Assembly (NCBI RefSeq): GCF_011745625.1
Contig: NW_027191475.1
Span: 310,001 to 374,000, forward strand
Direction: 5' to 3'
Length of the DNA stretch: 64,000 bases
From: Cladosporium halotolerans
Lineage: Eukaryota
Position 1 is the stretch's first letter. Each line of letters begins with the position of its first letter. Below the pieces are notes generated by a model, which did no database searches, had not been told where the DNA came from, and saw only the letters and a list, made by a program, of their open reading frames with translations. This document shows, piece after piece, positions 1 to 64,000 of the stretch. Made by a program: the position numbers and the translations under genes.

Positions 1-101
1 AAAGTGTTCTAAAACGCACTTCATCCATTCTGATGCCGTATCTCTTCCCCAACATACATTGGCCAACAGATTCATCTTGTCGGGGTGGTAAAACATAACA
101 G

Positions 102-145
102 TAGGGTTAGGGTTGGGGTAAAGCTTCCCCCAAGGCTTAGGGTTA
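102..145 (+). repeat. Interstitial telomere-like tract (TAGGGTTAGGGTTGGGG ... TTAGGGTTA)
   Basis: TAGGGTTAGGGTTGGGGTAA at 102-121 and TTAGGGTTA at 137-145, read directly from the sequence. Confidence 0.6.
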
Positions 146-841
146 CCGACATGCCTGCCATCGCGAATTCGGAAACCCGCAGACGAAGAAATGCAGAGTG
201 TTTTCGGGACTGTTGCTACCATCATCATCCATTCATTGCACGAACGTACTAGGCTACTCACCACCCCATGCTTAAATTACTTCTCGAGGCACGGAGAAAA
301 GCGTGGCTGTACGGCACTTTAAACTTACCTATACAACCAAAGAGACAGCAATCATCAACGACGTGGAAGTCGGCAGCAAGAATAAACGATTGAGAGCAGA
401 CTCAGACCTTCTCTATGCTATTATGCCATGAGGTTACGGATGCACACATATCCGTATTGAGCGCTCGGTTTATCAGACGCCGAATCGCACGAAGACTGGC
501 CCGAGGCCAAGTCAATTATGACGCGCCAGGTGCAGATCGACCACGAGTGTCGCTGCGGCTCCTCCACGCCATGAGCATGCTTGGTCACACCAAGGGCCGT
601 GTGTGTGGAGTGCCGTGGGGATATCTGGAGGAGCATAGCCACTGTGCCTCAACGCTCTCCATCCCTTCTCCAAAACCTCCGTAAGTGGAACCCTCATTCG
701 GCCCCGGAAGATCGAGGCACGAACAGGACATTAGGGAAGATCGAGGTAGGTTTACTGGGTATGATGGACCGTCTTCAGAGCATTTCAACCTCTTCTCAGC
801 TTTGGATGTTTTGCTCTCCAATTCTTTTCATCTACCACACG

Positions 842-2786
842 ATGGGCTTCCTAGACACTACTGGCAGCCTCAGGGGAAGAGCCTTGCGATGGGCCATCAC
901 GGCATGCTCATGCCAGGCTTTCCTACTCTTAGGCTTCGACCAAGGCGTCATGTCCGGCTTGATTGGGGCGGACAACCAATTCGGTCGTGATTTCAACAAC
1001 CCGGATGCGAATACACAGGGCATCATTACCTCAATCTACGGTAAAACAGGGCTATCGTGGTTATACAATATGTCTGGAGGGCTAATTCGAGGCAGACATT
1101 GGTTGTGCTATCGGCTGCCTGTTTTGCTTTGTGTACGGCGAACGTTTCGGTCGCAAGCGAATGATCATTGCCGGAGGTTCGTTGTCTCTCGCCAATGCAC
1201 TCGAAGCGCTAGGATGACTGATGTTCATATTCAGGCACAACGATGATAGTTGGCACGGTGTTGCTCGGGTCGGCAACTACCCTAGCTCAACTACTCGTCG
1301 GGCGCGTTGTGACTGGGATTGGTAACGGCTTCAACTCAGCAACGATTCCAGTATACCAGTCCGAAATGTCGAAGCCTGAGATCCGAGGAACTCTACTCTG
1401 CGCACAGGGAACACTCACCATCCTGGGATTATGCATAGCTTATTGGCTTGATTACGGCATGTCATTCGTTGATGGCCCTGCTCAATGGCGCTTTCCTATC
1501 TCGTTCCGTAAGGTTGACAGCGACGGTCTCAAGGACATACACTGACATTTCACAGAGGCTTTCTTTGCAATTTGTCTCGTGATCCAAGTTCTCCCGCTAC
1601 CTGAGACGCCACGCTGGCTGATTGAACATGGCCGCACGACGGATGGATCCCGCATTCTTGCCGCTTTACGATCCAAAGACAGCACAACAGACGACGAAGA
1701 AATCGTGTACCAACGCCGTGCCATTGAGACAGCACTGGAATTGGAGTCCGCTGGCGGGCCCTTCCAATACAAAGAGTTGTTGCAGGGCGGAAAACTTCAA
1801 AACTTGCGCCGGATGATACTGTGCGGAATGGTCAACTTGATGCAACAATTTACGGGTAAGCTTAGAAGAGAACGTGATCAGCCACCTAACGCCTGACACT
1901 GTACTAGGCTCCAATGTGATCAACTACTACGCTCCAACGGTGTATCAGAACGCAATGAATCTCGAACGGAATCTGTCGCTCATTCTTGGCGGCTGCACAT
2001 CTCTCACTTACCTCATCGGTAGCATTATTCCTCTTTTCACGGCTGATCGGTTTGGCCGTCGATCATTGCTTATGTTCTCCGCCGTTGGACTTTGTTTCTG
2101 CTTCGCGATGGCCGCCATTTTACTCAGCTTAGGCACCGTCAGCGCTGCTTACGGCGCGACGGCTATGGTTTTCATTTTCCAAATCTTTATGGGAGCTGGC
2201 TGGGTGAGTCAAGCCGTAGTACGAAGGTGCACTTTAAGACGATGACTGACCCGCATGAAGCTGCCAATGCCCTGGTTCTACCCTTCGGAGATCACGACGA
2301 CCAGGATTCGTTCAAGAGGTCAAGCATTCGGAGGGTTCATCAACTGTTGGTCTTCCCACATACATATGTTTGAGAGCTAAAGGACTGACACAGCGTACTT
2401 TCAGGGATGTCCGTCTTCGCTGTAGTCCAGATCACTCCGATTGCAATCCAGAACATCGATTATCGAACGTTCATTATATTCGCAGTTAGTGATGACCAGT
2501 ATCGAGACTGTCCAAGAGGCTGGGGCTGATCATGTCACAGGTGTTCAACGCGCTTTGGGTGCCTATCGTCTATTGCTTCTTTCCTGAGACCAGCGGTCTT
2601 CAATTAGAAGATGTTGACCACCTCTTCGAGAAAGGTGGTCTCACGGGTGGCGTGTTCAAAGCGAAAGGCGGTATGACTGTTCAACCAGGCTGGCACACTT
2701 CTCACCCGAACATGGAGGGCGTTGAGAAGATTCCCGAAGAGGCGATGGGAGTCGAAAACGTGAGAGAAAAGTCCATGGACGTGTAG
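842..2786 (+). CDS. MFS sugar porter family transporter (STL1-like), 8 exons
   Basis: Spliced translation gives GFDQGVMSG, GERFGRKR, PVYQSE, PETPRWL, QQFTGSNVINYY, DRFGRR, YPSEI and FFPETSG. Seven GT-AG introns at about 1041-1095, 1177-1233, 1508-1555, 1856-1907, 2204-2260, 2348-2404 and 2485-2540. Confidence 0.93.
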
Positions 2787-2978
2787 CCAACCACAAGAAG
2801 CAACAATTGGCGCGAATGGTCGAGGAGTTGGTTTTGTTCCACCGCGTAGCTTCATGCGATATTATCGGTCGCTTTTCAGGAGTCGGAGAAATGAAAGGAC
2901 AATCTTTCTTGCGCCGTCGCTGGCTATACGGCACATGGCCTGGATGCTATGATATCATCAAGGCCCCATAGCCCCCAT

Positions 2979-3186
2979 CTGGGGAGCGAGAAGTTCGCTG
3001 GGGACATGCGGGGATACCGGAACCCGGCAAGTCTAAGGCATTCATCCGAATGCTTTTACCAGCGACCAGGACGGGCTATCCATGACAAGCTCAGATCACC
3101 ATTACGGGCAAAACCTTGTTGACAGCCGCATGTTGCCTAAAAAGTATCGTCCTCTGTTGTTGTGAGCCTGGCTAGAGAGGTATAAA
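2979..3186 (+). promoter_or_regulatory. Beta-xylosidase promoter: three CreA-type SYGGRG sites, an XlnR-type GGCTAG site and a TATA box
   Basis: CTGGGG at 2979 and 2998, GCGGGG at 3008, GGCTAG at 3170-3175, TATAAA at 3181-3186, about 100 nt upstream of the ATG. The motifs are short, so the call depends on gene context. Confidence 0.5.
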
Positions 3187-3281
3187 GTTCGAGGCTCGAA
3201 GCACCAAACGCATTCTTACTCACCACACCAAATCTGTTTTCCAGTTTGTTGCATCGATTGCCTGTTCAAAAGTCACCTGAG

Positions 3282-5648
3282 ATGCAGGCCCTTATCACAG
3301 CGGCTTTGGCCGCGTTGATACCTGCTGTTGCAGGGCAGAACAACATGAGCTACTACGATTACACGATCAATGGCAACCCTCAGCTTGATCAGAGGACTTT
3401 GCAAACAATCCCGCTGAGCTTTCCGGATTGCGCAAACTCTCCTCTGACCGACACTCTGGTATGCAATACGTCAGCCAGCGCATGGGATCGCGCCTCTGCA
3501 TTGATCTCTATGTTCACCCTTGAGGAGCTGGTCAACAACACCGTCAACACGGGCCCTGGTGTACCTAGATTGGGGTTACCTCCATACGAAGTCTGGAACG
3601 AAGCTCTGCACGGTCTGAGCCATTTCTACCAACCAGAAGAAGGTCCATTCAGCTGGGTCACGGCATTCCCTCAGCCGATCACATCTATGGCTTCTATGAA
3701 CCGCAGTCTCATTCACCAAATCGGCTCTATTATCTCGACTCAAGGTAGAGCAGCGAGCAATGCTGGCCGATATGGACTGAACGTCTATTCGCCAAACATC
3801 AACGGTTTCCGTGCTCCTGTTTGGGGTCGTGGACAGGAAACACCTGGCGAGGATGCTTACTTCTTGTCATCGCTTTACGCGTACGAGTACATCACTGCCA
3901 TGCAAGGCGGAGTTGGTCCCGAGATTCCCAAGCTCGTGAGCGTCGTGAAGCACTTTGCTGGCTACGACATCGAGAGCTGGCACAACCACAGCCGTTTGGG
4001 TAACGACGTGAATATTACCCAGCAAGACTTGGCTGGGTACTACACACCACAGTTCCGCACTGCCGTCGCGGAAGCCAAGGCGAAGGGTCTCATGTGCTCT
4101 TACAATGCTGTCAACGGAGAGGCAAGCTGCTCAAGCTCTTTCCTTCTTCAGACTTTGCTCCGCGAGACTTGGGGTTTTGGAGACGGCTTCGTGTCAAGCG
4201 ATTGCGGTGCAGTGTACGGCGTCTTCAACCCTCACATGAGCGCTTCGACTCGCGTAGGAGGTTCTGCGGCAGCTCTTTTGGCAGGCACTGACATCGACTG
4301 CGGAACCGAATACGCGTTCTATCTCGAAGACGCTTTCACTCAAGGCAATGTCTCCCGCGATGACATTGAAAAGTCGCTCACACGACTGTACTCCCAGCTT
4401 GTTTCGCAAGGATACTTTGATGGTAACGCTAGCATGTATCGCGACCTGTCTTGGGATGACGTGCTGACCACCGACGCTTGGAACATCTCTTACGAGGCTG
4501 CGGTGGAAGGTATCGTGCTTCTCAAGAACGACGGAACCTTGCCTTTGCAAAGCAACTCGAGTGTCGCTCTGATCGGGCCATATGCGAACGCTACCGAGCA
4601 GCTGCTCGGAAACTATTTCACGGACGCGCCCTACACGATCAGTCCGCTGCAAGCGTTCGAGGCCTCTGGTCGGCAAGTCAAGTATGCCGTGGGTACCGGC
4701 ATCTCGGGAACCAACACGAGTTTCTTCCAGGAAGCACTTGATGCTGCTCGTGACTCTGACGTGATCGTCTTCGCCGGAGGCATTGACAACACTATCGAGT
4801 CTGAAGCTTTGGACAGAGAGGACATTCGCTGGCCGGGCAATCAACTTGATCTAATCCATCAGCTCAGTCAGCTGGGTAAGCCAGTTGTCGTTCTGCAGAT
4901 GGGTGGTGGCCAAGTCGACAGCTCTGCACTGAAGACGAATGAGAACGTCAACTCGATCGTCTGGGGAGGATACCCAGGTCAGAGTGGCGGCCAAGCACTC
5001 TACGACATCATCTCCGGCAAACGGGCTCCTGCAGCACGTCTTGTGACCACACAGTATCCGGCGTCCTACGCTGATAACTTCTATCAGCTGGACATGGATC
5101 TCCGCCCCTCGGGTGACAACCCAGGCCAAACATACATGTGGTACACTGGCGAGCCGGTATATGCATTCGGCCACGGAATGTTTTATACCACCTTCGAGGA
5201 GAAGGGTGCAGCAAATGCTTCCGCTAACAACCACTACAACATCACCAACTTCTTCACGCAGCCTCACGACGGGTATGAGTTCATTGAGCAAAAGCCTCTG
5301 CTCACCTTCCATGCTGACGTCACAAACACCGGCGAGGTCGCTTCGGATTACTCTGCGATGCTTTTCGCCACCACAACCGGGGGCCCTGCTCCCCGCCCTA
5401 TCAAGTGGCTCGTCGGCATTACGCGTGAAGCAGAGCTTCCTTCAGGTGGTACCTGCCATGTGGGGATAGACATTCCTGTCGGTGCGCTTGCTCGAGCCGC
5501 TGAGAACGGCGACTTGGTGGTGTACCCTGGTGACTACTCTCTGGCACTCAACAATGAGCGCTCGGTCGTCATGAACTTCACGCTCACGGGAGAGCCCGCA
5601 ACGATCGCAAAGTGGCCGTCTGCGCTTCCAGAAGAGCCATTGCCATAA
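3282..5648 (+). CDS. xlnD: Secreted GH3 exo-1,4-beta-xylosidase (XlnD/Bxl1-like), intronless
   Basis: Signal peptide MQALITAALAALIPAVAG; motifs WNEALHG, WGRGQETPGED, KHFAGYD, MCSYNAVNG, VSSDC (nucleophile), GIVLLKND, GYPGQSGG; FN3-like C-terminus. Confidence 0.93.
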   Translation: MQALITAALAALIPAVAGQNNMSYYDYTINGNPQLDQRTLQTIPLSFPDCANSPLTDTLVCNTSASAWDRASALISMFTLEELVNNTVNTGPGVPRLGLPPYEVWNEALHGLSHFYQPEEGPFSWVTAFPQPITSMASMNRSLIHQIGSIISTQGRAASNAGRYGLNVYSPNINGFRAPVWGRGQETPGEDAYFLSSLYAYEYITAMQGGVGPEIPKLVSVVKHFAGYDIESWHNHSRLGNDVNITQQDLAGYYTPQFRTAVAEAKAKGLMCSYNAVNGEASCSSSFLLQTLLRETWGFGDGFVSSDCGAVYGVFNPHMSASTRVGGSAAALLAGTDIDCGTEYAFYLEDAFTQGNVSRDDIEKSLTRLYSQLVSQGYFDGNASMYRDLSWDDVLTTDAWNISYEAAVEGIVLLKNDGTLPLQSNSSVALIGPYANATEQLLGNYFTDAPYTISPLQAFEASGRQVKYAVGTGISGTNTSFFQEALDAARDSDVIVFAGGIDNTIESEALDREDIRWPGNQLDLIHQLSQLGKPVVVLQMGGGQVDSSALKTNENVNSIVWGGYPGQSGGQALYDIISGKRAPAARLVTTQYPASYADNFYQLDMDLRPSGDNPGQTYMWYTGEPVYAFGHGMFYTTFEEKGAANASANNHYNITNFFTQPHDGYEFIEQKPLLTFHADVTNTGEVASDYSAMLFATTTGGPAPRPIKWLVGITREAELPSGGTCHVGIDIPVGALARAAENGDLVVYPGDYSLALNNERSVVMNFTLTGEPATIAKWPSALPEEPLP

Positions 5649-6236
5649 ATGGCTTTGATCTTGATAGACTTTAGAATAGAACTCAGATCATGGAAAATTT
5701 ATTTTCCCGAGCTCCCATCTTGACTCCAAGTCACCAGCAATACGTATAAGGCTCATATGGTAGACTCTTGAATGAAACTGTAACTCCATGTGTATTGTAA
5801 GTCGAACCGAACGGATTCGGGAATTGTTGGAGGGAAGACAGTCCATGTTCCACCTCTGAAGCAAGTCAAGAACCGGCTGAGCATGAGCGTCTTTTATGAC
5901 TGTTTGTGGACCTGGAGGAGATGATTTTGGGCGGGAAATGTTGACCTTGCCGAGACCGATTTAGAAAACGAAGATGAGACGTACTCCCGATTGACTTGGA
6001 CAATGTTGATCGTGTTGATTGATTGGCTTTCGCCAGAAGAGATGCAGGGGATACTGAGCTTGAATTTTCCTGCGAGCGCCAATGACCCGTAAATATGAGT
6101 TATGGCGGCATTGCTTCAACAGACGAACGAAGAGGAAAGTCGCTATGATACTGAGCTGCGATACACGGGACGCCGTACCTATATTTTGAATCGTACAAAT
6201 TTCATCAAAGGGGTCGTAAGATAATCAGAACGCCAT

Positions 6237-8793
6237 TTAGCTTCCAATACCTCCTCCATGCTCCCTAACTTCCTTCTTCTCCAGCTTGGGAATATCTCTA
6301 CTGAGTAGCATTCTCAGCTCGGGTGAGATCACCTTCTCTTTCTCCTTGCCAGCGCCTGCTGCAGCGTTGTCAGCTGCCGTTCTCTCCCTGCCAGACGCGC
6401 TGGCGCCAGTCTGAGAATTAGATGGCGAAGGAGGTGGCTGAGGCAACCTCTGTCGGACTGTTGGCATTGATGGAAAGTTGTCCTTACGATCAATGGCTTC
6501 GACCATGCGTTGGAACCGTCTGAAAAGCGCTTCTGCCCTGGCAAGCGTCGAGGGAAGATCAATCGTGCCAGAAAGCTCATTGACATATTTGAGAACTTCA
6601 TCGAACCCCTTCAGATGCTCAAGTATGACGTTGCGGTGTTTCTCGAGAATTGCCATAGCGATGAAGAGGTGGAAGTTGGCGCTGTAGTAGTCCGTCCAAA
6701 GTGTCTCCCACAAGCGGAGGATGTCGAACCACTCGAACTCTCTCTTGAACCAGACAAGGAGCATTCGGAAGAAAAAGAAGAAGTTGGTTGAGTCGAGGCG
6801 CTGCAGGTGTTCGTAGAGCTTCGGGTCGAGGAGCTGACACAGGTGATCGAGTGTGAGCAACTGTAGGCGCATGCCGGACTGGTCGCGAAGGAAATTGCGC
6901 TCCATCCGATCCATAAAACCGACGAAGCCCCAGAAGGCTACGGCATCGTCCTGCTGGACTGCGTAGATTGGAGCAAGCAGGTCGGACATGCCTTGTACGT
7001 AGCCCAGGTCGCGATTGTACTCATTGTATGTGAGCAACAGATCCTTCATCTGCTCAAGGTGCACATTCGTGCCTGCTTCGGCAAAAGGTGAGTCTGGGTC
7101 TGGGTGAGGAATATCTTCGCCAGCGAAGAGGGGAATATGACGATCGGTACGGTGGACGTCTTTCTCTACAGATGAGATAGCAGTGTCAGTAGGAGTGTTA
7201 GTGATGGACCATCACTGAGCTAAGGAATAGCGTGACATGTAAGGACTTACCGATGCGCATCCGCTGCTCTTTCCACCATTCCTTCTCTTCTAACGAGCCT
7301 CTATCATCAGCCAATCGCTCCCACCAGGCGCCTTTCAAGCGAATGTACTCGTCACGAAGACTGTGAATCTTCGCTTTTCTTTCATCCGCAGACGAGTCCC
7401 ACTCATACACGCCGAGGAGGAATAGCCATGCTTCTTTCCGTACGTCATCATCTTTTGAGAGACCGCCGTGGAAGATCCTTTCCTTGACCTCAAGCTGTGT
7501 CTTCTCGAGCCTGCCTGTCGATGCATTGAAAAAGCTCTCCCACTCTTCGGCAGTCACTGGCTTTCGCTTGTCTTGCAAGCTGAGTGCCTCTGCATCCAAA
7601 ACCTCGAAGGAACCAAGCTCAGACTCCTCCATTTCCAAGATGTCCCTTGCAGTCCATATCCTCTGGCTGCGCTCCTTTTCGGCCTGTTCCGCAATACTCA
7701 TGGCCCATCGTGCCAAGTACAAGCGGGCCGAGTCAAATTCATCACTCATGCTCTGTACCTGCGGGCTTTGCATCAACCGGCGGACAGGTGGCGGCAGGTT
7801 CTTGTTCTCGGCCACAGCCTGCGCCGTACGGCGAGTGAATGTGGTGACCTGACTAAGCTTCTCCAACACCGTCCACCTAGCTTCCTTGAGAGCTTTACCG
7901 ACTGGATCCTCTTTCTTCTTCTGCTTTGACGACTCGCCCTTGTCCTTGCCCTCAAGCATGTTGCGAACGTTGTCAGACGTTGGCCGACGGGACAGACCAA
8001 AAGCTTTCTGGTCATCCTCAGTTGGATCGACCAGATAAAGACTGGGTTCGTGTGCACTTCTCTCCACAGTGGCGTGGTTCTTGAGCCACTTCATGACCTC
8101 GTCTCCACCCCAGTGCATCCCGCCGCCTGACGAGCTTCCTATGTCGAAATTCTCGCGTTGGAGTCTCTTTCGCTGGTTGATCGTGCTTTGACACTCGTTG
8201 TCGTGAAAGAACAACGCCGGGAAGCTCTCACCAGTACGGGTGTTGATCACAATTGAGCCATGCCACCATCCTGAACTGGGTGGGCGGAACAGGATACTGT
8301 AAATTTCCGAGAGAGGAACAGAGAACGGGTAGGTCCCTATCGAGGCGCCATGCGTCGTTGTCACTGGAGGTGGCGGTACCAAGTCTGGTCTGTGAGGAGG
8401 GCTGTCAGCCTCGGCCATATCGGCTTTGGCATACTTCTCCCTTCCATCGCCGAGGCTCCCTTCTGGTAACCACGAGAGCAGCAAGTTGTGATTATTATCG
8501 GATTTTCCAGATTTTCCTGCAACAGCGGGCGGATGTGTCACTGCCGATTTCCTTCTTTCGCCATCTCCGACTACAGGCTTCTGTTCCACCAAGGCGATGT
8601 ATCCGGCAACATTGTCTTTCGCTGAAGCTGAAGGATGAACGTAGACTTTGCTCTTTGCGTACAACAGCTTGACACCTTTGTTGCTCTTCGACTGCCTAAT
8701 AGCACTATACTCGCCTTCCTCGTCGTCGCTCACATCGTAGAAGCTAGCCGTTGGAGAGGGCGGGCTGGGGGGTGCATCCTGCGGCTGCGGCAT
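6237..8793 (-). CDS. GYP7: TBC-domain Rab GTPase-activating protein Gyp7 (TBC1D15-like), one intron near 7167-7250
   Basis: Motifs KLLYAKSKVYVHP, PALFFHD, ARLYLARWA, IFHGG..RKEAWLFLLG, spliced IEKDVHRTDR, and GYVQGMSDLLAP. Start taken at ATG 8793 (MPQPQ). Confidence 0.93.
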
Positions 8794-9445
8794 GTCGAAG
8801 GCGGTCGTGAGTGCGGGGAGATAATTCAGAGCATCCAAACCATGCTACACAGCACTGTCGTATGGAGGTTATCGCGAGAGAACGAGTTGTTGTGAGACGG
8901 CGAGCATGGGGGTGGTGGTGTCTTGGAATGCCTGCGCCTGATCTGATCTGCTGTGACGCAAGCGGGGAAGTGGTGTGGCGCAGGCGACGAGGCACGCGCA
9001 GCTTCAGGCAACAGAATTCTGCCGCGCCGAGGAGTTTGTATTCACTACACCGTTAAGTTCGTTGCTAATGTTGGTCCATATCGATGCATTTTTCGTACAT
9101 TCAGGCACCGGTTGAACAGCTATTCAGCTGTCTGCGAACAATTCTCCTCGAAGTATACTCTACATGATCAGATTGCTTGCAAGCCTGAACATGGGACACA
9201 ACTCTCTCGGGGAAAGCCTATAAAACCATTGCGACATCGCTCCTTGCTCGTCATGCCACCAGTCTCGCGGAGTGAGGCTTGAGATTGTTAACGTTGGGGC
9301 TTTGGGTGACTGCAAGATCGTAGCCAAGGCGCCGGCGTTTTGGGGCATGAGCCATGGGCCGTGGATCCGGTCTTTTGAACCGATTACACCAGCGCAGGTG
9401 CAAAACGTCGGTACATGTATGAGGACAACTACCACTAGTCATGGT

Positions 9446-10315
9446 TCAGGTGCTTACGATCACCGCTGTCACTACAACCACCGTAGACAACCACTGGTGG
9501 AGAAATGTCCAAAGCAATTGCAAGTACCATATCGGCCTTTTCGGAGAAATTCGTCGGCCAGTATCCTCATTGAAAAGTATCTGGCCGCCTGGCAAGTCGC
9601 GCAACGGATTGCCTTCGCCTTCCTGCATCCAGCCGACAGGCTTGAATCCGCAAGAGACATACAGTAGGTATCCTGTCTCTGAAGCTATGACGCTTGCACA
9701 GGTGCCATCGCGCTTCGCAAGTTCTAGACCGAAGTTCACAAGCTGCCGTCCAAAGCCTTTGCGTTGATGGCAAGGATCAACCATGAGGAAGTCCAGCAGC
9801 CAAGTTCGGGCTCGCGATCCTGTCCAGTAGTGTTTGGTGTACGATTCGGCTCGCTCGATTACGTCCGCAAACGCTGGGTTTGCTGCGCGATTCTGAAGTC
9901 TTTCTGTTTACATTTCAGCAACATCTTCCTTCAGAGCTTCTAGAATGTTGAATCACCTTGACCGGCATTCGCGCTTACGCGGAGTGGCCCTTCTAGCCCA
10001 TCATCACAGCGCAGCCAATCTGCGTAACCGGTGATAATTTCCTGAGTTTCTTTGCTCTCGACAGTAACGATGTGGCAGCGTGCCGAGTCGTGTAAGTTTC
10101 GAGAGATACGCGAATAAAAATACTGGACGAAATCGTCGGGATATTCCTTTCTGTGAGGATGCATCAAATGTCCTATCAATGCATCGTCGGAGCATGCTAA
10201 AATGGTATGTTCAGAGCAAACCCTTGCAAATCCCTTCGAACTGTAGACTCTCACCTCTTGCGCAAAGCTGAGCGACAGCCTCAATATCGCCCTCGGTACA
10301 TTGTCTTATCGTCAT
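9446..10315 (-). CDS. GNAT family acetyltransferase, 3 exons
   Basis: Exon 1 MTIRQCTEGDIEAVAQLCAR; exon 2 HPHRKEYPDD; exon 3 NRAANP..HYWTGSRARTWLLDFLMVDPCHQRKGFGRQLV, which holds the acetyl-CoA motif A (QRKGFG). Clearly similar to the GNAT at 42442-43176. Confidence 0.8.
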
Positions 10316-11011
10316 GTTGGCAATTCACCCGTACATCCGATGGATCCTCATATAAGTTGACCCGTAATACTGAAGCCAGGAATGGAAGCCACGCTCGCTC
10401 ACGCAGTCGTCTTCGTCTTGCCGGTCCGTGTGGGACATTGAAGAAATACGAGAGCTTTCGCTCTGAAGTGCACACTGGAGCTTACATTGAGCAATCAATT
10501 TTGACTTCGACTTGATCAACACACCTTGTCTCCATCGAGCAAGATTGGAGTCACGCTACTGCAGCATGGGTATTTTGTGCCGCACCGGTGCTCCGTTTCG
10601 TGACTCCTGATTGCTTCTCTACGCACTAGAGGCGCAGGAGCTTCCCCACTATCTGCGACCTCTTCAACAAGGATCCGGATATGTGCGATTGCTTCAACCT
10701 TGCCCTACAAAATCGGGCGCTTTGACGACGTTCGAGAATGGCCAAAAGGCTCGCACTTGTGAGTCGGGATCACAGGATGCACAAGGATTAAGATGTTTCA
10801 CGCCTAGCCTGTATCAACTGCCGAGCTCGCTGCTTGAATCCATTCGCTACATATGGTCGGCTCCTCTCGCTTGATGGTGTTGAGACTCTTCAGCCCCACG
10901 ATTGTCGCACACTGGCTTTCCCTTGTGTGACCTGCTGCTTCATCCATAAAGCTCTACATACCTTCCTGCTAGCAGCGCCCTCCCTCCATCATCTCGAGTC
11001 AATTGCATATC

Positions 11012-12922
11012 ATGTCTGGTAATAAGCAAGGAGTTCTCACGCAGCCCAATGTAGGCACAAAAGGCACAGTATCGTCCAAAGACGAACTGTCATCAGTAAA
11101 GAAGGGAACTACGGCGGATCAACATGACATGGATCGCTTGGGGAAGACTCAAGAGACTAAAGTCAGAAGATACGCGTCTTTTTTAAACGACAGATGTTCT
11201 GACAGAGCCGCAGCGCAATTTTCGCTTCATTACCATAGTTGCGTTTACGATGGTCCTCATGTCGACCTGGGAAGCTCAATTCAGCGCTTCAGGGTTCGTT
11301 ATCAACAACGGCGGAAGAGCCGGCGCGATCTGGATGTACCTTGGAACCTTCATATGCTTCCTGACTGCCATCGCATCCATGGCAGAGATGTCTAGCATGG
11401 CCCCTACTACAGGTGGTCAATATCGTACGTGGACTCATTCACTGTCACGACCGTCAAGCAACGCGATCGGAACAAGACCGAATGGCGTATCTTGGAAAAG
11501 GGTTTCTTAAGGATCGTCGAGTGCTGACTGGCAATCCGCAGATTGGGTTTCGGAATTTGGCCCTGCCTACGCCCAAAAGCAGCTCTCGTACACTGTGGGT
11601 TGGCTGTGTTTGCTGGGTTGGCAAGTCGGTAACACCGCGATCGCTTACCTGTGTGGAACCATCCTCCAGGGCATGGTCGCCCTAAACAACCCTTCTTATG
11701 AACCGACCCGTTGGCAAGCCGTACTGATCATCTGGGCTGTCTTAACATTTTCCCTCGTCTTCAACACGACTTTTGCTTCAGGTTTGCCAATACTTGAGCT
11801 CATCGTGGCTACCATCCACGTTCTAGGCTTCTTCGCTATACTCATCGTTTTATGGGTGTACGCTGATCCTGATCCGGCAAGCAAAGTGTTCACGTCATTC
11901 TACAACGGTGGAGGATGGTCCACGCAAGGCGCGGCCTGCCTCGTTGGCATCCTCTCTCCCGTTTTCTCCTTCGTCGGGCCTGATGCTGCGACCTATATGG
12001 CTGAAGAGCTACAAGATGCTTCGCGCAGCTTGCCTAGAGCAATGATGTGGGCGGCCATCTCGAACGGTGCCATGGGCTTTGTCATGATCATCACCTTCAT
12101 GATGATGCTTGGGGATCCGGCGACCGCTTTGGACTCAGCTACTGGATACCCATTCATCGACGTAAGCTTGGCCAAGATACTCTTCAGGTGCTTGTATTCT
12201 GACCAGTCTTAGCTCTTTTACCGAGCTACAGGTTCGATGGCTGGCACAACCGTTATGGTGACATTATTCTTTATTATGCTACTTTTCGGAAGCGTCACTA
12301 GCTTTGCGACATCATCCCGCCAAATGTGGGCTTTTGTGAGTTCGCATGACCCTTCACTCCTGATGGGAAGTTCGGCTGACTTGATGCAGGCACGAGACAA
12401 CGGTACCCCGTTCTCCAGCTGGTTATCCCACGTTCGACCGGGCTACGATCTTCCAGTCAACGCAGTGCTTGTGACTTGGGCCTTCGCAATGCTCCTTACA
12501 CTTATCAATCTCGGCAGCGACGTCGCCCTCAACATCATCACCTCCCTCGGCGTCGGCGCATTGACATGCTCGTACATCATTTCGATCAGCTGCATCATCC
12601 GCAAGCGTCTGGTCGACGAGCCTTTGCTCCCGCGTCCCTGGAGTCTCGGCATCTGGGGTCTGCCTTTGAATCTCATAGGTGTCGCCTTTTTGATCCTGGT
12701 CTTCGTCATGAACTTCTTCCCTCAATCACCACGCAATTTGGATGCTACGACCTTCAACTGGAACATCCTCATTGTGAGTGCCCTTTTCACTGTGGAGACA
12801 GGTGTCCGATCGCTGACTTGGGGCAGTTTATGGCTGCAGTTCTCATTGCAGGCATCAATTATGCCATTAGAGGCTGAAAGGATTATGATGGGCCAGTAGC
12901 TTATGTACGCAAAGACGTCTGA
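11012..12922 (+). CDS. APC-superfamily amino acid permease (GABA/choline permease-like), multi-exon
   Basis: Motifs DMDRLGK.QE..RNF, SMAEMSSMAPTTGGQY-HWVSEF, GWLCLLGWQ, GPDAATYMAEE, SSRQMWAF-ARDNG and terminal YDGPVAYVRKDV*; about five GT-AG introns. Confidence 0.9.
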
Positions 12923-13309
12923 GGGTCGTGGAAGTTTCCAAGTGCCGTACAATTAGTATACTACAGAGTGCACCCAGTTTCTAAGACGCCAGCGAAAAAC
13001 TTTCTGAACTGAGATCACGGGTTTTTTGAAAAGGCATTCGACTGTCGCGCAGCTACTCGGCCGATTCTGTCGCAATCTCCATCGCCTCAATGCTCAAAAC
13101 TTCCAAGCGTCGGATTGACTGGCGAGCGGTGAAGTTTGCTAGCTCAGCAAGGGCGCGGAAGGAGTTCGGCAATGCAGGGTCCAGTCTATTCTCGTACTCT
13201 CGGTCTTTGAGTCCGACCGCAGGGTCGATAGGTGAGAGGATGTATTCGATTATCGTCGTACGTTCTGCCAACGCTCGTCCAGAGTGAATCTTAGAGGAGC
13301 ACTCCCGCC

Positions 13310-14080
13310 TCATCGCCCTCTAGCGTGGCGATGCGGAGATCTGCTCCTACTGCGGCTTCGCTCTCGTCGTCGCTCCTCTCGTCTTGGACTTCTCGGGCGG
13401 TCATTATCACTGTCTCTGCGCCTTCTGTGACGGTCGTCGTCTCGTCGATGGCCACGGCTACCCGATCTATGTCTTCTGCGCTCCCTCGAACGTGATTTTG
13501 ACCGATGTCTATGCGATCGCCTGTGGTCGTGGTCGCGATCTCTCGACCGCGATCTAGATCTTCTCCTTCGCTTACCAGACCTATGATCGTCTCCCTCCCG
13601 GCGCCGGTCTCTGCTGCGTTCCCGCCGTTTATCATGTCCGGAGCGATGCCTCACCTTGTCGCGACCAAGGTCTCTTTCGCGTGTCTTTTCGTCTTCGCCA
13701 TCGTCCAAAGCCTCCTTCAGCGCTTTGTTGACCTCTCTCTGGCTAATCTTGCTCTCACCCAGAGGAACGGTATTCGCACTCCTGTCCGGGACTGGAAGCC
13801 CCAGTGCCCTTGCCATAGCATCTTCCTCAGCTTCCTTCACCTTCCTCAATTCTTCCTTCCTCTTCTCGCGTTCTTCCGCTTCCTTCTCCTCTGCGGTCTT
13901 GTGCGCATCGTCGGCTTTGGCGTACCAGTTCAGATCTTTTCCTTTCTGCCAGCGGCCAACTGGTGCCATAAGCGAATGTCCGAGGTAGTTCTCGCGCTGA
14001 GCATCATTTTTGACATCTTCCCATTTAAAATCCACGCCGCCGCGAGAGCCTTCCTTTCGCACTGTCTGGAGGAGATCCAT
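13310..14080 (-). CDS. MMtag (multiple myeloma tumor-associated protein 2-like) domain protein with RS/RD-rich tail
   Basis: [22 protein letters not shown]....[25 protein letters not shown], then [10 protein letters not shown] and an Arg/Ser-rich C-terminus. Confidence 0.85.
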
Positions 14081-14406
14081 GGCGAACGTCGGTCGGCCTT
14101 CACGTCGTATAAATATCGCAGATGACGATGCTGTTGCAGTCGTATCGGAGGTGATGAAATCAAGAAGCGCGAGCCATGGACGAACGCTGAATTTATGTCG
14201 CGAGCCTGTCACATGCCAAAAGAAAGCTGAAGGGTCGCGATGCGCGGCGCAGTGAAGGTCGCGATAAGCTTGCGGCTGCGGGGGCGGAATGACGTTTCAG
14301 GGCAGCCGGCATAAACGTGGCCTTCGAAACATTGGAGTGCCAGATGGATTGGTATTTCGAGCCGAGGCATTGAGACACGTTCCGATCAGCAACACTTTCC
14401 TGGACG

Positions 14407-16934
14407 ATGGTGTGGAAGCAATGGGGCGCGAACGCCCTACTTGCCTCCCTAGGCGCTGCTCAGGCCCTTGCAGCCGATACTGAGGTCTTCAGCAAATCGA
14501 GCAACGAAAGTCTACTTTGGGGACCCTACAAATCCAACCTATATTTTGGAGTTCGCCCACGTATTCCGAACTCTTTGACTACGAGCTTACTATGGGCGAG
14601 AGTCGAGGATTTTATGAGCATTCAACAGAATGTTCGACACACATGCGAGCAACACGAGGGCATGGCCGGCTATGGCTGGGATGCCTATGACCCGCGCACC
14701 GGAGGCGTGCAGACCATTCACGATAAAGGGAACGGCATAGACCTTGAGACTAGCTTCGTCACCATTAGTGAGGGTGCCTGGGCTGCAAGGATCAAGGGCA
14801 CACCCAGAGAAGATGCAGAGCTTTTGGCCGGGACCAAGGATGGAGTTGACACTCTCAAGAGTGCCGTGCTGTTCAACCTTGGCCTCGAAGGCCTTGGAAG
14901 TCTCGAGGCAACGGGTGCCGAAGATGCAGAAGACCTTGGATATGAGGGAGACGTTGTCTTTACCGGACAAACAAGCGAATTGGGAGAGTTCACCGTTACG
15001 ATCACTGCGCCTCAGGGCAACACCCACCCAGAGGTTGTCCATCCTGCTGGCGATTCGAAGCCAGTCGATCGCACATTGGTCCACTCGCTTCAAGTGCCTC
15101 CCGAGGCTCTGTGGCAGATCAAACGTGAGTACCCTATCAGTTTTAATTGGATTCGCAGCGATAACGTGTTGTTGCTAACACGATACAGCACTCGTTTTCG
15201 GATCGATGAAAACCACGATCGAAGGATATGTCGAGGAATACACGGCCGAAAAGATGCCACCTCCATGGCAGACGTACACCATCCAGAACCGTCCGGGCCA
15301 GGGCAACATGCATCTCATCGAGAAGGTCTTTGAGGGCGCATTCGAATTCGATATCCTCTTCAAGCCCAAGAGCCGCGAAATGTCGTTCTCTTCGGACTAC
15401 GTCACGAAGCAGATCGGCAGCGCCAGAAAAGGCTTCGATAAGAAGTACCTTGAGGTCTTGAAGCCCCAGGCGCCGTTTGCGCTCTCGAAGTATCTGGACT
15501 TCTCCAAGAGCCTCTTCAGTAACCTCATTGGCGGCATTGGATACTTCAATGGCGATCAGGTCGTAGACCGCTCTTACGCCAGCGAGTATGACGAGGAGAA
15601 CGAAGGATTCTGGCAAGAGGCCGCTGAGGCGCGTGCTAGAAATCAACACAAGCTTGAGGGCCCGTACGAGCTGTTCACCGCGGTGCCTTCACGACCGTTC
15701 TTCCCTCGTGGCTTCCTGTGGGACGAAGGCTTCCACCTTCTCCCGATCATGGACTGGGATCCGGAGCTCACAATGCAGATTCTTTCCAGCTGGTTCAACC
15801 TCATGGACGAAGATGGCTGGATCGGTCGTGAGCAGATTCTAGGCAACGAGGCTAGATCCAAGGTCCCCCCTGAGTTCCAAGTCCAGTACCCGCATTATGC
15901 AAACCCTCCTACGTTGTTCATGGCCATCGAGGGACTGCTTGACAAGGCCGAGAATAAGGACACCACTCATCGCAATGCACTCGTCAAACCTGAAGCCGTC
16001 ACCGCCTGGTTAAGGTCCATCTACCCGTTACTCCAGCGTCACTTCGACTGGTACCGTCGCACTCAGAGCGGTGACTTGAAGTCATACGACCGTCCAGCGT
16101 TCTCTTCCAAGGAGGGCTACCGGTGGCGCGGCCGTACCGAGCAGCACATTCTGACTTCAGGTCTCGATGACTACCCCCGCGCTCAGCCACCGCACCCTGG
16201 CGAGCTGCACGTTGATCTGATCAGTTGGATGGGACTTTTCAGCCGCAACATGGCTCGCATTTCCAGATTCCTCGGCGAGACGGACGACGAGGCGAAGTAC
16301 AAGAAGATCGCGGAAGCAATCCGTCGCAACGTGGATGATCTGCACTGGAATGATGCAGAAAATACCTACTGTGACGCCACCATTGACGATTACGAGGAAA
16401 GCATCCATGTGTGCCACAAGGGTTATATTTCCATCTTCCCATTTATGACTGGCCTGATAGGTCCGGATCACGAGTATCTCGGCCCTATCCTCGAACTTAT
16501 TGGTGACAAGGAGGAGCTTTGGTCCCCATACGGCATCCGCAGTCTGAGTTTGAGGGACGAGTTTTACGGTACTGCTGAAAACTACTGGCGAAGCCCCATC
16601 TGGATGCCGCTGAACTACCTCATTGTCAAGAACCTTCTGGTGAGTATGTCCAAAGTAAATCAACTTGCATCGTCACTAATTGGCACAGGAAATTGCCCAA
16701 CAGAAAGGACTGCACCAGGCTCGCGCCCGGGATATGTACACTGACTTACGCCAAAACCTGGTGGAGACTGTGTACAATTCTTGGAAAGAGACTGGCTTTG
16801 CTTACGAGCAGTACAACCCCGACACTGGCGCCGGACAGCGTACACAGCACTTCACTGGCTGGACCAGCTTGATTGTCAAGATTATGAGCTTCCCCGACCT
16901 TAGTGGTGAGGGTAGCGCGCATGATGAGTTGTAA
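14407..16934 (+). CDS. CWH41: ER mannosyl-oligosaccharide glucosidase I (GH63), introns 15125-15188 and 16640-16688
   Basis: Motifs LLWGPY..NLYFGVRPR, PSRPFFPRGFLWDEGFH, GWIGREQILG.EARSKVP, LTSGLDDYPRA, YWRSPIW, EQYNP.TG.GQ...HFTGWT; ends in HDEL. Confidence 0.95.
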
Positions 16935-17080
16935 GGATAGATAAAAAGCCCTCTACACTTGTGACTGGTCCCTTGTCGCAAGTCAGATACAAAAGTGTTC
17001 AGATCACATAGAAATAAGAACATCGATACATCGATCGACCTCAGGCCTTGCTGCTTTCCCTCCACGTCCTCCAAATGTCG

Positions 17081-18232
17081 CTATGTCTGCACAGGACCTC
17101 TACCAATCCTCCAACCGACGCGAACAAACGTCTCACAGCTCTGCCGTGTCGAGTTCGCAATCAAGTCCTCATCAAACACCACCTCCCCGCGCGGAAAAAG
17201 CACAATCACTGTACTCCCTCCATAGTGGAAAGCGCCAAGACACTGCCCTCGTTTCACCTCTGCGCCTTCTGTCACACCCGTGTTGTACTTGATGCTCCCG
17301 ACCAGCATCGCCCCAACAGCAATGACAGCCACACGCGAACCCGTCACGTTCCGACGCAGAAGCATGACCGAACGCTTGTTCTCACAGAACACGTCAAGCG
17401 TGCCAGGCTGTGTCACAGCTTGCGGGTTGACAGTATAATACGTCCCTGCGATTTCGGTGATCCTCTCGATTTTGCCGTCGATTGGCGAGTGCCAGCGGTG
17501 GTAGTCTTGAGGCGCGAGGCGGGCGATGGCGATGCTGCCTCCGTCGAAGGACTGAGCGAGAGATGAGGAGTCGAGCAGTTTGGCTATCGTGAAACCATAC
17601 CCTTTGATCCAGTATTTGGTTGCCTGGCCGATAGACGAGAATGTGGTTAGGCGGCAGTCTGCCGGCGAGGAGATGACGGTTGGGTCGCTGGGCTCTGCAA
17701 TTGGCCTTGCCGAAGGCTTGATCTCCCTTGCGAAGAACTCATTGAACGTAGCGTACTTTGCTGGGTCTGGTTGTTGCATGTCTTGCAGACTGTCCTTCAG
17801 CCCAAACGACTGGATGAAGGGCTCGATGTGGCTCTTGCTCCCTGGTGAATCGTACCAAGCGCCCATCTTTTCACTCTGCTGCTTGAGCAGCGCCTGTACA
17901 CGTTTCCAATGCAGTGCTGCCTCTTGTCCGGAGCCGTAGTAGAGGAAGTGCATTCCTAGGCGGACGTAGATCGACATTGGCTCGAAAGTCTTCTTGCCTG
18001 TCTCACGCTCGATGACATAATTTCCAAGATGCCAGGCGTTTTCGAGGGCTTCGAGTGAGTCGGACTGGAAGAAGGAGCGGATGTAAGAAGTCGCTTTGCT
18101 GCTGTTTGCCGAAGCATGTGGCGGGTTGCTATTTGATTTCGCGGTGAGGGCGTCGAGGCTTTTGGATGCGGAATCTAGATGGTTTTCAGGTACTGCTTTG
18201 AATTCATTCGAGTGATTTTTTGACGATGCCAT
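17081..18232 (-). CDS. Phosphatidylserine decarboxylase family protein (PSD2-like catalytic domain, no C2 domains)
   Basis: Motifs TFNEFFAR, SPADCR, RLAPQDYHRWHSP, YYTVNP, VGAMLVGSI and the GGST autocleavage site. Confidence 0.92.
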   Translation of the reverse strand: MASSKNHSNEFKAVPENHLDSASKSLDALTAKSNSNPPHASANSSKATSYIRSFFQSDSLEALENAWHLGNYVIERETGKKTFEPMSIYVRLGMHFLYYGSGQEAALHWKRVQALLKQQSEKMGAWYDSPGSKSHIEPFIQSFGLKDSLQDMQQPDPAKYATFNEFFAREIKPSARPIAEPSDPTVISSPADCRLTTFSSIGQATKYWIKGYGFTIAKLLDSSSLAQSFDGGSIAIARLAPQDYHRWHSPIDGKIERITEIAGTYYTVNPQAVTQPGTLDVFCENKRSVMLLRRNVTGSRVAVIAVGAMLVGSIKYNTGVTEGAEVKRGQCLGAFHYGGSTVIVLFPRGEVVFDEDLIANSTRQSCETFVRVGWRIGRGPVQT

Positions 18233-18797
18233 ATGCCTTGGTGTTTGCCTTTTCCTAGCTTTCAGGAGTCAAAAGGTAATGAGCAGTCGGTCGTAGATCG
18301 AGATTTAGGGCGAATAATTGTCATTGGTTGAATGCCTTGATGATGTGACTTTTTGACTTGGTACCTAGATCAAGTACTAGGTAGTCACTGACGGCAAGCC
18401 CAAAGCCATGATGTCGCGGGTATGAGTGGCAATTGCGTGAATGTGCGATTGAAGCTTCCTCGTCATGCCACGCCGCGCGTCTGAGGTGAGTAGGTACGCT
18501 ATCCCTTGCAGCATGAATGGTGCTCCCATCCCATCAATTGGATGGATTCCCCCAGCGAGGACATCCGGTCGATTCCCACCCCTTTTGCGCGTGAATAATG
18601 GATCAGACCTAAAATGTCACACCGCGAGTCAATCCTCAGGAAATTCGGGTGATCAGTCTATACATACGACCTATAACTCGATCTATGCGATGAAAGGGTA
18701 TCGACACCGCCAAATGTTCTGTGACCAAGACTGTGAAGTCAAAGAAAGAAAGACAAAAATCCACGCAAGCGATGCTTTCGCCAAGTAAACCCAACAA

Positions 18798-21700
18798 TCA
18801 AGTCGTGAAGCACAACTGTCCCACCGCACTGCCCGGCTTCGCATTACCCATCAACCTCTTCCAACCAGACTTCTTCGCCGGCTGATGCTGCGCCGCGTAG
18901 TTCTCTTCTTGCACGTTGTGCTTGCCGACGATGCTCAAGAACACCTGGTCCAGCGTCGCTTGGCTGACACTGTAGTACTCGAAGCCGAGCTTGTCCTTGT
19001 TCGCCTCGAGCTGCGCGAACAGGGCGCTGATGCCGCTGTTGGCTGATGTGTGCTCTTTCTCCACGACGGCACCACCTTTGCGAATGCTGCCAGAATTGTC
19101 GCTGCTCTTGTCAATGCTGCCGCTCTCGAGGCGATCGAGTTTGCTAGCCGGCACGCTAAAGCGGAACTGGCCGTGGAAAGAGCGGTCTTCGGTGCGCGCG
19201 CCGGGGAAGGTCGAGACGACGAAGTCTTTGATGTCCGCCATGGCTTGCTCGCTCGTGTACGGCGCGTCTTTATGGACGACGTGCACGTGCAGCGCGTCGC
19301 TGTGCTTCTTGCGAAGCTGGTCGCCGGTGCCTAGCGCGAGCATGTGGCGGGCCATGATACCGGCGCGGTCGGCGAGCGCGTCGGCTTCTTCCATGGAGTG
19401 TGTGGTGAGGACGAGAGAGCGACCGGCGGAAACGGATTGCAAGGTGCGCCACATGATGCGCTTAGAGGCGGCATCCATACCACTGCTTGGCTCGTCGAGG
19501 AGGAGTACGGACGGGTTACCCATCAAGGCAATTCCGAGACTGAGCTTGCGCTTGTTGCCACCGGAGAGCTTGGCCGCCATGCGGGATTTGAAAGGCTCCA
19601 AGCCAACGGCGTGGATGACCTTGTTGACATTGTCTTCAACGTTCGGTACGCCGCGAGCGCGAGCGTAGAAGCGCAGGTGCTCGATAGCCGTCATCTGGTC
19701 CATAGCGTCGTGCTGCGGGCACACTCCCAGATTCGTACGAGCCGCCGCGCGGTGGGAAATGATAGACCTGTCTTCGATGCGAATGTCGCTTGTCCTTCCA
19801 GTAGGCCGAGTGCCACCTCTGATCATGTTCATAGTAGTCGACTTTCCGGCACCGTTCGGTCCGAGGAGCGCGAAGACCTCGCCTCTCGGAACGCCAAACG
19901 TCACATCGTTGACTGCGACGTTGGCGCCAAAGATCTTCGTGACGTGCAGAACACGCAGCTCGTCGTCGCTAGCGTCAGCCCTCTTCATCTCAGTGAACAC
20001 TTCCGGATCGACTTCTTCAGTCTCTTCGGCGTCTTGCTCGCGGTGCTGCCTTCTCGTCAGGAAAGCTGGCTTGTAGCCGCTGTCCCACCAGATGAGGACA
20101 ACAGTGAAGATGATCGACTGCACAATAAGGTAAAGAATGCAAGCACCGTAGACACTGATGTCTCCAGGATAAGATGCATAGGCATTGTTGTCGCGGCAGG
20201 TCAGCGAGAAGATGTTGAGTGTGGATGCTAGTGACCTGAAGAGATTACCAGAGGGGAAGATTGCAGCGATAACGTAGTGCGAGATGTCCACAGATCGGTC
20301 GACTTCCGAGGGCTCGGCAAATGTGTTCAGGACCATGTAGACGACGAAGTAGATCAGGAAGAAACAACACTGGCCACCAGAGGCAAAAGCAAATGTAGCC
20401 AACTGACTTGTCGTAAATAGTGATACAACATAGGCCATGAGCAATGCCGAGAGTCCATAGAGCATGAAGATCACGAACAGATAACCCACAGCGTAGAAGG
20501 CAGCCGGCGCGGCGGCGGCAAACATGATCGTAGTGATGGCGCTGACCAGGAGAACGATACAAAAGTCGAAAAGTGTATAAGCGATCCACAGAGGTCCAGC
20601 TCGGACACCGTTGCTGTAGTGAAGGGCTCTGACAGTTCGCAAGCGCTCAACGTTGGTGTAAAGCGCGAAGAAACCTGGGTATGCACTCATCGCAAGTCCA
20701 AAGTATAGAATGAACTGCAAGGTCTGGCCCAAGCTGGGTTGCCATTGCGTGCTGAAGGGCTGGAAGCCAGTGTAAATTGGAATGTCTGTCAGGCTGACGT
20801 CCATGAGATTCTGCACAGAGATGGCATAGTAAACGTCATAGTCTCCCTGCCACGCGAATGTGGGTGTCTGTCCAAGGTAGAAACCTCCAGGTCTAGTGTT
20901 GGCATAATTAGTGCTAATGTAGTCTCTGAGAGCCTGTACGGAATCGATAGGTAGCGTGGAGAGTCCAGGGAACAGAGTGTTGGCCAGCTGCTGTGGGATG
21001 CTGCCCGATGGTCCAACGGGAAAGTCTGCAACACGACCTGCAAGAAGCAAGGTCTGCAAAGAGATCGCTGCGCCAGCAGAGGTATTGTCGCCGGGGTCAC
21101 AGCTTGGTAGGGTATGGTCTTGCACAAACAGCGTTACCAAACCTCCTGCAATGACCGGAATGAGAAGCGCCGCAAGGTATGGGAGTGGGTTTCGTCGAAG
21201 TATGATCCAGCGCTTTTGGAAAAGTACCCACGTCTGTCCAAAGAAGCCCAGGTTCTTGCCCTTCGCAAGTTGGAGATCTTTGTTAGCGGTGCCAACATTC
21301 TCTGAGGATGAAATGGGGCTCATCATGTCGCCCTGATCCTTCTCAAGCTCAGCTTTGACCTCGCCCGCCAAGTTCAAGAAAACATCCTCGAGCTGCGGTC
21401 CGTTGACTTGGTAATCCAGAACGCCTGCCTTCTCGAGCTCTACAACGAAGTGAGCTGCGGCTGCAGAGTCAGGCAATCTGTACACGGTCTGATCGCGTTG
21501 ATGTTCCTTAGGATATTGCTCCAGCTCGGCAGGCAGCTCCTTCTTGTTCTCGTGGTAGATTCGTACACGGTACCCACCACCAAGCTCATGTTTCAGAGCA
21601 ACGGATGAGCCGTGAGCGACGACCTTTCCTTTCGAAATGATCATCACGTCGTCTGAAAGAAGGTCGGCCTCGTCCAGGAAATGAGTCGTCAGAATCATCG

Positions 21701-23630
21701 ATCGCTTGCCGCGTTCGGCAAGAATGATGTCCCAGATCTTGCGTCTACTAAGCGGATCCAGACCTGAACTGACTTCATCAAGCATACACAAGCTAGAGCC
21801 GCCAGTAAGCATCATAGCAAGCTGGCACTTGCGCTTTTGACCGCCAGAGAGAGTTTTGGACTTCGCGCCAACTTTCTGCTCGAGATCGCAGTCCGCAACA
21901 AGTTGCTTCATGGTGTCTTTCGTATCGAGAGTCGTTGCCTTGAGACGGTTGAAGATCTTGACATGTTCGTAAACGGTGAGCTCGTCCCATAGCACGTTCT
22001 TCTGCGGACAGAGACCGACACCGCCGGCAGCTTCCATCTCGACCGTGCCTTCAGTCGGTTTCTGTAATCCAGCAAGCACATCAAGCGTGGTACTCTTACC
22101 ACTTCCGTTGGATCCAAGCAAAATCATGACCTGCCCTCTCAAGACCTCGATATTGATGTCATCCACAGCCTTGACGGTCTGCCGCGGATCCTTCGAAAAG
22201 CGGCTCCAGATGTTCCTGTAAGCCCAGCTCTGGGGGTAGTACTTCTTGAGACCGGTGATCTTGACGGTTTCAGGGCTGTTTCCGGCCTCGTGGCGCAAAG
22301 TCCTCGCCTTTGAGGCGGTGCCATAGAGACTCCGCTCGATATATGCGCCAATGATGGGGTAGATGACGAACTGAAGGGCGCAAAAGATGAAAAACACGTA
22401 TCCGGGTACGTCCCACGGAGCGCCCGGCGGTCCTTGGCTGAGATCAACGGGCACTTCCTCCTGTTGCCAGTATGCCATGTAGATTGTGAACAGCGTGAAG
22501 TTCATCGGTGGGAACAGCAAGCTGACAATGTATACTGCTCCAGAACTATTCGGAGGCACAACTTGGATGATGATGGCCAGGATGATGGAGACGATCGTGA
22601 CAGTGATGCCGGAGAGCTGCGCCTTGCGGAAAAGACTTGCAAAGGCGATCGAAAAGCTTGTCAGCGCCAGACCAGCCATAATGTAGTAGCCTACGAGAAC
22701 ACCGGCTGGCGAGTCTGGATAATTGAGGGTCGTGACAATCGCAGCTCCAATGACCCAAGAAGGGAAATAAATGACGGAAAATGCGAAGTGGGTGGACAGA
22801 ATGCGCGCCGCCTGTGGTTCCCATCTTCGCTTGTTGGGCATCATCGCCTCTATCAATTGCGACATTCCGAGCTCGCGCTCGGAGGCCAGTTGACCTGTGA
22901 GTTGGTAGGCTACACCGACAAAACCGATGAAGTATGCAAGACCGAGAATGTTGATGATAGAATCCATGTACAGCCTAGTGATGTTTGCATCACGCTCCTC
23001 ATTGGACTTGGAAGTGTAAGGGAAGGTTTGCACTTCTTCGGGCAGATTCGCCCCCTCCAGGATCGCGATCTGCCTGTCAATCGCATGTTGGACGGGCAGG
23101 ACATAGATCTCGTGGTCATTGGTGTTCTGGTCGACAAAGACACGGCCTCCAAGCGCACCATCAGCGCGCATAGTATAGTTCCAGACCTGTCCAGAGCCTT
23201 CCGTTGGGGATGAAACGAAAGAGACTGCGCCAAAGCAGCTTGATACTGATCGAATCGTGCTTCGGCAAATCGTCATCAACTCCTGCTCATTTTCAATGGT
23301 CTGAACATTCAAACCTGCTTGAGAGAGAGTGTCGGAGATTGGTGTGATGACTTGAGATATTTGCCCGCCTGTGAATCCGTTGTTGACAAACACGAACGTG
23401 TCGCGGCCTCCGCCACTGCTCGCTACAGCATCAGGCAGTGACCGTATAGGTCGAACGTAGCCCACGCCAAATTCGCTAGGTGGCACGAAGAAGTTCTTCG
23501 CGTACGAAATGAAAAAGAAGAAGATGATGGGCGCGAAGAAGGCGCGGACCAGAGTGCCAAACCATGACCGCCAGAAACAGATCAATAGTGTCTTTTCCAC
23601 CAGCGCCCACCACTGTCGGAAGAACGCCAT
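18798..23630 (-). CDS. Full-length ABCA-subfamily ABC transporter, intronless 1610 aa
   Basis: Two TMD-NBD halves. Walker A GSNGSGKST and GPNGAGKST; signatures LSGGQKRK and LSGGNKRK; LDE and TTH motifs; GLCPQ/GVCPQ; C-terminal TLDQVFL typical of ABCA. Confidence 0.95.
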   Translation of the reverse strand: MAFFRQWWALVEKTLLICFWRSWFGTLVRAFFAPIIFFFFISYAKNFFVPPSEFGVGYVRPIRSLPDAVASSGGGRDTFVFVNNGFTGGQISQVITPISDTLSQAGLNVQTIENEQELMTICRSTIRSVSSCFGAVSFVSSPTEGSGQVWNYTMRADGALGGRVFVDQNTNDHEIYVLPVQHAIDRQIAILEGANLPEEVQTFPYTSKSNEERDANITRLYMDSIINILGLAYFIGFVGVAYQLTGQLASERELGMSQLIEAMMPNKRRWEPQAARILSTHFAFSVIYFPSWVIGAAIVTTLNYPDSPAGVLVGYYIMAGLALTSFSIAFASLFRKAQLSGITVTIVSIILAIIIQVVPPNSSGAVYIVSLLFPPMNFTLFTIYMAYWQQEEVPVDLSQGPPGAPWDVPGYVFFIFCALQFVIYPIIGAYIERSLYGTASKARTLRHEAGNSPETVKITGLKKYYPQSWAYRNIWSRFSKDPRQTVKAVDDINIEVLRGQVMILLGSNGSGKSTTLDVLAGLQKPTEGTVEMEAAGGVGLCPQKNVLWDELTVYEHVKIFNRLKATTLDTKDTMKQLVADCDLEQKVGAKSKTLSGGQKRKCQLAMMLTGGSSLCMLDEVSSGLDPLSRRKIWDIILAERGKRSMILTTHFLDEADLLSDDVMIISKGKVVAHGSSVALKHELGGGYRVRIYHENKKELPAELEQYPKEHQRDQTVYRLPDSAAAAHFVVELEKAGVLDYQVNGPQLEDVFLNLAGEVKAELEKDQGDMMSPISSSENVGTANKDLQLAKGKNLGFFGQTWVLFQKRWIILRRNPLPYLAALLIPVIAGGLVTLFVQDHTLPSCDPGDNTSAGAAISLQTLLLAGRVADFPVGPSGSIPQQLANTLFPGLSTLPIDSVQALRDYISTNYANTRPGGFYLGQTPTFAWQGDYDVYYAISVQNLMDVSLTDIPIYTGFQPFSTQWQPSLGQTLQFILYFGLAMSAYPGFFALYTNVERLRTVRALHYSNGVRAGPLWIAYTLFDFCIVLLVSAITTIMFAAAAPAAFYAVGYLFVIFMLYGLSALLMAYVVSLFTTSQLATFAFASGGQCCFFLIYFVVYMVLNTFAEPSEVDRSVDISHYVIAAIFPSGNLFRSLASTLNIFSLTCRDNNAYASYPGDISVYGACILYLIVQSIIFTVVLIWWDSGYKPAFLTRRQHREQDAEETEEVDPEVFTEMKRADASDDELRVLHVTKIFGANVAVNDVTFGVPRGEVFALLGPNGAGKSTTMNMIRGGTRPTGRTSDIRIEDRSIISHRAAARTNLGVCPQHDAMDQMTAIEHLRFYARARGVPNVEDNVNKVIHAVGLEPFKSRMAAKLSGGNKRKLSLGIALMGNPSVLLLDEPSSGMDAASKRIMWRTLQSVSAGRSLVLTTHSMEEADALADRAGIMARHMLALGTGDQLRKKHSDALHVHVVHKDAPYTSEQAMADIKDFVVSTFPGARTEDRSFHGQFRFSVPASKLDRLESGSIDKSSDNSGSIRKGGAVVEKEHTSANSGISALFAQLEANKDKLGFEYYSVSQATLDQVFLSIVGKHNVQEENYAAQHQPAKKSGWKRLMGNAKPGSAVGQLCFTT

Positions 23631-24525
23631 GATAGGCGTCGCAGACGGAGTCTGCTAAATGCGGAAGTGTCTCTCGACTGTAGTAAATGCGATATGTCAA
23701 CGAGGGTCCTTAGATCGTTGAAGTCGGTGGCAAACGGCCAATCATAGTGTCCAGCGGCGATCCAGAGGAATTGGAGACAGATCTCAAGATGCACAGAGAC
23801 AGGCGCGAAAGGTGCTCAAAAGAGAACGCAAGAAATCTATGCGGAAACAAACGAGAACAAAAGTCAAAAACGTATGCACCCTCACGCGGCCTGACCTATG
23901 GAGGAGGCGCTGAGGCGCAGGAGTTGAGGTCTGACGTGCACGACTCGGAAACATGCGAGCCCGGGCTTGAAGCCAAGCGGCACCTTGGCCTGAAGTCTTG
24001 GGCGCGTCAGCCGAAAGCGAACGCGGCTCGCTAATTTCACATGGAGACAAGGCGGTTTGGCCAATTCCATCCTTCAAAGTCCGAGGGGCAACGAATAACA
24101 ATATCGCCAGTCAGCCCTATCTGCATCGTCTATTCGGCATCTTGTGAGGAGAGTGAGATCGCCGTCATTTGGTATGCCTGAACACACACGCGTACAGAAC
24201 CAGGCACTTTGCGACATGAACTTATCTGATGACCTCTCGAGAACGCGACAGGTGGCGTCGGCTCTCGTCTCTTCGTGCCGACAGCCGCAGCCGAGTTCTC
24301 CATGGCAGTGCTGTATACCAAGACGCCGAGACTTTTGCCATTACTTCGTAAGCCTGCGATACGATAAACGAGGAGGCGACATCGACATCTTCAGAATCGA
24401 TTGCTGGACGAGTGACGTCTAAATGTGCCAAACTAAGAGAACTGACATATTATTTGCCTTCGTCGCGAAAATGTATCTCGCCTGTCAGCGAACACTACTC
24501 GCGATAGTCGACAGCCAGACAATGT

Positions 24526-26157
24526 TCATCCTTCCTCCACCGGCTGCGAATGCGATGCCAAGCCACTCTTCTCTTCACCTTTTCTGTCGTCCAATGATGC
24601 TGTGAAACCTTCCGTCTTGTTCTTTCCTCCCTGAGTAGTCAAAGTCAAGAACGGCACCAACCCAACAGACACGACAGAACACGCTGTAGAAAACCAGAAG
24701 GTCGCAGTATACGGTTGCGTCTCCGGGTCCCAATACGCCGCCATTTGAGGGTTCCGCTGCACGGCATTGAAGAGTGCCGTCGTAACGCCAAACCCGATGG
24801 TCATGCACAGCCTGGTGACCGTTTGAAAAATACCACCCGCAATGCTCTGCTGCGCTGGCGGCAGAGACGACATCACGTACATGTTCGCCACATTGAATTC
24901 GAGGTCTGCGCCAACCACCATCAGCACGAAAGCCGGGAAGCTGAAAGCCCAGTAGCTGGACGACTGGCGGTTGACAGCGAGCAGCAAGAACGCGGCTGTG
25001 TACGCGACGGTGCCGATGTACATCAGCAGCTTGTTGGAGACTTTGTGCAGCACCATTCCCGCGAAGACGTTGACGAGGATGCCCATGATCGCCATCGGCA
25101 GCACGTGCACGGCGACTTGCAGCGCCGACATGTGCCAGATGTCCTGGAAGTAGAGCGCGATGAAAAAGGACCCCGGCGTGAAGGCAAGGAAGCCGAGCAT
25201 GAGGATTGCGAGTGAAAGTGCGAAGTTGCGGTCTTTCCACATCCACATGGGCACGAGCGGGTGCGTGAGTCGCAGTTCCCAGAAAACGAAGGCGACCATC
25301 AAGGCGGCGCCAACGATGAGTAAGGCGAGCACGTAGCCCGTTCGCCACCCTTGAGCCGCGTCTTCGCCCAGACTCAAAGCGGCGGAGAACATCCCTATGC
25401 CGCCAATGGTCATCAGGACGCCCACGATGTCGAAACGCTTCACAGTCTCCCAGTTGAAGGGCTGTTTGGCTGACGGATCTCGAGGGACAGTGAACCAGCC
25501 CAAAATCGAGAAGAACAAGAACAAGATCGCCAGGAAATAATAGCTTGCCCGCCAGTTGAAAAGGTTTGTCGCGACACCGCTGAAGATCGTCCCGAACACG
25601 AAGCCCAGAGGGTTGCCACCGGAGAAGCACGCGAACGCCCAGTTCTTCCTCTTGCTCGGTTTCTCATAGACAACGCCCAACAGTCCGACCGCAGGGGGCA
25701 CAGCGCTGGCGGAGAACAACCCCATGACTCCGTTGAGGACATCCAATGCGATGGCATTAGTTGCAAAGCCCGCGACAAGCGAGAAGACCGCGAACAGCAG
25801 CATGGAGGCGACAAACATGATCTTCCTGCCGAACAGGTCTGCGACTCCTCCGAAAAACAGCAAAAACGCTCCGCTCGCAAGCGACGTTGCGGATGTAAGC
25901 CAGGTGATCTCTGCAGTACTCATGTTGAGATCTCGCCCAACGAAAGATGATATGACCGTGATCATGCCTGCGACGTACGCGGGCATGGCGATCGCCATTG
26001 TGCAGGTGAGGACGAAGAGGACTTCTTGTATTGTGCTGCTGAAGCAATCTGGTCGGCGATTTTTCGTTTGGACTGGATGAAGAGACTCCAAAGTCTCGTC
26101 GTTCTTGGTATCTTCTGCCATATTTGAATCGTCGATCGTGTTCGTGGTAGTTGTCAT
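24526..26157 (-). CDS. MFS drug:H+ antiporter (DHA2/ATR1-like, about 14 TM), intronless
   Basis: RPDCFSSTIQEVLFV, GGVADLFGRK, WRASYY and many hydrophobic helices. Start could instead be ATG 26121. Confidence 0.9.
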   Translation of the reverse strand: MTTTTNTIDDSNMAEDTKNDETLESLHPVQTKNRRPDCFSSTIQEVLFVLTCTMAIAMPAYVAGMITVISSFVGRDLNMSTAEITWLTSATSLASGAFLLFFGGVADLFGRKIMFVASMLLFAVFSLVAGFATNAIALDVLNGVMGLFSASAVPPAVGLLGVVYEKPSKRKNWAFACFSGGNPLGFVFGTIFSGVATNLFNWRASYYFLAILFLFFSILGWFTVPRDPSAKQPFNWETVKRFDIVGVLMTIGGIGMFSAALSLGEDAAQGWRTGYVLALLIVGAALMVAFVFWELRLTHPLVPMWMWKDRNFALSLAILMLGFLAFTPGSFFIALYFQDIWHMSALQVAVHVLPMAIMGILVNVFAGMVLHKVSNKLLMYIGTVAYTAAFLLLAVNRQSSSYWAFSFPAFVLMVVGADLEFNVANMYVMSSLPPAQQSIAGGIFQTVTRLCMTIGFGVTTALFNAVQRNPQMAAYWDPETQPYTATFWFSTACSVVSVGLVPFLTLTTQGGKNKTEGFTASLDDRKGEEKSGLASHSQPVEEG

Positions 26158-26696
26158 GGCAAGATAGTATTGGCCCGCAGACTGGTCTATCGTATTGAGA
26201 TCATATAACAATGTGGCGAACTTCTATGGCAGATGCAAGAGGAACAACGCCACCATACTCGCTCTAGTCGATATAAGTGTGAATGCGTGAGATTTATATG
26301 ATTTATATGGTGGGAGCGGAATGAAGGTTGATGGAGGGATGCGTTATGTAATTCGTCTGTCGTGATGCGGAAAAATGGCCGCTCGGATTTAAGCGAATCA
26401 CAACATGGCCGCGACGGCTATCGATATGTAGCAACTAATGCCAGCCTTCTGCGAGTCATGAAGTCTTCGCAGTATAGTCTCGACGGAAATTAATTATGTC
26501 CTCGCATTGATGGCCTTACGCCCGAACAAAGACCAAAATGCAAAGGGTAGTCGAATGTTGCTATTGACGAACTAGACAGTGTCATGCAACGCTACACGAA
26601 AGGTATTACCCTTCATGAACACTTGTCACCGGGGTATCATTTTCCAAGCCATTCCTTCGCCATGCTGGTGCTGGTTTCCAAGCGGCGCAGGTCAGC

Positions 26697-28247
26697 TCAA
26701 ACCTCAGTTTCCAACTTCGCTTCCTTCGCGCCTTCGTCCTTGACTTCTCCCATTACAAACGGCCTCTCCCGCATCGCGGCACTGACATCCGCCTCCCACT
26801 TCAGATCATCGATGTACGCAAGAACGCGATTTAAAACAACGTCTTTGCCGCCCTCTTTGATCTCCCGCGTAAACTCGTCGATTTGAAGCAGATTGTGCGG
26901 CTCGCTGGCCGCTTTCGCGATCGTGTCGTCGAGCAGGACCGTATTCGATTGGTCCCATTTCGTCGCGGCCGGCTCTTCTTGGTCGCCCTCTGGTCGTGAA
27001 AGTGCAGTGTCGGGCGCAGGGAAGCTGGATTGCACTTCCGCATCTTCCCAAAGCCAAGTCAATTGCTTGTAGACTTGAACTCTTTCGTTGAAGAATTTCC
27101 CAAGACGAAGATGCTCGCGAGACCAGATTTTGACGAGTTTGGCGCGGTCTTCGGGGCTGAAGAGCTTAGCCACCATTGCCTCGACGTTGTGTGGGCGTGC
27201 TGACGACCACACAATGACAGAGTGGTTGGATAAGCAGTACGAGAGGAATTCTTCGACGTGGGGACGCGGTGTGTAGTTAGAGCCGCGGGACGAGCGTAAG
27301 AGCAGCGTTCCGTTGAGATCGAGAATGATTAGTAACTTCTTCGGGTTGGTGAGACGACGAGATGGCATTTGCGCCTTTTCTAAGTAGGTGGGTAAGGGTT
27401 TGGGACGTGGCAAGAGTTCCCGAATGGGATCTTCGCCTGCGAACAGGTCAGTTAGGGAAAACACAAATGGATGATTGATTGAACTTCCTCATTGGATAGA
27501 TACCGCTGCTGGTGTTTGCAAGAGGAGGCTGATAGGTAAGGTGATCGTACCTCGCTTGAAGCCCTGGGGCCGTGAACTTGTTTGACTGCGTTTGTGGCTC
27601 GAGGGTTTGGATGTTACAGAAATTCCAGAAGTCCCAGAAGCCTCATAGCGGGACTCCCGGTTGGGCTTGGCCATACGCCAGCGGGATTGGGTTGGCTGAG
27701 TAGGAGGCGGTGCTTGCTGGCTGCTGTCTCCAGTGCGGAGGTTGGCCATAGCCTGAGTAAGGGCCTCCGTATCCGTCTGCGAAGGCATTTGTTGCTGCCC
27801 CTGTGGAGTACCCTGTGGTCGCCACTGCTGGTTGCGGGAGGAACGCTGGGTTGACATAGCCGTATTGCGCGTACGGTGGCCACCATCCAGAACACTGCTC
27901 CCGGTCTGGTTGGTATTGATACCCGGGTTGCGATTGGGGGGCCCACCCGAAGCCATCGTTGGCAGGCTGGTTTGGTCGATCGTGTTGGCTCGGTTGTCCG
28001 GTACCTGCCCAGGATGCCCGGCTTGATTGTTGTTCCGGGCTGAACGAGGCGGATTCCTGCGCGGTCCGCGAGTCCGATTGGTAGTCTGAGGTGTGCTCGG
28101 TGTTTGGCCCTCTGCTTCCCTCTGGCTGACTCCGATCCTCTCTTGCTCCGCCATGCTGTAGATTTGGTTGAGGGAAGCCGAGTGGAACGGCGAAACCCGG
28201 ATACTGTGATGGCTGCAGATGCCAGTCCATAAACGCAGATAGCTCAT
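26697..28247 (-). CDS. FCP1/NIF-like HAD phosphatase domain protein with disordered N-terminus, intron 27437-27550
   Basis: LLIILDLNGTLL (motif I variant DLNGT), RPHVEEFL, VWSSA, YKQL, WDQSNTVLLDD..K....PHN. GTACGA...CTAAC...CAG intron joins ORF 27489-28247 in frame. Start uncertain (28247 or 28154). Confidence 0.8.
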
Positions 28248-28612
28248 TCGCAGTCTGTAAGTTAGTTTGCAGTCTGATGTTGCAGCAAACAGTATTCAAA
28301 GTGAATTGATAAATATAGCCCTTTTCGTAGGGGCGAGAAAGTCGAGTCGCTTGACTTCGGCTAACCGCTTTGGGCAGTGTGTTTGCAGATCAGCCCCTGC
28401 GCGCACGATCTGAACTCATGGAAAGATAGCTTCATTGGGAGACACATATATCTTATTAGCACATGCCTAGGGTTAAACTGATTGCAGAAAACGCCGACTT
28501 TGAACATATTTTTCAAATACTAATAAATTCGTTGATCTCATTACTTATATCGCCAAGTCTGCACCAATAATCTCCTACCTCATGCACCTCACCGTATTAC
28601 ATCCACCACGTG

Positions 28613-30847
28613 CTATGCAGATTTGAAGAAATCGTCAACCCCAGCACCGTCCAACACCTTACAGCTCGAACCTTCGCATAGCTGGACGAACTCCTTTTCG
28701 GCATCCAAATCCTTCACGAGCTGATTTCGTTGCCGCAGCCACTCGGTTTCCTTGATATCACTACCGATGCGGAGAATCGTGCAAGTGGGTCGGACGCCGC
28801 GTCTCACCGCCTGCACGGCCTTATCCGCCACACCGCCCTTACCGGCAACGACCAGGCCTTGCATACTGCTCTTAGCAGCTACGATGGACGGCATCATGCC
28901 GCTGAACAGGCCAGGATGCTGGGAAATCTCCACCTCGAAAGCAGCGACAGTGCGGCGTGCCATCTTGGCGTACCCGGCGTCATCTAGAAGGCTGCCGAGG
29001 CAGTGCAAGTTGTGCGCGGCCACGCCGTTGACAGACGGTTCTGCGTTGTCCATGCCGTCTTTTGTGCGGACAAGGATGTCGGGCTGGTCAGCCGCGGTCG
29101 AGAAGAAGCCGTGCTTGTGAGTGTCCCAGAAGAGGGATGTCTGGCTCTCTTGCAAGTCGGTGGCCCATCGGAGCCAAGATGCGTCGAAGGTTGCGGTATA
29201 AAGATCGATGAGGCCGCTAATCAAGAAAGCGTAGTCGTCTGCGAAGCCGGGTGTAGATCCGGGGCCGTCTCGGTAGACTCGCAAAAGAGTCTTGGTAGAA
29301 GGCTGGTATAAATGATTTCTGATACATTCTGCGGCGCCAATCGCTGCAGATAGATAGTCGGCAGATTCGCTAGGGTGCGATGAAGCCAAAGCCGCTGCGG
29401 TGCGGGCAAGACCCGAGATAGCGAGGCCATTCCAAGCAGTCACAATCTTGTCGTCTAGCGCAGGGCGAGGGCGATTGGAATCGCGGTAGGCAAGGAGCTT
29501 CTGTCTGCTTGACTTGAGAAGATCGTTGACTTTGGTTTCTGGTAGCTCGAGCTCGGTAGCCAACTCGTTAGGCGTCATCTGCACGCACAGTGTGTTCTGT
29601 CCCTTAAGCTCTCCTTGAGCATCAAACTGAGGGTCGATGTTACCCGCGGCCTGCAGACCCCAGTAACGCGTGATGACATCGGCTTCCTGCGCAGAAAGCA
29701 CGCGCTGAATCTCGTCCACGGAGTAGACGTAGAATGCACCTTCGCGCTTTTCCTTGTCCGCGGCGGTCGGGAGAGAGTCAGCGTCTTCGCTTGCATGGAT
29801 CGCACCCAGTGGCGAAAGCATAGGCTTGCTCGTCAAATACGTGGCAATGTCCATGGTAGCCTCGAGATACAACGGATCGTTTGTGAGGAGCCAAGCATCC
29901 AGATATAGCGGCAAAAGTTGTGCGTTATCGTAGAGCATCTTCTCGAAGTGGGGGAGATTCCAATCTCTCGTCACAGAGTACCTGGCAAACCCGTGGCCGA
30001 CCTGATCCTTGATGCCGCCTTTATACATGAACGTGAGCGTCTTGAGTGCCATTTGCTGCGCATCTTGACATTCGTCCTCGCCAACAATTTCTCGAACGTC
30101 AGACCCATAAGAGTTGAGTCTGAGCATCTGTCCAATGTGTATGGGCGTGGGAAATTTCGGTGCGCCACCGAAGCCGCCATACTGAGTATCAAATCGTTGC
30201 TTGTAGTGTTGGTAGCTCTCCTCGAGCAGGTCCAACTCCAGACCATCCTGCTCGCCGTCCCCGATATCGCCATTCGCCTGCCTGCCGCCCAGCGAGCCTT
30301 CTTGCGCAAACTCACGCAACTGTCGCGCGATCTGGGACCCACTCTCGCGAATGCTTTTCTCCTGCTCTTTCCAAGCTTGCGCGACCTTTGTGAGCACGTC
30401 TTCGAAGCTACCGCCGCCAGCGAGCGCGCGCTTCGTCTTAGGTCCGGGCCAGTACGTGCCACCAAGCACCGGCTCCAGGTCGGGCGTTACGAAAACGTTC
30501 AACGGCCAGCCTCCGGCACCGGTAGTGGCCTGCAGAAAGTCCATGTACTGCCGGTCGATATCGGGGCGCTCTTCACGATCGATCTTGACGGGAATAAAGT
30601 GCTCGTTCAGCAGCTGGGCAATTCGTGGGTCGTCGAAGCTCTCGTGAGCCATGACATGGCACCAATGACATGCGCTGTAGCCAATGCTCACAAAGAGCGG
30701 GCGGTTGGTCTTGCGCGCAAGAGCGAGCGTTTCGGCATTCCACAGCTGCCAGGCAGTTGGGTTGTCCATGTGAGCCCGCACATACGGGCTTTTAGAATCG
30801 CGGCATCGATTGGTGAGGGAAACGTGGCCTGGCGGCGACGAAGCCAT
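28613..30847 (-). CDS. SPATA20/YyaL-like protein (thioredoxin-like DUF255 domain plus six-hairpin glycosidase-like domain)
   Basis: Motifs NR....SPY...H..NP..W, SIGYSACHWCHVMAHESF, KIDREERPDID, GGWPL, APKFP, PHFEKMLYDNAQL, LDDKIVTAWNGL. Confidence 0.93.
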   Translation of the reverse strand: MASSPPGHVSLTNRCRDSKSPYVRAHMDNPTAWQLWNAETLALARKTNRPLFVSIGYSACHWCHVMAHESFDDPRIAQLLNEHFIPVKIDREERPDIDRQYMDFLQATTGAGGWPLNVFVTPDLEPVLGGTYWPGPKTKRALAGGGSFEDVLTKVAQAWKEQEKSIRESGSQIARQLREFAQEGSLGGRQANGDIGDGEQDGLELDLLEESYQHYKQRFDTQYGGFGGAPKFPTPIHIGQMLRLNSYGSDVREIVGEDECQDAQQMALKTLTFMYKGGIKDQVGHGFARYSVTRDWNLPHFEKMLYDNAQLLPLYLDAWLLTNDPLYLEATMDIATYLTSKPMLSPLGAIHASEDADSLPTAADKEKREGAFYVYSVDEIQRVLSAQEADVITRYWGLQAAGNIDPQFDAQGELKGQNTLCVQMTPNELATELELPETKVNDLLKSSRQKLLAYRDSNRPRPALDDKIVTAWNGLAISGLARTAAALASSHPSESADYLSAAIGAAECIRNHLYQPSTKTLLRVYRDGPGSTPGFADDYAFLISGLIDLYTATFDASWLRWATDLQESQTSLFWDTHKHGFFSTAADQPDILVRTKDGMDNAEPSVNGVAAHNLHCLGSLLDDAGYAKMARRTVAAFEVEISQHPGLFSGMMPSIVAAKSSMQGLVVAGKGGVADKAVQAVRRGVRPTCTILRIGSDIKETEWLRQRNQLVKDLDAEKEFVQLCEGSSCKVLDGAGVDDFFKSA

Positions 30848-33220
30848 GATTGCTTGCGGTGTTATATTGGTGTGCGCAGGCTGGTGAGGGCTGGAGGTGG
30901 GGTGGTGAGGGTAGACACCTGTATATGAAGAGGTGCAAGAAGGCGAAGGTACAAACGAAGAGACAATTGTTCCAAGATGACGAAAGTGATGTCAGCTGCG
31001 TCTTGTGCAGAAGGCGCACCCTGACATGAGAAATTGGAGGTGTGGTAGGAGTATCTGCAGGTGCAAACGCAGGGCGAGGGAAGGTTCAGACGGCAAGGAA
31101 GAGGGACGGCGATCATGGAAAAAGCCGCAGACCCTATGACATTGGCATCATCGCCGTCTGCGATTGCTCGGTTGAGGTACCCGCCGGCCGAGTATCTCTG
31201 TACCTTGGGCGCCGTGGCCGGCCCAGCAAATGGAGGGCAGGATGCGCGCACGTGAGGGGAGGGGTTTTGTCGCGCAAATGCATGTCATCGATAAGCCGGG
31301 CGTGCGGGGCTGGATCCGAGAGGTGCCAGTGGCCCATGCAGATGCCGGGTTTGTGAGCTACACGTAAGGTAGGTAAGGCAATCTGTGGAACATCAGCGGC
31401 CCAAGGTTTTCGGCGCAGATAAGGTAGCCATGTATACGGTGGCAGCCGTCAACTTTTCTTTTGATCAAGCATCAGACTCCTTGCCTTGCGACGTTCGCGG
31501 TGAGGTCTCCATCGCCTGAGACGCCTACGCGGGCCTCACCAACTGCGAAGCTTTGGTGGGACCGTTTGCACGACATATAAAATCCACACATCCGCACACT
31601 AAAAAGAGGGCGCCCACAATCAGATACAGAATCCAATGGTCCCGCCGAAATCCTCCACACTACCACCGCCAAACCCATCCACTCTGCCCCAACTTTCCAT
31701 TGTGGCTGTCGCAGCCCGCCTGTCTCCGTAAATCTGCCTCGCATCGAACTGCTGTAACGTTTCTACTGCTGATGCGAAAATGCGTCGGACCCTCGAATTC
31801 GGAGATCGGCTGGGCGATCAAACGGCTCTTTCTCCGCGGGTTTCCATATACACGGAAGGTTTTGCGGTGGAGGCGCTTGGAGAGCAGGCCGTCGCTCATA
31901 ATAAAATGCCCGCAAACCTTGTTATCGCGACATCAGGTCAAAGCTCAATTCGCCATCTTTGAGGTGTGGTCCCCGGAGCATCGGCCGAACCCGTAATGCG
32001 AAATGATCAATGCCCATAGGCTAGCGCGTGCGATTGACATTTTTGGCATAGAGGCTGTGATACGATGAGTCGCAGGTTTATGTACTCCATCACAGACGGC
32101 CGATAGCGATCACCTTTTGAAAAATCGTACGCGGAAATCGCCAGGCGCGCGTCTGAAACAGGGCAAAGTGTACACCGTTGGCTAGCCACAATTTGAATGG
32201 GGCGCTGTGGTGTCATGGCATCACGGCGAGCATGCCTGCGTTGTAGTCTTATCTTCTGAAGCGATCTAGAATCGTCGGTTTCGATTTCCAGCAGAGGAGA
32301 GGTTGGGTAGAAAGGTCGTCGCGCCCATGTCCTCTTGCTGTTGCTTAATTTTAGTAATCATTACGTGAGACTGTCCGCGGTCTTATCCTTCCAGTCAATG
32401 CTTTGGCGGTGACCGGTGCACGTAAAAGTCCGGTTTCGAAGGTGACGTCGGCATTAGGTTGGCTTGCTCGCTGAGCTTATCTCACGCGCGCAGACAACAG
32501 CGCCTGACAACTGAGAGTAACTTGACTAGGGTAACCGAATTCCTGGAATCTGCTTGACTCAAGGGATCATATCGTTCACACAAGGCAGCAAAGAAGTCGA
32601 TCTCTGAGTTACATGGAACGGCTGGCCAAGACGAGATAAGCAGGTCGAGATTGTGTCTCTTCCAAGATCGTCCAGTACGCATATTTGACCAGTTTCGCCA
32701 CGCCCGATGACGTTAGCAAAATATGGGCTTTCAAGCCTTCTCGAGATGTAGTTGAGCCAAGAGTGGGAAGCGCGCTATTGCACACCGCCATCTTTCCCCC
32801 GAGTCTATTAGCGTTTGCTGAAGTACTGAGAATCGAGACCTACTTATCTCCTCCGCCTCGCCCTCGAATGGAGAAGTTCAAGAGATTACCTTGAGTGAAG
32901 CTGCGATTGGCAGGAAAGGACCTTCTCGAAAAGCCGAGTTGGAAGTCCGACAAAACATGCTGGACAGTATGGCTGGGTGGTTGTGGTTGTTGATCTTCAA
33001 CTCATTTCATCTTTATCTTACAAGCCCTGCTGGCCATATGCCACTGTGGCTTATGTGCATGTTCCCCAAATAGTGTACAGACGGGCAAGCTTCATGCACG
33101 CCCTTCCCGCCATTTCCTAGGCGCAAGTAATGTGTATACTGTGGTTGCGTTCCTCTTCCTATTTTCAGCCCCAGCCTCTTGAAGATTCTGACCCCATTCG
33201 TGCCATTCCGTACAGGGCTT

Positions 33221-33502
33221 TTACACAAGCTTCGAGACGTAGTCGACGGCGAACGGCGCTGAAGTGGTTGTTAGCTGAAGTCATGCCGATGTGGCGCTTC
33301 AGTCATCGCGAATGTCGCGATACTCGTCGATCAAGACGTACAAAGGTAGAGCAGGACGCAGGTCGCAAGAGCGCCGTAGACGGTCTGCGAGGCCAGAGCC
33401 TCCTGCTGTCTGAGCTCCTCAGCGGAGGGAGGGGGAGGTGCTGCGAGCCGTCAGCGATTGCGCAAATGATCGTGAATTAGTCGATAACTAACCGCCGAAC
33501 AT
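33221..33502 (-). CDS. TOM5: Mitochondrial outer membrane translocase subunit Tom5, 48 aa, 3 exons (absent from the ORF track)
   Basis: Manual splicing: ATGTTCGGCG|gttagt..ctgac..cag|CACCT...CTTT|gtacgt..ctaac..cag|CGCCG...GTGTAA gives MFGAPPPPSAEELRQQEALASQTVYGALATCVLLYLSPFAVDYVSKLV, the Pezizomycotina Tom5 pattern. Confidence 0.9.
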
Positions 33503-33815
33503 TGTGATTTGTGAGGGTGAAGAGTAGTTTCGAATGAGTTATTTGTGTGATGCAAGGGATGATCGCGATGCTGTTCACTGATGCTTGCTGCTTGTGAAAG
33601 TTGTTGCGCACGGAGCATGTGATGCGCGCCAAGATGGAGACTTCAAAGGAGCGACAGTCGTTCGCGCTTGTACTGCCGCATCACAAAGCACTGCAACTAG
33701 CACCTGCGACAATCACTTTTCGCCTCCACGAACGACTACAAATCTCGGACTTCCCAAATTACTGCGCGAAATAGCGCGCTTCAACAGTCTCATTCCACAA
33801 TCAGCAAGCGACAAC

Positions 33816-35245
33816 ATGGAAGACCTCGAAGTGCCTGGTGGCTCTCCGGTGGTCGAGAACGGCCAGGAGCCAGAAGGCAACAACGATCCTGGAGACATCC
33901 AAAAGCCCGAGATCGAGGAAGAGAACGGGCCAACACCACCGATGGCTGAGCCGACGGACGACATGGATGCGCGCGAGGATGAGGAGGTGACTGGAGACGC
34001 AGATGGCGATGATGCTGAGCGAGACAACGATGCGGAATCAGAGCTAGACGAGCTGGACGAGGCACAGTTCGACAATTTTGATCCGGAGAGCGCAAATATC
34101 AATGTTCCGGAGCAGCCAGTCGCAGTAGACGATAGCAACGTCGGACTGCTTGGTGTGCACAAAAGGAAGAGAGTGGAAGGCGAGGATGGAGAGCGCAAAA
34201 AGAAGAAGAAGGAAGGGAGGAGAGAGAAGGCGAAGAAGGTCAGAGCTGGTGGTGATGATGAGGACGTATTTGAGGGAGGCCCAGAGATTGAAGGTAGCAG
34301 GAGGAAGAAGTCGAGCACAGCATCAAAGAGGGCACCGAGAGCTAGGACTCCAGAGAACGAGGATGAATTGAGCCCGGAAGAGCGTAAGTATTCCGAAGAT
34401 CATACCCCCTTGGACAGTTTGCTGACTATATTCCAGGCCGTCGCCGTGCTCTTGATCGCAAGATGGACGATGCTCTCCGCAGCAATAAACCTGCCCGCCG
34501 CAAGGCCGGCGGCATCGATCTGGAGGCTGCGGGCGACGCTGAGCTGGAAGATATGCGCCAACGAATGGCGAACGCCTGCCAGGCTGACGCAGCCGCACGC
34601 GCCGAGAACAAAGTCGCTACACACAAGCTGAAGCTCCTGCCTTCAGTTGTCGAGTTGCTCAACAGGAACACTCTCCGGTCATCCATTGTTGATCCCGATA
34701 TCAACATTCTCGAAGCTGTTCGTTTCTTCCTCGAGCCTGCCGATACCGACGCTGCGCTTCCCAACTACCAGATCCAGCGTGAACTCTTTGCCATCCTTGG
34801 CCGCCTCAACATGACGAAGGAAGCTCTTGTTGCCTCCGGCATCGGTAAAGTCGTCATCTTCTACACCAAGTCCTCCCAGCCTCAACCCGCCATCAAGCGT
34901 CAGGCTGAGAAGCTCGTGGGCGAATGGATGCGCATCGTGCTTGGCAAAGGCAAAGACATGCGCGCAAAGACAGTCCAATCCGCTAATTACGATCCTATCA
35001 CCGCAAGCCAAAGGCCTGCTGGCAGCCAGATCGACCGCACAGCTCTTGCAGCAGAGAAGCGCCGCCGTGCACTCGAGATTCCGGTTGTTGGAAACCGCGC
35101 GCGCGTGCAGGGAACTGTTGGCACGTACACTATCGCACCTGTCAACAACCTCAGCAATGTCGTGCAGCAAGACAACCGCAGGCTTGGAAGCAGTGGTGAA
35201 GAGGCCTTCAGGAAGGTCGCCACCAGGGCGACGGGCAAGCGATAA
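33816..35245 (+). CDS. IWS1: Transcription elongation factor Iws1/Spn1, intron 34384-34436
   Basis: Acidic N-terminus; KLKLLP.V, FFLEP..D.ALPNYQIQRELF, SGIGKVVIFY and AEKLVGEWMR of the TFIIS N-terminal-like domain. Confidence 0.92.
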
Positions 35246-35470
35246 ACGCCGCTTTTAGATCAGACCAGATCTGAACAGATGACGACTTGGATTCGCAAAG
35301 ACGAAAAATGTTCTGAAATTTGAGACATCGGGCGTTTGGGAATTGTACTTCAGGTCAGCGGGTACGAGCACTGGCATGCCGAGACTGATTGAATGGTCTC
35401 CAAAGAATTCTGGCTTATGTACTACTAAAGCAATACCAAGCATTTCTTTTGACCGCTCCGTTTTCTATTC

Positions 35471-37139
35471 TCATCCTCCCATGCCCTCAAAACTCTCGCC
35501 AAACTGCTCCTCGTACATGAGCAGGAGCTCAAGTTCCTGAATCTCGTTCTTCTGCAGTAGCTCTTGGAGCCTGTTACAAGCCCTGGTAAGCTCTATTCTT
35601 TTCCTGGCCATCCCTTTCTCACGCTTCCTGGCATTGACCTCGGCCTCGGCTTGTGTGCCATGGTTCCGCCCGCTCTGACCGCTCGGGATTTGCGCCTCGA
35701 TCTCGCCCGGCGGTATGGACGCATTGACCTGGGTCGGTGTTGACTTGTGTCGCAGCTGAGTCGAATCGTTGCATGATAGCCTAGAGGATGACTCAACTTC
35801 GGGAAGCATCTGCGGAAGCGTCTGCGACTGTGCTAGAGCTTCTTGCTCGTCCTCGTCCTCGTCCTCGTATCCCATGCCTTGGTCGCCACTTTGAACTGAT
35901 GACAGCGCAACTCTAGCCAGTGTGCCAGTACCAGAACGCAATTGACGTGAAGTACTAGCCGTCCGAATGGAACGGCTGATCCTTGGCCCGGTGTCGGCAT
36001 GCACGGCTGCTGGAGGGGACTGAGATTCCCGCAATCTGCTTTGTCTAGCTAACCTCTGACTCATCCTGGTCGAAGAGGGATTAAAGACACGAGGTCCTGT
36101 GTCTTCATCGGAGTCATCGCTGCTCGTTCGCTCGAGCCTGGAGGGGCTTGGCGCTCCTTCTTCCGTGCCCTCTTTATCATCATTTTCCATATCGACGTCA
36201 GCGTCGCTGCCACTGCCTTTCTCGGATGTAAAAGGAGAACGTGTGCTGCTATCATCCGCATTGACATTGGCGCTGCCGTCGTTTGAGAGACTGTAGATTC
36301 ATTTTCGAAAAAGGCTCTGGGTCTAAAATCAGGTCAGTTGGTCCTTCCTGTTTTGCGGGCCTTCTTTCATCGATATTCAGCATACCCACGTTCCTAAACT
36401 CAAAGACGTAAGGCTCGCCGTTCTCGGATTGTAAAGGGGTAAACCATTCCCACCTAATTGGATGGATGATCTGTGACGCTTCTTCCCGGTCCAGTCCTAG
36501 CTTGACACGGTTGTGATCAGGCCAGTTGGGAACGTATTTCAGACTCTCAGGTGGGTCCGTGAGATAGGTCTCACGCTCGTCTTCAACCTCGCCAATCAAG
36601 TTACCTCGCACGACATAGATGGCGATGCAGCCTTTCGCTGCGTTGAATGAGTCTGCCCAGCCGTCATCGGGGATACTGCGCAAGTCGAAGGCTAGACTCA
36701 TGATTAGCAACTCGTAGTACGCTAGAAATCAGGTGAAGTCTCATCAGTTGCACTCACGTTGAGGTGCCGGTGCTCTGAGGTCCTGAGTCCGACTCTCGAC
36801 CGCCCCGGGCTCCCAACACCAGAAGTGTGTTATGCCCACATCGTTTCGGTCGAGGATCGCTTTTGGAATCCACCAAGCTTGAACATCGTTCAAAGCTCCC
36901 GGCTCCTGGTGAGTGTGGCCAACGGCTATTGTGACCTTGACGCCTTCTGCGCTGTATAATGTGAAGGGTCTCCGTAAGTTGAGTACAACTTCAAAATTCG
37001 ATCCTGGCTTGAGGCTAATGATGGCGCGTGTGGTTGTAAGGTCGGCGCCGGAAGCCTGCCTGCTAGGATAAGAAAATTGCTCTATTGTGTCATATCTGTC
37101 ATCCTCGAGCTCAATCGTCAAACCATCGTCGTGGTACAT
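35471..37139 (-). CDS. Hypothetical protein (globular N-domain, acidic disordered linker, C-terminal coiled coil); apparent frameshift near 36290
   Basis: ORFs 36744-37139 and 36252-36710 are joined by a GTGAGT..CTAAT..TAG intron. The downstream ORF 35471-36190 is out of frame. Resembles the gene at 40247-42229. Confidence 0.55.
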
Positions 37140-37423
37140 TTCGCAAAAATTCCTCTGTTTGCAAATCAGTCTCTGCGCTATGGTAAGAGGTCATAGTTGC
37201 AAATATAAACATTTTGGTCTTGAGATCAGCGCATGCCATCTCTGGCATGTGACACTGGACATCAGCAGAAACATGTGACTGAGAGAGGCTTTGCAGATGG
37301 CTGTATGGAATACTTCGGACATTTGTGAAACGTGGGTCTTTTGTACAGACGTTCTCTCCTTCCCCGTTCTTCGCTAGGTCTTGCTCTGGTTCATGCCCGT
37401 CTCTAGCGTCCCTCTTCTCCAAT

Positions 37424-38110
37424 CTATTGGGTCGTAATGCTCTGCGCAAAGATCTGTCGCTTGCGCTCGTGGACGGGAACCTCATTCTCAGGCGCACCGG
37501 GTATCTTCTTCTCCAGCTTCTGTGTAGTTGTTAGAACCCTCTGCTCTGACCCGCATCTCTAAGCCGGTTCCGGAAACGTGATGATCACAACATACCAGGT
37601 TGTCGAAAACGCACTTGTTCAGAGGCCTTTCGAATTTCCTGCACTGCCACAGCTGCTGGTTGTTGTTGTCGAGGCATTCCCAGTGCTTGCGGAATTCAGT
37701 CAAGCAGTGCTTGTTCATGTCTTCCAGCCTGGTAGCAAGTTAGAGCCGAACTCCACGTAGTCACTTTAGACTACCTAGAATCCTCGTTTCTCCGGGTGTA
37801 CGTACACGCTAGTTGCGCATCTTGTGACCTTGCGACCCTCCCTCAAGCAATCCAGCTCTCCTCGGCCGTTCGCCTCCGTCTTGCACTTCATGTAGTCATC
37901 GTTGTATGCCTGGCAGCGCGCGCCAATGAAGAAGCTCGCGCTCAGAAGAGGTGCCGAGGAGGCTCCCACCTCTTGGACTTTGGGAATGGAGTCGGGGAGG
38001 GGAGTGGTGTCCACAAGGACCTGCTGGTTGAACCTGATCCAAAGTTGTCAGCAATTGTACAGCAGCTTCGTAAGACCACAGAGCTCATACCTGGGCTGTC
38101 TGGCAGACAT
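37424..38110 (-). CDS. NDUFA8: Complex I accessory subunit NDUFA8 (20.8 kDa/NUPM), 4 exons
   Basis: Spliced MSARQPRFNQQVLVDTTPLP..IPKVQEVGASSAPLLSASFFIGARC...NDDYMKC, twin CX9C motifs, HWECLDNNNQQLWQCR, KLEKKIPG...TTQ*. Confidence 0.93.
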
Positions 38111-38501
38111 TTTGAGGCTTCAATGGGTGGTATTCTGCTGCTATGTCGTCGCTTTAGAGCTGCATGAGGTTCACAGAGGCCGGGACTTGGCGCGGAGGTC
38201 ATCGCGACGGCAGCAGCCGATTGGGCCAATGGAGCTAGCTCAGGCGCGAGAAACGCGACTTTGGCATTCATACTTTCTCGCTTTGAGAGCTCTCATTACA
38301 CCAACGACTACCTGCCCGGTGATGCGCATTCGCTACTTGTGAGCTGCTTGGCCTTTTGAAAAGCTTCCTGCAAAGACACGAGACCAATCGAGGCGACAGA
38401 ATTTCATTAGAAAGCTAAATCACGACACCAGCTTGGATCAACAACACAACCACCCGAGCATCCTCCTGTGCATACACGCCGACTGATCTTCCGAGCGCAA
38501 A

Positions 38502-38562
38502 ATGTCGCTCTTCGGCAACACCACTTCCAACCAGCAAGGCGGCGGCCTCTTCGGCGCTAGCC

Positions 38563-38596
<34 letters not shown>

Positions 38597-39599
38597 GCAG
38601 CCTCAGCAGCAGACAACAAGCCTCTTCGGACAGTCGAGCGCAAACGCGCCGGCACAGCAAAGCGTTTTCGCCAACCCCCAGCAGCAGAACAGCAATCCCC
38701 TTGCTGGCTCCCTTTCCGCAGGATTTGGCGCCGCCACCACGTCCGGCGCCTTAGGAGCACAGTCTCAGCGCGAGCTCGCGCAATCCCGCCTCGAAGCCGC
38801 CGGCTTGAACTCTACTGCCCGCCATGATAAGAGCCCAAAGGATGCCATGAGTGTTCTCGTAAGCAAATGGGATCCCAATGACCAGGGAACGTCGATGCAA
38901 AAGTATCTGTACAACGCTGTCCACCCAGCTTATGCGCCCTACTACCACCCCGCGCCTGGCGAATCTGAGCGCGACTGGGAGACCGCCCTGTCGAACAAGC
39001 CGAAGGGAGATGCGGAGATTGCCTACGTGCCGGTACAAGTGCGCGGTTTCGAGGCTTTGGGCAAGAGGTTGGAGCTCCAGGCGCAGGTGCTCAACAAACT
39101 GCAGGTGAATTTGCATGAGATGAACAACTCGCTCGCTGCGATCATGGCGAAGCACCAGCAGGACATCAGCGTACGAATCGAGACTTCGAAGCGCCAGCAC
39201 GCAGCTATCGCACAGAGGACTCTTCGCCTTGCGATCAAATGTCAGATCCTCCGCAACCGTGGTTACGCTCTGGACAGCACCGAGGAAACCCTGCGCAGGA
39301 ATATTCTGGACCTCAACAAGCAGATTCAGGAGCCTTCATTTTCAGCTCGCGAGGAAGAGATTTGGGCACGGATGGTAGCTTTGAGGGAACGAGCACGCTG
39401 GCTGGAGGAGGAAGGCAAGAGAGTTGGCGCTGCAGCGGCCGAAGCACAGAGACAGGAGGGAAGCAAGCTGCCAGACAATGTTTTGCAGGGCGCGAACAGG
39501 ATATTGAGAGATTACGACGGACAATTGGCTCACCTTGCTAAGGAGCTCGAAGAGGTCAAGAAGGAGTATCAGGAGTGGGAATTGGAGAAGAGAAGATGA
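38502..39599 (+). CDS. NUP57: Central channel nucleoporin Nup57/Nup54-like
   Basis: SLFG/GLFG repeats at the N-terminus; KWDP....MQKYLYN, W..AL..KP, PVQVRGF..L..R, QILRNRGYAL...EE; coiled coils. Confidence 0.9.
38562..38600 (+). repeat. (CAA)11(CAG)2 coding microsatellite giving a 13-residue poly-Gln in NUP57
   Basis: Counted directly from the sequence. Confidence 0.95.
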
Positions 39600-40246
39600 A
39601 GCATGGCAGTGTATTTCTAGAAGTCGTTCGCAAGACCCCAGGCGCATAGCGCTCGACCAATGTCATCATGCGAGGAGACAGTCAGCTCCTCGTACGTGCC
39701 AGGAACTATCGAGTCGCCTTTGACAGGCGATGCTAGCGAGTGGACCCGTGAAGCAACAAGATTGAAAAGTCAGGGCAGAGTCGGTCACTGCCTTCCGAAT
39801 ATGATGATTCCACATTCTGATACACACTGAGGCTGTCGATTTTGATCACATACATGCAATTTTCACGAGATGGTCGCTACAACGTGGACGTCGAGGGACA
39901 TGTGATCGTCACGCTCCTCCCCATGTTAGCGAACTCGCCTTTAGCTGGGAATGCCTGTCTAGGTGCGCAGATGTCCTTTCCAACGCGACTGTACGTCATT
40001 TCCACATGTTCGCATGTGGGCTTCAATTTTACAGCCTCTCACCAGGTGCTGTCACGCAGATGATCACTTGAAAGTAGGATCACGTGCGAAAAGCTGGATC
40101 TCGCTTGGTCACAATCACTCCTCGCCGAGGTTGTCTCCCTCTTTCCAGTGCTCCTATAACCCTGTGACCTATATTCAGATTTCCCCAAAAAGCCTTACAC
40201 GGTATCACACAGAACAATCGACATCCAGCGTGAAGATAACCTCGCC

Positions 40247-42229
40247 ATGAAGCACATCAACGGCGTCAATGTCTTCGCCCGGGCTCGATCTGACAACGGA
40301 CAGCAATTAAAAGTTGAAGAGCTCGAAGCGTCAGTTGACGGGAACCATCATGATCATTACAGGAGGTTTTACATCCGTTTCTGCGATGCAGACGTTCAGT
40401 TTCAATTCTGTCTCCCTTCTCAATTCGACGCCCATGGCGCATCCACGATTCACACAAAAGTCCTTACCAACCGACAAAATCCCATTCTCAGGGTATATCA
40501 CACGCGAGAGTGGCGGGACAATTACCCCAGAGGCTGCCAGCAACTTCGACTTCCAGAGCCTGTAGAGGCTCCTGGTCAGGAGGGCTCTGATATCGATCGC
40601 GTGCTGCAGGCCTTACCAAAGGGGCTCAGCCAAATTGATACCAGTGCTTTGGTAGCAAGCCCAGAATACGACGTGCCTAATTTTCCAGGTCTTGTGAGGG
40701 CCGTCTTCCAGCTAGGCCACAGCCAATGGCTACTTAAGCGGTATGCTAATCGCCTGATGTGTGCGAAAATATGATTCTGACGATATACGTGAACTTAGCT
40801 CTCCCAAGACCCATAAAATGTTCGTTGAACGGACGTTCAAGCGCCTAGAAATGGCAGCTGGCGATATGTATATTTGGGACATAATCCCAGTCTCCGATGG
40901 TTTGGCAACCCCTGGAATCATCATGTGCTCCTCGCTGATCCAGTTCCAGAACTGTTCGAGCTACTTTGCACTACACAAAATAAGAATGACCCTATCTCCA
41001 GCGGACTCAACGGCACATCAGTCCTTCCAGTCCGCACTACGGGCTCGTCAGATCTCGAGCCGGCGTTCCTTCCACGTCATTCAACGTCCGATGTAGGGTT
41101 GACAACTCCGTCCCCTTCTGTCAACAATGAGGCGTCTTCTGTGGTCGCGAAGGCTCGACCCTCGACGAAGCGCGTCACTACCACCAGAAAGAAAAGTCCA
41201 GAGGTGTGTGGGTGCGGTGACCCTGAACATCAGCCTGTGGGCCGAAAAAGACAAAGAGACGATTTGGATGAATCTTCTCCTTCACCCCGGCAGAGAAGGA
41301 AGCGCAAGGAAAATGGCCGTGCTTCATCTACTCACAGAGAGAAACCTCTGTCACACGAAATGGTTGCCAACGTGTGTGGTCAATGTCAACACTTGAAGAA
41401 GGCACCCAGAGGCAAGAAGATAGCGTGGCGTAATCATTCGAAGACTTGGATGATTGTCGATGCCAGAGCCCACGATGAAGAACCACCGACTGAGGAAATC
41501 ATTGAGAATCAGCCAATGTCTGACGACGGTATTGCGACCTCACCCACACAGGCGGACGACGCCGGAGGAAACCACAGTTCAGGGCATGACGCCAATACTA
41601 TCAATGCCCCCAGTGGCTCATTTTTGGAAAATTTCGAAACCTCTGGTGAGCCCACTGCTAGCCCTATTCACGAGAGAAGCACTGTCTCGAGTCCAATCAC
41701 GGACATTAGAAATCCTGTCAGCGAAAAACACACTTCGCCACAGCTTCAGATTACCGAGTTAGCGTCCAACATTACTACGGCCTCGATTCAAGACGATACA
41801 ATTGCTCGACTTTCGGTAGATCAGGGTTCATCCACCGCTTCTGCGCTAGCGGCTTCTATGAGTCTTCCAAGCAACGGACGCGTCAGTTCTGACGAACGCT
41901 CTGGACGTAGAAGGACCAGTATTGTTGTTGACCTGACGGAAGGCGACGATAACGCATCTATCAAGGATGAGGTGAAGCCCGGATTCAAGTTGGAAAGCGA
42001 AGAGCCTAAATCCAAAGTCCTGCAAGCAATCCAGTCCGGTCGCACTGGAAATAAGGACGAGGCTGCTCTGCTTGAGAAGTTGCAAGATATCGAAATGAGC
42101 AAAGCTCGCATCAGGCTGGAGAAGCAAGAGCTTGTTCTTGAGCAGGAACGAGTGCTCCTCGAGCGCCAACTCAAGAAGAAGCACGAATCAGGGACGCCGG
42201 AGAAGCCAATCAAGATCGAGGATGACTGA
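40247..42229 (+). CDS. Hypothetical protein (globular N-domain, disordered middle, C-terminal coiled coil), introns about 40741-40798 and 40900-40949
   Basis: ORFs 40247-40774, 40761-41096 and 40874-42229 join in frame through GTATGC..CTGAC..TAG and GTTTGG..CTGAT..CAG introns. NLS-like basic tracts, VVDLT and IKIEDD motifs. Confidence 0.7.
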
Positions 42230-42441
42230 TTCCTCCTGGATATGCACATCTGCGTTCGAGGAGTCCCCTTGACACGGGCCTGACACGACGAAGTCCTCTC
42301 GGCTTGAATACCAACCAGCAGACTCTCGGACAGCGTCAATAACCAGCATCAACTGACAACCCAAGCAGACTGACAAATCGTGGGCTATTAGTCAAACAAG
42401 TATACATAGCTAACATTAAATTAACACCCATCCTCCCAAAC

Positions 42442-43176
42442 TCACGCCTCCCCATAAGCCTTCAGTCCAACAGGCTCCTTCCCCCCATCCCAGAAGTGAA
42501 TCGTCCCGCCCAAATCCTCCCTCCCATGAAACGGGTTCTCCTCGCCCCCAAACTCCCTCACCGTCCCCGCCGTAACATCAAACCCCAGCGCCGTGTAAAA
42601 GCTCTCCCTGCCCAGCGCCGAAATCACACTCGCGCCCAAGCTCTCCCGCTTCGCGATCTCCAGCCCGTACCGCACCAGCGCCTTGCCGTACCCGTGCCCG
42701 CCCGCCGTCGGATCCACCCCCAGCAGGTCCAGGTACCAGCTGTCCGCGCGCGACCCGCTCCAGTGGTGCTTCATGAACTTCGCGCTCGCTTCGAGCATGC
42801 CGTGGTTCGCGGGTTCGGCGGCCCGGTTGCGGTAGACCAGTGCTTCGGCGGCGTTGGCCGCTTCCATCGCTTTGACCGTCGCGGCTGTGCTCCAGGAGTC
42901 GGGCTGGGGCGTCGACCGCTTGCGGAGCCAGATTGCCACGCCGGTGATTTGCGAGGGGTCCGAGGGCGGGTGCGAGAGCGCGATGTGCAGGTTCGGGGAG
43001 CCGCTGCGGGCCCAGTCTACGCGGAGCTTTTGCAGGAAGAACAGGTGCATGTCGTCCGGGTACTGGGCGCGGTAGGGGTGGAATTCGCCGCCGAAGAGAG
43101 GCTCGTTCACGAAGGCTGCGGCGAGAATTTTGCTGGCCGGCACCAGGTCGGCGTAGGTTGCTTCGCGGATGGACAT
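42442..43176 (-). CDS. GNAT family acetyltransferase, intronless
   Basis: MSIREATYADL, HPYRAQYPDD, NRAAEP, WYLDLLGVDPTAGGHGYGKALV (motif A), FYTALGF. Confidence 0.88.
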   Translation of the reverse strand: MSIREATYADLVPASKILAAAFVNEPLFGGEFHPYRAQYPDDMHLFFLQKLRVDWARSGSPNLHIALSHPPSDPSQITGVAIWLRKRSTPQPDSWSTAATVKAMEAANAAEALVYRNRAAEPANHGMLEASAKFMKHHWSGSRADSWYLDLLGVDPTAGGHGYGKALVRYGLEIAKRESLGASVISALGRESFYTALGFDVTAGTVREFGGEENPFHGREDLGGTIHFWDGGKEPVGLKAYGEA

Positions 43177-43664
43177 TTTGGGCGGTGGGTTTGAGGAGTG
43201 CTCCTTGATTTTTCTATTTCCTTTTTTTCCTGGACGTCCTTTATGGTGTTGAGATGCTTATGGAAATGCTTCTTGAGACACCGCTCCGCTCTAGATGGAA
43301 AAGTTTGCTCCAGAAATGCACAGCTCGTACCACGCCAACGTAACAGAGTAGATGGCCGTAGAAATGTTGAGTCAATATTTACAGCAGGCACTCGAGAAGG
43401 ACACTCCCAAATACCCGGGTAAAAACGTTCTCGCCCACCAAATCGACTAACGCAGCGCTAAAGAATGGGCAGCAGGCCGTAACTTCCAAGCGAAAGCGCG
43501 GGCGATGTATCAACAAACCGCAAATGCGCCGCAAGAGGCAGGTCTTTGAATGGCTTCAATCTAGTCCCCGTCGTTAAAGCGCGCGCGGGATCCTTCGTCA
43601 ACCGTGCCGGCGGGCTCCGCGGCCTGCGGGCGAACGTTGGGCGAGTCTTGCGGTTGCTGGTGGG

Positions 43665-43694
43665 CTAACCCCAACCCTGACCCTAACAACCCTA
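43665..43694 (+). repeat. Degenerate interstitial telomere-like tract (CTAACCCCAACCCTGACCCTAACAACCCTA)
   Basis: About five degenerate CCCTAA units read directly. Confidence 0.6.
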
Positions 43695-44322
43695 TGTGTG
43701 AAGAAGATACGAGGTAAATGGCGATGAAGGGTAGTATATTCGAGCTACATCGCTTGCAAACAAAACGACTAGAGAATATTATAATAACCCTATCAATTTC
43801 GTGTGAAATTTTCAGCATCGTGAATGCGGTCTCGTTCATCTTGTGCGTTGTTAGACGCCGGGCGATGGAACACTATTACATTCAACATGAGGGACGACCG
43901 ACTCCGAGTGGATGAAGCAATTTCCAAATACACCGGTTCTCAAGCCTGCCAAAGGAGAAGATCTCGGACGAAACAGGTATCAATTGGGGTTCGAAATGAA
44001 GGACCATTCAGCCACCAATCTCTAGATATTCACGACGGGCAACGAGCACGATCCACGAGGAAACAGAAGGTCACGGGGGATAGCAATCAAGATAGAATGA
44101 ACAAGCCATAAAATTTTGTGCGTACGTGCAAGCAGCCAGAAAACCATGCATTGGCGTTAAAAAGAACTCTCTCTCTCTCATCTAAAGTAGTACAGCAAGA
44201 ACGGTAGAAAGGACCCCCACAATCATCAGTGGAGGAAAAGAATGTCGCACTTCATCATGCAAGTAGAAAGGAGTCAAAGGAACTCATTTACATCCCCTAT
44301 CACCACGCCATTGAAGGGACGC

Positions 44323-45694
44323 TTAGCGACGAGCGGAGATGTCGCGGGCGTGCACGCCCTCCTCGTTCCAGGACTTGGAGATGAGGTAGTTGACCCAGGC
44401 GAGGAGGTCGGTCAGGGTGAAGCCCTCGGGGAGGGCCTTGCTGGGCTTGCCGTAGGAGGCGGCGGTCTCGGAGCCAGAGCTGGAAGAGCCAGAGCTGGAG
44501 CCGGAGCTGGTGGAGGTGGAGCTCGGGGCGGAAGCAGCAGAGGTGGTGGTGGCCGGGGAGGACTCGGAGTCGGAGCTGGAGTCGTCGGACTCGTAGTCGT
44601 CAGAGGAGTCCTCAGAAGAGTTGTCGGAGGTCTCGATCGGCGCGGAGGTGGCGGTGGGCTTGGCGGAGCCGCTCAGGGTGATGGTGGTGGTGCAAGGAGA
44701 GGTGGTAGCGGGGGCATCGCCGGCGAAAGTGGGCGCGGCGGTCTCCTCGGGGTAAGCCTCAGTGGCAGTGGGGCCAGCCTCAGTGGAGTTGCCAGCAGGG
44801 TAGGACGGGCTAGCGGCGGCGGAGGTCGCAGCGGCAGAAGAAGCGGCGGCAGAAGACGGGGCGGGGGAGGAGCCAGAGTTGTCGGAGCTGCCGCTGGAAG
44901 CACCGTCCCAGACGGCCGGGCCGGGGATGTCGTAGCTGGTAAGGCCGTTGTAGATGTTAAGGGAGATACCGGGGTCGGTGGCGGTGTAGAACTCCATGGC
45001 AGTCTCGCCCGACGGGGAGGCAGAGCCGGAGCCAGTGACCTCGAGGTTGATGCACTGGGGGTAGTTCTGGGCACCGTTGGTGTCCTGGGCGGAGTGGAGG
45101 GCGATGATCTCGTGACGAAGGACGTACTGACCCGGAGCGAGAGACTCGGGGACAGTGACGGTCCAGGCGTTGCCGTCGGCGATCAGCTTGTCGGAGGCCC
45201 AGTTGTTGGACGCCGCGTCGTTGAGGCCCTCCTGGTCGATCTTGAAGAAAGAGAGGTCGCCGGGGGAGACAGTGGAGCAGTCATCGCCAGCGCACTTCGC
45301 CATGTAGTCCAGGACGGGACCGTGGTGGGACTCGGGCCAGGTGTTCCACTGGAGCGTGATCTGGCCACCGGCTGCGACCTTGGCGGCGATTCCACCGGGC
45401 TTACCGTTCTGGATGGGGAGTCAGTGGACATATACATGCGGATAGGGCTTCGACGAAGCATACCTTGTGGCAAGCAATGTCGCTGGTGCCGTAGGAATCC
45501 GGGCCAACGAAGCCGTTGTCACCGTTGTCAGCGCTCCAGGCGATGATGGGGTCGTTGTTGGTGGAGTAGGCCATGGAGCTGGTGTAGCCAGAGTACTCCT
45601 GGCCATCGATGGTGATGCTGTCAATACGGCCGTGGGCGTAGACGGAGGCGGCGAAGGAGCCCAGAAGGGCGGCTTTCTGCATGAAGGTGGACAT
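44323..45694 (-). CDS. AA9 lytic polysaccharide monooxygenase with long Ser/Thr/acidic C-terminal extension, intron 45409-45463
   Basis: Signal peptide ending VYA|HG (His1 of the copper brace), [46 protein letters not shown]. Confidence 0.95.
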
Positions 45695-47553
45695 CTTGAT
45701 GTTGGGGAAGGTGGGTTTCCTTGGGAGAGGTGTTGAGAGAGCTGGTTTCTGTTTGTTTGTAGAGAACGAATGGACGATATCACCAGGATATCGAGTAACG
45801 AGTGGCTATGGTACGAAGACCAAGAAGATGCTGCTGCACTGCAGGGAAAGGTTGGACGAGAGAAGGCTGGATGAAGAGAGAAGAAGCCCTACCTTGAGGC
45901 GTGCAGGGCGACCTATATACTACAGTGCCACGATCAGGATGTCGTCCATCTCGCTTGTCGACACGGCAAACCGGCGCCTAATGTCGGGGCGGAAAATTGC
46001 ACCGAGCGCTGGCGATAGTAAGCGCGATTGCTGGGCCGTCTCGACGTGATGACAGCCCACATGGAGCGGCGTCAGTGCCACGGCGGAGGCGAGGCTGGTA
46101 TAGCGCCACGAGGTTCACGGCGTTTCAAACATGTTCGAAGCGACATGGCTCCCAGGCGAGGACAGAGCCTTACCCGGCCGCAGGGGGGAGTTCGGCGGGC
46201 GGCGGTCACGGAGGGCGGACGTGGCCAGTGAGGCCCGCCTGGACGGTGCCTGGATGTCGCAAGTTGAAGGCGCCATGGCCGCGGCTATGCCCGATGCAGT
46301 AATTGGGAGTGCGGTATAGATGAATTGCGACCGGGGTTGTGGGAGCGGCGGTTGGAGGAGCGGTCGCCAAGAGCGGTGGTGATGAAGGGGTGAAGAAAGG
46401 CGGAGACTTGTGTATGAGAGTCTGGCGCTTGTGCGAACCGAGGTGGGCGCGCATAGGGCTGGCTGGAGCTTTGCAAGCGCAGCTCAGGCACGCCGTATCC
46501 CGGGTGAACATCGAATGCCTGTCCATGTTCCGGAGAGCATTGATTGCGATCATGCCAATGCCAGACGCTCCCCGTCAACGAGAATATCCGGATGTGCACC
46601 AGCATACCACAAACATGCTGACATGTAGCTCCTTGCGGCGCTCGCTAAACCGCTCGGCAAGCGGGCAACAATCATCAATGCACGGCGCGCCACAAGCCTC
46701 GCATCATGCAGGTACCAGGTGGGGAGACAACTCTATAACAACGCCTCCTACGTCTGGTATTCTTAGCCGGGCCAGACCGACAATGTGAGACTGACTTGAG
46801 GTACCTTATCTGCCGTGTGTGGTTCACGCTTTGCCGCGACCTGAGCCATCTGCCGGCGACGACATCGCGGGGAAGTGACAGTCGGTTGCACTCTGCTACA
46901 GTCTAAGGTTGAATTCCTCCGTAGCTTTATTAGCCAAGTGCAGACAGATGGAATACGCCGATGCACGCTACGCGCCAGAGAACGGTTCCGTCGCAGCAGG
47001 CGAGAATCGAGGAAGCGCCAGGAAGAAGCGACAGGCAATCTCCATGTGCAAAGGTGATAGGGTCCTTGAGCTCATCATCTCCGTAGCTCGTGCATGTACT
47101 GTATTTCGCGACTGGGCCAGATCTCCACCTTCTAGGGCAGGTATTCGGGGCGAAAGGCTTAGCCACCGTCTTGACAAGTTAGCAGCTAGGGCCCGCAGGG
47201 CAGGACTGAGAAGAACCAGCGGGTCCCACCCGTCAATCATGTTCATATTAATGCCATCCCGCAAATAACTCCGTCGGTAATCTCACTGAATTATTACGCT
47301 GTGAGCGACGTTGCTGGCGAAGCGTATCCAGGGCAGGGTGAGCCGATGACTGACATGCACCAACTTTAGCCGTACCCACGCGGTCTATCACGTTCATATT
47401 AACAGCATCCTGCTAATCACGCGTTGAATAATCTCCGCCGATTCGCGACATGGATCTTCTCGCATCGAGAGGGCGGCCAGGGTAGGGCTAGATTGTGAAT
47501 AGCAACACAATATACTACAGCTTCTCCTAGCATCGCCGAACATCCGCTCACAA

Positions 47554-48948
47554 TCATCTCCTGGTCCACCTCCTCCAAGCCCAGAACATCGCCAAACCGC
47601 CCATGCCGACCCTCCCCACGAGCGTCAGCGCGACCGCTTTCCGCACGATGTCGTAGTACCTGGCGCGGTCAGCGACTTCCGGCAACATGATTTCCGCAAC
47701 GGGCGACACCAACCCCTCGAGCAGCGTCGACACGGCTGCCTTCTTGCTCTTGTTCTCTCCCAAACCCGTGCCGAGGCCGTGGAAGCCTGTCTCGTCCGGC
47801 CGCTCGACTGTGACGGGCACGGTGGACTCGGTTGCGGCGCCGAAGGAGCGGCGGCGGGCGTCGTCTCGCGGGCCGGGAGACGAGGATGAAGGAGGTGGGA
47901 GCGCGGTGCCAGCTTGGAGCTCGGCGCGCTTGCGGTGTTTGAAGCGGTAGGTTAGCAGCCAGATTGCGGCGCGGACGTCGATTGGGGTGAAAGTCGGGTA
48001 AGTCCACAGGGTGAGGGCGTTGTGGGGTGGGAGAAGGTCGAGGAAATCAGCGACGACGCCTAGAGTGAGGCCCCAAAGGAGTAGTGGATGTTCCAGGGCG
48101 GGAGGGTGAGTGTCGTTGAAGGGATCGAAGCGGATAATGCGGGTCAGGAAGCCTTCGAGGTAAGAGGATACTGTCGGGCGGGAATAGCGGTTGTCTTGGA
48201 GGAGAGGTGCTGCAGGAGTCTCGAAAGAGTGTACGGATTCGGTAGGGGCGAGGTGTATAGCAGCGAACATCATTTTACCGAGAACCAGGCTGAGCATCCA
48301 CTTCTTGACACCCGTTTCTTGATTTGCAAGCCGGCTGGAAACATCCTCGAAGACGACCGTTCGTTGTGCAGGCAGCAGCAGCGACCGCAGAGGTACCCAA
48401 TGTGTGGAAGCGACTTCGGTGGGCTGCAGTTTCAATGGTGGTGTATTGTGCTCGGTGAGGAGGAAGACGTAAGGGCACAGCACCATCAGAGGTTTCTTGC
48501 CCCAATGCGTAGTCACCAATCGTTGAGGCAGGTTCCCGCATTCTATCGCATAGCTCTTCAGATCCAGACCTACCTCTTCCCAGGTCTCACGCACTGCAGC
48601 GGCCTGGTCATCCTCGTCGGTAGGGTCACGTCGGCCGCCCGGGAATGCTACATGGGAGGTCCATCGGTCGCCTTTTCGAGAAGCCCGTTTGATGAAGAGG
48701 ACTTCTGGGTCGCCGTGCTTGACCCAGTCTTGAGCGCAGAATTCGGCGAGGCTGTCGGGACGAGGAGACGAGGGATCCGGCCAGTGTGAGAAGGAGGGAT
48801 TTATTCGGACTATGAGAGCTACAGAGGCGCGTTTCTGGGTGGTTTCGGAGGTCACGACCGGGTATGGCGAAGCTGTCAGGGTCGAAAGGACTTCTTGCAG
48901 GTGAGAGACGAGAGACGGGTTGTCCGGAGGGTTTGCGTTGGCGGTCAT
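47554..48948 (-). CDS. Nudix hydrolase (CoA-pyrophosphatase/PCD1-like) with C-terminal membrane anchor; probable intron 47660-47713
   Basis: KRASVALI, LFIKRA, HVAFPGGRRD..D..D..AAVRETWEEVGL (Nudix box), LWGLTLG. Confidence 0.88.
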   Translation of the reverse strand: MTANANPPDNPSLVSHLQEVLSTLTASPYPVVTSETTQKRASVALIVRINPSFSHWPDPSSPRPDSLAEFCAQDWVKHGDPEVLFIKRASRKGDRWTSHVAFPGGRRDPTDEDDQAAAVRETWEEVGLDLKSYAIECGNLPQRLVTTHWGKKPLMVLCPYVFLLTEHNTPPLKLQPTEVASTHWVPLRSLLLPAQRTVVFEDVSSRLANQETGVKKWMLSLVLGKMMFAAIHLAPTESVHSFETPAAPLLQDNRYSRPTVSSYLEGFLTRIIRFDPFNDTHPPALEHPLLLWGLTLGVVADFLDLLPPHNALTLWTYPTFTPIDVRAAIWLLTYRFKHRKRAELQAGTALPPPSSSSPGPRDDARRRSFGAATESTVPVTVERPDETGFHGLGTGLGENKSKKAAVSTLLEGLVSPVAEIMLPEVADRARYYDIVRKAVALTLVGRVGMGGLAMFWAWRRWTRR

Positions 48949-49420
48949 CGTTGGAGAGGAAAGAGCATGGCCTTGGAGAGGGGGATAGAGTGTGTAGCCT
49001 GGGCAGATGGAATGCGAAAGAGTCTATAAGCGTGTGTTCGGCCCGAAGTAAACACAGCACATGTGTGTATGCTGTATGCCGGTGCCGAAGCGATCAAAGA
49101 TAAGATGTAAGTGATGGATCGAGACAAGCCGAGGTGTCGCGTGCCTCAGGCGGCACCCGAGTCGCGACAGACGGGCATGACGGCTGCCGTGGCACGTTGT
49201 GAGACAGCCGCCGTGATTGGCCAATGGCGCAACGCTCCAGGCTTCGCGCCCGGCATCGAGCATCCAGCAACGGTGGGGCTGGGGAGCTCGTGCACCATCG
49301 CTACTGCATGCAGTGCGCCAACAACCCATGTTTGTCTTTTCCCGCTCTCACCAAGAAAAAAACCCAGTAAAATACTACATTCGCCTCTCTACCACCAGCT
49401 GCTGGTAGCAAGTCGCCGCA

Positions 49421-51915
49421 ATGCGTTTCGGCCGGACACTGGAGAAGTCCATCTACCCGCCATGGCGCGACAACTACATCAACTACGGCAAGCTTAAGAA
49501 GCTGCTGCGTGAAGACGACTCCGCCAACAGCTCGCCCGACCGACAGGCCTCCGACCGCTGGACCGAGGACGACGAGGGCGCCTTTGTCGACGAGCTTGTG
49601 AACAACCAGCTTGAGCAGGTCCACGCCTTCCACAAGGATACCTACGAGAAGTTGACCGACCGCACGGCCAAGTGCGAGGCGAGGCTCGATTCGATCGCCA
49701 TTCTCGACAAGGGCCCCTCTGAGGACAAGCAGCAGAATGGCGAGGGGAGCAATGGCAAGAAGCCTGTGCCCAGCGAGGAGGAGAGGAAGAACATCCTGAA
49801 AGAGGTGCTGGGCCAACTGGACGAGATCACCAAGGAAACCAACGAGCTCGAGAAGTACGCGCGCATCAACTACGCTGGCTTCCTCAAGGCTGCCAAGAAG
49901 CACGACCGCAAACGTGGCCACGCCTACCGCGTGCGTCCCTTGCTGCAGGTGCGATTGGCCGCCTTGCCCTTCAACAAGGAGGACTACAACCCGTTGCTGT
50001 ACCGCTTGAGTGCGATGTACAGCTTCGTGCGACAGCACCTGGAGGGTGTCGAACCGCATCGCGGCCCTAGTATGAGCGAGAACGGACCCGGCAAGGAAGA
50101 GTACACTTCGCACAAGTTTTGGGTGCACCCTGAGAACTTGCTCGAGGTCAAGACTGTCATCCTGCGCAGACTGCCAGTGCTCGTCTATAACCCTCAGACG
50201 TCTAAGATTGCGGAGGGCACTCAGCCGGATCCTTCGATCACCAGTATATACTTCGACAACCCTGCCTTCAACCTTTACTCGAACAAAGTTGACCACGGCG
50301 AGGCGTCAAGTCTGCGCATGAGGTGGTACGGCCAGCTGAACAGCAAGCCCGAGATCTTCGTCGAGAAGAAGACCGTCGGAGAGGATGACACCAGCCACGA
50401 GGACCGCTTCAAGACCAAAGAGAAGTATGTCCAGCGCTTCATCCAGGGCGAGTACAAGATGGAGAAGCAGATTCAGAAGCTTTCCAACCAGGCCGGCGCC
50501 GACAGCAACGAGGCCAAACAGTTCAAGGAAGCGGTCGATGAAATCCAGAGCTTCATCCAGACGAACGACTTGCAACCCGTGCTCAGGGCAAACTACACTC
50601 GCACCGCCTTCCAGGTTCCCGGCGACAGTCGCATCCGTATTTCTCTCGACACCGACCTTGCATTCATCCGCGAAGATGCTATCGACAGCGGCCGGCCTTG
50701 TCGTGACCCGGAATCTTGGCACCGAACCGACATCGACAACAACGAGCTGTCCTACCCCTTCTCTTCCATCCGCAAGGGTGAAGTCAGCCGTTTCCCCTTT
50801 GCTCTGTTAGAGATCAAGATTCGTTCTTCCGACCGCAAGCGTCTCGAGTGGGTTCAGGACCTCATGAACTCTCATCTTGTCAAGGACGCACCTCGCTTCA
50901 GCAAGTTCGTTCACGGTGTTGCAAACCTGTTCGAAGACTATGTCAACACCTTCCCCTTCTGGTTGTCCGAGATGGAGACCGACATTCGCCGCGACCCTCA
51001 GCAGGCGTTCGAAGAGGAGCAAGCGAAGAAACGCAAGGAGCGCGATGACGAGTTTGCTGTCGGCAGCTTGCTCAAATCTCGGCCCAGCCAATCTTTCGGC
51101 GGAGGCAATGCCATCGTCAGCCCTGTCGGTTCGCCTTCCGCCTCCACCATCAAGGCCAAGAGTCCTGATGAGCGTCGCAAGTCCACCCTTGCCATGGCAA
51201 CCTCCCACAGCTCATCGCAGGTTCCTACACAGAACAATGAAACCGTCGAGGAGGCCGACGAAGACGAGACTGGCATCCGCACATACGGCACCACCGACCA
51301 ACAGCAGCAGTCAGCTTCTTCGCGCCTCGTCGATCTTTTCCCCTCCTTCAGCACGTCCAAGTACGCCAACGCCCGCCGCTCTGCGAAGCTGCCACCCGGC
51401 GTGCAAGAACCGTCCCAATGGATCAAAGACCAAGGCCCCGTCAAAGTCGAGGCCAAGGTCTGGCTCGCCAACCAGCGCACCTTCATCAAGTGGCAACACG
51501 TCAGCGTCCTGCTCGGCTCTCTGGGTCTCGGTCTGTACAACGCCGCTGGCGTCGACAACAACATCGCCCGCTCCCTCGCTCTTGTCTACACTCTCGTTGC
51601 CGTCTTCACTGGTGCTTGGGGCTACGGCATCTATATGTGGCGCCAGAGCTTGATCTTCAAGCGAAGTGGACGCGATTTTGACGCGATCACTGGCCCTATC
51701 GTTGTTTGTGTCGGTTTGATCGTCGCTTTGTTGCTCAACTTTGCTTTCAAGGTTTGTTTCAATAATTCTCCTCGAGCTTCAAAACGCATACTAACGCAGA
51801 ATTTCAGTACCGCGCCGCAATGGAGCACAGAGAGCACGGTCACCACGGCCATCACGACTCATCTTTCAATCAAACTCAGATGCTTCCTCATGACGGGGAC
51901 CTCAAGGTGTTCTGA
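49421..51915 (+). CDS. VTC2: Vacuolar transporter chaperone subunit of Vtc2/Vtc3 type (SPX-VTC-DUF202), intron about 51752-51807
   Basis: SPX domain MRFG...YINY.KLKK and NYAGF.KAAKKHD; KFWVHPENLLEVK..ILRRLPVLVY (Vtc2/3-like rather than Vtc4-like); VEAKVWLANQRTF and three TMs; spliced end YRAA...LKVF*. Confidence 0.9.
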
Positions 51916-52953
51916 AGAAACGAAATTATCTGACACAACGTCTGCGTATGTTAAGAAAAGGACAAAAGAGACCCAAGTCGACACTGTATGCTTGCAAATG
52001 TATCTACTGTACATAGATTGCTACCTTCCATTCGCCCGCTTGAGCATTGGTGTTTTGGCGCATGAAGATGCTAGGTTAAATAGCATAACTGTGGATATTG
52101 TAAATGCCCTTGACGCATACCATCGCTTCGCATCGCTTCATTAAACACTCTGTTTCTCTCTAGTTTGGTCCCCTTTGGACATTGGGCCCTCTTGCATCCA
52201 GCTCCTCACAGCAAACACTAGCTCGCGGAGATCCACACCGCGCGAGAGGCATCTGCTCGTTCTAGACGGTAGTACACGGCCCACTGTATCACAATCCGAC
52301 GGGCATCTTATCACTGCCGCGTCATCTGTCAATATGCCAGTCTCGCCTCCTTGTGGTCCGAGCTAGATCGTGGGCTTTGGGCTGCCAGAGCGCGGCTTCT
52401 GTCGATAGTAGAAGAGATCTTCGAGAGATCTGGGATGGCGACAGGGAAGGTGCTGTTAAAGTTTTGTACGCCTGTCACGGTCGGTCTTGGTCGGTCGTGC
52501 GCGTGCATTGGACTAGACGTTGGTACATTGGGTTGACACAGGCTGGGTTCGGAGACGATTGGTGGCTTCTCGAGAGAAACGACGGCAGAGGCTTTCGCAC
52601 TGCTGGACTTGTCTGGCGATTCCAAATGTTGGAACATTATACTTCTGTCATGACTGCGCCGAGCCCCGGTGTCACATGGCAGACACGCAGCCTTCGATCC
52701 GCACATGCATCCCGCAGGCAAGGCAAGGTAAGGTAAGGTACCTGACTCTCCAGCGTGGGAGGGATGGAGGGACGTCGCGGCGTTGCAGCCCAAAGCCCCC
52801 CAAAAGCTTGCGGCCCGAGCTGCCGACTTCACCTCCCACCAGCCAGACAAAAGAGCCAGACTTTTCGGGAGATCTTAAGAACGACCATGTGCTTTGCTTG
52901 ATCGGGAATTGCAGCAGAACGGAAGAGATCATTTGTAGGATATCGCTTCCACG

Positions 52954-54243
52954 ATGGCGAACCCCAACGCCGGCCACTTTTTCCAGACGTCCGAGTCGCT
53001 GGTTTCTGGCCAGCGCAAGGCGGCCAAAGCGCAGAACAAGCTTGGTCGTCCGATCAAGTTGTCTTCCAAGTTGCTGGCCATCGTTCCGGATCCGTTCGAT
53101 GAGAGGGCCGTGTATGTTGCTGAGGCTGCTGGGGAGGTGAGGAGGATTGTTTTGGAGGTGAGTTTTGACGCTTCTTGGTTGTTCTCTCTTCGTGTCGGAT
53201 GGAATATTTTGTATCTTCTGGGAATTTCATACACCACAGCAATTTTACCGTTTCGTCAGGACAAAGTAAAAACTGCTAACCGGGTAACATCCCAGACCGG
53301 CGAACGCATCTCCGTCGACCGCGCCACCGCACCCCTAACCAGCCTCGCCTTCTCTCCCAACGGCCAACGCCTCTACTCCGGCTGCTGGGACAAGAACATC
53401 TACGCGACCGACTTCGAATCCGGCGCCACCACGCACCTCACCGCCCACACCGACTTCGTCAAATGCCTCCTCACCACAACCCTCGCCGGCAAACCCATCC
53501 TGCTCTCCGGCTCCGCAGACGCCACCATCATCGTCTGGGACCTCAGCACCAACAAACCCCTGCACAAACTCAAAGGACACGTCAAGGCCGTCCAGAACCT
53601 CGCCGTCGACCCCCTCAGCCTGCCCTCGGGCTCCTCCGCACCAGGCGAGAGCTTCGTCCTCTTCTCTTCCAGCTCCGACCGCGAAATCCGCCGCTGGCAC
53701 ATTTCCCTCTCCCGCGCGCACGAGCTGCCGGAGAGTCTGGAGCGCCCGCTCCGCCCGCACGAGACGACGATCTGGGCGCTGCGGTTCGATTCAGAGGGCG
53801 ATTTGTGGACGGCCAGCGCGGACAAGACGGCTAAGCACCTTGTTCGGTCTCGTGGGTGGGAGGCGGATACGGTGCTGAGGCATGCTGATTTCGTCGGCGA
53901 TGTTCTGCCTTGTGATGATTTGGGGCTGGTGGTTACGGCGTGTAGGGACGAGGAGGTGAGGGTGTGGGATGTGGCGAGCGGGGAGTGCGTTTGTGTTTAC
54001 GAGGGGCATTTTGAGGAGGTGACAGGGTTGGCGAGGGTGGGGAGGGGGACGGTGGCGAGTGTTAGTATTGATGGGACGGTGAGGAGGTGGGGGTTGGAGA
54101 AGGGGGAGATGAAGAGGTTTGCGGAGGAGAGGGCGAGGGAGGCGCAGGGGGAGAGTGCGGACGTTGGCGTGAAGAAGGGAGGGCCGCAGTTGACGGCTGA
54201 GGAGGAGGATGAGCTCGCGGAGCTGATGGATGACAGCGACTGA
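52954..54243 (+). CDS. WD40-repeat protein; probable intron 53158-53295
   Basis: Repeats SGCWDKNI, AHTDFVK..LLSGSADATIIVWD, GHVKAV, TASADKT, TACRDEEVRVWD, GHFEEV; acidic tail. Confidence 0.88.
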   Translation: MANPNAGHFFQTSESLVSGQRKAAKAQNKLGRPIKLSSKLLAIVPDPFDERAVYVAEAAGEVRRIVLEVSFDASWLFSLRVGWNILYLLGISYTTAILPFRQDKVKTANRVTSQTGERISVDRATAPLTSLAFSPNGQRLYSGCWDKNIYATDFESGATTHLTAHTDFVKCLLTTTLAGKPILLSGSADATIIVWDLSTNKPLHKLKGHVKAVQNLAVDPLSLPSGSSAPGESFVLFSSSSDREIRRWHISLSRAHELPESLERPLRPHETTIWALRFDSEGDLWTASADKTAKHLVRSRGWEADTVLRHADFVGDVLPCDDLGLVVTACRDEEVRVWDVASGECVCVYEGHFEEVTGLARVGRGTVASVSIDGTVRRWGLEKGEMKRFAEERAREAQGESADVGVKKGGPQLTAEEEDELAELMDDSD

Positions 54244-54311
54244 GAGTATAATTGCATTGATAGATGATTCAGAACCCCTAACCCCAGGCTACACATTGCG
54301 CAATTGCGCGC

Positions 54312-54902
54312 TCACTCCCGCCAGCAAACAACCGACACATCCCTAACCCTTCCGCTGTCCAGTCTCTCCCTAACAAGCTCCCAGCCCTCCAAACCAGCGA
54401 AATCGACCTTTTTCTCCCTCCCCAGCCCGAATATCCCCTTCCGCGGCGCAAATTCTACCTCCACCTCGACACGCCACGGTCCGTTCTCCTCCGCGACGCC
54501 CATGCCCCTCAACATCCCCGTCAAAATCCCCATGAACTCCACATATCCTGTCTTCGCGCCGATGGCGATGTTGCCGTCCCACTTGCTACCTTGGCTGGGT
54601 GCCTCATTGTGGGGAGAAGTAGAGCTGAGGACCTCGATGGTAAGAGGTACGGTCGAAGTGGTTATTTGCTCTGCTGCTTTCTTCTGTGGACTGGCCGCTG
54701 GTGGATCGTGCGCGTGAGAGCGAGCGCGGTGGGCTATCCAGTTGGGAATTAAGTGGATTAGGCTGCTGTCCATTTTGCGTTGCGTTGCGTTGTTCGTTTT
54801 GCTTGTTTGAGCTGAAGGAAGAAGCTTGTACTTATCTTTAAGATCTGGCATGGGGACCCAGGGGATCTGGGAACTGAGATCGCTTTTGTATATGAGATCC
54901 AT
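54312..54902 (-). CDS. Hypothetical protein with small alpha/beta C-terminal domain
   Basis: 196-aa ATG ORF whose C-terminal pattern is shared with the adjacent ORF 55160-55960. Start uncertain. Confidence 0.6.
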   Translation of the reverse strand: MDLIYKSDLSSQIPWVPMPDLKDKYKLLPSAQTSKTNNATQRKMDSSLIHLIPNWIAHRARSHAHDPPAASPQKKAAEQITTSTVPLTIEVLSSTSPHNEAPSQGSKWDGNIAIGAKTGYVEFMGILTGMLRGMGVAEENGPWRVEVEVEFAPRKGIFGLGREKKVDFAGLEGWELVRERLDSGRVRDVSVVCWRE

Positions 54903-55159
54903 AGTTTTGCTGAAGTTAATGCCGGAGGTGGTGTGGTGTCATGATCGATGGATAGCATGATGCTTGCAGTGGTGAATGATTGATCGATGGGTATTGAAGG
55001 ATGTCCGACTAGCGTGAAGAGTGAGAAGGGCATGACATTATCGTTCGTTATTGACTAGATCATCCAAAGAAACGAGAGCAACTGGCTCTTTCGCACTGAT
55101 CGCGGTTAATTGGTCGTTAATCAACTAGTAAAGGAAAAGGAGAAGTGATAACCCCGACA

Positions 55160-55960
55160 TCAAGCAAAAACAACAATCTTATCAACCAAACCCTCACAAA
55201 TTTCCGTTCTAACCCCTTCCCACCCCTCCTCGCCAACCCTCACCCCACTCCTCCTCCCCAAAACCTTCTCCCATTTAGTCTTACTCCTCAGCGCCCTGAC
55301 TTCTTTCACCCCGCCCTTCCCCTTCCCCTTTCCGCCCGTAACATCAGGCTTGATCCGTCTCAGACACCGCCGAAACTGCTCCCACTCCATGCCCTCATAG
55401 ACCGTCACGAAAGCTTTGAATTTCCGCGCCGTAGGACAGACGACTTTCGACCACCCGTCGTCTTCGAGGACGATCGTCTCGGTGTAGCGGAGGGTGACGG
55501 GGATGGAGACTGCGATTGCGCCGGATGGGATTGAAGGCGCGAGAGACGCGTAGGTTGGCGGATCGGGCGTGATGCGTTGGTCGCGGCGGCGTTTGTTGTA
55601 AGGCGGTGGTGGAGGGTACACGGGCGGGTCGTCTTGCTCTTGGCTTGCGAGTTGGGATTCGGTGTTTGGCTCTGTTAATTCGGGCGTGGTGGATGATGAT
55701 TCGGAGGACCAGTTTGAAGGGCTGCGGCGGGGTTGGTGGCGTTGCGAGCGGGATGTGCAGGTTGAGCAGAGGGATGCGAAGTGAGGGACTGGATTTGATG
55801 GGTGTGGTGGCGACATGGTTATTACTGGGGCGTTTGTTGCGTTCATTGAGTTGACGAGAGTATTTTTCACGTTGTGTAGTTGTGAGTTGAAGGGCGAGTC
55901 TGTGTTGCGACATCCCCGTTGCACATTGTTATCTGCGGCAATGCTGGGTTCCATGATCAA
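55160..55960 (-). CDS. Hypothetical protein: Pro-rich N-terminus with PY motifs (PPVY, PPPY, PPTY) and a small alpha/beta C-terminal domain
   Basis: 266-aa ORF; true start may be 55954 or 55816. C-terminal similarity to 54312-54902. Confidence 0.6.
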   Translation of the reverse strand: MIMEPSIAADNNVQRGCRNTDSPFNSQLHNVKNTLVNSMNATNAPVITMSPPHPSNPVPHFASLCSTCTSRSQRHQPRRSPSNWSSESSSTTPELTEPNTESQLASQEQDDPPVYPPPPPYNKRRRDQRITPDPPTYASLAPSIPSGAIAVSIPVTLRYTETIVLEDDGWSKVVCPTARKFKAFVTVYEGMEWEQFRRCLRRIKPDVTGGKGKGKGGVKEVRALRSKTKWEKVLGRRSGVRVGEEGWEGVRTEICEGLVDKIVVFA

Positions 55961-56369
55961 TCTAGATGCGCGTATTAACTACTCCTCCCGGAGGAGGCCG
56001 TCTCAGACAGGGGTTGATGTCCGCATATTTCCGCTGCAGCCCGCGGGTCGCCGACATGCGATCCTGCGTGAGGATTTCGCAGGAAGGCGTGACACTCGAA
56101 ACCACAGTGGTAAACTGCGAGTTATCGAGGTTAATCTTGCCCGAGATACGAGGCGTGGTCTGTAGAGCCGCGTGTAACACGAGTCGTGCAGCTGCACGTA
56201 CTTTGACTTTGTGGAGACCGGAAACACTATCAAGCCCTACTGCCACCAAGAAGCACTAACGCAGCATGTGATGTCTTAGGTGATTTGATCACACGGTCAC
56301 ATCCTTTCGCAACTCGGCCTATGCGCATACTGGCGCAGTAAGAACCTTGAAATTTGAGCGTCTAAACTC

Positions 56370-56825
56370 TCAGCCTGGGCCCAACCTCGACCTAACAGCA
56401 TTGCGCAACTGGCGCAAAGTATCCTCAGTCAACGGGGGTGTGATACCCTGTCGTGCTAGATCCTGGTAATTGGCCAGAACGAATCGCATGATATCAAGCG
56501 GTTTGAGGTTGCGCATGATGTGCAGCATGATTTCCGCGGGCATCCTGAAAAGTGGAAAGAGTGCGGGTATGCGCGTGTTGTTCGTGATGTAGTCGATGCG
56601 AATCCGCGATAACGCAGGCGCCAGACCGGTTGCATGTAGAAGAGGGTAGTTCGCAAATGCGAAGTTTATGAAGGCTTCTGGTGGAAGAAGGTCGACGATG
56701 TCTAGGATCAACTCAGGTGGGAGCGTGTAGAACGGATGCTGTGGTCTTCTGTGTAGTGCCATTTGGGTCGAGGGTGTGTTCTGAGTCGAACCGCCGGTTT
56801 GCGGGTCAGCGTCTGTCGGATCCAT
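56370..56825 (-). CDS. Small protein with two tandem F-box-like repeats
   Basis: FYTLPPELILDIVDLLPPEAFINFAFANY and LFRMPAEIMLHIMRNLKPLDIMRFVLANY; strong start context CCACCATGG. Confidence 0.75.
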   Translation of the reverse strand: MDPTDADPQTGGSTQNTPSTQMALHRRPQHPFYTLPPELILDIVDLLPPEAFINFAFANYPLLHATGLAPALSRIRIDYITNNTRIPALFPLFRMPAEIMLHIMRNLKPLDIMRFVLANYQDLARQGITPPLTEDTLRQLRNAVRSRLGPG

Positions 56826-56887
56826 GGTGGAGGTCGCCGCACGCGGAGTCTTGATGTAGCAAGCTATGAATAGCTAAGCAATTGCGC

Positions 56888-57640
56888 TCATTCTTTGTGA
56901 GGCTTATCTGAAGCAGCAGGCTGGATGAATTTCCAGACGTATCCCGAGACGAACCAGGCACAAACGGCGAGCACCACGATGTAAAGAGCGGTTGGGCCGA
57001 GAGATTTCGGAAAGATGTTGAAGACGTAAGGATCGAGGATGAGATCAACGTCCACGGGAGGCGGACTGAGCATCAAGTCCTTGTTGGTCGTGTAGAACTC
57101 CGCAGCAGCCCTTACACGAAGAAAGAGCACGCTTTCCTTGCTTGTATGCGGTGACGAGGTGGGCTCAGGACGTTTTCTCTCCGGCTTCTCGGCGTACGCC
57201 GCCAGCGTTTGGATCAGCTCTGGCGTGTCAAAGACTTCGTTGATGTTGTAAACGTCAATCCAAAAATTGGTGGGTTGCTGATCAGTGTTAGTACTGACAT
57301 CGAGTGATTGGATTGCCTGTGGAGCAAACGGAAAGACACTTACGCTTGCCGACCAGCATGCGCGCAATTCGTATCTCTGCTGTGGGTTGAGGTCTCTGAG
57401 TAAGTACCAGTGATCTTTTACGCCACCTGAAGCGGCCTCACCAGGTGCGGCCACGTCGAGGGATGTCCTCAGTGTGGATCTTTCCAGTGCGAGCGACTCT
57501 AACTGGAGCACGTCGAGACTGGGGTTGCTGTCTGTGAAAGTGACGGCATCGGGCGCAGTGAAGATTGCCTTCTCGGTGTTTGCAGACACTGAGGCTACCA
57601 GCAGGGCGAACAGAGTGGGCAGGCCGGCGGATAGCTTCAT
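56888..57640 (-). CDS. Pga1-like GPI mannosyltransferase II coactivator (type I ER membrane protein); intron 57278-57343
   Basis: Signal peptide then ANTEKAIF, WYLL.DL...QRYELRACWSA, PVDVDLILDPYVFNIFPKSL and a C-terminal TM. Family assignment is from recalled motif pattern. Confidence 0.7.
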   Translation of the reverse strand: MKLSAGLPTLFALLVASVSANTEKAIFTAPDAVTFTDSNPSLDVLQLESLALERSTLRTSLDVAAPGEAASGGVKDHWYLLRDLNPQQRYELRACWSASVSVFPFAPQAIQSLDVSTNTDQQPTNFWIDVYNINEVFDTPELIQTLAAYAEKPERKRPEPTSSPHTSKESVLFLRVRAAAEFYTTNKDLMLSPPPVDVDLILDPYVFNIFPKSLGPTALYIVVLAVCAWFVSGYVWKFIQPAASDKPHKE

Positions 57641-58177
57641 CGCGGTGGCGGTCGAGACAGGATACCGAGATGTCGGGATGGCAGTAAGGGTGGCTTCACA
57701 GCTCAGTAGGGCATCACGTGGGCAGGCAGTCAGGTGACGCGAGGCTTCATGCGCAGTGCTGCTTCGGGTCGTTGAATGCACACCACGGCGGACGTCCGGT
57801 CAGGTGTGTATAATAAGCCGGTGTTGTTCACTTCAGGGCGTGCCTCAGGTTGTCGACACTGTTGACGCCGGCCTCTCGTGGCCCGCCGGCCGGCAGACAC
57901 CTCAGGCGGCGGCCGGGCGCGCGATTCGCCCGCTTCGCACGCGCTAGCCCCACTACGCGCCAAGAGCGACTGGGATGCCCTGAAGCTAGCCCGACCGCAG
58001 TCCCGCCCGCACAACAAACGCTGCTTCCCAAAGTTCCCCACGGACCACCGCAGAGTAAACACCTCGCGCCTGCACACACCGCAGCATCCACCTCACCACC
58101 TCCCTCCTCCGCCACTCGAGTCCGCCGCGACCTCTCCTCCACCCAACAACCACATCACACCCACCACACCCGCAACC

Positions 58178-59908
58178 ATGCGTGAGGTCATCAGCTTGAA
58201 CGGTATGTTTACCCCTGTGCCACTGCCCCACGCGCCTTGACCGCCTCGAGGCCGTGAGGGCGAGACATCGACCGAGTGCTGACTTTGGACGCGTATAGTC
58301 GGCCAGGCCGGTTGCCAAATCGCCAACAGCTGCTGGGAGGTTAGTCTCGAGTCCGAAAGAGCGTGCAATGCAATGGGATGCGATCGGATACGCATGGGAA
58401 TCGGGAATACGGCTGCCTCAGGGGAACGGTTGCTGACATGATGGGATTGTAGCTCTACTGCCTCGAGCACGGCATCCAGGTCAGTGATGCGCACCGCACG
58501 CACAGCATGCTACAATGACTGACTCTTCACAGCCCGATGGTTTCCTCACTGAGGAGCGCAAGGCCACCAGCGACGACCAGGGCTTCTCCACTTTCTTCTC
58601 CGAGACTGGTATGTCATCTCGAGTCCGCTCACTGCACTGCGGGCATCCTTCTAACGCAAGCAAACAGGCAACGGCAAGTACGTGCCGCGCACCATCTACT
58701 GCGATCTCGAGCCCAATGTCGTCGACGAGGTCCGCACCGGCCCCTACCGCGCCCTCTTCCACCCCGAGCAGATGATCACCGGCAAGGAGGATGCCTCGAA
58801 CAACTACGCTCGTGGCCACTACACCGTCGGCAAGGAGCTCATCGACCAGGTCCTCGACAAGGTCCGCCACGTCGCCGACAACTGCTCTGGTCTTCAGGGT
58901 TTCCTCGTCTTCCACTCCTTCGGTGGTGGTACCGGTTCCGGTTTCGGTGCCCTCCTCATGGAGCGTCTGTCCGTCGACTACGGCAAGAAGTGCAAGCTGG
59001 AGTTCTGCGTCTACCCCGCTCCCCAGGTCGCCACCTCCGTTGTTGAGCCTTACAACTCCATCCTCACCACCCACACCACCCTCGAGCACTCCGACTGCTC
59101 CTTCATGGTCGACAACGAGGCCATCTACGACATTTGCCGTCGCAACCTCGGCATTGAGCGCCCCAACTACGAGAACCTGAACCGCCTGATCGCCCAGGGT
59201 ATGTATCAGCTTGATTATCTTCACTTACACGGCAATTGAGGCTAACATCTCCCAGTCGTTTCTTCCATCACCGCTTCTCTCCGTTTCGACGGCTCCCTCA
59301 ACGTCGACCTGAACGAGTTCCAGACCAACCTGGTCCCCTACCCGCGTATCCACTTCCCTCTGGTCGCCTACGCCCCGATCGTCTCCGCCGCCAAGGCCGC
59401 CCACGAGGCCAACAGCGTCCAGGAGATCTCCATGGCTTGCTTCGAGCCCAACAACCAGATGGTCAAGTGTGACCCTCGCAACGGCAAGTACATGGCCACC
59501 TGCCTGCTCTACCGCGGTGACGTCGTCCCCAAGGACACTCACGCCGCCGTCGCCACCCTCAAGACCAAGCGCACCATCCAGTTCGTCGACTGGTGCCCGA
59601 CTGGTTTTAAGCTCGGTATCTGCTACCAGCCCCCGATGAACGTGCCCAACGGCGACCTCGCCAAGGTCAACCGCGCCGTCTGCATGCTCTCCAACACCAC
59701 CGCCATTGCCGAGGCCTGGTCTGCTCTTTCCCACAAGTTCGACCTCATGTACAGCAAGCGTGCCTTCGTCCACTGGTACGTCGGCGAGGGTATGGAGGAG
59801 GGCGAGTTCTCCGAGGCCCGCGAGGACCTTGCCGCGCTCGAGCGCGACTACGAGGAGGTCGCCGCCGACTCTGCCGAGGGCGAGGAGGGTCTTGACGCCG
59901 AGTACTAG
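58178..59908 (+). CDS. TUB1: Alpha-tubulin, 6 exons
   Basis: [57 protein letters not shown]-terminal LDAEY; five canonical introns. Confidence 0.98.
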
Positions 59909-60714
59909 ACGGAGAGCGAGTTTCTTGTTGAGCGAGGGAGAGAATCAATGATATTGGCCAGGCGCAGGGCTTACTAGGGTACTGATACTGATACTGACAC
60001 TGCAAGACGCAGCAAACGGTTGTTTTTCTTTGATGCAAATGCCTTTTTAATCGAAAGCGAATTTTTCCCAAAAAATCTTGTAGAGCCAGGAGGAACGTGT
60101 GCGCATATCGTGAGGTGTATCCGTGCCTCAGTGATTATCTACATTGCACGGTAGTGCCTCTTGAGGACTCGCTATCTTTTTCCAGACAATGCTCGACATG
60201 GAGTGACAGCCGTAGCGGCTCCACCCACCTGTAAAGGAATGGTGGAGGCAACGGACGGCAGATGGATGATGTAGGGCAGCCGGGGCAGGTTGGCACACAG
60301 CCACAAACAGCCATAGCGCGCAGCTGCTGTCTCGATGCAGCCCGGTGGTCAGCAAGCAACCGCCATGCGCCCAAGCGGCAGCGCGTGCGCCAAATCATAC
60401 CTGACTGTCGGTCCCGGCGCCGGCTGTAGAAGTACCGCTGTTCTTTGCTCCGAGATGCCACTTGCTGCGCCCTTTCGCTCGACCTCGTCCCTCCTGTCGC
60501 GCGATCCCCAATTCCTCCCACCCTGACACCTTCGCGACTTTGCCCCACTTCCTCCAGATCCGCTTGGAGAACATCGGTCTGGGTCGGGGCGCAACGCCGC
60601 CATATTAATCCTCGCCCTCCCTCGGCCTCGCTTGCCCTCCAGACACACCTCACTCCTTCAATTCACGCGCGCTCTCCCTCCCTCGCCGCAGCAGAGAGCG
60701 ACAACGTCACCAGC

Positions 60715-62414
60715 ATGGCGGAGCCTACCACGCCCGACGCCGGGCCCAGCTTCGCCCCGCCGAGTCTCCCTCCCGGGTGGTGCGTCTTCACCAGCCCTTC
60801 TTGACCTCACACTCCCGATCACACTTCCTCCTCTTCCCTTCCCTCGAGAGTCTCCAGCAGCTCGCGACCCTCAGCTTCCTCTTTCTCTCTCCTCCCACCT
60901 CTTTCACCGCTCGTGTGAGACATTGGGCCTTGGCACTGACTTGGCGGCTATTCTAAAGGATCGCGCAGTGGGACAACAAGTGAGTGGTCGTTCTAGCCTC
61001 CCTTCTGTCGACCAGGTCGACTTTCTCGCAATCAGGCGTTCTAACGCGCAATCCGCAGATCGCGAAAGTACTACTTCGTCCAAATCAGCACCGGCGAGTC
61101 CACCTGGGAAGTCCCCACCGCCGCCGCTCCGCAAGTCCCTACGCCGGGAGGCACGCCAGCACAGATGTCGGATCCTTTCCCGAAACCTGGTCAGCAGGGC
61201 GACCGCGGTAATGGTTATGGTGACGGCTACGGTAACGGCCAGGGAAATCAGTATGGGAACAACGGGCCTGAGGGCGCACAGGAGGGCGAGAGAGGGTTTA
61301 AGGTGAGAGGGCAACGATCAAGAGATGCCATCGGTGAGAATATGGTTACTGATACGTGGAACTATAGACAGACGCTTTCAAGATGGCCATGGGAGGCGGC
61401 AAGTCGCACTCAAACTCCTCCGGCCTAGGCGGTCTGGCCTCCTCGTTCCTGGGTGGAAGCTCAGGCGGTCACGGCAACTCCTCGCACAACTCTTCTGGCC
61501 TCGGAGGCCTTGCTCAGTCTTTCCTGGGCGGCAACGACAACAAGCACTCGAACAGCAATCAGCACGGATCTTCCGGCGGCGGCCTTGGAGGCCTCGCGCA
61601 GTCGTTCCTTGGCAGCAGCAACAACAACCACAACAGCCAGCACTCTGGCAGCAATCAGCACGGCTCATCAAGTGGAGGTCTAGGCGGCCTCGCGGGCCAG
61701 TTTCTCGGTGGAAGCAGCTCGTCAGGAGGCCACCATGGCTCGAGCCAGAACCAGGGCTACGGAGGAGGCAGCAACCAAGGCCACGGCAGTAGCAGCGGAG
61801 GCGGCTTCCTCAGCAGCCTGACGGGCGGTCACGGTGATAAGCCTCAGAGCGGCGGCTACGGTTACTCTGGAAGTGGCTCGAGCGGCACTTATACAGGCTC
61901 CGCTCCTCCCAGCTCATACCAGCCCTCTGGCGCACCTTCACATGGCTCCGCTCCTCCAAGCTCCTCCTATCAGACTCCCGGCGCCCCGCCGCACGGCTCT
62001 GTTCCTCCAGGGACCTACCAATCCTCCGGCGCCCCGCCCCACGGCTACGGCTCCCAGCCCGGCGCACCGTCTGCGGGTTATGGCCCGCAGACTGGCTCTT
62101 ACAACCCACCCGGCGGCGCTCCCTCATATGGGCAGGCAAGCGGCCACAGCGGTCCACCACAGCACGGCTCATACGGCGGGCCTCCTCCACCGCAAGGCGG
62201 GTTTCCTCAAGGCGGATACAGTGGAGCTGGCACGCCTGGCGCTCCTGGTGGCTACGGCCAACCACAGGGAGGATATGGCCAGCCTCCTCAGGGTGGCTAC
62301 GGTGGTGCCCAGCCGCCGCACGGCGGCTATGGAGGCGGCGGGTATGAGCAGCATGGTGGCGGTGGTGGTGGCTATGGAGGAGGAGCACCGCCGCCGAACC
62401 CAGGGTGGAGGTAG
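60715..62414 (+). CDS. WW-domain protein with G/S/N/H/Q/P/Y-rich prion-like region, 4 exons (60715-60779, 60959-60979, 61059-61302, 61368-62414)
   Basis: Spliced LPPGWIAQWDNKSRKYYFVQISTGESTWEVP is a WW domain, followed by GLGGLAxxFLG repeats and a PxxYG low-complexity tail. Confidence 0.85.
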
Positions 62415-63185
62415 ACGGCGATCGGTTCTTTGATTTCCTCATTTTGGTTTTTTTGGCAAGCAACGGATGAGTTTGATGACTGTACATGAAAAATGACTGC
62501 GTGCATGACATGATTGATTGATTGATGCGTGGCTACTTCTGGTTGCTCGTTTTGAAGCGTTGTGCGCGGTGATTCAGCAATGGAGACGTGAGACCGTAGA
62601 CGGTGATGTAGATTCCGGAATTGAGCATATCGTTGCCTTCCCGCGAATACGAGCCTCGTGTCTGCATGCGATGATAGCGGCGATTGAATCACGCCGCAGT
62701 CACCGCATGCAAGTGCTTATTGAGAGACATCACCCCGGCAGTGGCACACAAGGCCCGGCACCTGAAGGCTGCACCGTGTATCTGATGTCTCAGACTGCAT
62801 CCAGCCCGTCTGCACGCGCAGGCCTGTCTGAGGCAGCCACCAGACACGCCCGCCGCCGGCCAAGCTTCAGGTGAGCGCAGCGCCCCCAGACGCGTCCGTG
62901 CGCGGCCCTCTAACGCGGCCCGCTGGGCGGCTTCATCATCTGGAGATTCCACGAGACAGCCAGACAGACCGCACCCGCTCGCTAGCCTGCCACGCTGCCA
63001 CGCCTGCACTGCTGCCACTGCCACTGCCACTGCTGCACCACTCTTGCTCCCACGCATACTGCTCAACGCGCATCTGCCCTGACACTGCTAGGCATCCTCC
63101 CTCTCCTCCTCACGACCACGGCGGCCACTCTCTGCCGCAGCACCACTGCACCTAACCCCCCGCGACACCCACACCCTCAGCAATC

Positions 63186-64000
63186 ATGAATCCCGAGTGG
63201 TGAGTGCCCTCGCCTGCCAACGACGGCGCCTATGCCATACCTCTACTGCAGGCAGCACTGCTATGATAAGGACGTCACTAACACCGCGCCTCGCAGAGTA
63301 TCTCCCGACCGCACCCTTCGCGCAGACCGCCACAGCCCGCTCCTCCTCGCTTTCCCGCTGCGCGCGCCCCGCCCCATCGCCCAAAAACCACCCCTACTGA
63401 CCCGCACCCGCCGCAGATACGACTACCTCTTCAAGCTTCTCCTCATCGGTGACTCCGGCGTCGGAAAGTCATGCCTTCTTCTCCGTTTCGCCGATGATAC
63501 CTACACCGAGAGCTACATCTCCACCATCGGCGTCGACTTCAAGATCAGGACCATCGAGCTCGACGGCAAGACTGTGAAGCTTCAGATTGTGCGTCTCTAT
63601 ACCCTGAGAGAATAGTTTACAACAAGTGACGGAATACTGACGGACTTGTGCTACAGTGGGACACCGCGGGCCAGGAGCGCTTCCGCACAATCACCAGCTC
63701 CTACTACCGCGGCGCGCACGGCATCTGCGTCGTCTACGACGTCACCGATATGGATTCCTTCAACAACGTCAAGCAGTGGCTGCAGGAGATCGACCGCTAC
63801 GCCACCGAGGGCGTCAACAAGCTGCTCGTCGGCAACAAGAGCGATATGACCGACAAGAAGGTTGTGGACTACAACGTTGCAAAGGTTCGTCGATATTCCT
63901 GCACTCCTCTGATTTTATTTCCAGCTCACACATCTTCACAGGAATTCGCAGACAGCCTCGGCATCCCCTTCCTCGAGACTTCCGCCAAGAACGCCAGCAA
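63186..64000 (+). CDS. YPT1: Rab1/Ypt1 small GTPase, 5' part (runs off the window)
   Basis: [64 protein letters not shown]. Exons 63186-63196, 63417-63588, 63657-63884, about 63942 onward. Confidence 0.97.
63197..63416 (+). other. Nested spliceosomal twin intron (stwintron, [D3,4]) in YPT1
   Basis: Internal intron 63200-63296 (GTGAGT, ACTAAC at 63277, CAG) sits between nt 3 and 4 of the external donor GTG|AGT. External branch point ACTGAC at 63396 and acceptor CAG ending 63416. Confidence 0.85.

Follow-up and report, generated by a model that had tools for sequence, protein, structure and literature searches.

A probable [D3,4] donor-split stwintron in the first intron of the Rab1/YPT1 gene ypt1, with the same split donor in distant orthologs

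The closest known counterparts of the element reported here are stwintrons in which a complete U2 intron lies inside the 5' donor of a second intron, such as the [D2,3] element of the biotin gene bioDA, found across Sordariomycetes, and the [D1,2] element of the lipase gene lipS, found in three Leotiomyceta classes (PMC5639578). The types listed as demonstrated are [D1,2], [D2,3], [D5,6], and [A2,3], along with [D4,5], [D6,7], and [D7,8] in Lipomyces (PMC7138796). According to the 2025 paper by the stwintron authors, almost all known stwintrons are of the [D1,2] type and the other types are seldom met. The same authors give the fungal donor consensus as GURWGY (2025 paper; PMC7138796). Their experimental criterion for a stwintron is a detectable transient intermediate that lacks the internal intron alone (2025 paper), and comparative verification, in the form of a nested structure at the same position in orthologous genes, is also among their criteria (2022 paper).

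We analyzed a 64,000-nt stretch of DNA, referred to in its full length as the window, that ends within the Rab1/YPT1 gene ypt1. We consider it probable (about 80%) that the 220-nt element between ypt1 codons 4 and 5 is a conserved [D3,4] donor-split stwintron that is removed in two ordered steps, as the first-pass annotation of this DNA had proposed. This reading is based on the anatomy of the element, the mature RNA junction, and the recurrence of the split donor in all four complete orthologous introns, whose sequences cannot be aligned. The ypt1 element shares with the bioDA and lipS elements (PMC5639578) a complete U2 intron nested in the 5' donor of another intron, a well-conserved, single-copy host gene, and a position that persists across large fungal groups despite divergence of the intron bodies. 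It differs from them in that the break falls between donor nucleotides 3 and 4 and in that the host gene encodes the essential Rab1/YPT1 GTPase. Like [D2,3] elements, it starts with GT and passes as a normal GT..AG intron, in contrast to [D1,2] elements, which begin with GGT and are always mis-annotated (PMC5587772). As a rare non-[D1,2] type in the first intron of a conserved gene, it resembles the [D5,6] stwintron of a reticulon-like gene in Pezizomycotina (PMC6616335) and the [D4,5], [D6,7], and [D7,8] stwintrons of Lipomyces (PMC7138796). However, those elements are described from poorly conserved, disordered N-terminal coding regions (PMC7138796), whereas the ypt1 element is 11 nt into near-invariant coding sequence in which any slip results in an immediate stop.

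The known stwintron types that the first-pass annotation had named agree with the literature cited above, and [D3,4] is absent from the type lists in the main texts of the stwintron papers, a designation that is unsearchable as a string and for which the 2013 founding paper or supplements could hold an entry. In full-text searches, no paper with both stwintron and ypt1, Rab1, rabO, or srgB was among the matches listed, and the combination of stwintron and GTPase led to a single paper, a general review that mentions each term once. The [D3,4] twin intron of ypt1 is apparently a variant undescribed so far, though not certainly unpublished. It would fill the sole gap in the series from [D1,2] to [D7,8] as it stands in those main texts.

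The exon-intron layout of ypt1 on the forward strand was read from the translation of the window and from run X5, the only true cDNA library among four runs aligned to 62500-64000, which was available as assembled contigs. One cDNA contig of 1370 nt, with blocks at 63042-63196, 63417-63588, 63657-63882, and 63940-64000 of the window, joins 63196 to 63417 with 0 mismatches and skips 220 nt with GT..AG ends. The resulting mature mRNA, from which the whole 220 nt is gone, has its exons in frame and reads MNPE/YDYLFK (a slash denotes a splice junction), which is the junction that the first-pass annotation had deduced to be forced by the Rab1 protein start. Exon 1 extends at least from 63042 to 63196 and comprises 5' UTR and 11 coding bases, ATG at 63186-63188 followed by AAT CCC GA up to 63196. 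There is no ATG in 63042-63185, and the ATG at 63186 is the first in the transcribed stretch seen; therefore, translation starts with MNPEYDYLFK. A CACTGC-like microsatellite at 63005-63041 adjoins the first aligned RNA base at 63042; it was passed over as a repeat, and the transcript 5' end given here is a bound.

Exon 2 (63417 to 63588, from A TAC GAC to KLQI) was defined by the RNA contig and by translation, and it encodes the N-terminal portion of a Rab1/Ypt1 GTPase. It is followed by an ordinary intron 2 with donor GTGCGT (63589 to 63656; RNA joint 63588/63657), exon 3 (63657 to 63884, WDTAGQE...VAK), an ordinary intron 3 with donor GTTCGT (63885 to 63941), and the start of exon 4 (63942 to 64000), all supported by the RNA contig, with the gene continuing past the window end. 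The contig alignment gives the joint between exons 3 and 4 as 63882/63940, and placing the cut 2 positions to the right yields GT..AG ends for intron 3. The frame of exon 2 is open across the entire 220-nt intervening sequence (63190-63615), with an ATG at 63232, probably as a result of G+C bias. This in-frame ATG and the open frame were considered as an alternative start and were rejected because the RNA splices out the whole stretch.

All of the elements that the first-pass annotation had named between 63186 and 63417 were found in the sequence at their places. The 220-nt element begins with GTG (63197-63199), nucleotides 1-3 of the putative external donor, for which there is an equivalent GTR in the four complete orthologs described below. 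The 97-nt internal intron (63200-63296) has donor GTGAGT at 63200-63205, branch point ACTAAC at 63277-63282, with its A 15 nt from the intron 3' end, and acceptor CAG at 63294-63296; these signals are unchanged in the DNA of three close relatives. The 120-nt remainder of the external intron (63297-63416; 123 nt including GTG) begins with AGT at 63297-63299, putative donor nucleotides 4-6, and has branch point ACTGAC at 63396-63401 and acceptor CAG at 63414-63416. AGY follows the internal acceptor in the window and in the four orthologs alike. As read in the window, the 5' end of the element is GTGGTG, which mismatches the fungal consensus GURWGY at positions 4, 5, and 6. In-silico excision of the internal intron joins GTG to AGT and generates GTGAGT, a canonical donor for an external intron of 123 nt in which ACTGAC is 16 nt from the CAG ending at 63416.

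Orthologs were sought in a metagenome scan with the exon 2 peptide, from which 80 of 474 confirmed loci were kept, and the sequence before the Tyr codon was read in all 80. Most of these loci were cDNA-like or intronless at the site. An acceptor directly before A TAC GAY was found in five of them (L033, L038, L047, L048, and L058); the L038 contig breaks off within the intron and says nothing on the layout, leaving four complete loci. All four share one layout: an ATGAAYCCNGA start is followed by GTR, a full intron, and AGY, and further on by another branch point with its acceptor. Three of these loci have an outer GTG and an external remainder that begins with AGT and ends with TAG. In L047 the internal intron reads GTAAGC..GCTGAC..CAG and the remainder AGT..GCTAAC..TAG; the corresponding sequences are GTACGC..GCTAAC..CAG and AGT..TCTAAT..TAG in L048 and GTATGT..ACTGAC..CAG and AGT..CCTAAC..TAG in L058. 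In L033 the outer GTA is followed by an internal intron GTGCGT..ACTGAC..CAG and a remainder AGC..ACTGAC..CAG. Thus, both halves of the L033 donor vary (GTA and AGC), and the rebuilt donor is still legal, GTAAGC. Lengths range from 65 to 183 nt for internal introns and from 78 to 123 nt for external introns. The internal branch point is 14-28 nt from YAG in the four complete orthologs, and branch points overall are 9-28 nt from their acceptors.

The loci with the twin intron are far apart in sequence. Third-codon-position identity over the first 41 exon 2 codons is 0.56-0.71, the G+C of the loci ranges from 0.48 to 0.61, and in the five loci (the window and its four complete orthologs) the intervening sequences are unalignable outside the splice signals. 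Among 10 pairwise comparisons of internal introns, L047 with L048 alone scored above all 200 shuffles, and among the 10 comparisons of external remainders none did. L033, L047, L048, and L058 share the two later intron positions of the window. They also have an extra intron after STIGVDF, as does L057, at a site where exon 2 of the window is continuous; this difference is a loss or gain between lineages. The extra intron and the shared later positions therefore identify these loci as orthologs from lineages of differing intron content. Their intron size and CTRAC branch points suggest that the loci with the twin intron are filamentous-ascomycete-like.

The split donor recurs in all five loci. 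Before splicing, the outer hexamers are GTGGTG, GTGGTA (three loci), and GTAGTG, each off consensus at positions 4-6, which bears out the earlier description of GTGGTG as a poor donor. The rebuilt hexamers match GURWGY in every locus (GTGAGT in four, GTAAGC in one). As a control within the same genes, G stands at +5 in 13 of the 14 remaining ypt1 donors of the five loci, and none of the 14 combines G at position 4 with T at position 5. The single ordinary ypt1 donor without G at +5 is GTACAA, in the last intron shown for L047 (after VAK). GTGGTG at the exon border would probably be functionally dead until the internal intron has been excised.

The chance of encountering the internal 3' signals was estimated with dinucleotide-preserving shuffles of each intron interior (5000 per locus), which were searched for a branch point, YAG within 4-32 nt, and then AGY. 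The combination appeared in 63 of the 5000 shuffles for the window, 70 for L033, 38 for L047, 53 for L048, and 150 for L058 (0.8-3%), and each of the five real sequences has it. Multiplied together, the five frequencies give 4e-10, a figure that assumes an independence that relatives lack. The arrangement of branch point and YAG/AGY must be maintained by selection, because it persists though the intron bodies have diverged beyond recognition.

Of the features by which a class [D] stwintron is recognized, the following were found at this locus. The internal U2 intron is complete and has a donor, a branch point, and an acceptor of its own; it interrupts the six-nucleotide donor of the external intron, and there is no consensus donor at the exon border; once it is excised in silico, the external intron is canonical; the element is entirely absent from the mature mRNA, which is in frame; and the nested layout is at the same position in four of four complete orthologous loci. 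The spliceosome would first select GTGAGT at 63200, the only fungal-like 5' splice site in the element. By intron definition, its partners would be the closest branch point and acceptor, ACTAAC and the CAG ending at 63296, so that a 97-nt lariat would leave first. Ligation would set GTG (63197-63199) beside AGT (63297-63299), placing a GTGAGT donor right after CCC GA. In a second round, use of ACTGAC and the CAG ending at 63416 would remove the 123-nt external intron and produce GA/A TAC, the start of MNPEYDYLFK. We infer this order of the two splicing reactions from consensus rules and conservation. No contig of run X5 had the 63199/63297 intermediate or the misspliced 63199/63417 joint; assembled contigs drop rare forms, and their absence is not evidence either way. 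Removal of the 3' half first, from GTATCT at 63298, was rejected because the leftover cannot be removed in frame.

In silico, unspliced RNA encodes MNPEW-stop, the intermediate encodes MNPE-stop, and the product that joins the internal donor to the distal acceptor also encodes MNPE-stop. The nonproductive RNAs all stop after 4-5 codons, and therefore both steps would be obligatory for the synthesis of any Ypt1. Any Ypt1 protein would thus depend on the two steps together, yet the first-pass description of an intron that gates YPT1 expression claimed too much as a statement about regulatory use by the cell.

Recursive splicing leaves all splice signals intact and ligates the upstream exon to an acceptor within the intron. 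The ypt1 element resembles the recursive (ratchet-point) splicing or intrasplicing of long animal introns in that removal would be stepwise and a 5' splice site would be remade at the ligation junction. It differs in that the donor itself first has to be freed of an intron. No ratchet point was found: joining 63196 to 63297 gives GA/AGTATC, with no GT at the junction. The stwintron authors themselves separate stwintrons from recursive splicing (PMC5587772).

A simpler possibility is that the element is an ordinary 220-nt intron that is cut in one step at the weak GTGGTG, with the internal signals being incidental. The element does end in GT..AG, and the fully spliced RNA is the sole form seen in run X5. 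Splicing occasionally uses donors that lack G at +5, as in L047, and a weak site is thus not impossible. In mammalian cells, U1 bound to a strong site can promote cleavage at a neighboring site, and a comparable contribution could come from U1 at the site 3 nt downstream of the ypt1 exon border. However, one-step removal leaves unexplained why a branch point and YAG/AGY are kept in five of five loci with unalignable bodies, and it leaves the compensated GTA and AGC pair of L033 unexplained as well. It also requires use of a hexamer that is off the published consensus at three positions in every one of the five loci. We therefore regard one-step removal as unlikely. That the gene model is wrong, with the real first exon elsewhere and the ATG at 63186 and its odd intron an annotation illusion, might be suspected from an exon 1 with only 11 coding bases. 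This idea is refuted by the RNA contig, which is unbroken from 63042 to 63196 and then continues at 63417, and we give it practically no weight; in addition, 63042-63185 offers no other ATG, and ATGAAYCCNGA precedes the intron in the four complete orthologs.

It is also conceivable that the twin intron is real and that the cell sets the level of Ypt1 by directing more or less of the RNA into productive two-step splicing rather than into the dead-end MNPE-stop product, a proposal compatible with the [D3,4] stwintron reading. The dead-end route from the internal donor to the distal acceptor is geometrically available, and every nonproductive RNA would stop after 4-5 codons. Single-event missplicing via distal sites has been published for [D1,2] stwintrons (2022 and 2025 papers), but it is termed occasional or infrequent there. 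The single RNA contig of run X5 is the productive form, with no misspliced or intermediate contig in an assembly of a kind that drops rare forms. Such control of Ypt1 seems unlikely.

The position of the stwintron among Rab1 introns bears on its origin. In the same metagenome scan, an acceptor 3 nt further downstream (AG/C GAY TAC) was present in L015, L020, L026, L027, and L057. L020 yielded the acceptor only; in the other four, exon 1 was found as ATGAAYCCNGA(T/G/A)TA followed by an ordinary donor, so that an ordinary intron follows coding nucleotide 14, ATGAAYCCNGARTA/GT..AG/C GAY. Some of these loci have intron positions in common with the ascomycete loci (GVDF and AK/EF in L057, KLQI in L027, and AK/E in L026). 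The nucleotide 14 intron site of these Rab1 loci of other eukaryotes is the exact start of the internal donor of the twin intron, and the stwintron 5' end, GA-GTR-GTRNGY, follows the pattern of the nucleotide 14 exon-intron junction. For example, the L033 5' end, GA GTA GTGCGT, matches the form of the L026 junction, GA GTA GTGAGT.

We tentatively suggest, as a possibility that is somewhat more likely to be wrong than right, that the twin intron is a preserved intermediate of a codon-sized (3-nt) shift in intron position. On this view, the original first intron of Rab1 would survive as the internal intron, and the external intron, at nucleotide 11, would have been added later, on the 3' side, in filamentous ascomycetes. 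Another reading of the same observations is stwintronization as outlined in PMC7138796, in which 3 nt at the donor start of an ordinary nucleotide 11 intron would have been duplicated (GTG GTGAGT). Origin by a larger duplication was rejected because similarity between the internal intron and the external remainder was absent in five of five loci, with 42-299 of 300 shuffles reaching the observed score. The ypt1 element is like the alternatively spliced [D1,2]/[A2,3] stwintron that was described as the intermediate of a 1-nt shift (PMC5587772) in that it sits between two neighboring intron positions of orthologs. It is unlike that case in that its offset is 3 nt, a codon step, and in that it is without an alternative [A] reading. 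The authors of the 1-nt shift state that their own route cannot yield shifts in codon steps (PMC5587772). If the codon shift suggested here is true, then twin introns could move an intron position by one codon and leave the protein unchanged.

That fungal spliceosomes match splice sites through intron definition, and that they are able to scan the same stretch of RNA twice, is shown most clearly by stwintrons. In ypt1 the host gene is essential and near-invariant, and wrong cuts lead to stops after 4-5 codons. Every wrong cut is an early stop, and the locus could therefore serve as a stringent natural readout of the order and fidelity of splicing. Because the element begins with GT and ends with AG, annotation and RNA-seq junction callers take it as normal, and therefore similar cases may be common and unnoticed. 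Furthermore, the internal donor is at what is an ordinary Rab1 intron position elsewhere, and the disputed sliding of introns by one codon can therefore be tested on one gene across fungi.

Runs X1, X16, and X17 are DNA of close relatives; it continues across the introns without a break and differs from the window by 1-2%. The long contigs of these runs show 16 (X1), 15 (X16), and 7 (X17) differences in all. Substitutions within 63197-63416 number three in X1, nine in X16, and three in X17, and none hits a donor, branch point, acceptor, or the AGT, a check of low power. Eight of the nine X16 substitutions in the intervening sequence are inside the internal intron (63232-63274), and one (63307) is in the 120-nt external remainder, a skew that could be constraint or chance. 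The G+C of the external remainder is 0.72 and that of the internal intron 0.61. Sampled words of 63100-64000 are shared by at least 20 runs from 16 studies under more than 10 coded organism labels, with shared-word fractions of ca. 0.36-0.5, which is roughly the fraction of words wholly inside exons. To judge from these shared words, the source fungus or near relatives seem to be widespread in public runs.
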